64,000 nucleotides of DNA. It comes from an uncultured Chloroflexia bacterium (lineage in GTDB: Bacteria; Chloroflexota; Limnocylindria; QHBO01). Within the stretch, counting starts at the first letter, position 1. Each line of letters begins with the position of its first letter. Below the pieces are notes generated by a model. That model did no database searches. It saw only the letters and a program-made list of their open reading frames with translations, and was not told the origin of the DNA. Shown here piece by piece: positions 1 to 64,000 of this stretch. The DNA is taken from the NCBI GenBank assembly GCA_963814375.1, contig CAWFCQ010000004.1, positions 64,001 through 128,000 of the forward strand, read 5' to 3'. The position numbers and the translations under genes were made by a program.

Positions 1-387
1 CCGGACCGCGGGCCGCGCGTCGAGCAGAAGTTGCTGCACCTGCTGGCCAACGTCCAGGCCGACGGCTCGCATCCGCTGGCCGAGGTCATCAGCGCCACCC
101 TGCCGCAGCTGCGCCGCGGCGTGACCCTGTGCATCATCACCGGCTCGACCGACCGCACCTGGGTGCGCGGGCTCGCCGCCCTCCGCAGGCGCGGCGTGGC
201 GGCTCTCGTCATCCTCCTCGACCGCGCCTCGTACATCGGCGTCGATCCCGACGACCACTCGCGCGCCGAGCTGGCGGCGGTCCGCCACGCGCTGGCCGAG
301 TACGACATCGAGCATCGCCTGGTGCGCCGCGGCGACGACATCGCCGACGCCATCGGCGGCCGCGTCCGGATGCGCGCCAGTGCCTGA
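1..387 (+). CDS. DUF58 family (vWA-like) protein, C-terminal part (5' truncated by window)
   Basis: Open frame from base 1; hydrophobic strand 'TLCIITGS' of a vWA-like fold; directly upstream of a transglutaminase gene, as in MoxR-DUF58-TGase operons. Confidence 0.7.
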   Translation, partial: PDRGPRVEQKLLHLLANVQADGSHPLAEVISATLPQLRRGVTLCIITGSTDRTWVRGLAALRRRGVAALVILLDRASYIGVDPDDHSRAELAAVRHALAEYDIEHRLVRRGDDIADAIGGRVRMRASA

Positions 388-2701
388 CCTGCGCGAGCGC
401 TTCCTGTACCCGCGCGCCGGCTGGCTGAGCCTCGGCCTGCTCGTGATCATGGCCCTGGCCGTGGCGTGGTCGGTGCAGGCCGCGCGATTGATCGAGCAGA
501 TGGAATTCCTGGCGCCGCTCGCCGTCTGGGCGGTGCTGCTCGGGGCTCTCCTCGGCATGCTGCGGCTCAGCATCGTAATCACCCTGCCCCTCGGCGCCGT
601 CGCCGGTGCGGCGCTCGTGCTGTGGTCCGTCGGCGGGGAATATTTCACCGAGCTCGAGCAGGGCGGTCGCCTGCTCGCCCTGCGGACGGACCTCCTCGAC
701 TGGTTCGTGATCGTCGTGCGCATCGGCTATCCGCCGCAGATGGCCCCGTATGCCATCGGCCTCGGCGTCCTCATGTTCGCGACCGCCTTCGCGGCCGCGT
801 ACGCGGTCTACCGCCACCACCGCGTCCTCGACGCCATCCTGCTCCTGGGCGCCGCGGTCATCATCAACATGTCGGCGATCGACGCCGACAACTTCGGGCA
901 GCTCCTCCTCTTCGTGGTCGCCGCCCTGCTGCTCTGGCTGCGCGCCTCGCTGGTCGACCGCCAGGACGGATGGCAGCGCCGTCGGGTGAACGAGAACCTG
1001 GAGGTGCCAGCGGCGATCATGCGCTCCGGCGTGCTCTTCGCCGGCGCGAGCGTGGCCCTGGCCTGGATCCTGACCACCGTTGCCGTCGCGGCACCCCTGA
1101 CCGACGCATGGCGCAGCCTCGACGGAGCGTGGACCGGCGTCCGCGATCAGTTCGAGGGCGTCTTCGGCAGCCTCACCAACCCACAGTCGCGCATCAGCGG
1201 CAATACGTTCGGGCCATCCTTCGTGGTCCAGGGCGAGTGGGTGAGCGTCGACGCCGAGGCCATGGTCGTCGCCGCCCCGCGTCCTCTCTACATGCGGACG
1301 GTGACGCACGACACGTACACCGGGCGTGGCTGGGACACGCTCCGACCATTCGAGCGCCGGCCAGTTGCCGCCGGTGATGAAGTCTTCGCGGAGCCGACCA
1401 CCGAGCGCCCCCTCGTCGCCGCGGCGGTCGAGGTCGCGCTCATCCAGGTCGAGATGCGCAAGACGATCGGCCGCAACCTCTTCACCGCCGGCTCGCCGCT
1501 GTACGTTTACGCGCCGAGCGTCGTGGTCGAGCCGAACGGCGAGCCGCTGCTCGCGGGAATCGAGCACCCCAACCCGCTGGGCACCGGCGAGTCGTACGAG
1601 CTGGAGGTCGCTATCTCCACGGCTACCGAGGCGGAGCTGAGCGCCGCGCCAGCCGAGTACCCGCGAGAGGTGGCCGCGCTGTACCTCGACACAACGCGGG
1701 TGACCGATCGAGTCGCGGAGCTGGCGGCGCAGGTGACGGCGGGCGCGACCTCCCAGTACCAGCGCGCGAAGATGCTGGCCGACTTCCTCTCGCGCGACGC
1801 GAGCTTCAGCTATGCCACCCAGGCGCCGCTGCCGCCCGTCGGCCAGGACCTCGTCGACTTCTTCCTCTTCGATCCTGCGTCGAACCGTACCGGGTTCTGC
1901 CAGCACTTCGCCAGTGCCATGGCGATCATGGCCCGCTCGGTGGGGCTGCCCGCCAGGGTCGCGGTCGGCTTCGCGCCGGGTGAACGCATCGCCGACGACA
2001 CGTATCTCGTCCGCGACGCGAACGCCCACGCCTGGGTGGAGATCTACTTCCCCGGCTACGGGTGGCAGATCTTCGAGGCCACGAAGTCGATCGACTCGGG
2101 CTTCGCCCGCGCGACGGGGGACCCGGCAACGGCTCTCCCGCCCCAGCTGCTGCCCGGAATCGACCCACTGCTGGACGGCGAGGTGCGACGACAGCGCGGA
2201 GCGGGGACCAACGTCAGCGTCCTGCCGTCGCCTGATCTCGTCGAGGGAGCGGTCGACCCATCGAACCCGAACGCCGGGCCGACCGAGAGCGACGAGGGCT
2301 CGAGGACGCGCAACGCAGTGCTCATCGGAGTCCTGGCGGTCGTCGCCGGCGTTGTCATCTGGATGCGGATGCGGGCCACACAACGGCGCTGGCGGCTCCT
2401 GCCCGCCGGAGACCGAGCATGGCGCCAGCTCACTGCCGCCGCCGGCCGTGCCGGGGTGGGTCCACGTCCCTCCGAGACGATCTACGAGTACGCCGGCTGG
2501 CTGGAGGAACAGCTGCCGGCCCATTCCGAGCCGATCCGGACCGTTGCCGACGGCAAGGTCTGGCAGGCCTATTCGGGACGACGGATGACGCGAACCATGG
2601 CCGAGAAGCTCCAGGCCGCCCTCGGCAAGCTGCGGCTTCCGCTGGTCGGCCTCGCCATCCGGCGGCGGTTCGGCCGCGAGGGCCGCGACCGCCGTTCCTA
2701 G
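380..2701 (+). CDS. Membrane transglutaminase-like protein (TgpA-like)
   Basis: Multiple N-terminal TM helices; catalytic motifs GFCQHFASAM and AHAWVEIYFPGYGW; C-terminal TM. Confidence 0.9.
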   Translation: MPDLRERFLYPRAGWLSLGLLVIMALAVAWSVQAARLIEQMEFLAPLAVWAVLLGALLGMLRLSIVITLPLGAVAGAALVLWSVGGEYFTELEQGGRLLALRTDLLDWFVIVVRIGYPPQMAPYAIGLGVLMFATAFAAAYAVYRHHRVLDAILLLGAAVIINMSAIDADNFGQLLLFVVAALLLWLRASLVDRQDGWQRRRVNENLEVPAAIMRSGVLFAGASVALAWILTTVAVAAPLTDAWRSLDGAWTGVRDQFEGVFGSLTNPQSRISGNTFGPSFVVQGEWVSVDAEAMVVAAPRPLYMRTVTHDTYTGRGWDTLRPFERRPVAAGDEVFAEPTTERPLVAAAVEVALIQVEMRKTIGRNLFTAGSPLYVYAPSVVVEPNGEPLLAGIEHPNPLGTGESYELEVAISTATEAELSAAPAEYPREVAALYLDTTRVTDRVAELAAQVTAGATSQYQRAKMLADFLSRDASFSYATQAPLPPVGQDLVDFFLFDPASNRTGFCQHFASAMAIMARSVGLPARVAVGFAPGERIADDTYLVRDANAHAWVEIYFPGYGWQIFEATKSIDSGFARATGDPATALPPQLLPGIDPLLDGEVRRQRGAGTNVSVLPSPDLVEGAVDPSNPNAGPTESDEGSRTRNAVLIGVLAVVAGVVIWMRMRATQRRWRLLPAGDRAWRQLTAAAGRAGVGPRPSETIYEYAGWLEEQLPAHSEPIRTVADGKVWQAYSGRRMTRTMAEKLQAALGKLRLPLVGLAIRRRFGREGRDRRS

Positions 2702-3366
2702 AGCGCCAGCGGCCGTCCCTCCGACTCGTCAACGTGCGTGGGCTCCTGGCCGAGCAGGTGGAGCGTGTCGTTCCACCGGTCGAGCCGCCACCCGTTCTCG
2801 ACCCGCGTGGCCACCGAGATCGACGCGTTGTCGACGTCGAGCGCCCGGGTGCTGCCGCCGTTCAGGTCGAGCACGAGGTGCGCCAGGATGCGCAGCGTCC
2901 CGCCGTGACTGACCAGGCACACCGGCCAGCCTTCCGCGGCGTCGATAGTCGTCAGCAGGTCGGCCACCCGGCGGGTCGCCGCCTCGATCGGCTCACCGCC
3001 CGGCGGCTGTCGGATGCCCGATGCGCTGCGCCAGGCGAGGTACCGGTCCGCGTCCTCGGCCTCCAGCTCGGCGTGCGTGCGACCCTCCCACTCTCCCTGT
3101 CCGATCTCGATCAGCCGTGGATCCGCCTCGACTTCGACCCCGGTCGCGGCGCCGATCCCATCCGCGGTCTCCAGCGCTCGCCGAAGGCTCGACGAGACGA
3201 TCCGGGCGGGGCGCATCTCGGGATCGGTCGCGATGCGGTCGCCGGCGAGAAGCGCCTCGTGGCGACCAGCGTCCGATAGAGGCGGGTCGAGATGGCCCTG
3301 GAAGCGGCCCTCGCGGTTCCAGTCGGTGACGCCGTGACGGACGAGGATGAGCCGCCGATCGGTCAC
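2698..3366 (-). CDS. Histidine phosphatase / phosphoglycerate mutase family
   Basis: LVRHGVTDWN...QG, SSSLRRALETA, LIEIGQGEWEG, VSHGG motifs; GTG start overlaps the upstream stop (GTGA). Confidence 0.92.
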   Translation of the reverse strand: MTDRRLILVRHGVTDWNREGRFQGHLDPPLSDAGRHEALLAGDRIATDPEMRPARIVSSSLRRALETADGIGAATGVEVEADPRLIEIGQGEWEGRTHAELEAEDADRYLAWRSASGIRQPPGGEPIEAATRRVADLLTTIDAAEGWPVCLVSHGGTLRILAHLVLDLNGGSTRALDVDNASISVATRVENGWRLDRWNDTLHLLGQEPTHVDESEGRPLAL

Positions 3367-4529
3367 CGGCTGGCGAGTGTCGCCGTGAAGCTGGCCTCGT
3401 TCGCCTCTCGTGTGGCGGCCGCCGCGGCCGTCGGATCGGTCGCGTGGCCGAACTCGACCAGGGTCGCGCCCATCGTGTCGATGGCTTCCGCCATCTCGTC
3501 GATCCCCACGTCGCCCATGTGCCCGAAGCGCAGGATCTTGCCGATCCACTTGCCCTGCCCACCGGCGATGACGAGGCCCCTGGCGCGCATGGCGGCGTTG
3601 AACGGCGCCCAGTCGACGCCGTCGGGCACCCAGGCCGCGGTCACCGTGGCCGATCGATCGGCCGGCGCGGCCACGAGGCGCAGGCCGAGCGCCTCCATTC
3701 CGGCCGCGACCGCCGAAGCCATCGCCGCGTGGCGCTTCCAGGTGAGCTCGCGGCCCTCGGCCATGAGAGCCCGGACACCGACGCGCAGCCCATACAGCAC
3801 CGCGATCGCTGGTGTCCACGGCGTCTGGCCCTTCCCGGCCCACTCGCGGGCCTCGCCGAGATCCCAGTAGAACCGGGGCATGCGTGCGGTCTTGGTCGCC
3901 TCCCAGGCACGCTCCGAGAGGGCGGCGATCGCGATCCCCGGCGAAGCGTTCCATGCCTTCTGGCTGGCGCTGACGACGAGGTCCACGCCCATCTCGCCCA
4001 TGTCGAAGGGGATGGCACCCAGGCCGCTGATCCCGTCGACCAGCGTGAGTGGCTGCCCCGGCGCCTCGCGCACGGCGCGCACGAGATCCTCAAGCGGGTT
4101 GACGACGCCGGTCGACGTCTCGTTGTGGGTCAGCAGGACCGCCCGGTACGGTTCGGACCGCGCCAGGTGCTCAGCCAGCACATCGGGGCTCGCGCTCGTG
4201 CCCCACTCGGCGGCAACGGTGGTGACATCCGCACCGAAGACCGTGGCGATGTTCGCGAAGCGGTCCCCGAAGGCGCCGATGTTCACCGACAGCACCCGGT
4301 CGCCGGGCGATAGCGTGTTCACCACGGCCGCCTCGAGGGCGCCGGATCCCGATCCGGTCAGGAGCAGCGCGCCCTCGGGAGCACCGATCAGCTCGCCGAT
4401 GCCCGTCGAGATCTCGCCGAGCATCTCGCCGAACTCGCTGCCGCGGTGGTCGACCATCTGCTGCGCCTGCGCCTCGCGGACGGCGGGCGGGATGGGGATC
4501 GGGCCGGGTGTCCGCAGATTCTGATCCAT
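3363..4529 (-). CDS. Class V PLP aminotransferase (alanine-glyoxylate/serine-pyruvate family)
   Basis: TPGP, HNETSTGV, DGISG, SASQKAW (PLP lysine), RFGHMG. Confidence 0.92.
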   Translation of the reverse strand: MDQNLRTPGPIPIPPAVREAQAQQMVDHRGSEFGEMLGEISTGIGELIGAPEGALLLTGSGSGALEAAVVNTLSPGDRVLSVNIGAFGDRFANIATVFGADVTTVAAEWGTSASPDVLAEHLARSEPYRAVLLTHNETSTGVVNPLEDLVRAVREAPGQPLTLVDGISGLGAIPFDMGEMGVDLVVSASQKAWNASPGIAIAALSERAWEATKTARMPRFYWDLGEAREWAGKGQTPWTPAIAVLYGLRVGVRALMAEGRELTWKRHAAMASAVAAGMEALGLRLVAAPADRSATVTAAWVPDGVDWAPFNAAMRARGLVIAGGQGKWIGKILRFGHMGDVGIDEMAEAIDTMGATLVEFGHATDPTAAAAATREANEASFTATLASR

Positions 4530-4563
4530 GGCCGGCATCATAATCGGCGCATGGAGCAGACCG

Positions 4564-5918
<1,355 letters not shown>

Positions 5919-5922
<4 letters not shown>

Positions 5923-6262
5923 CCGACGATCCCCGTGGCGGTGAAGACGAACCAGGCCAGGAACAGCAGCCCGAACATCGCGGCGGTCAGGATCGCGATG
6001 TTGCGCAGATCCCGCTCCACGTAGTGATAGTCGGCGCGCTCGCGATCGGTCAGCGTTGAGCCCGCACCGGCGCCCGCGCCGACCGTCGCTCGCGCGACCC
6101 GTCGGGAAGCGGGCTGGCAGCCGCCTCGACCTCGTCCACCGTGACGGCGGAGGTCACGGCGGAAGTCGCCGCAGCGGCCTCGGCGCCGGCCGTCGAAACG
6201 GGGCGCTGGGTGCGGCGCTGGCGGGCCTTGCGGCTGGCGGCCTTGCCTTGTCGTCGGGCCAT
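5919..6262 (-). CDS. Small membrane protein with basic N-terminus and C-terminal TM (apparent frameshift)
   Basis: ATG 6262 with GAGG SD gives MARRQGKAASRKARQRR; another frame gives DYHYVERDLRNIAILTAAMFGLLFLAWFVF..* ending at 5919; 344 nt span is not a multiple of 3. Confidence 0.6.
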
Positions 6263-6343
6263 CGGTTCCTCGTTGCTGGGCGGGTGCGTGGCACGTCGCG
6301 ATCGGGTCGACGACCGCGGGGCGGCTATGATACCGCCGTTTTC

Positions 6344-6853
6344 ATGGCCGATCTGAACGAGCTCCTGTCCGAGAACCTGGCCATCGCCTTCGGCGTGCTC
6401 GCGGCCCTCGTGATCCTCCTCCTCATCGTCGTCGTGGTCCAGAGCGCGCGCCTGAGCCGTGCCATGCGCTCGTACCGCGAGCTCGTGCGCGACGGCGAGA
6501 CGGGCTCGCTCCACGACCGCCTGGTGGGATCGGCGGAGCAGGCCGTCCGCGCATCGGAGCGGATGGGTGAGATCGAGTCGGTTCAGGGCATCCTCGAGCA
6601 GCGCAGCGTGCGGAGCCTCCAGCACATCGGCCTCGTGCGCTTCAACCCGTTCGACGACACCGGCGGAGACCAGAGCTTCGCGATCGCGCTTCTCAACGAC
6701 GCACGCGACGGGGTCGTCGTCAGCTCGCTCCACGGCCGCGCCAACACGCGTGTCTTTGCGAAGCCGGTAGAAAACGGGGATTCGTCGCACAACCTCTCGG
6801 ACGAGGAGACGCAGGCGATCCGGATCGCGCTCGAGGGGACGCAGGGCGGGTGA
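6344..6853 (+). CDS. DUF4446 family membrane-anchored protein
   Basis: N-terminal TM and coiled coil; GLVRFNPFDDTGGDQSFAIALL...SLHGR...VFAKPV...LSDEE signature. Confidence 0.9.
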   Translation: MADLNELLSENLAIAFGVLAALVILLLIVVVVQSARLSRAMRSYRELVRDGETGSLHDRLVGSAEQAVRASERMGEIESVQGILEQRSVRSLQHIGLVRFNPFDDTGGDQSFAIALLNDARDGVVVSSLHGRANTRVFAKPVENGDSSHNLSDEETQAIRIALEGTQGG

Positions 6854-7531
6854 CGATCGGGGCGATCGACCCCGAGCAGCGACGCGTGGCCGAGCGGCTC
6901 GTCCTGGCAGCGCTGCGCCGCTTCCATAAGGAGCAGCCGCTCTCCGCCGACCTTCGAATGGACGCGCTCGTCACACGCGTGCGCTCGGCCGCCGGGCGCA
7001 AGCCACCGCCTCGCCACCGCGGCTCGACCCCGCTCACCCTCGAGGACGCCGAGCTTCGACGCGTCATCGAGGAGATGGCCGATGACGGCCGCCTCGCCCG
7101 CCACGGTCGCCGAATCGGCCTGCGGGAGGCGCGTCCCGAGCCTCGATCCCGAGATGGCGGAGCGGGTCGACCGGCTGCTCGAGGGTCTCCGGTCCGCCGG
7201 TGCCGAACCCCCGCGCGTGGACGGCCTCGCGGCACGGCTCGGGATCACGCCGCCCGTGATCGACCAGCTGCGCGCCGGCGGGGTGCTGCGCCAGATCGCG
7301 CCAGGGATCGACTACCCGGCCGATGTGTGGTCCGCCCTCAGCGCCCGGGTCGCCGACATGTCCGGACCGATCTCGGTGGGGCGCCTGCGGGACGCGCTCC
7401 ACACCAGCCGTCGCCACGCCGAGGCGATCCTGGGGGCCCTCGCGAGCGACCCCGCTACGCGAAGCCGAGGCGCACCAGGGCGGCGTCGGCCGGCGGGCAC
7501 CCGTCGTCCGCGGCCAGCCTCGCCTCCCTGA
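6850..7531 (+). CDS. Stand-alone SelB C-terminal winged-helix domain protein (frameshift near 7135)
   Basis: LRRFHKEQPL, AEPPRV, LRAGGVLRQI, ISVGRLRDALHTSRRHAEAIL resemble SelB WH domains; no GTPase domain; removing one C from CGTCCCGAG joins the two frames. Confidence 0.65.
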
Positions 7532-9470
7532 AGGCGGCCGCAGCCGCCCCGCGATCCCCGCGCTCCTCGTGGCGCGAACCGATCGCGAGCATGAGATCGA
7601 CGAATCGAGCTCGGAGGAGCGCGCGCCGATCCTCGACGTGGGCGCCATCACCGTAGAACGGGCAGTCGTCGAGGTAGTCCCCGCGGTAGAGGCTGCGCGC
7701 CTCGGTCAGCGCCGCCAAGGCGGCGGCCGGATCGGCGGCGCCGAAGGCATCGGTGAGGCGCTGCTCGAAGGTGATGACGTCACTCCATGCGACCACCGAT
7801 GGGTCGAGGCGGTATCGGTCATTCGAGAAGCCGATGGCCTTCGATCCCTGCCGCTGGCCACGGCCTGGCTCGATGGTGCGCCGCAGGCCGCCGAGCGTGC
7901 GGTGGAAGGCGAGGTCTGCGCGGTCGAGGTCGACGTCCGGCCAGATGAGCTCGATCGCCTCGTCCTTGGTCACGCCGCGCTCTCCGCGGTCGAAGAGAAA
8001 CGCGAAGAGCGCCTCGGCCTGGCGCGTGCCGGCCTTCTCTCCGCCCCACTGGCGGATGAGCTCGCCTTCGCGTTCGGCACGGAGAGGACCGAGTGCGAAC
8101 ACGTGCAGCCCACCTCGAGCGGCTATGTCCTGTGACGCCTCGAGGGCTCCGTGCAGACGACGCCCGCTGGTGGTGACCGCGGCCCGCTCGCGTGACAGCC
8201 GCTCCAGGTCGCGAGCCTGCTCCGCCTGCCGGGCGCCGAGCTCGAGGCTGGCGGCGAGGTAGCCGGTCGCCATCTCGAGCACCTCGCGCTCCGCCGACGT
8301 GAACGGCAGGCCGGACTCCTTGAGCCCGAATGCGACAGATCCGTAGGTCGTGCGGTCGCGTTCGAGCGAGAGCTCCAAGGTGGGCGAGCCGACGGTCCCG
8401 GTCGAGGCGATCGTCTCGCCTGTCGTGGTCCGCGCCTCGGCGCCGGAGAGGCCCATCGTGCGCGCCAGCTGGCCAAGCGCCGGCTCGATGGCGTCTTCCG
8501 GCCTCCGCGTCGTCAGCACACCCTCGCCGAGCGCGCGGAGCAGCCGGTCGTACGTCGGGTCGCCCTCGCCGGAGGACAGCCAGAGGCGCACTCGAGCCGC
8601 CACCGGCTCGAAGACGGCGACCGTCGCCACGAGCGCGAGGCCGATGACAATCGGGATATCGATGGCGAGCGCCCGCCGCACGACGCTGTCGAGTCCGAGG
8701 AGGATGCCGACGTAGAGGGTGACGCCAAGACCGGCCAGCACCGAGAGACGGAACGCGCGGCCGGCGATCTCCGGTGGGAAGAAGATGCCCTGCGCAAAGA
8801 CGGCGTAGGAGGCGAGGACGACCGACAGCGTGACGAGCGAGACGCCGATCCACGGGTCGTTGTCCGAGAACGGTGGCGCGATGCGCAGGACGCCGCCGAT
8901 CGTCCCGATGACGAGCGCGAGCAGCGTGACCTGGAGCTGACGCCGGCGGGCTCTGTCAGGGCCGACGTCGCGGATGGCGAGGGCAACCCATGCGATCGCC
9001 GCGCAGAAGATCGCGACGCGAAACGCGATCCATGCCCAGCCCACCACCTCGCCGGAGACGCCGGGGAACGAGAGGTGCGGCGGGGCGACGCGCGGCTCGA
9101 GGTCGGGGGCCACGACGGTGAGCGCGACGACCGCGATCGAGATCGTCCAGAAGCCGACGAGCGAGATCGCCAGCCATCTCGGCGTCAGTCGCTCGACGGT
9201 CAGCGCGGTCGCCACGGTCAGCACCGCCGGTGGCAGGAGCGAGGCGCCGGCGACCTCGAACCACCTCGCCACCTCGTCGACCGCCGGATCGGTCGTGAGC
9301 CGCCGCACGATGATCGACAGCGACCACAGCACCAGCAGCGCGGCAAGCACACCGAAAGCGCGCGCGCCCGCACGGCGTGGCGCCCGCAGGCCGACCGTGA
9401 GGCCGATCCACGTCGCCAGCATCGCCGTCGCGCCGTGCGCGACGACCTCGAGCTGCTCGGGCATGCCCAT
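7455..9470 (-). CDS. Membrane sensor (about 9 TM) + GAF-like + wHTH/BTAD transcriptional regulator
   Basis: Many TM helices; FALGPL...ALFAFL...IELIWPD...LRRTIEP (wHTH); WSDVITFE...LYRGDYLDD (BTAD); TACGGT -10 six nt before ATG 9470. Confidence 0.8.
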   Translation of the reverse strand: MGMPEQLEVVAHGATAMLATWIGLTVGLRAPRRAGARAFGVLAALLVLWSLSIIVRRLTTDPAVDEVARWFEVAGASLLPPAVLTVATALTVERLTPRWLAISLVGFWTISIAVVALTVVAPDLEPRVAPPHLSFPGVSGEVVGWAWIAFRVAIFCAAIAWVALAIRDVGPDRARRRQLQVTLLALVIGTIGGVLRIAPPFSDNDPWIGVSLVTLSVVLASYAVFAQGIFFPPEIAGRAFRLSVLAGLGVTLYVGILLGLDSVVRRALAIDIPIVIGLALVATVAVFEPVAARVRLWLSSGEGDPTYDRLLRALGEGVLTTRRPEDAIEPALGQLARTMGLSGAEARTTTGETIASTGTVGSPTLELSLERDRTTYGSVAFGLKESGLPFTSAEREVLEMATGYLAASLELGARQAEQARDLERLSRERAAVTTSGRRLHGALEASQDIAARGGLHVFALGPLRAEREGELIRQWGGEKAGTRQAEALFAFLFDRGERGVTKDEAIELIWPDVDLDRADLAFHRTLGGLRRTIEPGRGQRQGSKAIGFSNDRYRLDPSVVAWSDVITFEQRLTDAFGAADPAAALAALTEARSLYRGDYLDDCPFYGDGAHVEDRRALLRARFVDLMLAIGSRHEERGDRGAAAAAFREARLAADDGCPPADAALVRLGFA

Positions 9471-9509
9471 CGGCGCACCGTACTCGTCGGTCGCCGGCGC
9501 GACAAGGCA

Positions 9510-9526
9510 CCGCAGTCGTGCCGCAG
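9510..9526. promoter_or_regulatory. Direct repeat CCGCAG-N5-CCGCAG (11-bp period), candidate SARP/BTAD operator
   Basis: CCGCAG at 9510 and 9521 in the divergent intergenic region. Confidence 0.35.
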
Positions 9527-9594
9527 AGGCCCGATGCGAAGGTCCGGTCACGCAGCGCCCACCGAGCGGAGGGCGGCGAAGCAGGAGACGACCG

Positions 9595-11150
9595 ATGATG
9601 ACCGTCACCGAGGTTCCGGCAAGAACGACCGCCATCCCGCGCCGCCTGCGCATCGGCAACGTGGTGCTTGCCATGGTGGATGTCGTTCTGCGAGTCGTTG
9701 CCCAGCGATTCGGAACCATGCGCTGGACCCTGGAGCGGACACCGCCGGCATGGTCAACCGCCCTCTCCCATGCGAGAGCGCTGCGGACCGCTCGCGAGGC
9801 GGCCCGTCGGGTGCCGGCCTACCGCGACCATCTGGAGCGTTATGGGATCGACCCCACTCGAATCGGCAGCCTCGACGAGCTGCCCGAGACCGACAAGGGG
9901 TCATACATCGATCCGAATCCATTGCCGTCGCGCTGCCTTGATGGCCGGCTCCCGCTGGTCGGAACGACGATCGACGAGTCGTCCGGCTCGACCGGGACGC
10001 CGTACAACTGGGTGCGCGGCGCAGCGGAGCGGGACCACGTGCGGCGTATGATCGGCTTCTTCGCGCGCTACTCGTTCGGGCCAGAGCCGCTCGTCGTGCT
10101 GAACGCCTTTTCCATGGGCGCGTGGGCGACGGGGATGACCACGGCCATCGCCCTCGAGCGCAACGGCCTGGTCAAGGCCACCGGCCCGCATGTCGACAAG
10201 ATCATCGGCACCATGCGCCAGCTCGGCCCGAGCTATCGGTACCTGATCGTCGGCTACCCGCCGTTTCTCAAGCTGCTCCTCGACGAGGGGGACGCGCGCG
10301 GCTTCGAATGGAGCGCGTACACGATGCACGCCCTGCTCGGCGGAGAGGGCAACTCAGAGGGCCTCCGCGATTACCTCCTGCGTCGGTTCCGCAGCGTGGT
10401 GTCGGGCTACGGTGCGACCGACGTCGAGATCGGTCTAGCCGCCGAGACGCCCGTCACCGTGGCCCTGCGGCGCCTGGCCCTGGAGCGGAGGGAGATCGCG
10501 GAGGCCCTCTTCGGTGACGCTGACCGTGTGCCGATGGTGTTCCAGTACAACCCGATGCTCCACCACGTCGAGACGAACGCCCGAGGCGAGCTGCTCTTCA
10601 CCGTCTGCCGTTCAGGGACGCTGTCCCCCAAGGTCCGATACAACGTCCACGACGAGGGCGGCGTCCTGCGCGACGACGAGCTCCGTCGACGGCTCGCTCC
10701 GTTCGGGATCACGCCCGAGTCGCTGGCTCCCGCCGGCTTCGGTCGCCTCGTCCGTATGCCGTACCTGTTCGTCTTCGGACGGGCAGACTCGACGGTCTCG
10801 GTCATGGGCGCGAACATCTATCCCGCCGACGTCGAGGGCGGCATCTACGCCGATTCGGCCCTGGCGGGTCACGTTCGCTCCTTCCGCCTCTCGCTGCTCG
10901 AGGAGCGCCCGGGTGAGACGAGGCCGCTCGTCTCGATCGAGCTCGAGCGCGGGCGAGCCGTCGGAGGAGCTGGCCTCGGCGCTCGCGGCGCAGATCGAGG
11001 CCCACCTGCTGGCAACGAACACCGACTATCGCGAGGCCGTCGGCGAGTACCCCGAGCTCATGGTGCCGGTCGTGCAGGCTGCTTCGCAGCCGAGACAGGG
11101 CCCGTTCGCAGGGAAGTGGCGATCGCATCAAGCATCGGTACGTCGGCTGA
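9595..11150 (+). CDS. Phenylacetate-CoA ligase (PaaK/F390 synthetase)-like adenylate-forming enzyme (several 3' indels)
   Basis: AGGAG SD; VPAYR, ESSGSTGTP, YGATD, RYNVHDEG, GRADSTVSVMGANIYP; C-terminus spread over frames, ending GDRIKHRYVG* at 11150. Confidence 0.8.
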
Positions 11151-11223
11151 GCGCGACACCCGACCTGTCCGGTAAGTCGCCGATAAGCACGGGGTGAATC
11201 GGTCCTCCGTTACCATCGGCGAA

Positions 11224-14200
11224 ATGCCACCGGTCGTGCCGTCGCCCGATCAGCTCCCGTTCTTCGAGGAGCTGGCGCCGGCACCGTCTCCCCGCCGGCC
11301 GCACCTCCGCATCCAGCCGCCGCTGCTCGCCGACCTGAGCGCTCGGCAGCGGAAGGCGGTCACCCACGGCGACGGCCCGCTGCTCATCGTCGCGGGAGCC
11401 GGGACCGGCAAGACGACGGTCATCACGCGACGAATCGCCTGGCTCATCGCCGAGAAGATGGCGAAGCCATCCGAGATCCTTGCGCTCACCTTCACCGATC
11501 GCGCGGCGCTCGAGATGACCGAGCGAGTGGATCGGCTCGTCCCGTACGGGCACAACGACGCGCAGATCAGCACCTTCCACGCATTCGGCGACCGGCTGCT
11601 GCGCGAGCACGCGCTCGAGGCGGGCCTCTCCGACCAGTCCGCCGTCCTCTCGCGTGCCGAGCAGATCATCTTCCTGCGCGAGCGACTCTGGGAGCTTCCG
11701 CTCGATCGATACCGTCCCCTCGGCGACCCGACGCGGTTCCTGTCGGCGCTCGTGACGCTCATCAGCCGCCTGCGCGACGAGGACATCTCGCCGGATGCCT
11801 ACACCGCCGTGGCGGATCGCCTGGTCGTTGAGGCCACCGCCACGCCGCCGGATGAGGCCATTGCCGAGCGAGCCGCCACACATCGTGAGCTGGCGGACAC
11901 GTACGCCGCCTACGAGCGGCTCATGCGCGCCAGCGACCGGATCGACTTCGGCGACCAGGTCAGCCTGGCGCTGCGGCTGCTGCGCGAGCATCCTGCCGTG
12001 CTTGCCGAGGAGCGCAGCCGGTATCGGTACATCCTGGTCGACGAGTTCCAGGACACGAACCACGCCCAGTGGGAGCTCGTCCAGCTGCTCGCCGCCGAGC
12101 ACGGCAACGTCACGGTCGTGGGCGACGACGACCAGAGCATCTACCGCTTCCGGGGCGCGGCCCTGGGGAACATCCTCGGCTTCCGGGCCGCGTACCCGAA
12201 GGCGGCCAGCGTCGTCCTCGTCGACAACTACCGCAGCCGTCAGCCGATCCTGGATGCGGCGCATCGGCTCATCCGCCACAACGACCCGGAGCGGCTCGAG
12301 GCGCGAGAGGGGATCGACAAGCGCCTTCGGGCGCGCACGAAGTTCGTCCGTCCCGAGCCCGCCACCGGGCCGATCGAGCTGACCGGCTTCACCACCGGCT
12401 CGGACGAGGCCGATGCGATCGCCGACCGCATCGGCGCCTCGATCCGCGCAGGCCGGCCGGCCGGCGATCACGCCGTCCTCGTGCGCGGGAATCGCGACGC
12501 CGATCCGTATCTGCGCGCCCTGAACATGGCGCGCATCCCGTGGCGATTCAGCGGCACCGCCGGGCTCTACCGGCAGCCCGAAGTGCGGGTCCTCATCAGC
12601 TTCCTGCGCGCGGTGAACGACCCGGACGACTCGGTGAGCCTCTACGACCTGGCGACCAGCGAGATCTTCGGCCTGGCGCCGGCCGACGTCACGCTGGCGC
12701 TGAACCGCGCGCGCCGGCGACGCAGCAGCCTCGCCGCGGCCCTGCGCGACGCGGCCGACCATCCGGAGGACTCGCCGTTCGGTCTGCGCGCGATCGAGGT
12801 CGTCCAGCGCCTGCTCGCCAGCCTGGATGCGCATCGGGCCATGAGCACTGAGCGCACGTGCGGTGAGCTCCTCTACCACTTCATCACCACCTCCGGCTGG
12901 CTCGGTCGGCTCGCCCACGAGGCCCGCGAAACCGGGGAGGAGCGGCTCGCCAACGTCGGACGCTTCTTCGAGATCGTCCGCCGCCAGGGTGGGCTGCTGC
13001 GCGACGATCGGCTTCCGTTCCTCGTCGCGCAGCTCGACACGCTCATCGAGACCGGCGACGACCCGTCAACCGCCGACGTCGAGCCCGACGGCGGGGATGC
13101 CGTCCACGTCCTCACCTATCACAAGGCCAAGGGGCTGGAGTTCGCGGTCGTCTTCATGGTCGGCCTTCTCGCCGATCGCTTCCCCGGATGGGACCGGCGC
13201 GACCCGCTCGAAATGCCCGACGAGCTCGTTCGCGACGCGCCGCCCGCCGATGGCGACCACCACACCGCCGAGGAGCGGCGCCTCTTCTACGTCGGCATGA
13301 CCCGGGCCCGGGAGGAGCTCGTCATGAGCTGGGCGCAGGACTACGGCGGGCGTCGTACCCGGGCCATCAGCCAGTTCGTCGCCGAGGCGCTCGACCTGCC
13401 GCCGGCCACCCCGGCCGAGGTAGTGCAGAAAGGGCTGCTCGAGCAGCTCGGCCGCCACGAGGGCTCGCCGACGGCGACCGCGGCACCCGCGGCGCGGCCC
13501 AAGCTCGGCGATCGGCCGCTCTCGCTCAGCTACGGACAGGTTCACGACTACCTGGAGTGCCCCGCCAAGTACCGATACGGGCACGTCGTTCGCATCCCGA
13601 CCCCCGCCTCGCACCAGATGGTCTACGGCCGCGCGCTGCACGCCGCGGCGCAGGCCTACCATCGGCGCCAGATGGCCGGCCGCCCGATGACCGTCGAGGA
13701 GGTGCACGCCGCGCTCGACGCCGCCTGGGAGTCGGTCGGCTTCCTCACGCGCGAGCACGAGGAGGCGCGCCGCACCGCCGCGCACGAGGCGGTGACCCGC
13801 TTCTGGGAGGATCAGCAGCGGGACCCGGCTCACCCGGTCGCGGTGGAGCAGGACTTCACTGTCGCCTTCGGGCCTGACCGGATGCGCGGCCGATACGACC
13901 GCGTCGACCGCGAGGAGGACGGCCGGACCGTCATCACCGACTACAAGTCGAGCGACGTGCGAGACCTGGCCACCGCCAACCGTCGCGCGCGCGAGTCGCT
14001 CCAGCTCTCGATCTACGCCCTGGCGCACGAGGCAGAGACCGGCGCGCTGCCCGACGAGCTGGCGCTGCACTTCCTCGAGTCCGGCATCGTCGGAAGGGTC
14101 GAGCCCAGTGAGAAGCGCCTGGCGCGCGCGCAGGAGAAGCTGTCCGCGGCGGCCGACGGGATCCGCGCCGGGCATTTCGATGCCAGGCCGTCGCCGATGC

Positions 14201-14250
14201 GCTGCGGCTACTGTCCCTTCCGGGAGATCTGCCCCGACGCCGCACGATGA
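11224..14250 (+). CDS. UvrD/PcrA-like SF1 helicase fused to a PD-(D/E)XK Fe-S nuclease (AdnB/AddA-like)
   Basis: AGAGTGKT, LVDEFQD, VGDDDQSIYRFRGA, HKAKGLEF, EERRLFYVGMTRA; nuclease ECPAKY...GRYDRVD...DYKS...QLSIYA...CGYCPFREIC. Confidence 0.92.
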   Translation: MPPVVPSPDQLPFFEELAPAPSPRRPHLRIQPPLLADLSARQRKAVTHGDGPLLIVAGAGTGKTTVITRRIAWLIAEKMAKPSEILALTFTDRAALEMTERVDRLVPYGHNDAQISTFHAFGDRLLREHALEAGLSDQSAVLSRAEQIIFLRERLWELPLDRYRPLGDPTRFLSALVTLISRLRDEDISPDAYTAVADRLVVEATATPPDEAIAERAATHRELADTYAAYERLMRASDRIDFGDQVSLALRLLREHPAVLAEERSRYRYILVDEFQDTNHAQWELVQLLAAEHGNVTVVGDDDQSIYRFRGAALGNILGFRAAYPKAASVVLVDNYRSRQPILDAAHRLIRHNDPERLEAREGIDKRLRARTKFVRPEPATGPIELTGFTTGSDEADAIADRIGASIRAGRPAGDHAVLVRGNRDADPYLRALNMARIPWRFSGTAGLYRQPEVRVLISFLRAVNDPDDSVSLYDLATSEIFGLAPADVTLALNRARRRRSSLAAALRDAADHPEDSPFGLRAIEVVQRLLASLDAHRAMSTERTCGELLYHFITTSGWLGRLAHEARETGEERLANVGRFFEIVRRQGGLLRDDRLPFLVAQLDTLIETGDDPSTADVEPDGGDAVHVLTYHKAKGLEFAVVFMVGLLADRFPGWDRRDPLEMPDELVRDAPPADGDHHTAEERRLFYVGMTRAREELVMSWAQDYGGRRTRAISQFVAEALDLPPATPAEVVQKGLLEQLGRHEGSPTATAAPAARPKLGDRPLSLSYGQVHDYLECPAKYRYGHVVRIPTPASHQMVYGRALHAAAQAYHRRQMAGRPMTVEEVHAALDAAWESVGFLTREHEEARRTAAHEAVTRFWEDQQRDPAHPVAVEQDFTVAFGPDRMRGRYDRVDREEDGRTVITDYKSSDVRDLATANRRARESLQLSIYALAHEAETGALPDELALHFLESGIVGRVEPSEKRLARAQEKLSAAADGIRAGHFDARPSPMRCGYCPFREICPDAAR

Positions 14251-14651
14251 CCTCGCGCAACCGGGCGATCGTCGCCGCGCTCATCCTGGGGGGCGTGGCG
14301 GTCGGCCTTCTCCTGGTCGTCTTTGCCGGCAACGCGTGCCCGACCGAGCTCCCCGGCCAGGACTGCCCGGACGCGACGCGAAACGTCGTGATCGGAATCG
14401 TGCTGGCTTCGGCGACGATCGCGCTCCTCGTCGTGCCGTTCGCGTTCCTGGCCGAGTTCCTCGCGCGCCGCCGCATCGTCTATCGTGGCGCGTGGGAGCG
14501 CGCCACCCGTCGCGGTGCCCTGGCCGGTGGCGTGGTGGCCGTCCTGGCGGGGCTCCGGCTCGCCGGCGTCCTCAGCGTGCCGGTCGGGATCTTCGTCATC
14601 ATCCTGGCGGGCGTGGCCGAGTGGTTCGCCCGCCGCGCGGACATCACCTAG
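14247..14651 (+). CDS. Hypothetical 4-TM membrane protein
   Basis: Four hydrophobic segments; ATGA coupling to the helicase stop. Confidence 0.75.
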   Translation: MTSRNRAIVAALILGGVAVGLLLVVFAGNACPTELPGQDCPDATRNVVIGIVLASATIALLVVPFAFLAEFLARRRIVYRGAWERATRRGALAGGVVAVLAGLRLAGVLSVPVGIFVIILAGVAEWFARRADIT

Positions 14652-14659
14652 GAGGGCAC

Positions 14660-15859
14660 ATGACCCACACCGCGACCAGTCTTGACGATGCGGTGGCCGG
14701 GATCCTGCCCGAGGCGCTCGATCTCTCCCATCGGGTCCATGCCGCACCCGAGATCGCGTTCGAGGAGCGCCAGGCCGCCGCGTGGAGCGCGGAGCTGCTG
14801 GAGCGGCACGGCTTCGAGGTCACGGCGCCGGTCGGCGGCCTCGAGACCGCGTTCGTTGCGCGCTGGCCCGGCGACCGTCCGGGCCCCGTCATCGCGTTCG
14901 CCGGCGAGTACGACGCCCTTCCCGAGGTCGGGCACGGCTGCGGCCACAACCTGATGTGCTCGTCGAGCGCCGGCGCGGCGATTGCCGCAGCCCGAAGGCT
15001 GGGGCGCGACTTCGCCGGCGAGATCCGCTTCATCGGCACACCCGCCGAGGAGGCCGGAAACGGCAAGGTCCACTTGATCACCGCGGGCGTCTTCTCCGAC
15101 GTCGACATCTGCCTTCAGATCCATCCGTCGGACTCGAACAGCGCCGAGGTCATCGCCCTGGCCGTGACCGAGGTGGGGGTCACGTTCCACGGCAAGCTCG
15201 CGCACGCCAGCGGCGATCCGTGGTTGGGAAAGAACGCCCTCGACGCCATCGTCCTGCTGCACACGATGATCGCCCAGTGGCGGCAGCACCTGAAGACCGG
15301 CGAGCGGGTGCACGGCATCATCACCCACGGCGGCGCGGCGCCGAACATCGTTCCCGACCTGACGAGCGGTCGCTGGTACCTTCGGACGCCCGTCGACGAG
15401 GAACTCGACGCCATGATCGATCGTTTCCGGGTCATGGCCGAGGCGGCCGCATCGGCCACCGGCTGCACGGTGGAGCTGACGGTGGACCCGATGAACCGAT
15501 GCCGCACGATGCTGAACAACGCCACCCTGCTGGAGATCTGGCGGCGTCACCTCGCCGATGCGGGCGTCGCCGACGACCCGATCGACCCGAACGCCGGCAG
15601 CACCGACATGGCAAACGTCAGCCACGAGGTGCCCACGATCCACCCGTACATGCAGATCGTCCCGCGCGGGACCCCCGGGCACTCGCGCGAGTTCGCGGCA
15701 CATGCCGGCGGGGAGGATGGCGACCGCATGCTGCCGCTGGCGATAAAGGTGCTCGCCGCGACAGCGGTGGAGATGGCCTCGGATTCCGCCCTCGTCGAGC
15801 GGGCCTGGGCCGACCTGCGCACCGCAGGCGGCGGGCGCGAGCGGGGGCCGGCGGGCTGA
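14660..15859 (+). CDS. M20 family amidohydrolase (ACY1L2/HmrA-like)
   Basis: EYDALP, GHGCGHN, GTPAEE, HASGDPWLGKNALD, GSTDMANVS; AGGAGG SD. Confidence 0.92.
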   Translation: MTHTATSLDDAVAGILPEALDLSHRVHAAPEIAFEERQAAAWSAELLERHGFEVTAPVGGLETAFVARWPGDRPGPVIAFAGEYDALPEVGHGCGHNLMCSSSAGAAIAAARRLGRDFAGEIRFIGTPAEEAGNGKVHLITAGVFSDVDICLQIHPSDSNSAEVIALAVTEVGVTFHGKLAHASGDPWLGKNALDAIVLLHTMIAQWRQHLKTGERVHGIITHGGAAPNIVPDLTSGRWYLRTPVDEELDAMIDRFRVMAEAAASATGCTVELTVDPMNRCRTMLNNATLLEIWRRHLADAGVADDPIDPNAGSTDMANVSHEVPTIHPYMQIVPRGTPGHSREFAAHAGGEDGDRMLPLAIKVLAATAVEMASDSALVERAWADLRTAGGGRERGPAG

Positions 15860-16674
15860 GCGACATCCTGGCCGGGCACTCCGCCGACGAGGAGCGGCTT
15901 GCCGAGCTGTACGACCTCGAGCACGACGAGGTCACCGAGGACCTGGCCTTCTATCGCGAGTGGGCCCACCGGACGAAGGGACCGGTCGTCGATCTTGGGT
16001 GCGGCTCGGGGCGTCTGTTCGCGAGCCTGCTGCGTGGCGGCGCGACGCGCGTGGTCGGCATCGACGGGTCCCGCGCCCTCCTTGCGCGCGCACGGCGCCG
16101 GATCGAGGGCGATCCCGACCTGCGCGCGGCGTTCGCGGCGGACCGCATCGAGCTCGCCATCGGGGACGTTCGCAATGTCCGCCGCCCCGACCGATGGGCG
16201 CTCGCCCTGCTCGCCGGCGTGCTGGCCCACCTGGACGGCCCGGAGGAGGCGATGCGTGCGCTGGACAGCACGCGCCGGCTGCTCGAGCCCGACGGCATCC
16301 TGATCGTCGACACCCTCGGCCCGGGTGCGCTGCCGCCGCATGACCTGCCACTGTCGGTCGATTGGGAGCGCGAGATGGAGGGCCGACGCGTCGTCCGGCG
16401 CAGCCGGCTGGCCCGCCACGAGACGCCCGAGGGCCTGCGCGTCGACTACGCCACGCTCACGGATATGACCGAGGCCGATGGTACGATAGCCCGGCTTCCG
16501 GCCAGCTTCCGGCTCTGGTATCCATCGTCCGAGGCGCTGATCGGTCTCTCGGAGGAGGCGGAGCTGGCGGTCGAGGCAACCTTTGGGTCGCATGATCTCG
16601 ACCCGCTCGACGACGGGAGCGAGCGCTGCATCATCGTGCTGCGACGTGCAGCGACCGGCTCACGGATGGGGTGA
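15856..16674 (+). CDS. Class I SAM-dependent methyltransferase
   Basis: LYDLEH, EDLAFY, VDLGCGSGR, VGIDGS; the only nearby start candidate is a CTG overlapping the upstream stop. Confidence 0.85.
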   Translation: MSDILAGHSADEERLAELYDLEHDEVTEDLAFYREWAHRTKGPVVDLGCGSGRLFASLLRGGATRVVGIDGSRALLARARRRIEGDPDLRAAFAADRIELAIGDVRNVRRPDRWALALLAGVLAHLDGPEEAMRALDSTRRLLEPDGILIVDTLGPGALPPHDLPLSVDWEREMEGRRVVRRSRLARHETPEGLRVDYATLTDMTEADGTIARLPASFRLWYPSSEALIGLSEEAELAVEATFGSHDLDPLDDGSERCIIVLRRAATGSRMG

Positions 16675-16677
16675 GGG

Positions 16678-17829
16678 ATGGCAGGCGAACAGATCCGGCT
16701 CCTGGTCGTGGAGGACGTGCCGCAAGTCGCGTCCCATATCCGCTCGCTCCTCCAGGCCCAGTCGCAGATCAAGATGCTCGACGTGGTCACCGCCGGTGAC
16801 CGTGCGGCTTCGAGCGTCTCCGAGATGCGACCCGACGTCGTGATCGTCGACGCCCTGCTCCAGGGTCGCGTGAGCGGCCAGCAGGTCGCCCAGCAGATCC
16901 GGGAGGCGGAGCCGCACGTCGGCGTGATCATGCTCACGGTGCCGCAGAACCCGGTCACCGAGAACGCGGAGCGCGGGATCGACGCGGTGCTCAAGATGCC
17001 CTTCACCGGATTCGACCTGACGACCATGGTGCGGAAGGTCGGCGAGACGCGGGCGGTCGAGTCGGCGCGCTCCGGATCGCTGGTCGTGACGCTCTTCAGC
17101 CCGAAGGGCGGCGTCGGCCGAACGACGCTCGCCTACAACCTGGCGGTCGCGCTCGGGCAGCAGAACCGGGTGTGCCTCATCGACGGCTCTCTCCAGTTCA
17201 GCGACCTGCGCGGGCTGCTGCGCGTGCCTGCCGTCGCGCCCAGCATCGTGAACCTGCCCACCGACCGGATCCGGGAGCAGGACCTCGGCGAGGTCATGTG
17301 GCGAGATCCGTCGGGGATCGACATCCTCCTCGCGCCGCCTCGCGTCGAGATGGCGGAGATGGTCACCACGCGCGACGTCGAGAAGGTGCTCTCTCTGCTT
17401 CGGCAGCTGTACGAGTTCGTGATCATCGACACGCGAGCGGCGCTCAGCGAGGACGTGCTCGTCTTCCTCGACTCGGCGGACCTCATCGTCCAGATCCTCA
17501 CCTACGACAGCATGGCCATCCGCAGCCTGGCGATGGCCGCCGAGACCTTTGCCGCCATCGGCTACCCGCCGTCGAAGCTCACGACCGTCCTCAACCGGTC
17601 CGACGCCTCCGGCGGCTTCGACAAGAGCGACGTCGAGCAGGCGCTGGGCAGCCCCATCGACTTCGAGGTCGTCTCGGACGGCCACCTCGTCCTGGCCTCG
17701 AACAACGAGGGCATCGCCTTCGTCACCTCCAGTCCCGACGCCCCGATCGCGAAGGGGGTCCAGCGCATCGCCGATTCGCTCGCCGCGCACCTGCGCGAGC
17801 GCGCGCCGGCCGCCCTCGCCCGGCCCTGA
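16678..17829 (+). CDS. Receiver domain + MinD/CpaE(TadZ)-like ATPase
   Basis: REC motifs (VVED, VIVD, KMPF); deviant Walker A SPKGGVGRTT; IIDT. Confidence 0.88.
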   Translation: MAGEQIRLLVVEDVPQVASHIRSLLQAQSQIKMLDVVTAGDRAASSVSEMRPDVVIVDALLQGRVSGQQVAQQIREAEPHVGVIMLTVPQNPVTENAERGIDAVLKMPFTGFDLTTMVRKVGETRAVESARSGSLVVTLFSPKGGVGRTTLAYNLAVALGQQNRVCLIDGSLQFSDLRGLLRVPAVAPSIVNLPTDRIREQDLGEVMWRDPSGIDILLAPPRVEMAEMVTTRDVEKVLSLLRQLYEFVIIDTRAALSEDVLVFLDSADLIVQILTYDSMAIRSLAMAAETFAAIGYPPSKLTTVLNRSDASGGFDKSDVEQALGSPIDFEVVSDGHLVLASNNEGIAFVTSSPDAPIAKGVQRIADSLAAHLRERAPAALARP

Positions 17830-17837
17830 GCGGCGGG

Positions 17838-18677
17838 ATGCCCGAGCGCGTCGACGACCGACCGATCGGCGTCTTCGACTCCGGCGTCGGCGGCCTCACC
17901 GTCCTCGCCGAGCTCCAGCGCCGCCTTCCGGCCGAGTCAACCGTCTACCTCGGCGACAATGCCCGGACACCGTACGGGCCGCGGCCGGGCGACGAGGTGC
18001 GGCGGTTCACGCTCGAGGCGGCGGATTGGCTCGTCGCCCGCGACGTGAAGCTGCTGGTCCTGGCCTGCAACACCGCCACCGCGCGGGCCCTCGATGACGT
18101 TCGTGCCCGCGTCGATGTGCCCGTCATCGGTGTCGTGCGACCCGGCGCCGTGGCTGCCACCGCGGCCACCCGCAGCCGGCACGTCGGTGTCATCGCGACC
18201 GCCGGCACGGTCGAGTCGAACGCGTACCACGACGCGATCGTCGAGGCCGCGCCCGCGACCCGCGTCGCCCAGCTGGCCTGCCCGGAGCTCGTCCCGATGG
18301 TCGAGGCCGGAATCCTCGACGGTCGCCGCGCCGAGTCGGTGCTGCGCGCCTACCTCGAGCCGATGCTGGCCGGCGACCCCGACCTCGACACGCTGCTGCT
18401 GGGCTGCACGCACTACCCGCTGCTGCGAACCCCGATCGAGCGCATCGTCGGCGACGCGGTCGCCGTCGTCGACTCGGCCTTTACGACGGCCCTCGCCGTC
18501 GAGGATCTGCTCGACGCCCTCGCCATCAGGGCCTCCCCTGACTCAGCAAGCCACGAGGTCGCGACGACCGGAGCGGTGGCAGCATTCGTCACCGTCGCGG
18601 AGCGCCTCTTCGCCGATCGCATGCCCGCGGTCGAGGCGGTCGAGATCGAGCCGATCGGCGCGCTTCACCTAGACTGA
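17838..18677 (+). CDS. murI: Glutamate racemase
   Basis: IGVFDSGVGGLTV, PYG, ACNTA, LGCTHYP. Confidence 0.97.
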   Translation: MPERVDDRPIGVFDSGVGGLTVLAELQRRLPAESTVYLGDNARTPYGPRPGDEVRRFTLEAADWLVARDVKLLVLACNTATARALDDVRARVDVPVIGVVRPGAVAATAATRSRHVGVIATAGTVESNAYHDAIVEAAPATRVAQLACPELVPMVEAGILDGRRAESVLRAYLEPMLAGDPDLDTLLLGCTHYPLLRTPIERIVGDAVAVVDSAFTTALAVEDLLDALAIRASPDSASHEVATTGAVAAFVTVAERLFADRMPAVEAVEIEPIGALHLD

Positions 18678-18682
18678 GGCGC

Positions 18683-19837
18683 ATGGCACGCCACTCCACC
18701 CAGCTCGGCGCCGGCATCGTGGTCGGCGGGCTGCTCGCGCTCGGTGCGAGCGTGGCCTCGCGCGAGATCCTGCGACGCGCCGGCACCAGCCTGATCGACT
18801 GGGGGGCGGTTCGCGACATCGCGCATCGCCGGCTCGGGTCGGCTGCGGCACCCATGTCCGAGCGGCAGCGGGCGGAGGCCGAGGCGTTCTACCGCGCGAC
18901 CCTGCTGCGCATCGAGCCGATCGTGGCCGAGGAGATCGGCTCGCCGCTGCCGGCCGCGCTCGAGACGCCGGCGGTGGTGGATCGGCTCCAGTGGGTCGAC
19001 CTCAACCTGGCGACCTTCCGGGTCCTCTTCGAGCGGGTCGAGCATACGTTGCTCGAGGCGCAGGCAGGCCCGGACACGGCCGGGCGCGCCATGTCGCGCT
19101 GGGTGAATCGGGCCGTCGGCAACCAGCAGCTCGGATTCATGCTCGCCTTCCTCGGGCGCAAGGTGCTCGGCCAGTACGACGTGAGCCTGCTGGCGGCCGG
19201 CCCCACGCGCGGCAGGCTGCACTTCGTCGAGCCGAACATCGTGGGGACCGCCGCGACCATGCGTCTCCCGCGCGACGAGTTCCGGACCTTCATTGCACTG
19301 CACGAGGCGACGCACGCCTTCGAGTTCGAGGCGCACCCCTGGCTGCGCCCGTACTTCGCCGACCTCGTCAGCCGCACGGTCGAGTCGTTGGCGGCCGAGT
19401 CAGGCGGCATGATGGGTCGCGTGCGCGAGGCGCTCGCCGGTGGCGAGGGCCACTGGCTCGAGCGGATCATGACGCCAGGGCAGCGCGAGACGTTCAACCA
19501 GACCCAGGCGCTCATGTCGCTGCTCGAGGGCTACTCCAACCACGTCATGAACGCGGCCGGCTCGCGCATCCTTCCGAACTTCACTGACATCCACGACCGG
19601 TTCGAGCGGCGCGGCGAGCGCCGCGGCGCCCTCGAGCGCGCGATCATGCGGCTGACCGGTCTCGACCTGAAGATGGAGCAGTACGCGGCCGGCGAGCGCT
19701 TCGCCGATGCGGTCATCGCGCAGCGCGATCGGGCCTTCCTCAATCGCGTCTGGACGGGGCCCGAGATGCTTCCGACGCTCGACGAGATCCGGGCGCCGGA
19801 GCAGTGGATGGCCCGGATCGAAGGGGCGGCGAGCTGA
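18683..19837 (+). CDS. Zincin-like zinc-dependent metalloprotease (Zincin_2)
   Basis: VLGQYD, ALHEATHAFEF (HExxH), MSLLEGY, KMEQYAAGERF. Confidence 0.88.
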   Translation: MARHSTQLGAGIVVGGLLALGASVASREILRRAGTSLIDWGAVRDIAHRRLGSAAAPMSERQRAEAEAFYRATLLRIEPIVAEEIGSPLPAALETPAVVDRLQWVDLNLATFRVLFERVEHTLLEAQAGPDTAGRAMSRWVNRAVGNQQLGFMLAFLGRKVLGQYDVSLLAAGPTRGRLHFVEPNIVGTAATMRLPRDEFRTFIALHEATHAFEFEAHPWLRPYFADLVSRTVESLAAESGGMMGRVREALAGGEGHWLERIMTPGQRETFNQTQALMSLLEGYSNHVMNAAGSRILPNFTDIHDRFERRGERRGALERAIMRLTGLDLKMEQYAAGERFADAVIAQRDRAFLNRVWTGPEMLPTLDEIRAPEQWMARIEGAAS

Positions 19838-20841
19838 CCGGGCCGTCCGGGCCGACCACGACGATCCTCGCCACGCCGATCCTCGGCGCTCCGCTCAGTC
19901 GCGAGCTGATGGCACGCATCGAGGAGGTCGACGGTGTCCGCTGCGCCCGGATCGCCGCGGATGGCCGCATCCACGGGGATGCCGACGAGTCGGCCTTTGA
20001 GGCGGCCGAGATCCTCCTCGTCGGAGCGGTGCCTGCCTCGGTCCTGGATCACGTCGTCGCGCGCACCCCGCGGCTGCGCTGGATCCACTCCGCCTCGGCC
20101 GGGGTCGACCGCGTCTCGACGCCTGCGGTGAGGGAGCGCGGCCTCGTCGTCACGAACGCGCGGGGCGTCTTCAGCCGTCCGATCGCCGAGTACGTTGTGA
20201 TGATGTCGCTGGCCATCTCGCGCCGCCTGCCGCAGCTGCTCGAGCTCCAGCGCGAGCGGACCTGGCAGCCGCTGCGCGGCCGGGAGCTGGCCGAGCTGAC
20301 AATCGGCATCGTCGGCTACGGCAGCATCGGCGAGGAGGTGGCCCGCCTTCTCGTGCCCTTCGGCTGCCGCATCCTCGCCACGCGGAGGCACCCCGAGCGC
20401 GGGGCGGGGGAGGCCGGCAGCGTCGAGCTGTTCGGCCTCGACCAGCTCGGCGAGGTGCTGCGAGCGAGTGACATCGTGGTGGTCGCCGCGCCGCTCACCG
20501 ACGAGACCGCCGGTCTCATCGGCGCCGAGCAGCTGGCGGAGATGCGCGAGGACGCCTGGCTCGTCAACATCGCCCGTGGTCGCCTCATCGACGAGCTCGC
20601 GCTGCGGCGCGCGCTGGAGTCCGGCTGGATCGGCGGCGCCGTGCTCGATGTCTTCAGCGAGGAGCCGCTGAGTCCCGAGTCGCCGCTGTACCGGACACCA
20701 AACGTCGTCATCACGCCGCATACGTCGTGGGCCTCGGACCGCGTCATCGAGCGATCGGTCGACCTGTTCATCGACAACCTGCGTCGCGACCGAGCCGGCG
20801 AGGAGCTCCGCAACGTGGTCGATCTCGAGGCCGGCTACTGA
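19834..20841 (+). CDS. D-2-hydroxyacid dehydrogenase
   Basis: SAGVD, GIVGYGSIG, VNIARG, LDVFSEEPL, ITPHTS; start uncertain (CTG 19834 or GTG 19804). Confidence 0.92.
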   Translation: MTGPSGPTTTILATPILGAPLSRELMARIEEVDGVRCARIAADGRIHGDADESAFEAAEILLVGAVPASVLDHVVARTPRLRWIHSASAGVDRVSTPAVRERGLVVTNARGVFSRPIAEYVVMMSLAISRRLPQLLELQRERTWQPLRGRELAELTIGIVGYGSIGEEVARLLVPFGCRILATRRHPERGAGEAGSVELFGLDQLGEVLRASDIVVVAAPLTDETAGLIGAEQLAEMREDAWLVNIARGRLIDELALRRALESGWIGGAVLDVFSEEPLSPESPLYRTPNVVITPHTSWASDRVIERSVDLFIDNLRRDRAGEELRNVVDLEAGY

Positions 20842-20844
20842 CCG

Positions 20845-21939
20845 ATGCAGGTCACGATCGTCGGGGTCCCCGGCAGCGGCAAGACCACCGTCTTCAACGC
20901 GCTCACCGGCGGGCACGCGGAGACCGGCTCGTTTTCGGGTGGGCGCGCCGCCCCGAACGTCAGCGTGGTCAAGGTGCCCGACGAACGGGTCGATCGCCTG
21001 GCCGCGCTCTTCAGCCCCAAGAAGACGACCTACGCCGACATCACCTACGTGGACGTCGCCATCCCCGCCGGTGCCGCGCGCGAGGGAACGGTCAACCCCG
21101 ACGTGCTGGCCCAGATCCGCAATGCGGACGCGCTGCTGCACGTTGCCCGCGCATTCGCGGACCCGGCCGCCGCCACCGCGCCCGATCCGTGGCGGGACGT
21201 GGACGAGCTGGACCTCGAGTTCACCGTCGCCGATCTGCTGGTGATCGAGAAGCGGCTCGAGAAGCTCACGACCCAGGGCCGGCACGGCTCGCAGGCCGAG
21301 CGCGAGCAGGCCCAGCGCGAGGATGAGCTCCTGCGCCGCGTGGAGCCGCACCTCTCGGCCGGAAACCCGATCCGCTCGTTCGGGCTGACCGACGACGAGG
21401 AGCTCCTGCTGCGCGGCTACCGCTTCCTGACGCAGAAGCCGGTGCTGGTCGTGCTGAACATCGACGAGGGCCGCCTGCCGGAGGCCGATGCCCTCGAAGC
21501 TGCCGGTCGCGATCGGTACGCGCAGCCGCACACCGATGTCGCCGCGCTGGCCGGCAAGATCGAGGCGGAGATCGGCGAGCTGCCCGACGACGACGCGCGC
21601 CTCTTCATGGACGACCTCGGCATCGCCGAGCCGTCGCGCGGCCGCGTGATCCGCCTCACCTACGCGCTGCTCGGCCTCTTCAGCTTCTTCACCGCGGGAG
21701 AGGACGAATGCCGTGCCTGGACGCTGCGGACCGGCTCGACGGCGGTCGACGCGGCCGGGGCGATCCACTCGGACCTGGCGCGGGGCTTCATCCGTGCCCA
21801 GGTCATCGGCGTCGACGAGCTGATCGAGGCCGGCTCGATGGCCGAGGCTCGCAAACGCGGCATCCTGCGCCAGGAGGGCAAGGCGTACGAGGTCCGCGAT
21901 GGCGAGGTCCTCGAGATCCTCTTCAACGTGGGGCGCTGA
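20845..21939 (+). CDS. ychF: YchF/Obg-like ATPase with TGS domain
   Basis: GVPGSGKTT, VPDERVDRL, LTQKP, FFTAGEDECRAW, AGAIHSDLARGFIRA, EGKAYEVRDG. Confidence 0.9.
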   Translation: MQVTIVGVPGSGKTTVFNALTGGHAETGSFSGGRAAPNVSVVKVPDERVDRLAALFSPKKTTYADITYVDVAIPAGAAREGTVNPDVLAQIRNADALLHVARAFADPAAATAPDPWRDVDELDLEFTVADLLVIEKRLEKLTTQGRHGSQAEREQAQREDELLRRVEPHLSAGNPIRSFGLTDDEELLLRGYRFLTQKPVLVVLNIDEGRLPEADALEAAGRDRYAQPHTDVAALAGKIEAEIGELPDDDARLFMDDLGIAEPSRGRVIRLTYALLGLFSFFTAGEDECRAWTLRTGSTAVDAAGAIHSDLARGFIRAQVIGVDELIEAGSMAEARKRGILRQEGKAYEVRDGEVLEILFNVGR

Positions 21940-21949
21940 CGAGCCGCCG

Positions 21950-22513
21950 ATGGTGAGCGAGCAGAAGGCACGGATGCTTGCCGGCGATCTGTACCACGCC
22001 GCTGACCCGGAGCTGCAGGCCGATGCCGAGCGCTGCCACCTGCTCCTCGAGCGCTACAACGCCACGAGCATCACCGAGGCCGAGGAGCGGGAGCGCATCC
22101 TCGCCGAGCTGCTCGGCGCCGTGGGCCGTGGCGTGACCATCCGACCGCCGCTCGTGATGGACTACGGCTACCAGACGACGATTGGCGCAGGCACCTTCAT
22201 CAACTCCGGCGCCATCATTCTGGACGTCGGCCGGGTCACGATCGGCGGGGACGTGCAGATGGGGCCGAATGTCCAGCTGCTGACTCCGACCCATCCGCTC
22301 GATCCGGCAGTGCGCCGCACCGGCGCCGAGGCAGCCGAGCCGATTGTTATCGGCGACAACGCCTGGCTGGGGGGTGGGGTGATCGTCTGCCCGGGCGTCA
22401 GCATCGGCGCTGACACCGTCGTCGGTGCCGGGGCGGTGGTTGCCCGCGACCTGCCGGCGGGCGTCCTGGCGGTCGGCAACCCGGCGCGGGTGATCCGCAG
22501 CCTCGATGGCTAG
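21950..22513 (+). CDS. maa: Sugar (maltose) O-acetyltransferase
   Basis: KARMLAGDLY, DYGY, hexapeptide repeats, AVGNPARVIR. Confidence 0.92.
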   Translation: MVSEQKARMLAGDLYHAADPELQADAERCHLLLERYNATSITEAEERERILAELLGAVGRGVTIRPPLVMDYGYQTTIGAGTFINSGAIILDVGRVTIGGDVQMGPNVQLLTPTHPLDPAVRRTGAEAAEPIVIGDNAWLGGGVIVCPGVSIGADTVVGAGAVVARDLPAGVLAVGNPARVIRSLDG

Positions 22514-22833
22514 GAGGAAGGCTCCATCTCGGCGATGATCGAGCGGAACTCCTCGCTCTGCTCGACGAGGAAGGTGTCCTCCTCCTCGACCCCGACGCTC
22601 ATCGAAGCCCGGAGCTTCTCGTCGCCGATGTAGGTGAAGCCGTGGGAGCGTTCGAGCTCTCGGGCGACCGCCTCCACCAGCGTGTCCTCCTCGTACGTGT
22701 CGAGGATCGCGGTGCGCGCCGCCTGGACCAGCGCCTCGAACTGGGCTGGAGTATGGTCGCGCTCCGAGACGAGCAGCGCATCGGTCAGGAGGTCGGTGGC
22801 GCCCTCGTGGAGCTCGTAGAAGAAGAGCTGCAT
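22510..22833 (-). CDS. Hypothetical acidic protein
   Basis: 107-aa ORF with coding-like codon use; TATCAT -10 six nt upstream. Confidence 0.75.
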   Translation of the reverse strand: MQLFFYELHEGATDLLTDALLVSERDHTPAQFEALVQAARTAILDTYEEDTLVEAVARELERSHGFTYIGDEKLRASMSVGVEEEDTFLVEQSEEFRSIIAEMEPSS

Positions 22834-22850
22834 GCGCCGATGATAGCCAG

Positions 22851-23693
22851 ATGACCGAGCTGCTGATCGTCGGCGGCCTGACCGTCGACCGGTTCGCCGA
22901 TGGCACCTCCGCGCCGGGTGGATCGGTCCTCCACTCCGGGATCGCCGCCGCGGCCGAGGGAGCCGAGCTGACGTTCCTCACCGTCGCCGGGCCGGAGGCG
23001 GAAGCAGTGAGCGGGCTCGACCGTCTGCGCCAGCTCGGCACCGTGGTCCACCAGCCGGTGCCGGCGACCACAACCTACGTCCACACCGAGGAGGATGGCC
23101 GCCGTGTCCTCGTGTACGAGGCGGCGACCGCCCCGATCGATCCGCAGCAGGTCGACGGCCTGGCGGGATCCGACGTCGTGCTGGTGGCGCCCATCGCCGA
23201 CGAGCTGCCCGCTCCCGGTCTCGACGAGCTGATCGACGCGCTGCATCCGCCCCTCGCGGTCTTCCTGATCCAGGGCTGGCTGCGGAGGCTCGAGCTCGGT
23301 GAGCGGGTCCATCCGTTGGCCCCCGGCGAGGTACCGAAGGAGCTCTGGGATGCGTTCGGTCGGGCGGACGCGATCGTGCTCTCAGCCGAGGATCTGGCGG
23401 ACGCGCCGGAGGACCCGTTCGTCCAGTCGGCCGCCATCCGCGCATTGGTGGGCGCCGGTCCGCTCATCGTGCTCACGTTCGGGGCGGAGGGCTACCTGCT
23501 CGATGACCCGGCCGCCGACCGGGTCGTCGCCAGCGTCCCGCGACGAGTCGTCGAGGGCGTTCCGATGGTCGGAGCGGGCGACACGTTCGGCGCCGCGCTT
23601 GCGCTCCATCTCGGCCGTGGCGTCGCGCCGGCGGCCGCTGCGGAGGCCGCCACCGACGCCGTCATCCGCGTCCTGGAGGCGCGCCGAGCCTAG
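22851..23693 (+). CDS. PfkB family carbohydrate kinase
   Basis: APGGS, QGWLR, VLTFGAEG, VGAGDTFGAA. Confidence 0.85.
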   Translation: MTELLIVGGLTVDRFADGTSAPGGSVLHSGIAAAAEGAELTFLTVAGPEAEAVSGLDRLRQLGTVVHQPVPATTTYVHTEEDGRRVLVYEAATAPIDPQQVDGLAGSDVVLVAPIADELPAPGLDELIDALHPPLAVFLIQGWLRRLELGERVHPLAPGEVPKELWDAFGRADAIVLSAEDLADAPEDPFVQSAAIRALVGAGPLIVLTFGAEGYLLDDPAADRVVASVPRRVVEGVPMVGAGDTFGAALALHLGRGVAPAAAAEAATDAVIRVLEARRA

Positions 23694-24931
23694 GCAACGG
23701 CCGATGTGACGTCGTTCTCCCGCGCGCGTCGGCGGTCGGCGGCGGCGACCCAGCGCCGGAGACGCCGCAGGCGCCGATCGACCGTGATTCGCGTCCTTCC
23801 AACCTCGCTCATGGAGCCGCCCCGGCCGAGCGCGAAGGCGATGTCGAGCACGCGCGACGCTGCCGCGGCGGCATCGAGCGCCCCGTGCAGGTCGCCGCGA
23901 TGACGCTCGCGGATGCGGGCCACCTCGATCCAGGCCGCCGCGGCGTCGACCGATGCTCGCCGCGTGCCGATCGTCCACAGCTGCTCGGCACGCTCCACCT
24001 CTCCCAGCGCCAGGAGAAGCCGGGAAGCCACGCGACGCAGCGCGTTCGCCTCGGCGGGGTCGGCCGCCACCGCCTGCGCCACCTCGACGAGCTCGAGGGC
24101 CTCGTCGACGGCGCCGGCGCGAAGCAGCTCGAGCGCCATGCCCCGCGGGTCGAGCACGCTCGCATCGCGCCAGCCACCGGAACGAAGCCGGCACAGCTCC
24201 GCCTCGAGCAGGACGAGGCTCACGACGTCCTGGAAGTTGTGATCGAGCACCTCGGCCAGGATGTCGGGTGATCCGCCGCGCAGATACCCGAAGTAGCGGG
24301 CGGGGACTTCCGATCCGGGACAGTCGGACGACCGGCGGACGCCGAGGACGCCGGCCTCCACATCCGCCAGGCGCGCTCCGCCGAGAGGTCGCCGAAAGAG
24401 CCGTCGGGCATCGGGCAGCAGATCGTCGTGCAGGTCGGGAAGCAGTGCCTGCTCGCGGAAGAGGCCGTGGACGGTGAGCCGCGCGGCGAGCATCGGCAGG
24501 TCGAAGGTCCGCCCGTTGTAGGTCACCAGACGGGAGAAGGTGGCGAGATCGGCCACGAGGGCGCGGAGCAGGGCCGGCTCGTGCGGGTAGTCGGGCAGCA
24601 GGTACTGGCGAACCGTGACCCTCGCGCCGTCGATGCGCGCGACGGCGGCCATGAAGATCACGGTTCCCGCACCGGTCGAGAGGCCAGTCGTCTCGGTGTC
24701 GAAGTACGCCGCCGGTGGCAGCCCGGAGACGGCTGACGCCGCCTCATCCGCGATCCGCAGGGTCCGCTCGATGACGAGGGCGGTTCCTCCGCCCTCGGTC
24801 ACCTCGGTGCGCGCGTCGAACCAGCGCACCAGGGTCGCGACCCGATCGTCGGCGAGCGAGCGCGGCGACGCCCTCGGCGCCGGGTCGCGCACCGCCGTCA
24901 GTCGATCGGCCAGCGATCGCGATGCTGCCAT
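23690..24931 (-). CDS. mrfB: YprB/MrfB-like DEDD exonuclease (RNase H-like) with TPR-like C-terminus
   Basis: FDTETTGLSTGAG, TYNGRTFDLP, DLLPDARR, HNFQDVVSL; directly downstream of the DUF1998 helicase. Confidence 0.85.
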   Translation of the reverse strand: MAASRSLADRLTAVRDPAPRASPRSLADDRVATLVRWFDARTEVTEGGGTALVIERTLRIADEAASAVSGLPPAAYFDTETTGLSTGAGTVIFMAAVARIDGARVTVRQYLLPDYPHEPALLRALVADLATFSRLVTYNGRTFDLPMLAARLTVHGLFREQALLPDLHDDLLPDARRLFRRPLGGARLADVEAGVLGVRRSSDCPGSEVPARYFGYLRGGSPDILAEVLDHNFQDVVSLVLLEAELCRLRSGGWRDASVLDPRGMALELLRAGAVDEALELVEVAQAVAADPAEANALRRVASRLLLALGEVERAEQLWTIGTRRASVDAAAAWIEVARIRERHRGDLHGALDAAAAASRVLDIAFALGRGGSMSEVGRTRITVDRRLRRLRRWVAAADRRRARENDVTSAVA

Positions 24932-24936
24932 GGCCG

Positions 24937-27220
24937 TCAGCTCATGCCCGCCAGGAGCTCGGCGACGGTCTGCTTGCCGCGCACCCCGACCTCGATGGCC
25001 GGGCCGACGCAGGCAGGGCAGCCGTCGGCGCAGGCGCAGGAGTCGACCGCCTCGCGGCACGCGCGGATGAGCTCGTCGACGAGCGTGAAGAGCCGCTCGG
25101 TCAGGCCGACCCCGCCGGGCACCGCGTCGTACAGGTAGAGAGTGGGTTGGCCGGTAAAGGGCGCCTGGACCTGGGCCAGGACGCCGATGTCGCGCGGATC
25201 GCTCATCAGCAGCAGCGCCGCCGTCGTGCGAGCGATGCGCGCCAGGCCGATGAGCGCGCCATCGAGCGTGTCGCGGTCGTATCGATTCACGAGCTCGGCC
25301 GGCGGCACCAGCCAGGTCGAGGTCGTGTGCATCTCCTGCTCGGGGATGCTGATCGAGCCCCAGCCGACGTTCTCGTGGGTGTGGAACTTGATCTTCTTGA
25401 ACATGGTCACCTTCCAGGCGACCATCACCTCGCCGCGCTGCCGCTTGCCGGCGGGCGCCTCATCGGTCTCCTCGAAGACCTCGAGCACCTTGAGCGTGAT
25501 GCCGAGATCGGCATCGGTGTAGTAGTCGACGTCGGTACGGGTGACGTAGGCCTTGCGCTCTTCCCAGTCGAGGCGGTCGACGTGGTGCTGGACACCCTCG
25601 TGGATGTAGATCGCCTTCTCGTGGACGAGCAGTGGAGCGGCGAAGAGGTCGACCTCGCCGAGGACGCGGTGGCGGTCCCCGGTGGTGTCGACGATCACGA
25701 CGTTCTCGGGCGCGCCGCTGCGGAGGCTGAAGTCGGATGCCGGGAAGTTCTCGTGGCTCCAGTAGTAGCGGTCGTCATCGGCGCGGCGGATCCAGCCGTC
25801 CTCCTGGAGCACGTCGAGGAGCGTCGGCGTCTCGTCGATGCCGAAGCGCTCGTCCGCCGGAACGGGGAGCTCGAAGGTCGACGCCCGCAGGTGGTTGAGC
25901 AGCACGAAGAGGTTGTCCGGGTTGACGAGGCCGTGCTCGGGTGACCGATCGAAGAGGTACTCGGGGTGGGCCGCCAGGAACTGGTCGATCGGCGCCGAGG
26001 AGCAGATCAGCGCCGACACGCTCGTGCTGGCTCGACGTCCCGCCCGCCCCATCTGCTGCCAGGTCGACGCGATCGTTCCCGGGTAGCCGACGCTGATCGC
26101 GGCCTCGAGACTGCCGATGTCGATCCCGAGCTCGAGCGCGTTCGTGGCCACCACGCCGCGCACGCGGCCGTCGCGCAGCCCGGCCTCGATCTCGTGGCGC
26201 TCGTTCGGCAGGTAGCCGCCGCGATAGCCGCGGATCGTGTGCGGATGACCGGGTGGCGGCGCGAAGGTCTCGCGCAGATACCCCAGGAGCACCTCGACCG
26301 ACGTTCGCGATTTTGTGAACGCAATCGTCTGCACGCCGCCGCCGATGAGGCGCTCGGCGAGGTGCTGGCCGGTCAGGAGCGCGGAGCCGCGGATGCCGAG
26401 CTGCTCGTTGGCGATCGGCGGGTTGATGACGAGCAGGTGCCGGCGCCCGGACGGCGCGCCGTTGTCGTCGACGAGCTCGACCGGCGCCTCCAGCACGCCC
26501 TCGGCCAGCTCGCGGGGGTTGGCGATCGTGGCGCTGGCGCAGATGAAGATCGGGTCGGCGCCGTAGTGGGCGCAGATTCGGCGCAGCCGGCGGATGACGT
26601 TGGCGACGTGCGATCCGAACAGCCCGCGATACGTGTGGAGCTCGTCGATCACGACGTACTGGAGGTTCTCGAAGAGCTTGAACCACTTCGTGTGGTGCGG
26701 GAGGATCGCCGCGTGGAGCATGTCCGGGTTGGTGATCACCACTTGGCCCGCGGCTCGGACGACCGAGCGGACGTTGGGAGGCGTGTCGCCGTCGTAGGTG
26801 TGGGTCTTGAGGCCGAGCTCGGCCGCGTCGGCCAGGGCTCGAAGCTCCACGAGCTGATCGGCGGCGAGCGCCTTGGTGGGGAAGAGGTACAGCGCGCGGG
26901 CCGCCTCGTCCTTGGCGATCGCATCGAGGACCGGCAGGTTGTAGCAGAGCGTCTTCCCCGATGCGGTCGGCGTGACCACGACGAGGTTCCTGCCACCGAC
27001 GGCGTGACGGTAGGCCGCCGCCTGGTGGGTGTAGAGGGCGTCGATGCCCCGGCCGCGGAGCGCGCCGATGATCCGCGGATCGATCTTCGCCGGCCACGGC
27101 GCGTGCTGCGGGGGTTTGGGCTCGAGCTCCCGGTGCGCGGCGATGAGCGGCGCGATGCGCCGGGTCCGCCAGCAGAGAGGCGATCGCCGCATCGGCGTTG
27201 GTCAGGGGCGCGGTCAGCAT
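24937..27220 (-). CDS. mrfA: DEAH-box helicase with DUF1998 (YprA/MrfA/SftH); frameshift near 27160
   Basis: TPTASGKT, IDELHTYRG, SAT, QMGRAGR, LYDAVPGGVG, CACADGCPAC; ATG 27220 with GAGGAG SD lies in an adjacent frame. Confidence 0.92.
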
Positions 27221-27238
27221 CGGCGGCTCCTCTCAAAC

Positions 27239-27278
27239 CGAACATACGTTCGGTCGCGGACGATAGCACAGGTGTTCG
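27239..27278. promoter_or_regulatory. Tandem LexA (SOS) boxes, GAAC-N4-GTTC type
   Basis: CGAAC-ATAC-GTTCG at 27239-27252 (perfect) and AGCAC-AGGT-GTTCG at 27265-27278, upstream of mrfAB. Confidence 0.85.
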
Positions 27279-27355
27279 AATCGTCAGAGGCCGATGCGAC
27301 AGCTCTGCTGTCGCGAGGGAGCGACGTGCTGGGCGTCTCGGATAGACTGCCGGCC

Positions 27356-27790
27356 ATGACCGTCGTGGAGATGCCGTCCGAGCAGGCGCCGCCGACGCCA
27401 CCGCGTCAACGGATGCGGTTGCCCGGGACCCGCCGAGGACTGGCCTGGATGGTCGTCCTCTCGGTCGTCGCGCTCCTGCTCGTCTTCCAGTTCGGCCGGC
27501 AGGTCTACGCGAACTGGGAGAGCGGGCAGCGTGCCGCCGAGATCGAGGCGGAGATCGCCGCGATCGAGGCCGAGAACGCGCGCCTGCAGGAGGAGCTCGC
27601 GTACCTGCGCAGTGACGCCTTCGTCAGCGCCGAGGCACGACGCTTCGCAAATCTCGGGGCGGAAGGCGAGCAGGTCCTCATCATCCCGCCGGGCGCCGAG
27701 GAGCCGCTGCCTGACGAGCTGTCAGGCATCGAGCCACCGCCGCCGCTGCTCCAGCAGTGGCTCGACCTCTTCTTCGGCGCGCCAGCCTAG
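27356..27790 (+). CDS. Septum formation initiator (FtsB/DivIC family)
   Basis: Single TM, coiled coil, LRSDAFVSAEARR...GE; TAGACT -10 seven nt upstream. Confidence 0.85.
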   Translation: MTVVEMPSEQAPPTPPRQRMRLPGTRRGLAWMVVLSVVALLLVFQFGRQVYANWESGQRAAEIEAEIAAIEAENARLQEELAYLRSDAFVSAEARRFANLGAEGEQVLIIPPGAEEPLPDELSGIEPPPPLLQQWLDLFFGAPA

Positions 27791-27798
27791 GAGGGAGG

Positions 27799-28284
27799 GT
27801 GCGCGAAACGGTCGTCTACCTGCACGTCGTCGGCGCCTTCGTCTTCGTCCTCGCCCACGGTGCGTCGATCCTCGTGGCGTTCCGGATCCGGACGGAGCGC
27901 AATCGTGAGCGTATCGCCGCGCTCCTCGAGCTCTCGTCGTGGGGCATCAACCTCGCGTACATCGGCCTCACGATCCTCATCCTGGCGGGGATCGCGGCCG
28001 GGTTCATGGGCAACTACTGGGGCAACGGATGGCTCTGGGTCTCGATCGGCATCCTCGTCGTCGTACTTGGCGCGATGTATGCGCTGGCGACGCCGTACTA
28101 CGGCCGCATGCGCGTGGCCGCGGGCGCGAGCGTGCCTCCGGCCGTCGCAAGCCGGCTGGACCCGCCGCCAACCGAGGCTGACCTCGAGGCGCTCGCAGCC
28201 TCGAACCGGCCGATGCTGCTGGCCGCAATCGGCGGAGTCGGGCTGGCGGCGATCCTGTGGCTCATGCTCTTCAAGCCGTTCTGA
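27799..28284 (+). CDS. DUF2269-like membrane protein
   Basis: YLHVVGAF...HG, four TM, C-terminal LMLFKPF; AGGAGG SD. Confidence 0.75.
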   Translation: MRETVVYLHVVGAFVFVLAHGASILVAFRIRTERNRERIAALLELSSWGINLAYIGLTILILAGIAAGFMGNYWGNGWLWVSIGILVVVLGAMYALATPYYGRMRVAAGASVPPAVASRLDPPPTEADLEALAASNRPMLLAAIGGVGLAAILWLMLFKPF

Positions 28285-28288
28285 GCCC

Positions 28289-29923
<1,635 letters not shown>

Positions 29924-30122
29924 GGTCTCCTCCTCGTTCGCGATCCGGGCCCGGCGCGGGCGGTGGGGTCGCCGTTCTGAGTCGACCGGCCGCGCGTCGA
30001 CGGGTGGCAACCCGTGAGTCGGCTTCCGCAGTCTGAAAGTGCGTGCTGTTGTGCCGCCGCGTGTGCGTGCGGTCGGCCGCCATTCTACTCCGGGAGGCAG
30101 CCCGAGGCGAGCCGGACGATCG

Positions 30123-30574
30123 TCAGGCGCAGTCCACGCAGCGGCCGACGAGGGTCGTGTGCGACAGGTCGACGCTGAACCCGCTCTGTGCCCTCGATCT
30201 GCTCCACCAGCGGCCGCAGCTCGGCATCGGCGACTTCCCACTGGCGGCCGCAGCCGGCGCAATGGAGGTGACCGTGATCGTCCGCCGGCCGGATGTGATA
30301 TTCCTCGCGACCGTCGGCGCCATGCCCGTGGCGGACGAGCCCGAGCTCCTCGAGGACGTCGAGGGTGCGGTAGACGGTGGACGGCACGGTCGCCGGATCG
30401 AGCTCGCGGCAGCGCCGCACGATCTCGGCGCCGGTGACGTGACCGGAGCTGTCCGCCAGCACGTTGATGACCTGGCGGCGCTGTGGCGTCCAGCGCAGTC
30501 CGCGCTGTTGGAGGTAGCCCCGCAGCCGACGCCCACGGCTCCGGCAGGACCTGCTCCACGGGCGTCGCGCTCAT
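30123..30574 (-). CDS. Fur family metalloregulator (Nur/Zur-like), with frameshifts
   Basis: GHVTG, STVYRTLDVLEELGLV, HGHLHCAGCG, GRCVDCA* in different frames; ATGA coupling to the permease. Confidence 0.85.
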
Positions 30575-31554
30575 CCGCCGATGAACCTGAACATCTCGTC
30601 GAGGTTCGGCAGCGACCCCTCGGCCTGGAACAGCATCAGGGTGCCGATCCAGATGCTGAAGATTCCCGCCAGCACGCCGATGCCCACGTAGAGGCGGGTC
30701 CGAACCTGGCTCGCGATGAAGCCGGTGGCGGTCATCACCACGATCACGGTGTTCGAGAACACCAGGCCGATGATGAAGGCGAACAGCATCGGCACGCCGA
30801 GACCCTGGCTCGAGGCTCCACCCACCGCGGCGATGAGCAATGCCTGCGAGGCGGTCTCGGCGCCGATGCCATGGATCATCCCGACGCCAAAGGCGGTGCG
30901 CGGCCCATACGAGCTGGCCTCGATGGGATCGACGTGATGGTGGCCGTGGATCCTGGCCTGGAGCCGGCGCCATGCATGCCGGACTCCGTCGAAGACGAGC
31001 ATCCAGCGGCTCCTCAGCCGGAACTCCCCGCCGTGGCGCACGTACTGGTAGAGGGAGACGAACACGTAGACACCCAGGAACACGAGCGTTGCTCCGACCA
31101 CGCGACCCATGATCGGGTCGATCCAGGCCGGCAGCGCGGCTCCGAGCAGGAGCGCGGCGAGCCCAAGGATCGCGACCACCAGGGCGTGCCCGAGCGCATA
31201 CAGCGTTCCGAGGAAGATCGGCTGGCGCTCGACGCTCAACGTCTCGAGCAGCCCGCGGCCCTGAGGCTTCTCGGTTGCGAGCATCGCTCCGGGACCTTCG
31301 CCCGCGCGCCTGACGTGCGCCGCGGCCTCCGTGCTGCCGCCATGGTCGTGGGCGTGGCCACCGAGCGCCTCGTGGTCACGGCGGTGAGCGGCCTCGGCCG
31401 CGGAGGTGGCGGCGGTGGTGCTGGTGATGTCGGTGATCGCCGCGATGTGATCCCAGTCGATGCCGTGCCGGATCCCGAGCAGGAGGCCGGTAACGAGGAC
31501 TCCCACACCCGCTGGGCTGGAGACTGCGGCGGCGAGATTCGAGAATGCGTCCAC
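30571..31554 (-). CDS. NiCoT/HoxN/UreH-like nickel/cobalt permease
   Basis: GIRHGIDWDHIAAI, His-rich loops, LGHA, GMIHGIGAET, multiple TM. Confidence 0.88.
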   Translation of the reverse strand: MDAFSNLAAAVSSPAGVGVLVTGLLLGIRHGIDWDHIAAITDITSTTAATSAAEAAHRRDHEALGGHAHDHGGSTEAAAHVRRAGEGPGAMLATEKPQGRGLLETLSVERQPIFLGTLYALGHALVVAILGLAALLLGAALPAWIDPIMGRVVGATLVFLGVYVFVSLYQYVRHGGEFRLRSRWMLVFDGVRHAWRRLQARIHGHHHVDPIEASSYGPRTAFGVGMIHGIGAETASQALLIAAVGGASSQGLGVPMLFAFIIGLVFSNTVIVVMTATGFIASQVRTRLYVGIGVLAGIFSIWIGTLMLFQAEGSLPNLDEMFRFIGG

Positions 31555-31563
31555 GGCGGGACG

Positions 31564-31603
31564 ATGGTAAACGCCTCGCGTCGCATATGCAACAGATTGC
31601 AAT
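31564..31603 (-). promoter_or_regulatory. Promoter (TTGCAT-17 bp-TACCAT) overlapped by a TGCAA-N4-TTGCA inverted repeat, candidate Fur-family operator
   Basis: -10 at 31569-31564; -35 at 31592-31587; TGCAACAGATTGCA at 31588-31601. Confidence 0.65.
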
Positions 31604-31669
31604 AACGCGGAGCCGCGCGAGCTACCCATGTGGAGCGACGCCGATGCGCGCGCTAGAATCGACGGCCGT

Positions 31670-31744
31670 GGCGGAGTAGCTCAGTGGTAGAGCAGGGGAC
31701 TCATAAGCCCTTGGCCGGTGGTTCGAATCCGCCCTCCGCTACCA
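31670..31744 (+). tRNA. tRNA with CAT anticodon (elongator Met more likely than Ile2)
   Basis: Cloverleaf: GGCGGAG/CTCCGCT acceptor stem, GCTC/GAGC D stem, CTCATAA loop, GGTTCGAATCC T arm, encoded ACCA; TAGAAT -10 at 31654. Confidence 0.97.
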
Positions 31745-32694
31745 GCCCACCACTCGACGCGTTGGCGGCCGCCGTCGACCGCGGCGCCCGCACCCTCCGC
31801 ATTCCGGACGACGCCAAGATGCTCCTGGCCGTCTCCGGCGGTTGCGACTCGATGGCCCTGCTGCGCGGGGCCGCCCGCCTGGTCGAGACCGATGCGCGCC
31901 AGTGGCGCCTGACCGTCGGCCACCTCGATCATGGCCTTCGTCCGGAGAGCCGGGACGACGCGACCTTCGTCGCCGATGCAGCTGCCTCGCTCGGCCTGAC
32001 CGTCGAGTTGCGTCAGACCGATGTCCACGCGCTCGCGGGTGCCGAGGGCCGGTCGATCGAGGACGCCGGTCGGGAGGCACGTTATCGGTTCCTGGAAGAG
32101 GTCGCGCCGCCCGGGACGCTGATCGCCACCGCCCACACCGCCGACGACGCTGCCGAGACCGTGCTCCTCAATCTCCTGCGTGGCAGCGGGCTGGCGGGCG
32201 TTCGCGGCATCCCGGCGCGGCGCGGCCGGATCGTGCGACCGCTGCTCGGCGAGCGACGAGCGACGCTGCGCGGTCTGCTCGACGCGGCCGGCATCGGCTA
32301 CCGGGATGACCCGTCCAACGAGGATCCGACATTCCTTCGCAACCGCGTGCGAGCCGAGCTCCTTCCACTGCTCGAGGAGCTGCGACCGGGAGCGGTTGAT
32401 CGCATCGGCAGCTTCGCGCGCCTGGCGGCCGATGACGACGCGCTGCTCGACGAGATAGCGGCGGCCGAGCTGGCACGACGGCGAACCGAGGCCGGCGAGA
32501 TCGATTGGCACGACCCGCCCGCCGATGCGCTGGCGCGGCGAGTGGTGCGCCTTGCGATCGGCGAGCCGGCGCCGAGCGCCGAGCGCGTCGAGGCCCTGCT
32601 CGAGGCCGCGGCCGGCGATCGCGGTGGAGTGACAGTCGAGCTGGGCGGCGGCAGGGTCGCATCGGTGCGGGAGAGGCGAATCCGGATCGGTTGA
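31684..32694 (+). CDS. tilS: tRNA(Ile)-lysidine synthase, short form; start uncertain (31684 inside the tRNA, 31762 or 31819)
   Basis: AVSGGCDS, HLDHGLR, EDAGREARY, AHTADDAAETVLLNLLRG, RPLL, DPSN, RNRVR; upstream of ftsH. Confidence 0.93.
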   Translation: MVEQGTHKPLAGGSNPPSATSPPLDALAAAVDRGARTLRIPDDAKMLLAVSGGCDSMALLRGAARLVETDARQWRLTVGHLDHGLRPESRDDATFVADAAASLGLTVELRQTDVHALAGAEGRSIEDAGREARYRFLEEVAPPGTLIATAHTADDAAETVLLNLLRGSGLAGVRGIPARRGRIVRPLLGERRATLRGLLDAAGIGYRDDPSNEDPTFLRNRVRAELLPLLEELRPGAVDRIGSFARLAADDDALLDEIAAAELARRRTEAGEIDWHDPPADALARRVVRLAIGEPAPSAERVEALLEAAAGDRGGVTVELGGGRVASVRERRIRIG

Positions 32695-32861
32695 GCCAAA
32701 CCGGCAACCCAGTACGTATAGAAGGTACCGGTGACCCCTGATCGGCCGTTTGTTCGGGTCTCAGGGCGCACCTATACTGGCGCGGCTCGAGGGGTCATCC
32801 TCTGGAGCCGGTGACGGCCGCGGGCCGGCGCCGAACGCACGGAGGCGAAAGCAGACCCACA

Positions 32862-34817
32862 TTGACCAGTCGCATCGTTCGCAACAGCGTCGTGCTCGTC
32901 GTCCTGGCCGTCTTTGGATTGGCCGTCCTGTGGACGTTCATGAGCGGCGGCGAGACGGGCGAGACCTACACCTACAGCCAGCTCCTCGATGACGTGGCCG
33001 CCGGGCGGATCGAGTCGATCACCCAGGAGGGCACGACCCTCACCGTCCTCACGCGCGACGGCGAGGAGCTCACCACGACCGTCGCCTCCTCCGACATCAA
33101 TTACCGCGAAGAGGTGTTCGCCGCGTGCGGCGAGAGCTGCGGCGACCTGAGCTTCGACTACGTGCAGCCCAGCGCGGCCGGCGGGATCCTGACGCTCCTG
33201 ATCAGTGCGCTGCTGCCGGTCCTGCTCATCGGCGGCTTCATCTTCTTCATGATGCGGCAGGCGCAGGGCACCAATAACCAGGCCATGAGCTTCGGCAAGA
33301 GCCGGGCTCGCATGTTCCTCGGCAACAAGACCGTCGTCACCTTCAACGACGTCGCCGGCGTTGACGAGGCGAAGCAGGAGCTGACCGAGGTGGTCGAGTT
33401 CCTCAAGTACCCCGAGAAGTTCAACAGCCTCGGCGCCCGCATCCCGCGCGGCGTCCTGCTGGTGGGGCCGCCCGGCACCGGCAAGACCCTCCTCGCACGC
33501 GCGGTCGCCGGCGAGGCGGGGGTGCCGTTCTTCAGCATCTCCGGCTCCGAGTTCGTCGAGATGTTCGTGGGTGTCGGCGCGAGCCGCGTGCGCGACCTCT
33601 TCGAGCAGGCCAAGCGCAACTCCCCGTGCATCGTCTTCGTCGACGAGATCGATGCCGTCGGGCGCCAGCGCGGCGCCGGCCTCGGTGGCTCGCACGACGA
33701 GCGGGAGCAGACCCTCAACCAGATCCTGGTCGAGATGGACGGCTTCGACACGAACACCAACGTGATCGTGGTGGCCGCCACCAACCGTCCCGACGTCCTC
33801 GACCCGGCGCTCCTCCGTCCGGGCCGGTTCGACCGACAGGTCGTCCTCGACCGCCCCGACATCAAGGGTCGCAAGGAGATCCTCTCGGTCCACATCAAGG
33901 GCAAGCCGCTCGACAAGACCGTCGACATCGAGGCCCTCGGTCGGCGCTCGCCGGGCTTCTCCGGTGCGGACCTCGCCAACCTCGTCAACGAGGCGGCCAT
34001 CCTGGCCGCGCGCCGCAACAAGAAGAGCATCGGCGCCGACGAGTTCAACGAGGCGATCGACCGGGTCATCGCCGGACCCGAGCGACGCAGCCGGATCATC
34101 ACCGAGGAGGAGAAGGAGATCATCGCCTACCACGAGGGCGGTCACGCCGTCGTGCAGCGCGTGCTTCCCAAGTGCGACCCGGTCACCAAGGTGACGATCG
34201 TGTCGCGCGGCATGGCCCTCGGCTACACGATGAGCCTGCCGCAGGAAGACCGATACCTCCACTCGAAGACCGAGTTCGAGGACAAGATCGCCGGCATGCT
34301 GGGCGGGAACGTGTCCGAAACGCTCGTGTTCGGTGACACGACCACGGGCTCCTCGAACGACATCGAGAAGGCCACGAACCTGGCCCGCGCGATGGTCACG
34401 CAGTACGGCATGAGCGAGAAGCTCGGCCCGCTGGCCTTCGGCAAGAAGGAGGAGATGGTCTTCCTGGGCCGCGAGATCAGCGAGCAGCGCAACTACTCGG
34501 ACGAGGTTGCCGCCAAGATCGACTCCGAGGTGCGCGAGATCATCGACCGCGCCTTTGAGCGGGCGCGAGAGGCGCTGACGACCCACCGCGACGTGCTCGA
34601 CCGGCTCGCGGTCCTGCTCGTCGAGAAGGAGACGATCGAGTCCGAGGAGTTCGAGGCGCTCTTCGACGGCGTGCTGCCGCCGCGCAGCGGTGGCCCGACG
34701 CCGAAGAGGATCGGCGCGGCCGCCGAGACCGATGGCGTCGAGCCCGATCTCGAGCCCGAGACCGAGGAAGAGGGCGGCAAGCGCCGCCGGCCCGGCCCGG
34801 CACCGCAGCCGGCCTAG
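32862..34817 (+). CDS. ftsH: ATP-dependent zinc metalloprotease FtsH
   Basis: Two TM; [41 protein letters not shown]; probable TTG start. Confidence 0.98.
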
Positions 34818-34838
34818 GCCAGCTCTTCGACCAACGTG

Positions 34839-34866
34839 CTGAGGCCCGCCCGGAGGCGGGCCTCAG
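34839..34866. terminator. Bidirectional terminator-like hairpin
   Basis: CTGAGGCCCGCC-CGGA-GGCGGGCCTCAG, a 12-bp perfect stem between convergent genes. Confidence 0.75.
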
Positions 34867-34869
34867 TCG

Positions 34870-35310
34870 TCAGCCCTTGCCGGTGAGGCGGTCCCAGAAC
34901 GACGGTCCGCCGCCCTTGAGGTCGTCGAGGAAGTTGCCCCACTCGGCCTCCGCCTTCACCGCGCGCTCCAGGCCCTCGACGCGCTCCTCGACGATCTCGC
35001 GCACCCGGATGGCCTCACCCTCGTCCAGCCAGAACCCGTGCTTGCTGTCGCACACGTCGAGCTCGAGGTTATAGGCGCGATAGTTGAAGGCGCTCATGCG
35101 GTCTCCGCACTTGGGGCAGGGCAGCTCCGATTCGCGCTGCGCGTACTCGATCATGCCCGAGCGTTGCTCGTCGGTCGACTCCACCGTCGATTCGAGCTTC
35201 GCGAGCTCATCCTCATCGAGCCAGCCGCCGCGACATTGCGGACATCGGTCGACATCGATTCCCTTGTGGGTCTCGACCTGGAGCTCGGACTGGTCCCTGG
35301 GACACTGCAC
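34870..35310 (-). CDS. Double zf-TFIIB-like zinc-ribbon protein
   Basis: CPRD...VDRCPQCRGGWLDEDEL and CPKC...LDVCDSKHGFWLDEGE; GGAGG SD. Confidence 0.85.
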   Translation of the reverse strand: MQCPRDQSELQVETHKGIDVDRCPQCRGGWLDEDELAKLESTVESTDEQRSGMIEYAQRESELPCPKCGDRMSAFNYRAYNLELDVCDSKHGFWLDEGEAIRVREIVEERVEGLERAVKAEAEWGNFLDDLKGGGPSFWDRLTGKG

Positions 35311-35590
35311 GCGGCGGCCTCCGTTGTCTGAGTGTTGCCTGAGTGGCTGCGCGAAGGGTAGCGCGCCCGATCACCACGTGGATTACCAGCACCGGCCATC
35401 AACGGAGAACGGAGACCCGAATCGGCCGTGGAAACGACCGAGAATGAGCGGGATGGGTAAGCCACGGCAATAGAGGGCGTTCTCAGTGGCCGATGCTTAC
35501 CAAGTCGGGTAAGCGGGTCTTGCGGCATCGGTTCGCGGTAGTCCGATCGGGTCATTGGTGGACTAGGAGGTGAGCCGTATACTCGCTCGC

Positions 35591-36748
35591 GTGTTGCGTG
35601 CAGGCACCCCTGCCACGCACCTCATCGAGCCTGAGCGAATGGAGCCTGCCAACCCCATGATCGACGAGCCGGTCGCCGCCGAACCCAAGAAGGCTGACCA
35701 ACACGACTGGAAGCTGGATGCTGCGGACGGGACGCTCCTTCCTCGTTCGGCGCTGGACGTGCTGACACGCCTCAACGAGCGGGTCGCGAAGGGCAGCATC
35801 GAGGACCTCGTGCCGATCGCAACCGGCTTCGTGCCGATGGACAAGACGATCGGCGGCGGCCTCCGGCCGGGCGAGCTCATGCTCATCGGCGGCGCGCAGG
35901 GTCAGGGCAAGACCACGATGGCGCTCCAGATGGCGCGCAACATGGCCGCATCGGGCCAGGCGACCGTGCTCTACGTCTGCTTCGAGCATGACGAGGAGTA
36001 CCTGATCCAGCGCATGGTGGCGATGGAGTCAGCGCTCTCGCACCTGCCCAAGAAGTCGGGCGCGGTGAAGATCCAGGACGTCAAGAAGGAGGTCGTCAGC
36101 TCCTACACGACGTCGGCGGAGACCGGCACCAGCGCCAAGCTCGGCGCGAACCCGCGCCTCCGCCCCAGCCTGGAGCGGATCGCCCGCTACGGCTCGAACC
36201 TCTACCTCATGCGCGGCACCGCGACGTCCTCGACGATCGACAACATGCGCGCGCTCGTGAAGGAGCACAGAGGATCCGACGACGAGCGCCGGCTCGTGCT
36301 GTTCGTCGACTACCTCCAGAAGGTCCCGGTGATCCCGGAGCCCTCATCCGAGGAGGAGAAGGTCACGCGGATCGTGTCGGGGCTCAAGGACATCGCCCTG
36401 GCGGAGTCGGTGCCGGTCGTCGCGATCGTCGCCGCCGACCGAGAGGGGCTAAAGGCGAAGCGGCTGCGTAACCATCATCTGCGCGGCTCGTCGGCCATCA
36501 ACTACGAGTCCGACATCATCCTCATCCTCAACGACAAGTACCACATCGTCGCCAAGGTCAACATCGAGTTCAACCCGTACCAGGCCCAGCGCTATCGCGA
36601 CTGGATCATCGCGACGATCGAGAAGAACCGCGGCGGCCAGGACAACGTCGATCTCGAGTTCGAGAAGCTCTTCGAGTACAGCTGCTTCGATCCGACGGGC
36701 CGGATCACGGCCGAGAAGCTGATCGAGGAACGGCTCTTCAACGACTGA
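35591..36748 (+). CDS. DnaB-like helicase C-terminal (RecA-fold) domain protein lacking the DnaB N-terminal domain; start uncertain (35591-35657)
   Basis: IATGF..MDKTIGGGLRPGELMLIGGAQGQGKT, FEH, FVDYLQ, LRGSSAINYESDIILIL, IEKNRGG. Confidence 0.85.
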   Translation: MLRAGTPATHLIEPERMEPANPMIDEPVAAEPKKADQHDWKLDAADGTLLPRSALDVLTRLNERVAKGSIEDLVPIATGFVPMDKTIGGGLRPGELMLIGGAQGQGKTTMALQMARNMAASGQATVLYVCFEHDEEYLIQRMVAMESALSHLPKKSGAVKIQDVKKEVVSSYTTSAETGTSAKLGANPRLRPSLERIARYGSNLYLMRGTATSSTIDNMRALVKEHRGSDDERRLVLFVDYLQKVPVIPEPSSEEEKVTRIVSGLKDIALAESVPVVAIVAADREGLKAKRLRNHHLRGSSAINYESDIILILNDKYHIVAKVNIEFNPYQAQRYRDWIIATIEKNRGGQDNVDLEFEKLFEYSCFDPTGRITAEKLIEERLFND

Positions 36749-36760
36749 CGACGCCAGCCG

Positions 36761-37216
36761 ATGACGTCCGGTCCGACCATCGACCCGTACACCGTGCTCC
36801 AGGTCATGCCGACCTGTGAGCAGGAGGTCGTTCACGCCGCCTTCAAGGCGCTCGCCCTGAAGTACCACCCCGACCACGACGCAACCCGCCGGGCGGCCGA
36901 CAAGATGGCGCAGCTGAACGCCGCGTACGCCGCGCTCCGCGATGAGCGTGCGCGGGCGTCGCACGACCGGAGCCGCCGCGCGACCATCGCCGGCGTGTCG
37001 ATCGCCAACTCTCCGCGGCCCGGGCCGGTGCCGCCACCGCCATCGGCTTCGCCAGGAAGCGTGCTGGGCTTCGGCCGATACAGCGGATGGAGCCTTCGCG
37101 ATTTGGCGCGGCGCGATCCCGACTACCTCCTGTGGCTCTCCCGCCACTCGTCGGGCATCCGGTACCGCACCGAGATCTACGGCATCTTGCGCACGATGGG
37201 CGTCTCCGCCGCCTGA
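36761..37216 (+). CDS. J-domain protein with a C-terminal FGxYxG (DUF3820/ExoX-C-like) domain
   Basis: DPYTVLQV, ALKYHPD, QLNAAYAAL; LGFGRYSGWSLRDLARRDPDYLLWL. Confidence 0.85.
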   Translation: MTSGPTIDPYTVLQVMPTCEQEVVHAAFKALALKYHPDHDATRRAADKMAQLNAAYAALRDERARASHDRSRRATIAGVSIANSPRPGPVPPPPSASPGSVLGFGRYSGWSLRDLARRDPDYLLWLSRHSSGIRYRTEIYGILRTMGVSAA

Positions 37217-37236
37217 ACCTCGCCTGCCCGCGCGAA

Positions 37237-37320
37237 CCGAATTCACACCAGGCGTGCGTTAGGCGCGCCTCCCACCCGCCAGTGGTCCGAATTCACATGA
37301 GACGTGCCAAGGGGCGCCTC
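37237..37320. repeat. Degenerate tandem repeat with 50-bp period
   Basis: CCGAATTCACA at 37237 and 37287, each followed by G(G/A)CGTGC and GCGCCTC. Confidence 0.7.
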
Positions 37321-37364
37321 ATTCGTCCGTTCGCGCCGGCCAAGCCTGCATAACGGTCATGCCA

Positions 37365-37380
37365 TGTGAATCCATTCACC
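37365..37380. promoter_or_regulatory. TGTGAA-N4-TTCAC palindrome (Rex/CRP-like site)
   Basis: TGTGAATCCATTCACC just upstream of the TACGCT -10 (37397) of the HAD operon. Confidence 0.45.
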
Positions 37381-37411
37381 TGAGCGGCGTCTCGCTTACG
37401 CTGGACCGGCC

Positions 37412-38146
37412 ATGATCGATAAGAGCCCGCCACTCCGCGCCGTCTTCCTCGACATCGGGGAGACGGTCATGCGCCCGAATCCCTCGTGGGAGGACGTCTA
37501 CGCGATCGCCTTTGGCGAGTTCGGCGTCGACGTCGAGATCGGCGAGCTCCACGCCGCATTGCGGCGCGCGTATCGCCACGGGGGATGGGGGATGGAGGAG
37601 GGGTTCGACCCGAACGAGGAGACGAGCTTCCGTCGCACCGTCGAGATCGACGCCGCGGCGATCGCCGAGATGGGCCTCGCACCCATGCCCGATCCCTTCT
37701 TCCGACGCCTCGGCGAGCTCTTCATGGTGACCAGCCACTGGCACATCTATCCCGATGCGTACGCCGCCCTGCTTGCGCTGAAGGAGCGCGAGCTCATCGT
37801 CGGCGCGGTGAGCAACTGGGTCTGGAACCTGCCTGAGCTGCTGCATGCCCTCGACCTGGTGCAGCACTTCGACTTCATCGCCGCATCGGCCCGCATCGGC
37901 TTCGAGAAGCCACACGCGCGCATCTTCGAGTGGGCGCTCGAGCAGGCGAACGTCCCGGCCGCGTCGGTCATCCACGTCGGGGATCACGTCGTCGCCGACA
38001 TCGAGGGCGCCCGTGCGGTGGGCATCGACGGCGTCCTCATCGACCGGGGCGGCCACCATGCGGGCGACGCGGTTCCGGCGGGCACGCCGGTGATCTCCTC
38101 GCTCGAGGAGCTGCTTCCGATCGTGGACGCGAGGATGGGACGATGA
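37412..38146 (+). CDS. HAD-IA family hydrolase
   Basis: FLDIGET, VSNW, EKPHARIF, HVGDHVVADIEGA. Confidence 0.9.
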   Translation: MIDKSPPLRAVFLDIGETVMRPNPSWEDVYAIAFGEFGVDVEIGELHAALRRAYRHGGWGMEEGFDPNEETSFRRTVEIDAAAIAEMGLAPMPDPFFRRLGELFMVTSHWHIYPDAYAALLALKERELIVGAVSNWVWNLPELLHALDLVQHFDFIAASARIGFEKPHARIFEWALEQANVPAASVIHVGDHVVADIEGARAVGIDGVLIDRGGHHAGDAVPAGTPVISSLEELLPIVDARMGR

Positions 38147-38712
38147 GCGAGGCGTGGCGCTGCTTCGTCGCCGTCCCGCTGCCCGACCCGCTGCGGTCGG
38201 CGCTCGTCGCGGCTACCGAGGCGTGGCGCGCGGACACGGCGCTCGCGGGCATGCGCTTCGCCGATATCGACGGTGCGCACCTGACCATCGCCTTCCTCGG
38301 CGCGACAGCACCGGATCGGATTCCAGCGATCTCGGCCGCGCTGAACCGGGTCGCCGGCGCCCATGAGCCGATGCGTCTCGCCACCGGCGGCCTCGGCGCG
38401 TTCCCGTCGAGCGGTCGTGCGCGGGTGCTGTGGTACGGAGTCGACGACTCAGACGGGCGCCTGGCCACGCTGGCGGGCGCGCTTCATCAGGCGCTCGGGC
38501 TCGATGCCCCCACGCGGTATCGTCCCCACGTGACCCTCGCGCGCTCGCGACATCGGCCCATCCCGATCACCGAGTGGCTGCGACACGCCCGCGCGCCCGA
38601 GGGGGAGATCGAGGTCACGCGCCTGGAGCTGATGCGCAGCCACCTCGGACGCGGACCGGCTCGCTACGAGCGGCTCGCCACCGCCGAGCTCCGAGCACCG
38701 GCCCGTGTCTGA
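38143..38712 (+). CDS. thpR: RNA 2',3'-cyclic phosphodiesterase (2H family)
   Basis: RCFVAV, AHLTIAFLG, GAFP, RPHVTLAR. Confidence 0.9.
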   Translation: MSEAWRCFVAVPLPDPLRSALVAATEAWRADTALAGMRFADIDGAHLTIAFLGATAPDRIPAISAALNRVAGAHEPMRLATGGLGAFPSSGRARVLWYGVDDSDGRLATLAGALHQALGLDAPTRYRPHVTLARSRHRPIPITEWLRHARAPEGEIEVTRLELMRSHLGRGPARYERLATAELRAPARV

Positions 38713-39235
38713 CCAGGCGGTGCGCTCACGACCGCCATACGTGGCGGTGATCGGCGACGGCGAGCCGCATGGGCCGGACGCGCATCGCATCCTCGAATGG
38801 GCCGAGGAAGTCGGCCAGCATCTGGCGCGTGGCGGCGCCGTGGTCGTGACCGGCGGCCTGGGCGGCGTCATGCGTTCCGCCTCGCGCGGCGCCGCCGGAG
38901 CGGGCGGAGAGACGATCGGTATCCTTCCGGGCTCGAATCCCGCCGATGCGAACGAGTTCGTTCGCACGCCGATCGCGACCGGGCTCGGCGTCGTTCGGAA
39001 CCTCGTGGTGGTGACGTCCGCGGACGCGGTCATCGCCATCGGTGGGCGCCACGGCACCTTGTCGGAGATCGGCCTCGCGCTCCGCATGGGCCGGCACGTC
39101 GTGGCGCTCAGCTCGTGGCGGGTCGAGTCAGAACATCGCCTCGGCGGCCCACGCATCCACCGGGCCCGGGACCCGCGCGAAGCGGTCGCGCTCGCCCTCC
39201 GCCTGGCGGCCGCCGGTCCCGACGACCCCGCCTGA
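38705..39235 (+). CDS. TIGR00725 family (LOG/Rossmann-like) protein
   Basis: TGGLGGVM, IGILPG, ATGLGVVRN, GTLSEIGLAL. Confidence 0.88.
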   Translation: MSDQAVRSRPPYVAVIGDGEPHGPDAHRILEWAEEVGQHLARGGAVVVTGGLGGVMRSASRGAAGAGGETIGILPGSNPADANEFVRTPIATGLGVVRNLVVVTSADAVIAIGGRHGTLSEIGLALRMGRHVVALSSWRVESEHRLGGPRIHRARDPREAVALALRLAAAGPDDPA

Positions 39236-39326
39236 GGAGCTAGTGGACGAGCCCCTGCTGGTCGAGCTGGTAGAGCTCTGCCGGGTCGTACGGCATCTCG
39301 ACCAGCCCGGTCCGTAGACTGGCCGC

Positions 39327-39942
39327 ATGCAAGAACGGGTCCTGGTACTCGAGCGCGGTCTGGTCCCGGGCGGATGCGACTTCCACGGAATCCGCGCGTC
39401 CGGCCCCGCCGACCTGGCCCAGCTCAGGAGCGCCGTCGCCCGCCACGGGATCTACCGCGACCGCGCTCAGGCCGAGGCCGACGCCTCACACAAGCAGCTC
39501 ATCCCGTACGTCGTTGTCCGCGACGGCGCTGCCGTCTTCCTCATGCGCAGAACCGATGCGGGCGGCGACGCGCGGCTCCACGGGAAGGCCAGCATCGGGG
39601 TTGGCGGCCATCTCAATCCGGTCGACGATAGCGAGGACGCGCTGATGGCCGGCCTGCGCCGCGAGTGGCAGGAGGAGCTCGAGACCGACTGGGAGCCGGA
39701 TTTCGAGCCTCGTCGGGCTGCTGAACGACGACGGCAATCCCGTCGGTGCGGTCCACCTCGGCGTCGTCTTCATCGTCGACGCGGCCGGTCGACCGGTGCG
39801 CGTCCGCGAGCACGAAAAGCTGTCCGGCGCCTTCGCCGATGCACGTGAGGTCGCCGCCAGCTGGGATCGGCTCGAGACCTGGTCCCGCCTCGTCGCCGAG
39901 GCGCTGGGACTCGCTGCTCAACCAGCTTCCTCAGCGTCCTGA
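39327..39942 (+). CDS. NUDIX-like phosphoesterase (YmaB-like), frameshift near 39710
   Basis: KQLIPY, RLHGKASIGVGGHLN, REWQEE, then LLNDD..VGAVHLG..LETWS in a shifted frame. Confidence 0.85.
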
Positions 39943-39964
39943 CAACCGCCGATATACTCGATCC

Positions 39965-41323
39965 ATGCTGCGTCGCGCGCTTGCCGCGCTGAGCCTGGCG
40001 CTCGGCATCATCGGGCTTGCGGCGCCCGTCGGGGCCGCCGACGACCACGTCGCCCAGATCGACCTGAGCGGCGTGATCGACCAGGTCAATGCGGCGTACA
40101 TCGAGGAGGCGCTGGCCGTCGCGGCCGAGGACGAGGCCGCCGCCGCGCTGATCGTGATCGACTCGCCGGGCGGCGAGCTGACGAGCATGGATCGGATCAT
40201 CAAGGCCATCCTCGCCAGCGAGGTCCCGGTCATCGCCTGGGTGGCGCCGGAGGGTGCTCGTGCCGGCTCGGCTGCGACCTTCGTGACGCTGGCTGCGGAT
40301 GTCGCGGCGATGGCGCCGAACACGAACATCGGTGCCGCATCGGTGGTTGGGAGCGGCGGCGAGGACCTGCCCGAGACGCTGTCCGAGAAGATCACCAATG
40401 ACGCCGTCGCCCGCATCCGCGCCCTTGCCAACGACCACGAGCGCAACGCCGATTGGGCCGAGTCGGCGGTGCGGGACGCGGCATCGATCGACGCGAACGA
40501 GGCCGTGGCGATGGAGCCGCCCGTGGTCGACATGGTGGCGAGCACGACCGAGGAGCTCTTCGAGGCGGTCGACAGTGGGCACCGAGCCGACGGGCACGAA
40601 TACACGCACGATGGTGAGCCTCTCCCGCCGCTGTCGGGGCTGCCGATCACGGAGCTCGAGATGAGCCCGGGCCAGGAGTTCCTCCACCTGCTGAGCGATC
40701 CGAACATCGCGTTCCTTCTCTTCACCATCGGCTTCTACGGGATCGTGGCCGAGCTGTTCCACCCCAACTTCTTCTCGGGCATCCTGGGAGCGATCGCGAT
40801 CGTCGTCGCGCTGATCGGCTCGAATGCACTTCCGCTCAACGTCGGCAGCCTCCTGCTCGTGCTCGGTGGCATCGGCCTGCTGGCCCTCGAGGCGGTCGTG
40901 GCGAGCTACGGGCTGCTGACCGTCGGGGGCGTCGTCGCCATCGTGCTCGGTGCGTTCGGGCTCTGGACTGGGGTGCGACCGAACGAGTTCGCCTTCGACG
41001 TCAGCGTCAGTCCGTGGATCATCGGGGTGGTGATCGCGGTCGGCATCGCCTACGCGTGGGTCATCGTCCGCGCCCTGATGGAGATGCGCCGCGCTGGGGG
41101 TGTGGCGAACAGGCCGGTGGCGGCGCTCGTCGGGAGGACCGCCACCGCGCAGACGGTCATCGCGCCGACGGGGATCGCATATGCTGACGGCGAGAGCTGG
41201 TCGGCGCGCAGCACCGCTGTGGAGATCCGTGCCGGCACCCCGCTGCGCGTCATCGGCGTGGATGGGCTCCAGCTGATCGTCGAGCCCGCTGCCGCGGGCG
41301 ACGCGGGACCAACGGAGGGATAG
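39965..41323 (+). CDS. nfeD: NfeD membrane-bound ClpP-class serine protease (long form)
   Basis: Signal peptide; DSPGG, AGSAA, NIGAA, EKITND; TM region; C-terminal OB fold GESWSA. Confidence 0.92.
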   Translation: MLRRALAALSLALGIIGLAAPVGAADDHVAQIDLSGVIDQVNAAYIEEALAVAAEDEAAAALIVIDSPGGELTSMDRIIKAILASEVPVIAWVAPEGARAGSAATFVTLAADVAAMAPNTNIGAASVVGSGGEDLPETLSEKITNDAVARIRALANDHERNADWAESAVRDAASIDANEAVAMEPPVVDMVASTTEELFEAVDSGHRADGHEYTHDGEPLPPLSGLPITELEMSPGQEFLHLLSDPNIAFLLFTIGFYGIVAELFHPNFFSGILGAIAIVVALIGSNALPLNVGSLLLVLGGIGLLALEAVVASYGLLTVGGVVAIVLGAFGLWTGVRPNEFAFDVSVSPWIIGVVIAVGIAYAWVIVRALMEMRRAGGVANRPVAALVGRTATAQTVIAPTGIAYADGESWSARSTAVEIRAGTPLRVIGVDGLQLIVEPAAAGDAGPTEG

Positions 41324-41331
41324 CGCAAGTC

Positions 41332-42231
41332 ATGGAAGACCTAATCGGACCGATCGCCATCGCCATCGCGGTCTTGATCGGCCTGTTTCTGATCTTCAAC
41401 ATCGTCAACATCGTCCGAGAGTACGAGCGCCTCGTGGTGTTCCTCTTCGGCCGGCTGCAGGGCGCCCGCGGTCCCGGGATCGTGCTGCTCATCCCGTTCG
41501 TGCAGCAGGCCGTGAAGGTCGACCTCCGCGAGCGCTTCCTCGAGGTGCCGCAGCAGACCTGCATCACGAAGGACAACGCCCCGATCAGCATCGACTTCCT
41601 CGTGTACTCGAAGGTCTTCGACCCGCAGACGACGGTCACCGCTGTCACCGATTTCACCGGCGCGAGCCAAGCCCTCGCCGCGACGACGCTTCGCGCCGTG
41701 ATCGGCGACATCCCGCTCGACGACGTGCTCGCCAAGCGCGAGGAGATCAACCACATCCTGCGCGCCAAGCTCGACGAGGTCACCGAGCGCTGGGGCGTCA
41801 AGATCACGAGCGTCGAGATCCGCGAGATCGTGCCGCCGCGCGACATCCAGGACGCCATGAACCGCCAGATGAGCGCCGAGCGCAACCGCCGTGCGGTGAT
41901 CACCGAGTCCGAGGGCACGCGCCAGGCGACGATCAACGTGGCCGAGGGCGACAAGCAGTCGAGCATCCTGCGGGCGGAGGGCGATCGCCAGTCGCAGGTG
42001 CTTCGCGCCGAGGGCTATGCGAACGCGCTGCAGACGATCTTCGGCGCCGCCAGCGGCGTGGACGAGAAGACGATGTCGCTCCAGTACCTCGATGCTCTCA
42101 AGGCGCTGGCTGCCGGCGCGGGCACGACCTGGATCGTGCCGATGGAGCTCTCCGAGCTGACGCGGCCCATCAGCAACGCCATGCGCCAGAGCAGGGCGCT
42201 CGACGAGTCCGGGTCCGCTCCCGACGGATGA
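41332..42231 (+). CDS. SPFH/stomatin-like protein
   Basis: EYERLVVF, ITKDN, TTLRAVIG, WGVKITSVEI, AERNRRA; typical nfeD partner. Confidence 0.95.
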   Translation: MEDLIGPIAIAIAVLIGLFLIFNIVNIVREYERLVVFLFGRLQGARGPGIVLLIPFVQQAVKVDLRERFLEVPQQTCITKDNAPISIDFLVYSKVFDPQTTVTAVTDFTGASQALAATTLRAVIGDIPLDDVLAKREEINHILRAKLDEVTERWGVKITSVEIREIVPPRDIQDAMNRQMSAERNRRAVITESEGTRQATINVAEGDKQSSILRAEGDRQSQVLRAEGYANALQTIFGAASGVDEKTMSLQYLDALKALAAGAGTTWIVPMELSELTRPISNAMRQSRALDESGSAPDG

Positions 42232-43124
42232 TCGGCGTCGTCCTGCGCTTCATCGGCCGGGCCGTCGGCCTGCTGCTCGGCGTCTACGTCGCGTACGTGG
42301 CGGTGCGCGGCTCGCGGCTGCTGGTCCGGCCGGAAGTGCGCCCGTTCCTGCCCGATGAGGCGGGCGGGCCCGCGACGCCTGCCGATGTCGGGCTCGAGTA
42401 CGAGCCGGTTCGATTCACGACCGACGACGGCGTCACCCTCTCGGGCTGGCTGATCCCATCGGCGCGCGAGACACGGACGGCGGTGGTGGTGATGCACGGC
42501 TTCTCGGGCCATCGGCTCCCCGAACTGGCTGCCGTCGTTCCGTGGCTTCAGCGTCAGCACCACGTGCTCCAGTTCGACTTCCGCGGCCACGGGGAGAGCG
42601 ACCCGAGCGTGGTGACGATGGGTCATCACGAGCGCCACGACGTGGCGGCCGCCGTCGCCTTCCTCGCCGGTCGCGGCTTCGGCCCGATCGCGCTGCTCGG
42701 CATCAGCATGGGCGCCGCCATCGCGATCGTCTCCGCACCCGGGCTCCCGGTTGCGGCTGTCGTGGCCGATGCGGCCTTCGCCGAGATCCATCACCCCATC
42801 GGCAACCGCATGCGAGAGCAGGGGTATCCGTTGGCGGGCATCGGCTCGCGCGCGATCGTCGCCGGCGCTTCGCTGCGGGCCCGGGCGCGTCTGCCGGATC
42901 CGCTGCGTCACGTCGCTCGCATCGCGCCGCGCGGGCTCCTGCTCATCGCCCCGAAGGACGACCAGCTCATCAGCTGGCGTCAGACCCTGCGCCTCTTCGA
43001 GGCAGCCGGAGAGCCGAAAGAGCTCCTCGTGGTCGAGGGAGCCGGCCACGCGGAGGCGCTCGCCGTCGATCCCGATGCCTACCAGCGGCGCGTCCTGGAC
43101 TTCCTGCGCCGGCACCTCGGCTGA
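42228..43124 (+). CDS. Alpha/beta hydrolase
   Basis: MHGF, FDFRGHGES, GISMG nucleophile elbow, D and GAGH. Confidence 0.9.
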   Translation: MIGVVLRFIGRAVGLLLGVYVAYVAVRGSRLLVRPEVRPFLPDEAGGPATPADVGLEYEPVRFTTDDGVTLSGWLIPSARETRTAVVVMHGFSGHRLPELAAVVPWLQRQHHVLQFDFRGHGESDPSVVTMGHHERHDVAAAVAFLAGRGFGPIALLGISMGAAIAIVSAPGLPVAAVVADAAFAEIHHPIGNRMREQGYPLAGIGSRAIVAGASLRARARLPDPLRHVARIAPRGLLLIAPKDDQLISWRQTLRLFEAAGEPKELLVVEGAGHAEALAVDPDAYQRRVLDFLRRHLG

Positions 43125-43213
43125 GGGCGTGGACCGGGACCATCGGTGCATGGTGTCACCGTTTCGAGCGCGCCTATAATCGCGGCGATCCCACTCCTCT
43201 CCCAGGGTTGTGA

Positions 43214-44401
43214 ATGGCTGCCACCAAGGTCCTGGTCGTCGACGACGACCTGAACATCCAGCGCGTCCTGGTCTTCACCCTCAAGCAGGAGGGGTACGAG
43301 GTGCACGTCGCCTCCGACGGCCAGGCCGGCGTCGAGATGGCGGGCTCGATTCAGCCCGATCTCATCCTCATGGATGTCGCGATGCCGAGGTTGGATGGCT
43401 ACGCGGCGACGCAGCAGATCCGCGCCACAGAGCAGGGACGCAAGGTCCCGATCATCATGCTGACCGCCGAGGCGGACGTCGAGCAGCGTGTCAAGGGCCT
43501 GCGCGCCGGGGCCGACGATGACATTGTCAAGCCGTTCCATCCGCTCGAGCTCATCGCGCGGATCAAGGCGCTCCTGGCCCGGGCCGGCGGCGGAACGCAG
43601 CGCAAGCCGAGCGAGAAGGCGACGTTCGGCCGCCTCGCCTGCTTCTATCCCGCGAAGGGCGGCGTCGGCACGACGACCATCGCCATCAACACGGCCATCG
43701 CTCTCGCGACGCGCCACCGCCGGCGCACGGCGCTGATCGATGCCAACCTCCAGTTCGGCGACATGCGCGTCTTCCTTGACCTCAGCCTCGAGTCTGCCTC
43801 GATCGTGAACGCGATCACCGAGCCCGACCTCGACGCGGAGCTGCTGAAGAAGCTGCTCGTGAAGCACCACTCCGGGATGGACCTGCTGCTCGCACCGCCG
43901 AACCCGGAGTCGGCCGATATCGTCGTGGAGCGCCAACGCACCGATCCGGGCTCGCTTTCGAAGATCCTGGGCCTGATGCGCAAGGCGCACGACTACACCC
44001 TCGTCGACATGGCGAAGGCGATCGACGACTTCAACCTCCAGCTCTTCGACGAGGCCGACGTCATCTTCGTGGTCATGACCGCCGACCTGAGCTGCCTGAA
44101 GAACGTCCGCCTCGTCCTCGAGACGATGGACTCGCTCGGCTACGAGCGAAATAAGATCCAGCTGGTGCTGAACCGATCGAACGCGTACACCGGGATCAAC
44201 GTCGACAACGCGGAGTCCGCTCTCGGACGCAAGATCGACTACCAGGTCATCAACGAGTACCGCGGCGCGATCAGCGCCCTGAACTCGGGTGAGCCGTTCA
44301 TGTCTTCCCGTCCGGATGGCCCGCTCGGGCAGAGCGTCTCGACGTTCGCCCGCGAGCTCGACGCCGTCCTCGCCGAAGAGGCCGTGCCCGCTCGAGTCTG
44401 A
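43214..44401 (+). CDS. Response regulator receiver + MinD/CpaE-like ATPase
   Basis: Canonical REC (VVDDD, LMDVAMP, MLT, KPF); deviant Walker A PAKGGVGTTT; TATAAT promoter upstream. Confidence 0.9.
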   Translation: MAATKVLVVDDDLNIQRVLVFTLKQEGYEVHVASDGQAGVEMAGSIQPDLILMDVAMPRLDGYAATQQIRATEQGRKVPIIMLTAEADVEQRVKGLRAGADDDIVKPFHPLELIARIKALLARAGGGTQRKPSEKATFGRLACFYPAKGGVGTTTIAINTAIALATRHRRRTALIDANLQFGDMRVFLDLSLESASIVNAITEPDLDAELLKKLLVKHHSGMDLLLAPPNPESADIVVERQRTDPGSLSKILGLMRKAHDYTLVDMAKAIDDFNLQLFDEADVIFVVMTADLSCLKNVRLVLETMDSLGYERNKIQLVLNRSNAYTGINVDNAESALGRKIDYQVINEYRGAISALNSGEPFMSSRPDGPLGQSVSTFARELDAVLAEEAVPARV

Positions 44402-44554
44402 CGCCGATAACCGAGCCATAACGGGCCAGTAAGAGCCGCCTCCCTACGCTGGCTGCGCCGGTCGTCGCTGGTTAGTAGGGAGGCGAGCAGGCAGGCGACC
44501 GGCACACCGATCCACTCCGTCCCCGGCATTCCTCGCCTCCCATGAGGCGTCGTC

Positions 44555-46066
44555 ATGCTCGCTAGCGCATTGAGCGCATCGATCGTCGGGGTCGACGGCC
44601 TGCCGGTCAGGGTGGAGGTCGACGTCTCGTTCGGCCTGCCGGGCCTGACGATCGTCGGGCTGGCCGGGAGCGCTGTCCTCGAGGCGCGCGAGCGAGTGCG
44701 GGCCGCTATCCGAAACTCCGGCTTCGAGGTCCCGGCCCGGCGGATCACAGTCAATTTGGCTCCTGCGGACCTTCCGAAGGAAGGCACCGGTCACGACCTC
44801 GCGATTGCGACCGCGCTCCTCGCGGCATCGGATCAGCTCGACCGTGACGCGTTGGAGCGAACGGCGCTCATCGGCGAGCTTGCGCTCGACGGCACCCTGC
44901 GGCCGGTGCCCGGCGCGATGGCGCTGGTCGCCGCATCGCGCACGGCCGGCGCGCGGGAGGTCATCGTGCCGATCGAGAACGGCCCGGAGAGCGCGATCGT
45001 GGGAGGCGTGCAGGTCCGACCCGCAGCGAGCCTCAGTGCCGTCACCCGGCATCTCGCGGGCATCGAGCCCATCGCTCCGCTCGGCGCAGTGTCCCCGCTG
45101 CCGGCAAGCGGTTCGCGCGACGATGCACCCGACCTCGGCTCTGTCATTGGTCAGGAGGTCGGCCGGCGCGCCCTCGAGATCGCCGTGGCGGGCCGCCACA
45201 GCCTTGCCCTGACCGGACCGCCGGGCGTCGGCAAGACCCTCCTGGCCCGCGCATCCGCCGGCCTTCTCCCCGCTCTTGAGGAGACAGAGGCGGCCGAAGT
45301 GGCTCGCATCCACTCGGTGGCGGGCGCCACGATCGGCATTGGAGCTACCGGCCTGCGGCGGCCGTTCCGGGCGCCGCACCACACCATCTCGACCCAGGCG
45401 CTGGTCGGTGGGGGACCGCGTATCCGCCCCGGCGAGGCCAGCCTCGCTCATCGCGGAGCGCTGCTCCTCGACGAGACGCTCCAGTTTCGAGCCGATGCGC
45501 TCGACGCACTCCGCGGCCCGCTCGATTCCGGCGTCGTCACGATCGCGCGCGTCGAGGGCGTTCTCGCGCTTCCGGCTCGGTTCATGCTCCTCGCAACCTT
45601 CAACCCGTGCCCGTGCGGATGGTCGGGAGTGAATGGGCACGAATGCTCGTGCGAGGACGGCACCAGGCGGCGCTACCAAGCCCGCCTCTCGGGGCCGATG
45701 CGCGACCGGCTCGACCTGTACGTTCACCTCGCGCCCGCCGGCCGCAGCGTCCGACAACCCGCGTCGCGCGAGTCGACCTCCGCGGTGGCGGGACGCGTTG
45801 CCCGGGCCGACGAGCTCCAGCGGGCGCGCCAGGGCCGGGTCAATGCCGAGCTGGGGCCTACCGACATGACCCGGGGCCGTGGTTTCGACGACGACCTCCT
45901 GGCGCTGCTGGACACGCGCAGCAGGCAGATGGCGCTGACCCTGCGCCGCGTCCACCGGGCGGCTCGCGTCGCACGCACCATCGCCGACCTGGAGGGCTGC
46001 GGCGCCGTCGCCCCGCGTCACCTCGACGAGGCGCTGGCCCACCGCCCTCCGGAGCGACACCCGTGA
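44555..46066 (+). CDS. comM: YifB/ComM Mg-chelatase-like AAA+ ATPase
   Basis: EARERVRAAIRNSG, NLAPADLPKEG, GPPGVGKT, PFRAPHH, PGEASLAHRG, NPCPCG. Confidence 0.95.
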   Translation: MLASALSASIVGVDGLPVRVEVDVSFGLPGLTIVGLAGSAVLEARERVRAAIRNSGFEVPARRITVNLAPADLPKEGTGHDLAIATALLAASDQLDRDALERTALIGELALDGTLRPVPGAMALVAASRTAGAREVIVPIENGPESAIVGGVQVRPAASLSAVTRHLAGIEPIAPLGAVSPLPASGSRDDAPDLGSVIGQEVGRRALEIAVAGRHSLALTGPPGVGKTLLARASAGLLPALEETEAAEVARIHSVAGATIGIGATGLRRPFRAPHHTISTQALVGGGPRIRPGEASLAHRGALLLDETLQFRADALDALRGPLDSGVVTIARVEGVLALPARFMLLATFNPCPCGWSGVNGHECSCEDGTRRRYQARLSGPMRDRLDLYVHLAPAGRSVRQPASRESTSAVAGRVARADELQRARQGRVNAELGPTDMTRGRGFDDDLLALLDTRSRQMALTLRRVHRAARVARTIADLEGCGAVAPRHLDEALAHRPPERHP

Positions 46067-46117
46067 TCGGCGTCGGCGGATCGGATTCCGGCCGGACGTC
46101 GTCCGTCTGGCTCGGCG

Positions 46118-47242
46118 ATGCGCGCATCCGAGCGCGACTGCTGGATAGCGCTGTCCGTGGTGCCGGGGATCGGGCCTGCCGGGTTCGCCCAGCTGATTCG
46201 TCGTCACGGCTCGGCGACCGCCGCGTGGCGCGCCGGCGTCGCGGGCCTTGCGGGCATCGGCCGGCTCACCGAGGACGCCGCGCCGGCGCTCGGCCGCCTG
46301 GCGACGTCCGATCCTCGTGAGCTTGCCAGCCGCCTGGTCGAAAGGACGCAGGCGATCGGCGGGCGTGTCGTGACCGCGCTCGACGACGACTACCCACTCG
46401 CGCTGAGGACGCTCGATCCGAGGCCGCCGGCGGTGTTCGTCGCCGGCGACGGCACGACCCTCGAGCGGCGCGCCGTGGCGATCGTCGGGACACGACGCGC
46501 CTCGGGCTACGGGCTCGCCACCACCGCAGAGCTGGCCGACGAGCTTGCCCGGACGGATGTCGCCGTGGTCTCGGGCCTCGCGCTGGGGATCGATGGAGCC
46601 GCGCACCGCGCTGCGCTTGCCGCCGGCGGCAGGACGATCGCGGTCCTGCCCTCCGCGCTGGATCGCGTCTACCCTCCGCGTCACCGTGGCCTGGCGCGCG
46701 AGATCGTCCGCTGCGGCGGCCTGCTGATGACCGAGGTGCCAACCGGCGCCGCGGTCGGCCGGCCCGACTTCGCCCGCCGCAACCGCATCATCGCCGGGCT
46801 CTCCGAGGCGGTCATCGTGGTCGAGGCGCCGGACCGCTCGGGCGCCCTGCTCACTGCCGCGGCGGCGCTCAGCATCGGCCGTGAGCTGTACGCCGTGCCG
46901 GGGCCAATCGATGCCATGTCCTCCCGAGGCTGCAACCGGCTGATCGCCGACCAGCAGGCGACGATCATCACCTCTCCGGCCGCTCTCCTCGCGCAGATCG
47001 GCTTCACCCGGGCGGCGCGTCCGCCGGCCGCGAGCGATCTCTCGGAGGTCGAGGGTCAGCTCCTCCGCAGGCTCCTGGAGCGCAGCGGATCGATCGAGGA
47101 GCTGGTCGATCGGACGGGACATCCGCCGGCCTCGGTGGCCAGCGGATTGGCCCTGCTGGAGGCGCGCGGACTGGTCAATCCATTCGGGGGCGCGACCTAT
47201 CACCCGACGCTGGCGGCCAAGCGGCTTGCCGGGGCCGTCTGA
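46118..47242 (+). CDS. dprA: DNA-processing protein DprA (may start at GTG 46063 with a frameshift)
   Basis: AIVGTR, VSGLALGID, FARRNRIIAGLS, VVEA, SGALLTA, AVPG, GCNRLI. Confidence 0.95.
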   Translation: MRASERDCWIALSVVPGIGPAGFAQLIRRHGSATAAWRAGVAGLAGIGRLTEDAAPALGRLATSDPRELASRLVERTQAIGGRVVTALDDDYPLALRTLDPRPPAVFVAGDGTTLERRAVAIVGTRRASGYGLATTAELADELARTDVAVVSGLALGIDGAAHRAALAAGGRTIAVLPSALDRVYPPRHRGLAREIVRCGGLLMTEVPTGAAVGRPDFARRNRIIAGLSEAVIVVEAPDRSGALLTAAAALSIGRELYAVPGPIDAMSSRGCNRLIADQQATIITSPAALLAQIGFTRAARPPAASDLSEVEGQLLRRLLERSGSIEELVDRTGHPPASVASGLALLEARGLVNPFGGATYHPTLAAKRLAGAV

Positions 47243-47335
47243 CACGAATGGTTGGCATCGGATATGCTTTCGCGGCATTCCTGCTGCCCACGTGCCCACA
47301 ACGGCGGCCCCGGAAACCCCAAGGAGCCTTGTCTA

Positions 47336-49069
47336 TTGCGTCCGATCCGAACACCGAAGGTGGCACCCCACGCCGCCGCCCTGTTCGAGTCGCTCGGCCA
47401 TCTGCTGAGCAGCCATCGAGCCGTCACCCGCGTCTCGCTGGCCGCCCTCTCGTTCACCTTCCTCATCGCCATCACCCAACAGGCCCCGGCCGCACAGGCG
47501 GGCCCGGAGGCGATCCCGACCCCTCTGCAGGCGCTGCTCCCACGAAGCCTCGGCGCGGCCGTCGAGACCGATTCGGCGATCACGATCCCGTTCGATTCGT
47601 CGATGGACATCGACTCGGTCAACGCCTCGATCCAGGTCCTCCCCGAACAGCGGGTCGAGCTGGCCTGGAATGCCGGGCGCACTGCGCTCACCATCCAGCC
47701 GGAGCACCTTTGGCGGGCCGACGAGCAGTATCTCGTCGTCATCGGCGGGCAGTCCGCCCATGCCGATGGGAGCGCCCTGCTGAGTGGGCAGCGCTACTCC
47801 TTCACGACCGAGGCGCCTCCGTCGGTCGCCGAGTTCCAGGTGCACCTGGCGACAGAGATTGCGGCTGCCGAGGTGCCGACCGCGACGGGCCTGAGCACGC
47901 GATCGGTCACGTTCGAGGCCGATACCGAGGCGGCCGACGCCCTCCGCGTCGACGCGGAGCCGATCGGCAAGGGCGCGACGACACAGTCTCCGACGCGCAC
48001 CGCGAAGCAGGTCAGCGCCAGCAGCTCCATCTCGGTCGGATTCAGCGAGGAGATGGACCACGCCGACGTCGAGGCCAACTTCGTGATCTCTCCGGCCGTG
48101 GCCGGTGACCTGACGTGGAAGGGCACCAACCTCGTCTTTACGCCGACGGGCCGCCTCGAGGCGGGAACCCGCTACACGATCAGCCTCCTCGGCGCGCACG
48201 ACCGCTCCGGCAACGCGCTGGGCGGCGAAGCGACGTTCTCGTTCATCGTCCAGCCTGGCGCTCAGCTCACGAAGGCCAGCCCGAAGCTTGGGGCACGCGA
48301 CGCGAACCCCGAGGTCGTGGAGATGTGGTTCAGCCAGCCGATGGACATCGAGGCGACGAACGCGGCATTCTCCCTGGTCGACGCCGACGGCGACATGCCG
48401 AAGGCCGGGACCCTCAAGTGGAACGAGGCCGGGACGCAGGTGACCTGGGTGCCGGACGCCCCGTTCAGCACGGGCCGCGTGTACTCGATCATCCTGGCCG
48501 AAGGCGCCCAGGACGCCGATGGCAACTCGGTCGCCACCCGGTGGTCGTTCGCCACGATTCCACCAGCGGACGCGGTGAGCGTGCCGGCAGGTCCAGCAGG
48601 TCCGGCACGCGCGACGACGTCTACCCGGAGTGCGCCGGCCATCCCGCCGCCCGGTCCGGCCAGCAGCCTGGCCGGATACGCGCTGAACCAGGTGAATGCC
48701 GCCCGGGCCGCGTATGGATTCGCGCCGCTCGTCCTGGACGCAGGCGTCTCGGCGGTCGCAGCGGCGCATGCCTGGGACCAGGCGCGCAACGGCTACTTCA
48801 GCCACTACGGACTCGACGGAAGCACGAAGGAGACGCGGCTCGCACGCGGAGGCGTGAGCTTCGGGTGGGCGGGCGAGAACCAGTGCTACCACGTCGGGAT
48901 GAGCCAGCAGGCGACCCTCAACTGGTGCCACGCGCAGTTCATGGCCGAGCCGTGGCCGGGCCACTGGAATCACATCGGCAACATCCTGAACGCGAGCGCG
49001 CGAAGGATGGGGGTCGGCATCGCCACCGTGGGTGGGCGCACCGTCATCACCTGGGACTTCACGAACTGA
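47336..49069 (+). CDS. Surface protein with three Big_5-like Ig domains and a C-terminal CAP/SCP domain
   Basis: AAGGAG SD + TTG; TM/signal segment; repeats FDSSMD, FSEEMD, FSQPMD; VNAAR...FSH...GEN...HIGNIL...MGVG. Confidence 0.82.
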   Translation: MRPIRTPKVAPHAAALFESLGHLLSSHRAVTRVSLAALSFTFLIAITQQAPAAQAGPEAIPTPLQALLPRSLGAAVETDSAITIPFDSSMDIDSVNASIQVLPEQRVELAWNAGRTALTIQPEHLWRADEQYLVVIGGQSAHADGSALLSGQRYSFTTEAPPSVAEFQVHLATEIAAAEVPTATGLSTRSVTFEADTEAADALRVDAEPIGKGATTQSPTRTAKQVSASSSISVGFSEEMDHADVEANFVISPAVAGDLTWKGTNLVFTPTGRLEAGTRYTISLLGAHDRSGNALGGEATFSFIVQPGAQLTKASPKLGARDANPEVVEMWFSQPMDIEATNAAFSLVDADGDMPKAGTLKWNEAGTQVTWVPDAPFSTGRVYSIILAEGAQDADGNSVATRWSFATIPPADAVSVPAGPAGPARATTSTRSAPAIPPPGPASSLAGYALNQVNAARAAYGFAPLVLDAGVSAVAAAHAWDQARNGYFSHYGLDGSTKETRLARGGVSFGWAGENQCYHVGMSQQATLNWCHAQFMAEPWPGHWNHIGNILNASARRMGVGIATVGGRTVITWDFTN

Positions 49070-49124
49070 CCCTTTGCCCGCGACGGCGGGGACGGGCGGG
49101 ACCCGGTGCTACACTCCCTCACCG

Positions 49125-51872
49125 ATGACGGCCAGCAAGGGCGCCGGCGACCACCTCGCGTTCGTCGAGTCGCCAGCCGAGGCGAGGACGATGTCGAAGC
49201 CGCTCGTGATCGTCGAGTCGCCGGCCAAGGCCCGGACGCTGGCGCGCCTGCTCGGCGACGAGTACCAGGTCGAGGCCAGCGTCGGGCACATTCGCGACCT
49301 CCCCGGGAACGCGAGCGAGGTGCCGGCCGAGATCAAGGACAAGCCGTGGGGCCGGATCGGCGTCGACGTCGACAATGGCTTCCGGCCGTACTACGTGATC
49401 GCGCGCGACAAGACCGGCCGGATCCGCGACCTCCGCGCGGTGATGAAGGACGCCCCCGAGGTGCTGCTCGCCACCGACCCGGACCGCGAGGGCGAATCGA
49501 TCAGCTGGCACCTGCGGGAGGTGCTGAAGCCAAACGTACCGATCCGGCGCATCGAGTTCCACGAGATCACCGCAGAGGCCGTCCGGCGCGCGATCGACGA
49601 AGCGCGTGACATCGATCTCCAGCTGGTCGACGCGCAGGAGAGCCGCCGCATCGTCGATCGCCTGTACGGCTACATGGTCTCCCCGGTCCTGTGGAAGAAG
49701 GTCCAGACGGGCCTGAGCGCCGGGCGCGTGCAGAGCGTTGCCGTGCGCCTGGTCGTGGAGCGCGAGGAGGAGCGCAGCGCCTTCCGCAGCAGCGCCTACT
49801 GGAATCTCGAAGCGCACCTCCGCACGGCGGACGCCTCATTCACGGCCACGCTCGACCGCATCGGCGATGCGCGACTGGCAACCGGCAAGGACTTCGACCC
49901 GGCCACGGGGCGCCTCAGGGACGCGAGCGCCAGGATGCTGGATGAGCCGACCGCGCGCCAGCTGCGGGATGCGCTCGCGGGTCGCCTGCCGTGGTCGGTG
50001 ACCTCGGTCGAGGAGCGGCCCGCCACGCAGCGGCCGTCCGCACCGTTCACGACGTCCACGCTCCAGCAGGAGGCGAACCGCAAGCTCGGGTTCTCGGCCG
50101 AGCGGACCATGAGCGCGGCCCAGCGGCTGTTCCAGGAAGGCATCATCTCCTACCACCGCACGGACTCGACCACCCTGAGCGAGCGCGCGCTGAGCGAGTC
50201 GGCGACGGCCATCCGCGATCTGTACGGGGCCGATTTCTACGGCGGACCGCGGCAGTATCGGACGAAGGTCAAGAACGCCCAGGAAGCGCACGAGGCGATC
50301 CGGCCGACCGACTTCGGGCAGACCCCGACCCGTCTGGAGCAGCGATTCGGAGCGGATGAGCAGCGCCTCTACGAGCTGATCTGGAAGCGCGCGGTCGCGT
50401 CGCAGATGGCCGATGCTCGGCTGCAGCGCACGACGCTCGAGATCACCGCCGATGGGCCGGACGGGCCGTGCTACTTCACCGCCTCTGGCCGGACCATCCA
50501 GTTCGCTGGATTCCTGCGCGCGTATGTCGAGGGCTCGGATGATCCGGCCGCCGAGCTTGGCGACCAGGACACCACCCTGCCGGCGCTTCACCCCGGAGAC
50601 GAGGTGACGGCCGATGGGGCGCTCGCGCTGGCGGCGCTGGAGCCGAAGGGCCACGAGACGATCCCGCCCGCGCGCTACACCGATGCCTCGTTGGTGAAGC
50701 GCCTCGAGGAGGACGGCATCGGCAGACCGTCGACCTACGCCTCGATCATCTCGACCATCGAACGCCGGGGCTACGTGTGGCGGCAGGGCAAGGTGCTCAT
50801 TCCGACGTTCACGGCGTATGCCGTGACGCGGCTGCTCAAGGAGCACTTCGCCGCGCTGGTCGAGCTCGGCTTCACCGGCCAGATCGAGGAGTCGCTCGAC
50901 GAGATCGCGAAGGGCGAACGAGAGCGCGACGAGTTTCTCGCCACGTTCTACAACGGTGGTGCCGGGCAGGAGTGGCCCGGACTCAGGCCACTCGTCGAGA
51001 ACGAAGGCCAGATCGACTACCCCGTCATCGCGCTCGGGTCGCATCCGGAGACCGGCGTCCCGGTGGTCGTGCGCATCGGCCGATTCGGCCCCTACGTCCA
51101 GGTCGGCGAGGGCGAGTCCGCCGTCAATGCCTCCGTGCCGGACGAGGTGCCGCCTGCCGACTTCACGCTCGAGATGGCGGTCGAGCTGGTCGCGTCGCGC
51201 GCGAAGGGACCGGAGAGCCTCGGCAACGACCCCGCATCGGGGCTCCCGGTGTACGTCATGACCGGAAGGTTCGGGCCATACGTGCAGCTCGGCGAGACGC
51301 CCGAGAAGGGCAGCAAGGAAAAGCCCCGTCGCGCATCGCTGACGAGTGACGATGCAGAGGCGCGGATCACGCTGGCACGCGCACTCGAGCTCCTCGCACT
51401 TCCACGGCTCGTCGGCAACGACCCGGAGAGCGGGGAGGAGGTCGTCGCCAACTTCGGTCGATACGGGCCGTACGTGAAGCGCGGCGATGAGTTCCGGTCG
51501 CTCTCGTCGGACGCACAGGTGTTCGAGGTGAGCATCGAGGAGGCGGTCGAGCTCCTGAACACGGAGAAGCCATCGCGCCGTGGCGCTACAAGAAAAGTGC
51601 TGCGCGAGCTTGGGCCGCATCCCGACTCCGGCACCCCGATCCGGCTCCTCGACGGCAGGTACGGCCCCTATGTCAGCGACGGCACCACGAACGCGTCGCT
51701 CCCCTCTGAGGCCAGTCCGGACACTGTGACGCTCGACATCGCGGTCGGGCTGCTCAAGGCGCGTGAGGAGACGAAGCCCGCGGGCCGTCAGCGCCGACGC
51801 CCGAGCCGGCGGAGCGGCGCCGCGCGGCCGAAGGCACGCGGCAAGACCGCCGTGGGCGACGATCCTGCGTGA
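49125..51872 (+). CDS. topA: DNA topoisomerase I with Toprim_C repeats and no zinc fingers; alternative start 49191
   Basis: IVESPAKA, ATDPDREGE, SAGRVQS, ISYHRTDS, QEAHEAIRP, GIGRPSTYA; four GR(F/Y)GPYV repeats; basic tail. Confidence 0.97.
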   Translation: MTASKGAGDHLAFVESPAEARTMSKPLVIVESPAKARTLARLLGDEYQVEASVGHIRDLPGNASEVPAEIKDKPWGRIGVDVDNGFRPYYVIARDKTGRIRDLRAVMKDAPEVLLATDPDREGESISWHLREVLKPNVPIRRIEFHEITAEAVRRAIDEARDIDLQLVDAQESRRIVDRLYGYMVSPVLWKKVQTGLSAGRVQSVAVRLVVEREEERSAFRSSAYWNLEAHLRTADASFTATLDRIGDARLATGKDFDPATGRLRDASARMLDEPTARQLRDALAGRLPWSVTSVEERPATQRPSAPFTTSTLQQEANRKLGFSAERTMSAAQRLFQEGIISYHRTDSTTLSERALSESATAIRDLYGADFYGGPRQYRTKVKNAQEAHEAIRPTDFGQTPTRLEQRFGADEQRLYELIWKRAVASQMADARLQRTTLEITADGPDGPCYFTASGRTIQFAGFLRAYVEGSDDPAAELGDQDTTLPALHPGDEVTADGALALAALEPKGHETIPPARYTDASLVKRLEEDGIGRPSTYASIISTIERRGYVWRQGKVLIPTFTAYAVTRLLKEHFAALVELGFTGQIEESLDEIAKGERERDEFLATFYNGGAGQEWPGLRPLVENEGQIDYPVIALGSHPETGVPVVVRIGRFGPYVQVGEGESAVNASVPDEVPPADFTLEMAVELVASRAKGPESLGNDPASGLPVYVMTGRFGPYVQLGETPEKGSKEKPRRASLTSDDAEARITLARALELLALPRLVGNDPESGEEVVANFGRYGPYVKRGDEFRSLSSDAQVFEVSIEEAVELLNTEKPSRRGATRKVLRELGPHPDSGTPIRLLDGRYGPYVSDGTTNASLPSEASPDTVTLDIAVGLLKAREETKPAGRQRRRPSRRSGAARPKARGKTAVGDDPA
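49155..49241 (+). repeat. 48-bp-period duplication at the topA 5' end
   Basis: CTCGCGTTCGTCGAGTCGCCAGCCGAGGCGAGGACG versus CTCGTGATCGTCGAGTCGCCGGCCAAGGCCCGGACG. Confidence 0.85.
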
Positions 51873-52810
51873 CCCCCGCTCAGGAGGCGCAGCGGGCGCT
51901 GGACGCCTTCCTCGAAGCGCTCCGAGCCCGTAACGCATCTCCGGGGACGATCGTCGAGTATCGGCGCCACGGCACGGAGTACCTCGACTTCCTGGCCGGC
52001 CGCGGCGTCGACTGGAGGTCGCCCGAGCGTGCCGTCATCCGCGCCTATCTCGCCGCCCTGGCTGATCGCGGCCTGGCGGCGAGCTCCGTCGCCGGCCGGC
52101 TCGCCGCCGTTCGCTCTCTCTACCGCCATGCCCTACGCAACGGCCGGATCGAGACCGATCCGCTGGCCGGCGTTCGCGCGCCGCGCCGGCCGTCACGCCT
52201 GCCACGTGTCCTCTCGATCGACGAGGCAGAGGCGCTCGTCACCGCGCCGTCCCGGGCCGGCGGCCGCAGCGAGGCGCTGGTTCGGCGCGATGCCGCCATG
52301 CTCGAGCTGCTCTACGCGACCGGGATGCGCGTCAGCGAGCTGGCCGGTTTGACCATCGACCGTCTCGATGTCGAGCGGCGGCGGCTCAGGGTGATCGGCA
52401 AGGGCATGAAGGAGCGTCAGCTCCTGTTCGGCGCCCCCGCGGCGGCGGCGATGCGGGCCTACCTCCACACCGGGCGGCCGGAGCTGGCCCGACGGGGCGA
52501 GCACCCGCAGAGCGCGGTATTTCTCAATGCCCGGGGAGGACCGCTCGGCGCGCGTGGTGCGCGATGGGTCCTGCGTCGCTGGGTCGATGCGACCGGCGTC
52601 TCACCACGCACCTCGCCCCACACTTTGCGCCACTCCTTCGCCACCCATCTGCTCGAAGGCGGCGCCGACCTGCGCGTCGTGCAGGAGCTGCTCGGGCACG
52701 CGAACCTCCAGACGACGCAGATTTACACCCACCTCTCCGACGCCGCGCTGCGCAGCGCCTATCGCGACGCGCACCCGCGCGCGCGGTCCGGCGGGCGGGC
52801 GGGACGGTGA
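51869..52810 (+). CDS. xerC: Tyrosine recombinase XerC/D
   Basis: ELLYATGMRVSEL, GKG, SPHTLRHSFATHLL, LLGH, TTQIYTH; dprA-topA-xerC synteny. Confidence 0.93.
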   Translation: MTPAQEAQRALDAFLEALRARNASPGTIVEYRRHGTEYLDFLAGRGVDWRSPERAVIRAYLAALADRGLAASSVAGRLAAVRSLYRHALRNGRIETDPLAGVRAPRRPSRLPRVLSIDEAEALVTAPSRAGGRSEALVRRDAAMLELLYATGMRVSELAGLTIDRLDVERRRLRVIGKGMKERQLLFGAPAAAAMRAYLHTGRPELARRGEHPQSAVFLNARGGPLGARGARWVLRRWVDATGVSPRTSPHTLRHSFATHLLEGGADLRVVQELLGHANLQTTQIYTHLSDAALRSAYRDAHPRARSGGRAGR

Positions 52811-54447
52811 CGCAGGGCCAGTCGAGCCCCGGCCCCACCCCCTCCGTGGCGCCGTCGGACGCGCCGACGCCCGAGGTGGGCGCGGGAGTCTCATCGGCGC
52901 GCGTCCTCGTCACCGCCAGCCTGATTCTCACGGTTGCCGCCCTCGCCAGCCGGCTCCTCGGCTGGATCCGGCTGCTCGTCATCGGCTCGGAGTTCGGCGC
53001 CAGCCGGGAGCTCGACGCCTACTTCGCCGCCTTCCGCATCCCCGATGCGATCTTCCAGCTCGTCGTCGCGGGCGCGCTGAGCGCGGCGCTTATCCCCGTC
53101 TTCTCGAGCTACAAGGCCCGCGGCCAGGATGAGGAAGCGTGGCGCCTGGCCAGCAGCGTCATCAACCTCGTCCTCATCGCGCTCGTCCTCATCAGCGGCG
53201 TGATGGCGATCTTCGCGCCGGCGTTCGTGCCCATCGTCGCGCCCGGGTTCGACGCCGAGACCACCGAGCTCACGGTGCGGCTGACGCGCATCATGCTGCT
53301 CAGCCCGGTGCTCGTCGGCATGGGCGCGGTGGTCACCGGGATCCTGAACAGCTACCACCAGTTCACGGTGCCGGCGATCGCCCCGCTGGTCTACAACCTC
53401 GCAATCATCGGCGCCGCGATCCTCCTTGCCCCCGTCATCGGCATCGAGGGTCTCGCCATCGGCGTCGTGATCGGGTCGCTGGCCCATCTCCTCATCCAGC
53501 TGCCTCGCCTCGCGAAGGTGGGGAACCGCTACCGGCCGATCATCGAGCTCGGCCACCCGGGGGTGCGGCGCGTGGTCACCCTCATGGGCCCACGAACCCT
53601 CGGGCTGGCGGCGGGCCAGATCAACTTCATCGTCAGCACCAGCCTCGCCTCCGCGCTCGTCGCCGGAAGCCTGACGGCCTACAACTATGCCTTCCAGCTC
53701 AGCCAGATCCCGGTCGGCGTGATCGGCGTGAGCATCGCGGTGGCCCTGTTTCCCACGCTGAGCCAGGACGCCGCCCTGGGGCGCATCGGCGAGATTCGGC
53801 GGCAGGTGGCGAACGCGGTTCGCGTGTTGATCTTCATTGCCGCACCCCTGACGGCGATCATGGTCGTGCTGCGTGAGCCGCTGACCAGCGTCTTCTACCA
53901 GTACGGCCTCTTCAGCCAGGAGGCCACCGAGCTGACGGCGAACGCCCTTCTCTTCTTCGCGCTCGGCCTCGGCGGGCACATCGTGGTCCACGTGCTGACG
54001 AGGGCGTTCTACGCCATGCAGGACACGCGGACACCGGTGACGTGGGCGATCATCGCCGTCGCAATCAACGTCCCGCTGATGGTTCTGCTGGTCGACCCGA
54101 TGGGCGTCGACGGCCTCGCGCTGGCGCTGTCGATCGCGGCCGTGCTGGAGGTCATCGGCCTGCTGTGGAGCCTCCATCGGCGCATCGAGTCGGTCGAGGG
54201 CGCCGCCATCCTGCGATCGCTGGCCCGAGCGACGGCCGCCGGGCTCGCCGCCGCGATCGTCATGCTGGCCGGACTCCTGCTGATCGAGGCCGCCATGCCA
54301 CAGCTCCTGGTGAACGGCCTCGGCCGGGTGGTCGTGCTGCTCACGCTCTCGGCCGCCGGCGGAGCGGTCTTTCTCGGGGTCGCCGCGCTGCTCCACTCGC
54401 CGGAGCTCGTCCAGCTGCGCGGGATCGTTCGCAGGCGTCGGACATGA
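52807..54447 (+). CDS. murJ: Lipid II flippase
   Basis: SRLLGWIR, DAYFAAFRIPD, FIVST, RAFYAMQDTRTP; many TM. Confidence 0.95.
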   Translation: MTQGQSSPGPTPSVAPSDAPTPEVGAGVSSARVLVTASLILTVAALASRLLGWIRLLVIGSEFGASRELDAYFAAFRIPDAIFQLVVAGALSAALIPVFSSYKARGQDEEAWRLASSVINLVLIALVLISGVMAIFAPAFVPIVAPGFDAETTELTVRLTRIMLLSPVLVGMGAVVTGILNSYHQFTVPAIAPLVYNLAIIGAAILLAPVIGIEGLAIGVVIGSLAHLLIQLPRLAKVGNRYRPIIELGHPGVRRVVTLMGPRTLGLAAGQINFIVSTSLASALVAGSLTAYNYAFQLSQIPVGVIGVSIAVALFPTLSQDAALGRIGEIRRQVANAVRVLIFIAAPLTAIMVVLREPLTSVFYQYGLFSQEATELTANALLFFALGLGGHIVVHVLTRAFYAMQDTRTPVTWAIIAVAINVPLMVLLVDPMGVDGLALALSIAAVLEVIGLLWSLHRRIESVEGAAILRSLARATAAGLAAAIVMLAGLLLIEAAMPQLLVNGLGRVVVLLTLSAAGGAVFLGVAALLHSPELVQLRGIVRRRRT

Positions 54448-55508
54448 TCGAGCTGCGACCCGCGAGGGAGGCCGATGGCGCGGCGTGGCAGGCATTCCTG
54501 GCCGCCACGTCGACCGGGGACTTCCTGCATGACTGGGCATGGGCCGAAGTCGCGGCCCACGACGGCGAGCCGCCGCACCGTTACCTCCTCGAGGAGGACG
54601 GCTCGATCGTGGCGATCGTCGCGGCGCAGCCCCGCTCGCTGCCCCTTGGGCGCACCTTCTGGTACGTCCCGCATGGACCGGTCATCGACCTCGCGAATCC
54701 GCGGGCCGCGGAACGGCTCAAGGCTCTTTTCGTGGCCCTGCGCGTGGTCGCAGCGGAGCACCGGGCCGTCGCCGTCAAGCTCGAGCCGCGGGTGGAGGCC
54801 GGCGGTGCGCCCGCGGAGATCTTCCATCACGCGCGTGGCCTTCGACCGATGGCGAACACGCTCCAGGTGGGCCAGACCCGCATCGTCGATCTCACCGACG
54901 ATGATTCGCTGATGGGCGGCTTCGACAAGGACACGCGCTACTCGATTCGACGCGCGGAGCGCGAGGGCGTTGCGGTTCGCGTCGTGGATGACGCAACGGA
55001 CACCCGGCCGGTCGACGACCTCCACCAGCTGGTTGGCGAGACGCAGCGCCGGGCCGGATTCCCGATGCCGTCGCTCGAGCGCTATCGAATCGCATGGCGG
55101 AGCCTTGCGGGCGCTGGTCGGGGGGCGATCCTGGAAGCACGGCGCGATGACGCGATTCTGGCGTCGGGGATGGTGGTGATCGAGGGCGACCGCTCCTTCT
55201 ACCTCTTCAGCGGCTCCCGCCGCGAGGAGCGCGGCGAGCCGAAGCACTACGCCAGCTACGCCCTGCAGTGGGCGATGATGCGGTACGCCCGCGATCGCGG
55301 CGCCCAACATCACGACCTGTGGGGCGTCGCGCCGCCCGGCGCGCCACCGGACCATCCCTGGGCCGGGGTCGGCCTCTTCAAGAAGGGCTTCGGCGGGCGC
55401 GAGGTGACCTGGGCTGGAAGCTCCGACCTCGTCGTCGATCCCACCCTCTATCGGCTTCGCGCGGCGACGGGGATCATGCGTGGCTGGCTGCGAAGACTGC
55501 GCCGATGA
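54444..55508 (+). CDS. FemABX family peptidoglycan bridge peptidyltransferase
   Basis: FLHDWAW, YVPHGPV, TRYSIRRAEREGV, ALQWAMM, DLWGV, FKKGFGG. Confidence 0.9.
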   Translation: MIELRPAREADGAAWQAFLAATSTGDFLHDWAWAEVAAHDGEPPHRYLLEEDGSIVAIVAAQPRSLPLGRTFWYVPHGPVIDLANPRAAERLKALFVALRVVAAEHRAVAVKLEPRVEAGGAPAEIFHHARGLRPMANTLQVGQTRIVDLTDDDSLMGGFDKDTRYSIRRAEREGVAVRVVDDATDTRPVDDLHQLVGETQRRAGFPMPSLERYRIAWRSLAGAGRGAILEARRDDAILASGMVVIEGDRSFYLFSGSRREERGEPKHYASYALQWAMMRYARDRGAQHHDLWGVAPPGAPPDHPWAGVGLFKKGFGGREVTWAGSSDLVVDPTLYRLRAATGIMRGWLRRLRR

Positions 55509-56989
55509 GCATGGGGCTCGGTGCGCTCGCGGACGTGATCGGCCCGGACCGCGTGAGCGGGATCCCGGTCGGCGAAATCTCCGCGCTTGCCTATGACTCC
55601 CGTGCCGTCAACCCGGGCACCCTCTTCTTCGCCGTCCCCGGCGTGCACGTCGACGGCCACGACTTCGTCGCCGATGCCGTCGCGGCCGGCGCGGCTGCCG
55701 TCGTGGTCGAGCGGGAGCTGTCCGGGGTCGAGGTCCCGCAGCTCGTCGTGGATCGGACGCGCCGCGCGCTGGCGGATGCCGCCGACGCATGGTTCGGCCG
55801 TCCGTCGGAGAAGCTCCGCGTCATCGGCATCACCGGCACGGATGGCAAGACGACGACTGCGTTCCTGGCGGTCGACGTGCTGCGGGCATCGGGGCGGCGC
55901 CCTGGGATGGTCGGTACCGTGGCCGTCGACATCGGCGAGCAGCGGCTCTCGAACCAGGATCGCAACACGACGCCGGAGGCCCTCGAGCTCCAGGGCCTGC
56001 TGGCGGAGATGGTCGCGGCCGGTAACGACGGGGTGGTCATGGAGGCCACCTCCCACGGCCTCGCCCTCGAGCGGACGCGAAACTGTCGGTTCCGCGTCGG
56101 CGTGGTGACCGGCGTCACGAGCGAGCATCTCGAGTTCCACGGCAGCCTGGAGGCGTATCGGTCGGCGAAGGCGCGGCTCGTCGAGGAGGCGCCGATGACG
56201 ATCCTGAATGCTGACGATCCGTCGTTCGGCTACTTCCGCGACCGTGCGTCGGACGCCGTCCTGACCTACGCCATCGAAGCCGATGCGGACCTGCGCGCCA
56301 GCGACGTCGACGCGGACGCCACCGGCAGCCGCTTCACCCTGGTTGCGCCCGAGTGGAGCGGATCGGTCGCTCTGCCGATGCCCGGACGCTTCAACGTCAG
56401 CAACGCGCTGGCGGCGCTCGCGATCGCGCACGTCGAGGGCGTGCCGTTGGGCGACGCGACGTCGGCGCTGGCCAACAGCGCAGGGGTGCCCGGACGGATG
56501 GAGCGGGTGGACGCCGGCCAGCCGTTCGCGGTGGTGGTCGACTACGCCCACACCGCCGACTCGCTCGCGAAGGTGCTGAGCATGCTGCGGCCAGTCACCC
56601 GCGGTCGCCTCATCGCCGTCTTCGGCTCGGCGGGGGAGCGTGACCCCACCAAGCGTCCGGCAATGGGACGGGTGAGCGCGGAGCTCGCCGACCTCACGAT
56701 CGTGACCGACGAGGATCCGCGCCTCGAGGACCCCCGCGTCATCAACGACGCGATCGCCGCCGGCGCACGTGCCGCGGGGGCGCGAGATCGCGAGACGCTG
56801 TTGGTGATCGACGACCGACGCGAGGCGATTGCCCACGCCGTCGGTCTCGCGGCCGAGGGCGACGTCATCCTCCTGGCCGGCAAGGGCCACGAGACGAGCA
56901 TCTTCTACGGCACCGAGAAGCGACCATGGGACGATCGCCTCGTGGCACGCGAGGCCCTGGCGGCAGGCGGATGGACCGATGAGCGCTGA
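55505..56989 (+). CDS. murE: UDP-MurNAc-L-Ala-D-Glu diamino acid ligase
   Basis: YDSR, DGHDF, GITGTDGKTTT, TTPE, EATSHG, GRME, DYAHT, TDEDPR, AGKGHE. Confidence 0.96.
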   Translation: MSMGLGALADVIGPDRVSGIPVGEISALAYDSRAVNPGTLFFAVPGVHVDGHDFVADAVAAGAAAVVVERELSGVEVPQLVVDRTRRALADAADAWFGRPSEKLRVIGITGTDGKTTTAFLAVDVLRASGRRPGMVGTVAVDIGEQRLSNQDRNTTPEALELQGLLAEMVAAGNDGVVMEATSHGLALERTRNCRFRVGVVTGVTSEHLEFHGSLEAYRSAKARLVEEAPMTILNADDPSFGYFRDRASDAVLTYAIEADADLRASDVDADATGSRFTLVAPEWSGSVALPMPGRFNVSNALAALAIAHVEGVPLGDATSALANSAGVPGRMERVDAGQPFAVVVDYAHTADSLAKVLSMLRPVTRGRLIAVFGSAGERDPTKRPAMGRVSAELADLTIVTDEDPRLEDPRVINDAIAAGARAAGARDRETLLVIDDRREAIAHAVGLAAEGDVILLAGKGHETSIFYGTEKRPWDDRLVAREALAAGGWTDER

Positions 56990-58058
56990 GCTGCGCGCGT
57001 GGCGCGTGACCGATGCCGCGTCGTGGAACGCGTTCGTCGAGGCCGCGCCGTACCACGCCTTCCCGCAGCTGTGGGAGTGGGGCGAGGTGCGGGCCATGGG
57101 CGGCTGGCGGCCGATCCGGCTCGCCGTCGGACCATCGCCCGACCGGCCGCTGGCCGGTGCCCAGCTCCTCCTGCGGCGCATTCCGTTGGTCGGCTGGCAC
57201 CTTGCGTACGTCCCCCGTGGGCCGATCGGCGAGCTCGACGACCCCGCCGTGCGCGAAGGGCTGCTCGGCGCGCTGCGGTCGCTCGGTCGTGCCGAGAGAA
57301 TCGCCACTGTCCGTGCCGATCCGGAGGCGACGCCCTCGTCGGGGTACGGCGCCGCGCTGCTTCGCTCGCCGTGGCGGGCCGCACCCAAGGTGCAGCCGCC
57401 CGTGACCCGGACAATCGACCTGACCGTCGGTGAGGACGCGCTCCGCGCCAACCTGAAGCGGAAGCACCGGCAGTACGTCAACAAGGCGGAACGCTCCGGG
57501 ATCAGCATCGAGCGCTTCGACGGCTCGGCGCCACGCGACCTCATCGGTCCCGCGCTTGCGGACTTCAACCGCATCTATCGGTTCACCGCAGACCGTGCCG
57601 GGTTCGTGGCGAGGCAGCCGTTCTACTACGAGCGCGTCTGGTCGATCTTCGCGCCGACGGGCCGCGTCCGCCTGAGCTTCGCGGTGCGCGACGGAGAGCG
57701 GGTCGCCACCATCTTCCATTTCACCTGTGGCGACCGCGCGGTCGAGTCGTACGGCGGCATGACCGATCCCGGCGCCGAGGCGCGCGCCAACTACTTCCTG
57801 AAGTGGGCGGCCATCAGCGATTTCGCGCGCGAGGGCTTCGCCGTCTACGACCTGTGGGGACTCGCGACCGGCGGCATTCGCCAGTTCAAAGAGGGCTTCG
57901 GCGGCGACGAGGTCACCTACGTCGGCGCGCGCGACCTTGCCCTGCGCGCCCCCATCGATGCCGTGCTCCGTGTGGGCCTGCCTGCCTACGGCTGGGCCCA
58001 GCGCGCTCGTCTGCGCCTGCGAGGGCAGGCCGGGCCGGAGCCGACGGAAGCGGCCTGA
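56979..58058 (+). CDS. FemABX family peptidyltransferase (second paralog)
   Basis: PQLWEWGEV, YVPRGP, RQYVNKAERSG, YDLWG, QFKEGFGG. Confidence 0.9.
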   Translation: MSAELRAWRVTDAASWNAFVEAAPYHAFPQLWEWGEVRAMGGWRPIRLAVGPSPDRPLAGAQLLLRRIPLVGWHLAYVPRGPIGELDDPAVREGLLGALRSLGRAERIATVRADPEATPSSGYGAALLRSPWRAAPKVQPPVTRTIDLTVGEDALRANLKRKHRQYVNKAERSGISIERFDGSAPRDLIGPALADFNRIYRFTADRAGFVARQPFYYERVWSIFAPTGRVRLSFAVRDGERVATIFHFTCGDRAVESYGGMTDPGAEARANYFLKWAAISDFAREGFAVYDLWGLATGGIRQFKEGFGGDEVTYVGARDLALRAPIDAVLRVGLPAYGWAQRARLRLRGQAGPEPTEAA

Positions 58059-58061
58059 CCG

Positions 58062-58559
58062 ATGCCATCGCCGGATCTCCTCCACCCGCGCGTCCGCGCC
58101 GAGCTCGAAGCGACCGGCGTCGAGTTCGAGGTCATGGAGTGCGACCCGGCGCTGGCCGACACCGCGGCATTCGTCGAGGCCTACGGCGTTCCACTCGACC
58201 ACAGCGCGAACACGATCGTGGTTGCCTCGAAGGGCGCTGAGCCGACATATGCGGCATGCGTTCTCCTGGCGACGACGTCCCTCGACGTGAACTCCGTCGT
58301 GCGCCGCGAGATGGGCGTTCGCAAGGCATCCTTCGCACGCGGCGATCCGGTGCACGACCTGACCGGCATGGAGATCGGCGGTGTGACGCCGTTCGGTCTG
58401 CCGGATGACCTGCCGGTGCTCGTCGACGATCGGGTCTTGGAGCCGGAGTGGATCATCCTCGGGGGCGGTAACCGCTCGTCGAAGCTGAGGGTGGCGCCAA
58501 GCGTACTGCGCGCGCTCGCTTCGGTCCGCGTGGTTCCCGGCCTCGCCGTCATGCGCTGA
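58062..58559 (+). CDS. YbaK/ProX/EbsC family aminoacyl-tRNA deacylase
   Basis: SANTIVV, KASFA, TGMEIGGVTPFG, GGGNRSSK. Confidence 0.88.
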   Translation: MPSPDLLHPRVRAELEATGVEFEVMECDPALADTAAFVEAYGVPLDHSANTIVVASKGAEPTYAACVLLATTSLDVNSVVRREMGVRKASFARGDPVHDLTGMEIGGVTPFGLPDDLPVLVDDRVLEPEWIILGGGNRSSKLRVAPSVLRALASVRVVPGLAVMR

Positions 58560-58580
58560 GTCTCGCCGTACACTTCCCCC

Positions 58581-61500
58581 GTGCGCGCCTGTCCGAGCTG
58601 CGGCGAGTCGAATCCGGATCGGTTCAGTGCCTGTGCCTTCTGCGGCAACGAGCTGGTCGAGCAGGGCCCGCCGAAAGAGGAGCGCAAGGTCCTGACGGTC
58701 CTCTTCTGCGACCTGAAGGACTCGACCGTCCTTGGTGAGCGGCTCGACCCGGAGGCACTCGGCGAGGTCCTCGACCTCTACTTGACCGCCACCACGCGCG
58801 TGATCGAGCGGCACGGCGGCACGATCGAGAAGTTCATCGGCGACGCGGTGGTGGCGGCGTTCGGGATCCCCGTGCTCCACGAGGATGACGCCCTCCGCGC
58901 GGTGCGCGCCGCGGTCGAGATGCAAGCGGCGGTCGGACGCCTCAACACGCAGCTGGCTGCCGGCTACGGCGTGGCCCTCCAGACCCGCATCGGAGTCCAC
59001 ACCGGCGAGGTGGTCGTCAGGACGGCCGTGAACGAGCAGCAGGTCCTGACCGGTGACACGATGAACACGGCGGCCCGCCTCGAGCAGGCCGCGGGCACGG
59101 ACGAGATCTTCATCGGCGAGCCGACCCTGCGCCTGGTGCGCGGTGCGGTCGAGGTGGAGCAGATGCAGGCCCTCGAGCTCAAGGGCAAGGCGGCGCCGGT
59201 GCAGGCGCACCGGCTGATCCGCGTCTTCGGCGATGAGCAGTCGGACCGCCTTCACGACGCCCCGCTGGTCGGGCGCGAGACCGAGCTGCGCTTCCTCGCG
59301 GACCTCCTCGATCGCTCCGTCGACGAGCGGCACTGCGTTCTCGCGACGGTCCTGGGCGATGCTGGCGTCGGGAAGAGCAGGCTCGTCCGCGAGCTGCTCG
59401 TCTCGGCCGCGGATCGCGCGGCGGTGCTGCGCGGCCGATGCCTGCCCTACGGCGAGGCGATCACCTTCTGGCCGCTGCTCGAGATCGTGCGCGACGCCCT
59501 GGGGATCGGCCCGGACGAGCCGGCGGAGACGGCGAGGGGCCGCCTGGAGAAGCTCGCCGCCGATCCGGAGGTGGCGCGCCGGATCTCGTCGATGCTCGGA
59601 TGGAGCGACGAGCAGCTCCCGTTGGCGGAGCTGTTCTGGGGGGTCCGTGAGCTGTTGGAGAGGATCGCCCGCGACCGGCCGCTCATCGTCGTCGTCGACG
59701 ACGTGCACTGGGCCGCGCCGACCCTGCTGGAGCTGATCGATCACATGGTCGAGAGCATCGCCGGCTCCTCGGTGCTCATCGTGTGCACAGCCCGACCGGA
59801 CATGCTCGAGGAGCATCCGCGATGGAGCGAGGGACCCAATGCAGGACGGCTCGTGCTCGAGGGCCTGGGTGCGGAGGCCTGCGCCCTCGTCCTCGGGAAC
59901 ACGCTCGGCGGCGCCGACCTCCCCGACCGCGCGCGAGAGAGGATCCTGCGCGCAGCCGATGGCAATCCGCTCTTCGTCGAGCAGCTGGTATCGATGCTCG
60001 TGGATACCGGCGTCCTGCGCCATGAGGGCGACACGTGGCAGATCACGAAGGCGATCGAGCAGCTGGCCGTTCCACCGAGCATCAAGGCGCTTCTCTCGGC
60101 GCGGCTCGACCTGCTCGAGGCGCCGGAGCGGGCGGTGGTCGATCCGGCATCCGTCATCGGTGAGGCGTTCCCGTCGATTGCGGTTCGCGACCTCGCCGTC
60201 GCCGACGAGCGTGATCGTGTGGAGGAGCGCCTCGCAACGGTGAGTCGGAAGCGCCTCGTGCACGAGGAGATGCACCCGGAGGCGGATGGCTCCGACTACC
60301 GATTCCAGCACGTCCTTATCCGCGATGCCGCGTACCAGGGCGTGCTCAAGCGCGGGCGTGCCGAGCTGCACGAGCGATACGCCGACTGGCTGGAGCGGAT
60401 GACGCATGAGCGGGAGGGGCAGCGCGAGCTCGACGAGATTGCGGGATATCACCTCGAGCAGGCTTACGCCTATCGGAGTCAGCTGGGACCGATCGACGCG
60501 CACATCCGAGCGCTCGGGTCACGGGCAGCCGACAAGCTCACCACGGCCGGTCGGCGCGCCTTTATCCGCGGAGACCTGCCGGCCGCGGCCGACCTCCTGG
60601 CCCGGGCGATGGCGACCCTGGCGGAGGCGGATCCGGCGAGGCTGGCGCTGGCGCCGGAGCTCGGCGAGGTGCTGCTGGAGCGAGGCGACTTCGGTCGGGC
60701 ACTCGAGGTCTTGGCGGAGGCGGAGGCCGCGCGCGACGACCCCGCCTGCGCCGCGACGGTCGCCCGCGCGCGCCTCATCCGCCTGCTGGTGGAGCTGTAT
60801 GCCGGCAGCGAGGAGTCCTGGCTGGAACGGACCGAAGCCGAGGTCGGGCGCGCCATCCCGGTCTTTGAGGCGGCCCGGGACCATGCCGGCCTCGCGACTG
60901 CCTGGCGCGTCCGCTGCAACGCCGACGTCCAGGCCCTTCGCTTCGATGCCGGCTTCGACGCTGCCGAGGAGATGATCCGCCATGCCGAGATGGCCGAGGA
61001 CATCCGCCAGCAACGCCGTGGCGCGGTCGCCTACGCCATCTGCGCCACGCAGGGCCCAACGCCCGTCGATCAGGCGGTCGCACGCTGCGAGGAGCTCATC
61101 GCGGCGGTCGAGGGTGATCGCCGCACCGGCGCCGTCCTCCAGGGTGCCCTCGCCCAGCTGCTGGCGATGCAGGGGTCAGCCGACGGTGCCCGCGCCGCGT
61201 ATGCCACCGCGCAGACGATGCTCGACGAGCTGGGCGAGAGCGTGGTCGCCGCGTCGACCTCGATCGACTCGGGTCCGGTCGAGATGCTGCTCGGCGACCT
61301 CGACGCCGCCGAGGCGCACCTTCGGCGTGACTTCGAGGAGCTCGAGCGGCTTGGTGAGTCGTATCTGCGATCGACCGTCGGGGGCCTCCTGGCCTACGTC
61401 CTCCTCTTGCAGGGACGCCTCGACGAGGCTGAAGCCACCGCCACGGTCGTGCGGGAGATGGCCGGTCCCGACGACTTCGATGCGCAGGTGCTGTGGCGGC

Positions 61501-61778
61501 GCTCCCTCGCTCGCTGTCTGGCCGAGAAGGGAGAGTTCGCGGGGGCGATCGGCCTGGCCACCGAAGCGGTGGCGCTGACAACCGACTCCGCGCCGGTGAT
61601 GCGTGCCTACGCGCTTGCCGATCGCGGCGCCGTGATGGCGGCGGCCGGCCGCACGGACGAGGCTTCCGCCGACCTCTCCACGGCCATCGCCCTTCACGTC
61701 GCGAAGGGAAACCGCGTCGCCGCCGACGCCGTCCGGCGGCTCGCCGCGGAGACTGACGCTCTCAGCCGCGCTGGCTAG
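58581..61778 (+). CDS. Class III adenylate/guanylate cyclase + AAA ATPase + TPR-like protein
   Basis: Zinc ribbon CPSC/CAFC; LFCDLKDST, KFIGDAV, GDTMNTAARLE; GDAGVGKS, DDVHWA, GNPLFVEQ. Confidence 0.92.
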   Translation: MRACPSCGESNPDRFSACAFCGNELVEQGPPKEERKVLTVLFCDLKDSTVLGERLDPEALGEVLDLYLTATTRVIERHGGTIEKFIGDAVVAAFGIPVLHEDDALRAVRAAVEMQAAVGRLNTQLAAGYGVALQTRIGVHTGEVVVRTAVNEQQVLTGDTMNTAARLEQAAGTDEIFIGEPTLRLVRGAVEVEQMQALELKGKAAPVQAHRLIRVFGDEQSDRLHDAPLVGRETELRFLADLLDRSVDERHCVLATVLGDAGVGKSRLVRELLVSAADRAAVLRGRCLPYGEAITFWPLLEIVRDALGIGPDEPAETARGRLEKLAADPEVARRISSMLGWSDEQLPLAELFWGVRELLERIARDRPLIVVVDDVHWAAPTLLELIDHMVESIAGSSVLIVCTARPDMLEEHPRWSEGPNAGRLVLEGLGAEACALVLGNTLGGADLPDRARERILRAADGNPLFVEQLVSMLVDTGVLRHEGDTWQITKAIEQLAVPPSIKALLSARLDLLEAPERAVVDPASVIGEAFPSIAVRDLAVADERDRVEERLATVSRKRLVHEEMHPEADGSDYRFQHVLIRDAAYQGVLKRGRAELHERYADWLERMTHEREGQRELDEIAGYHLEQAYAYRSQLGPIDAHIRALGSRAADKLTTAGRRAFIRGDLPAAADLLARAMATLAEADPARLALAPELGEVLLERGDFGRALEVLAEAEAARDDPACAATVARARLIRLLVELYAGSEESWLERTEAEVGRAIPVFEAARDHAGLATAWRVRCNADVQALRFDAGFDAAEEMIRHAEMAEDIRQQRRGAVAYAICATQGPTPVDQAVARCEELIAAVEGDRRTGAVLQGALAQLLAMQGSADGARAAYATAQTMLDELGESVVAASTSIDSGPVEMLLGDLDAAEAHLRRDFEELERLGESYLRSTVGGLLAYVLLLQGRLDEAEATATVVREMAGPDDFDAQVLWRRSLARCLAEKGEFAGAIGLATEAVALTTDSAPVMRAYALADRGAVMAAAGRTDEASADLSTAIALHVAKGNRVAADAVRRLAAETDALSRAG

Positions 61779-62713
61779 AGCCCCCGGCCGCGGCCGTTGG
61801 TCGGCAGCTCGACTCGGATCACGAGGTTCTTGTGCCAGCCGGAACCTGACCAGAAGGCGTCGAAGCAGAACCCGTCGTTATGGGCATTGCACCCGCGCGG
61901 CGGGAAGTGGCACACGCCGTCATCGGTCTGGTGGACGAACTTGACGAGCCACGGGACCTTCCACCACGAGACTGACTTGCCGTAGGTCAGCGTCACGGTC
62001 AGGTGGGGATCAAGCTCCGCGCCGTTGGCGACCGACATCTCGATCGCTTCGCCGAATCCCTTGTAGACCTTCGTCCCGCACACGATGCTGTCGTCAATCT
62101 CGGCCAGCCGGACCTGATACCCGAAGTCGACCGGTGGGACGTTCAGCATCGTGGTCTGGGCGTTGTTCCCCACGCCGGTCGAGAAGGCCACGGGCTCATC
62201 GTGAGCCGGCTGCCATGTGGTGAACACGTCGGGATCGTTGATGACCGACACGACCGCGCTGTCGACGAACGCGTCCCTGTACTTCTTGACGCCGTAGTGC
62301 CAGTAGGCGACCTTCAGGCGTGCGGTGAACTCGATCGAGCCGGCAGTCGCAGGAGCGTCGAAGACGAAGAGGAGCGTCCGCGTGCTGCCGGATGCGAGAC
62401 TCCCGAGCTTGCAGGTGACCGATGCGCCGCTCCCCGTGCAGCCCGCAGGCGCCGAGGTGAGCGTGGCACCTGGGGCGCTGCCCTCGAGACGAATGTAGTC
62501 GAAGGCATCCGAGCCGTCGCTGCGGAGGAAGACTTCGAAGGCCGCCGATTGGCCGACCGAGACCGTCTCGGTGAGCGCTGTGACAGTGAAGGCCGGAGCA
62601 GGACCGCCGCCTCCGCCACCATGGCCGGCGACCTGGAGCGGCAGGCCGAGAATCGCAGCGGCCGTCATCACGCTGACGAGCACGCGAATGAATCGTGGAG
62701 AGCGCGAAGCCAT
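61775..62713 (-). CDS. Hypothetical secreted beta-rich protein (DUF11-like N-terminal domain)
   Basis: Signal peptide, GHGGGGG linker, GC..VTCKLGSLASG motif, Cys-containing C-terminal domain. Confidence 0.7.
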   Translation of the reverse strand: MASRSPRFIRVLVSVMTAAAILGLPLQVAGHGGGGGGPAPAFTVTALTETVSVGQSAAFEVFLRSDGSDAFDYIRLEGSAPGATLTSAPAGCTGSGASVTCKLGSLASGSTRTLLFVFDAPATAGSIEFTARLKVAYWHYGVKKYRDAFVDSAVVSVINDPDVFTTWQPAHDEPVAFSTGVGNNAQTTMLNVPPVDFGYQVRLAEIDDSIVCGTKVYKGFGEAIEMSVANGAELDPHLTVTLTYGKSVSWWKVPWLVKFVHQTDDGVCHFPPRGCNAHNDGFCFDAFWSGSGWHKNLVIRVELPTNGRGRGL

Positions 62714-62832
62714 GGTGTGAAGTTCCCTCATGCTGCGATCCAAGCCGGGATCGGGCGCCTAGGGTACTACCCCAGTACCAGTCACTCCGAGCACGGGGAG
62801 CCGAACGTGGTGCGTGCTAGCATCACGCTCCC

Positions 62833-64000
62833 ATGGCGCAGCTGGCTCGATTCTCCCCTGCGGCCGTCGTCCAGCGCATCACGCGCGGCGGCGAGACCCG
62901 GGCCGAGCCTGCCCACACGATCGACCAGATCATTGCGGAGGCCGCGAGGCATCGGCCGGGGCTCAACGAGGCTCTTCTGCGGCGCGCGTATGACACTGCC
63001 GTCGCCGCCCACGAGGGACAGCTGCGCAGCTCGGGCGAGGACTACGTCACTCATCCGGTGGCCGTCACCTACTACCTGGCCACGCTCCAGATGGATGCGG
63101 AGACGCTGGCGGCCGCGCTGCTGCACGACGTCCCCGAGGACACCGACTTCACGATCGCCGAGATCGAGAAGCGATTCGGCCGTGATGTCGCGCGGCTCGT
63201 CGACGGGGTCACGAAGCTGAGCAAGTTCGGAAGCGCCCGGACGATGGAGGAGCAGCAGGCCGAGAACATCCGAAAGATGTTCATGGCGATGGCCGAGGAC
63301 GTGCGCGTCGTCATCATCAAGCTCGCCGACCGGCTCCACAACATGCAGACGCTCGGCTTCCTGCCGCCCGAGAAGCAGCAGCGCATCGCGCGCCAGACGA
63401 TGGAGATCTACGCGCCGCTGGCGCATCGGCTGGGCATGTGGCAGATCAAGTGGGAGCTCGAGGACCTGAGCTTCAAGTACCTCGAGCCCGAGAAGTACCG
63501 TCAGCTCGTCAGCATGCTGACCGATCGGCGACGGGCGCGCGAGGGGTTCGTCAACAAGAGCATCGGCATCCTGGGCAAGGAGCTCGACAAGGTCGCGATC
63601 AGCGCCGAGATCAGCGGACGCCCGAAGCACCTCTACTCGATCGCCAAGAAGATGGAGCGCAAGGGGGCCGAGTTCACCGAGATTTACGACATCAACGCCA
63701 TCCGCGTGCTCGTGGACGACGTCAAGGACTGCTACGCGGCCCTCGGCGTCGTTCATTCGCTGTGGCGCCCCGTTCCGGGCCAGTTCGACGACTACATCGC
63801 CATGCCGAAGGCGAACATGTACCAGTCGCTGCACACCGCGGTCATCGGGCCTGAGGCGAAGCCGCTGGAGGTCCAGATCCGCACCTACCAGATGCACGAC
63901 GTGGCCGAGGCGGGCATCGCGGCGCACTGGCGCTACAAGGAGGGCTCGCGCGGCGACCGCCGCTACGACGAGAAGCTGGCCTGGGTCCGCCAGCTCATGG
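62833..64000 (+). CDS. rel: Bifunctional (p)ppGpp synthetase/hydrolase (3' truncated by window)
   Basis: HEGQLRSSGEDYVTHP, LLHDVPEDT, IKLADRLHNM, GRPKHLYSI, YQSLHT, EVQIRT, AAHWRYKE. Confidence 0.97.
   Translation, partial: MAQLARFSPAAVVQRITRGGETRAEPAHTIDQIIAEAARHRPGLNEALLRRAYDTAVAAHEGQLRSSGEDYVTHPVAVTYYLATLQMDAETLAAALLHDVPEDTDFTIAEIEKRFGRDVARLVDGVTKLSKFGSARTMEEQQAENIRKMFMAMAEDVRVVIIKLADRLHNMQTLGFLPPEKQQRIARQTMEIYAPLAHRLGMWQIKWELEDLSFKYLEPEKYRQLVSMLTDRRRAREGFVNKSIGILGKELDKVAISAEISGRPKHLYSIAKKMERKGAEFTEIYDINAIRVLVDDVKDCYAALGVVHSLWRPVPGQFDDYIAMPKANMYQSLHTAVIGPEAKPLEVQIRTYQMHDVAEAGIAAHWRYKEGSRGDRRYDEKLAWVRQLM

Follow-up and report, generated by a model that had tools for sequence, protein, structure and literature searches.

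The window analyzed here, meaning the whole 64-kb stretch of DNA under study, comes from a Ca. Limnocylindria MAG whose family consists of uncultured Chloroflexota from soil. It holds a single ARAGORN match, a tRNA gene with the anticodon CAT on the plus strand, and this gene lies inside the 5' end of the tilS reading frame, which is uninterrupted between the stop codons TAG 31654-31656 and TGA 32692-32694 (Table 1). An earlier note on this DNA had described such a tRNA(CAU) gene embedded in frame in tilS, and both ARAGORN and the ORF, which runs through the tRNA from GTG 31684, confirmed it. The GGAG that the note had seen 7 nt before this GTG is present in the sequence, and the peptide it quoted is the translation of the tilS ORF. 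Three other in-frame start codons follow, namely TTG 31711, TTG 31762 and ATG 31819, the last of which is only 5 codons upstream of the SGGCDS motif. As had been claimed, the two genes are also too close together to accommodate a promoter or terminator, the conserved TilS residues being reached within 2-4 codons of the tRNA in many relatives.

Upstream of the tRNA lies a TAGAAT hexamer, the TAG of which is the stop codon closing the tilS frame on its 5' side, and the hexamer recurs at the identical distance from the tRNA in many relatives of the genus. Because a scan for sigma-70-type consensus promoters gave no full -35/-10 match near the tRNA, we regard its promoter function as putative. On the other side of tilS, a terminator scan identified 1 hairpin, against 0.3 expected. 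Folding of the RNA from 31664 to 31800 returned the cloverleaf, at an energy not beyond that of shuffled sequences (z = 0.18), and no alternative structure worth attention was seen in this fold.

Table 1. Features at the tRNA-tilS locus, in window coordinates.
Feature	Position	Strand	Basis
TAGAAT hexamer resembling a -10 box, 10 nt before the tRNA 5' end	31654..31659	+	promoter function putative
Predicted elongator tRNA-Met(CAU) gene, 75 nt, CCA encoded	31670..31744	+	ARAGORN, Rfam
GGAG, candidate Shine-Dalgarno, 5' strand of the acceptor stem, tRNA positions 4-7	31673..31676	+	sequence; function putative
tilS open frame, 336 codons + stop	31684..32694	+	ORF translation, profile matches
D-loop GTG (tRNA positions 15-17), proposed tilS start	31684..31686	+	start use putative
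TTG, tRNA positions 42-44, alternative in-frame start within the tRNA	31711..31713	+	
~20 codons read from the tRNA remainder after an in-tRNA start, VEQGTHKPLAGGSNPPSAT			translation
Example stretch of the tRNA-encoded segment, then linker, GTHKPLAGGSNPPSAT			translation
Pro/Ser/Thr-type linker, tRNA 3' end to the first conserved TilS residues (PLDxLA)	31745..31753	+	
TTG, only plausible canonical post-tRNA start in the source genome, 18 nt past the tRNA end	31762..31764	+	
PP-loop SGGCDS (TilS fold begins near 31754)	31834-31851	+	
Weak terminator-like hairpin with T-rich tail, 3' of tilS and before the ftsH promoter region	32728..32755	+	
ftsH, downstream of tilS	32811-34817		domain matches

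Identities of the tRNA and of the protein

The gene downstream of the tRNA is TilS, a predicted tRNA(Ile)-lysidine synthetase: its product scores 157.4 bits against TIGR02432 (cut-off 93.6) and matches PF01171 with an E value of 2.4e-44. When the product is aligned to the TilS structures 3a2k, 1wy5 and 1ni5, the aligned region opens at ORF residues 40-44, which correspond to chain residues 14-24.

The substrate of TilS is tRNA-Ile2, and the enzyme must reject elongator tRNA-Met; initiator tRNA, in turn, is marked by a mismatch at 1-72 and by three G-C pairs adjoining the anticodon loop. The window tRNA, a clear member of Rfam RF00005 (65.6 bits, with the gathering score at 29), has a G1-U72 pair and an A31.G39 mismatch that leaves a 4-bp anticodon stem, and carries its CAU anticodon without the initiator marks. 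A stem of this length is found in 27.3% of bacterial elongator tRNA-Met (PMC13092985). The initiator tRNA is encoded by a separate gene (C7:308184-308258), which begins with CGCGGGG and has GGG/CCC, and tRNA-Ile2 by yet another (C8:332839-332914 of genome G000), with a GGGCCCG acceptor (C4-G69, C5-G68). No other elongator tRNA-Met gene was found in the source genome, which leaves the window gene as the only one. The GGGCCCG type is closest, with 79-80% identity, to an E. coli gene annotated as tRNA-Ile with the anticodon CAT; the best E. coli match of the window tRNA is tRNA-Phe, which is uninformative for its identity. tRNAs of the GGGCCCG type are present in 29 of 33 genomes of families f1, f2 and f5 and in none of the seven genomes examined of f3, a sister family, all seven of which carry the initiator and a window-type tRNA (GGCGGAG or GGCTGGG acceptor) only. 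The window tRNA is, on its sequence features and this distribution, predicted to be elongator tRNA-Met and not the TilS substrate tRNA-Ile2. For one suggestion of the earlier note, namely that TilS binding could set TilS levels in a feedback switch, no support was found, either for binding of this RNA by TilS or for any feedback.

The codon served by this modification is very rare, AUA making up 349 of the 626,361 codons in G000 (about 0.06%), and TilS is found above the profile cut-off in just 1 of 169 f3 genomes and in 0 of 9 genomes of f4. Two pattern searches in four TilS-less genomes and G000 did not find a tRNA-Ile(UAU), which we report as not found rather than as absent because the search patterns were strict.

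A reading frame locked to the tRNA across relatives

For the comparison with relatives, we defined the spacer as the distance between the tRNA end and the SGGxDS Ser codon, used its length as the sole criterion for grouping the junctions of this family, and considered those of 77-149 nt (12 distinct lengths) as tight junctions. The spacers of all 71 unique tight junctions are congruent to 2 mod 3, the sole frame that is open through the tRNA, as the TAG, TAG and TAA triplets of the tRNA close the other two. Three further junctions have spacers of 119-135 nt; two of them are in frame, and the third has its own ATG. In other words, tilS is held in the open frame of the tRNA in 73 of 74 unique junctions with spacers below 150 nt, against 5 of 14 junctions with spacers of at least 170 nt, although these counts overstate independence because the compared genomes are related. 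The chance of an open frame through the tRNA is about 1 in 3 in any one genome. An independent pattern scan, in which the frame was not fixed, gave match lengths congruent to 1 mod 3 in 68 of 68 genomes of the family. Across the relatives the frame relation between tRNA and tilS is far beyond chance. Between the start of the tRNA and the PP-loop, 70 of the 71 tight junctions are free of stop codons; the exception (L018, in genome G008) carries two TGA codons in frame past the tRNA, and the same assembly is frameshifted within tilS. The stop-free, in-frame junction on which the earlier note had staked its reading therefore holds in the short-spacer relatives, and random frames are seen in the long-spacer ones, which have a start of their own. 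This is an ATG or GTG, often with a TACAAC box 7 nt upstream.

The sequence between the tRNA and the conserved part of TilS also shows a coding signature. Across 32 loci the linker is 2, 3, 4, 5, 6, 15 or 23 codons long, whole codons every time. Third codon positions vary most, a pattern that extends to codon 2 past the tRNA, and within the d = 92 set the second position is an invariant C in linker codon 2 and nearly so in codon 4.

Start codons past the tRNA are frequently missing altogether: 38 of the 71 tight junctions have no ATG, GTG or TTG at least 7 codons upstream of SGG, a canonical start at least 18 codons before SGG occurs in 26 of 71, and one at least 22 codons before it in 9 of 71. 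No near-cognate start codon is conserved at any position among the 32 loci. The earlier note was also right to call TTG 31762 a poor start, since it is not conserved; the Leu codon at its position is CTG or TTG in 16 of 32 loci and CTC or CTT in the rest; most relatives have CTG, CTC or CTT there. Inside the tRNA, 70 of the 71 tight junctions carry the D-loop GTG, the single one without it (L078) having a TTG 21 nt past the tRNA, and all 71 carry the TTG at tRNA positions 42-44. GAG occurs as a natural variant of the D-loop GTG. The missing alternative starts and the coding signature that runs up to the tRNA together suggest that the tRNA sequence itself is translated.

Where translation of tilS may begin

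We consider it rather probable that TilS starts within the tRNA, on transcripts from which the tRNA has not yet been excised. The tRNA-Met and tilS would form one transcription unit without intergenic space, its transcription start being placed a few bases ahead of the tRNA. On the unexcised transcript the ribosome would bind the GGAG, probably with the acceptor stem unpaired, and initiate at the GUG in the D-loop, or possibly at the UUG of positions 42-44; computation cannot tell these two starts apart. What remains of the tRNA would then be read as some 20 codons (VEQGTHKPLAGGSNPPSAT), followed by the Pro/Ser/Thr linker and TilS. Once the tRNA 3' end has been processed, the leftover tilS RNA would in most species lack a start codon and be untranslatable, and little TilS would therefore be made from a strong tRNA promoter. 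Such a low yield would fit a genome in which AUA is so rare.

The source genome provides a context in which this ribosome-binding site could work. Its 16S 3' tail has a CCUCCU anti-Shine-Dalgarno, and in a survey of ORFs with unambiguous starts (n = 600) GGAG, GAGG or AGGA is enriched at -17 to -9, being present in 123 of 600; about 80% of these ORFs lack a 4-mer Shine-Dalgarno core. The spacing of GGAG-N7-GUG falls within the Shine-Dalgarno range of this genome, making it a plausible candidate ribosome-binding site. Both GGAG and GTG also occur, however, in the same tRNA of a sister family without tilS. They consequently show no extra constraint, and we conclude from this comparison that they were not shaped for tilS. 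The proposed start would moreover lie within a very stable structure, which counts against initiation inside the tRNA, and we know of no tRNA for which translation initiation within such a structure has been demonstrated. Public sequencing runs bear little on the question, their matches covering 0.15 or less of the window (0.05 in two RNA runs). In four RNA runs the matches come for the most part from tRNAs of other organisms, in fragments; a single contig joins 31751 to 31828, and one fragment extends 8 nt beyond the tRNA end into adapter. Contigs cannot show RNA ends, and these matches are too weak as proof that tRNA and tilS are co-transcribed.

A more far-reaching version of in-tRNA initiation, which we put forward tentatively and hold to be less probable than its opposite, treats the precursor of the sole elongator tRNA-Met as a bifunctional RNA, whose acceptor strand and D-loop would serve, ahead of folding and cleavage, as ribosome-binding site and start codon of tilS. 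A race between ribosome loading and folding or processing would set TilS output, coupling the amount of TilS to the transcription flux and maturation state of the tRNA, and the sister families would use the tRNA 3' cut to produce a leaderless tilS.

The strongest competing explanation is that TilS begins past the tRNA, at TTG 31762 here and at any canonical or near-cognate codon (CTG, ATC, ATT or ACG) in relatives, with the open frame through the tRNA being an annotation artefact. A start at TTG 31762 would leave 13-17 residues before the structure-aligned region, as in the TilS of E. coli and Geobacillus; the 26 junctions with a canonical start at least 18 codons before SGG would be accounted for, the conserved Leu could serve where it is CTG or TTG, and the Ile of IPDD is ATC or ATT in 26 of 32 loci. 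Sister families, too, begin tilS just past the tRNA and not within it. Overlaps of a tRNA with a downstream CDS are in general suspicious, often reflecting start codons that were called too far upstream (Hudson, Lau and Williams 2014, PMC4131195). Yet a simple miscall is less likely at this junction because the comparative frame data argue against it: a start past the tRNA leaves unexplained why short spacers retain the frame and long ones do not, why linker insertions and deletions come in whole codons, and why the coding signature extends up to codon 2 past the tRNA. The 38 junctions without a canonical start would also depend on near-cognate codons that are not conserved, with Leu being CTC or CTT in many relatives. 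On balance we find this explanation unlikely.

Less probable again, and to our minds quite unlikely, is that the tRNA 3' cut sets the 5' end of the tilS RNA, which is then loaded in a leaderless-like manner without a canonical start, so that the frame is locked to the tRNA end. The sister families speak for it, as 26 of 27 of their junctions have GTG, TTG or ATG beginning 2-6 nt past the discriminator base, several of them reading ACCA and then GTG directly; in these families the cut would leave a message with no leader or almost none. The TACAAC box 7 nt before the ATG of long-spacer relatives is likewise the layout of a leaderless gene, and the scarcity of Shine-Dalgarno cores among clean-start ORFs points the same way. 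Leaderless initiation, however, is not known to occur without a 5'-terminal AUG or GUG. In the family of the source genome the first codons past the tRNA are AGC, ACC, AAC, AAT and the like, none of them a known start, and the frame would begin 2 nt inside the processed RNA.

That tilS in the tight-junction lineages is start-less, untranslated and decaying toward the loss seen in sister families is highly improbable: despite the rarity of AUA and the few TilS matches in f3 and f4, 70 of the 71 tight junctions, which span many genera, keep an intact ORF, with 63-80% protein identity, most variation at third positions, an invariant PP-loop and purifying selection across genera, and tRNA-Ile2 is retained. 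We also rejected the idea that the uncleaved tRNA docks in the ribosome as tmRNA or an IRES does and starts translation without a start codon, as a link of 0-3 nt from the tRNA 3' end to the first codon would be too short to bridge the peptidyl-transferase and decoding centres.

Precedents and wider implications

Transcripts shared by tRNAs and mRNAs are well known from the E. coli tufB operon and from animal mitochondria, where tRNAs punctuate the message. As proposed for tRNA-Met and tilS, a tRNA promoter drives the protein gene and tRNA processing separates the two, but in these systems the coding region begins past the tRNA. Mitochondrial tRNA overlaps are cited in Mukai 2021 (PMC8124441), which also describes the closest precedent found: selC, the gene for tRNA-Sec, nested inside the selB ORF in Alphaproteobacteria. 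In both pairs a protein ORF contains an entire tRNA gene of its own orientation, the frame is kept across relatives, and the overlap has been lost in some lineages. For selC/selB, the author of that paper proposes that the tRNA is matured or, alternatively, the full-length protein is translated. The two pairs differ in that selC lies at the 3' end of its ORF and adds a C-terminal extension, whereas tRNA-Met lies at the 5' end of tilS and, unlike selC, would contribute the site of ribosome binding, the codon for initiation and some 20 codons of the N-terminus. Moreover, SelB binds tRNA-Sec, while tRNA-Met is not a substrate of TilS but a near-cognate that it must reject. The same paper reports a tRNA-Sec with only 2 nt between its end and the selA start, which resembles the tRNA/tilS junctions of the sister families. 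The passages at hand of the survey of CDS/t(m)RNA overlaps (PMC4131195) do not name tilS and tRNA-Met, and a literature search for other tRNAs within ORFs, with the supplementary tables of PMC4131195 and PMC13092985 outside its scope, returned selB/selC only.

If TilS does start within the tRNA, this would be the first case found of a tRNA gene that provides the ribosome-binding site and start codon of a protein, and an essential, highly structured RNA would also be readable as the start of a message. The locus would then offer a natural system in which co-transcriptional folding, processing and translation initiation compete. For annotation, gene callers that mask tRNAs would truncate tilS or call it a pseudogene in Limnocylindria genomes with the nested tRNA, and callers that do not mask them would give the long tilS and leave the tRNA unnoticed. 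More broadly, one locus would occur in three states, with the tilS start within the tRNA, abutting the tRNA or behind a leaderless promoter of its own, and the loss of both TilS and tRNA-Ile2 would be a fourth outcome; such a series could be useful for studying the reduction and loss of AUA decoding. One further locus (L006, identical with L072), which lies 154 nt from the end of its contig, retains no more of the tRNA than its final ~20 nt, in frame and behind an upstream ATG.

The tRNA and tilS genes of the window

From TAG 31654, the tilS frame runs open across the entire tRNA, and the PF01171 match begins at residue 45 of the long tilS ORF. All coordinates that the earlier note had reported for this locus are correct. 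The assembly of the window's genome (G000), in which the window is C4:64001-128000, comprises 2.5 Mb at 70% G+C, with 89% completeness and 4.5% contamination. The same tRNA clusters occur twice, in mirrored order and on different contigs, at C4:430-438 kb and C8:548-556 kb, and again at C2:225-238 kb and C5:241-253 kb, which suggests redundant contig ends or a strain mix in the assembly. Diverging from the tRNA promoter region on the minus strand is an ORF of 352 residues (window 30571-31629) with several hydrophobic stretches and His-rich segments, for which Pfam gave no match at E ≤ 0.001.

Features of the tRNA-tilS locus and the other CAT tRNA genes of the same genome
Feature	Location	Strand	Details
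tRNA gene, anticodon CAT	31670-31744	+	Sole tRNA gene of the window; Rfam 65.6 bits; acceptor GGCGGAG; A31.G39 mismatch
GGAG	31673-31676	+	7 nt ahead of GTG 31684
In-frame start codons of tilS	GTG 31684 (D-loop), TTG 31711, TTG 31762, ATG 31819	+	
tilS ORF		+	310-336 codons; directly 3' of the tRNA; TIGR02432 157.4 bits (cut-off 93.6)
ftsH	from 32811		After tilS
Initiator tRNA	C7 of G000		Acceptor CGCGGGG; GGG/CCC adjoining the anticodon loop
Third CAT tRNA	C8:332839-332914		Acceptor GGGCCCG

The genome has three CAT tRNAs. Among the sister families of the same class (f2 to f5), f3 lacks TilS; all seven f3 genomes examined carry only the initiator and the window-type tRNA as CAU tRNAs and none has the GGGCCCG type, which is found in 29 of 33 genomes of the TilS-bearing families f2, f5 and f1 (the window's own). 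In E. coli, the GGGCCCG type is best matched by a tRNA-Ile annotated with anticodon CAT (79-80% identity over the full length), and the two share C4-G69 and C5-G68, which we take to be TilS determinants in E. coli. Based on this family distribution, the E. coli similarity and the 31-39 mismatch, these comparisons identify the window tRNA as the elongator tRNA-Met and the C8 gene as tRNA-Ile2, the TilS substrate. The idea of a feedback switch found no support. According to a 2026 paper, 27.3% of bacterial elongator tRNA-Met genes have a 4-bp anticodon stem, the top share among tRNA types (PMC13092985).

Reading frame and spacer length across relatives

To describe the junctions, we defined d as the number of bases between the last A of the tRNA and the Ser codon of SGGxDS, the PP-loop motif of TilS. 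In 71 unique tight junctions of f1 (d of 77-149), d takes 12 values (77, 80, 86, 89, 92, 95, 98, 101, 104, 125, 146 and 149), every one of which is congruent to 2 modulo 3 (71/71), placing tilS in the sole frame that is open through the tRNA. A pattern scan without frame constraint gave an equivalent result, with match lengths congruent to 1 modulo 3 in 68 of 68 f1 genomes (G000 included). A further scan of 176 f1 genomes for d = 105-135 returned four junctions, three in frame (d = 119, 125 and 134) and one out of frame (d = 135), the latter with an ATG of its own 34 codons ahead of SGG. When spacer length is the only grouping, the open frame is kept at 73 of 74 junctions with d below 150, as the earlier note had predicted for relatives, against 5 of 14 with d of at least 170, a set that takes in L004 from a genome flagged unpublished (G006); by remainder modulo 3, the breakdown is six of 0 (with the d = 135 junction left out), four of 1 and five of 2. 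The compared genomes are related, so that junction counts are not independent events; the 12 spacer lengths require at least 11 length changes. In 70 of the 71 tight junctions, no stop lies between the 5' end of the tRNA and the PP-loop, again as the note had expected; in L018 (G008, an assembly 56% complete), two TGA codons interrupt the frame behind the tRNA, and its tilS is also frameshifted.

The long-spacer tilS genes have an ATG or GTG of their own, and in several of these relatives TACAAC stands 7 nt upstream of the tilS ATG, a layout that looks like that of a leaderless gene under its own promoter; the box is conserved in L091-L094 and L098, 50-66 nt after the tRNA. In L004 (= L066), the spacer of about 840 nt between tRNA and PP-loop holds a small ORF that by eye looks like a ribbon-helix-helix antitoxin-type protein. 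L006 (= L072) retains just the final ~20 nt of the tRNA, in frame behind an upstream ATG and with TTGACA nearby, within the first 154 nt of a contig; either a tRNA remnant preserved as coding sequence or a contig-end effect could account for this. The upstream flanks of the tRNA (L001-L019 and L065-L100) are of two conserved kinds, TAGAATCG...CCGT and TGAGCACGAATCGCGT.

Across 32 loci, the distance from the tRNA end to the Leu of the conserved PLDxLA is 2, 3, 4, 5, 6, 15 or 23 codons, so it is directly after the tRNA, and ahead of the first conserved residue of TilS, that the length varies. When sequences of equal d were compared without gaps (24 for d = 92, 15 for d = 86 and 10 for d = 89), variability was highest at third codon positions, beginning with the Leu of PLD. 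For d = 92, linker codon 2 has an invariant C as its middle base and codon 4 a nearly invariant one; these codons encode Pro, Ser, Thr or Ala. This pattern implies that the sequence is read as codons to within 1-2 codons of the tRNA.

Candidate start codons of tilS

After the tRNA, ATG, GTG and TTG are all absent at 7 or more codons before SGG in 38 of the 71 tight junctions; a canonical start lies at least 18 codons before SGG in 26, and at least 22 codons in 9. No near-cognate start codon is conserved among the 32 loci. The Leu codon at the position of TTG 31762 reads CTG or TTG in 16 of these loci and CTC or CTT in the others, and the Ile of IPDD, where a start would delete the conserved N-terminal helix, is ATC or ATT in 26. 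In line with the earlier view that downstream starts are poor, no start is conserved at the 31762 position; in the window itself, TTG 31762 may still serve as a tilS start and would give a protein of normal length.

In-frame canonical starts common to the tight junctions occur only inside the tRNA, at GTG 15-17 (70/71) and TTG 42-44 (71/71). The sole tight junction without the D-loop GTG, L078, has GAG there and a TTG 21 nt after the tRNA; in L004, the other GAG variant, tilS is 841 nt off with its own ATG. The 3' end of the G000 16S rRNA is the usual CCUCCU, and GGAG, GAGG or AGGA is enriched 9-17 nt upstream of starts (present in 123 of 600 ORFs with an unambiguous first start), a range that includes the GGAG beginning 11 nt before GTG 31684. 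Overall, we regard a TilS start inside the tRNA gene as the most likely reading, with moderate confidence. The window tRNA and that of many relatives are preceded, at 10 nt, by a TAGAAT box, and the primary transcript is therefore likely to begin a few bases before the tRNA; a consensus scan called no promoter at the tRNA. The 5' acceptor strand would stay single-stranded until its partner is made ~60 nt later, which could give ribosomes a kinetic window for binding. Considering that AUA is very rare in G000 (349 of 626,361 codons), little TilS should be needed.

Sister families and precedents

In f3, window-type tRNA, a terminator-like hairpin and ftsH follow one another, with tilS missing in between. 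TilS was found by protein query in none of 7 f3 genomes and above the Pfam cut-off in none of 5; among genomes at least 90% complete, it exceeded the TIGR02432 cut-off in 1 of 169 from f3 and 0 of 9 from f4 (examples from these families are loci L031-L035 and L059, and genomes G026-G040 and others). Counting against an in-tRNA start, the f3 tRNA also contains the GGAG and GTG; these are a pre-existing feature, perhaps taken up by tilS, and not a demonstrable adaptation. ATA codons persist in the TilS-less families (9 of 7833 codons, a small sample), two strict patterns found no tRNA-Ile(UAU) in the f3 genomes examined, and the anticodon stem of their sole elongator CAU tRNA is 4 bp long; the 2026 paper proposes that tRNA-Met of this kind could read AUA (PMC13092985).

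In f2 and f5 (L020-L027 and L186-L205), an in-frame GTG, TTG or ATG begins 2-6 nt past the discriminator base of tRNA-Met at 26 of 27 junctions, and most junctions have an in-frame stop within the tRNA, so tilS begins immediately after the tRNA. Many f2/f5 junctions of the pattern scan read ACCA directly followed by GTG, CCA is often not encoded, and the C-rich 3' strand of the tRNA holds no Shine-Dalgarno sequence. A reasonable idea is that tRNA 3' processing would yield a leaderless or near-leaderless tilS message. An initiator tRNA lies ~600 nt further upstream in both families.

A same-strand CAT tRNA stands immediately upstream of tilS in the window's genus and in f2 and f5, whose TilS is just 40-45% identical. 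A class-wide scan of 401 genomes for the PP-loop motif behind a CAU tRNA (spacer 75-105 nt) matched, besides G000, 67 of 153 genomes in f1, 70 of 92 in f2, 2 of 2 in f5, 0 of 137 in f3 and 0 of 16 in f4; genomes flagged unpublished are counted in here, as in the protein-query distribution and the TIGR02432 family counts. The search that retrieved the relatives also gave 44 tilS loci from other phyla, and in all 44 the 1200 nt upstream were free of CAT tRNAs. Judged from these distributions, the linkage is old and specific.

Full-text searches of the literature on tilS with tRNA-Met, on nested or embedded tRNAs and on Limnocylindria tRNA gave no description of this nesting. A survey of CDS/tRNA overlaps counts 106 same-orientation overlaps in which the CDS is the downstream gene, held to be probable start miscalls (PMC4131195). 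The closest printed case is a tRNA-Sec gene in selB, nested there at the 3' end, which its author calls the first reported whole tRNA in a bacterial protein ORF (PMC8124441).
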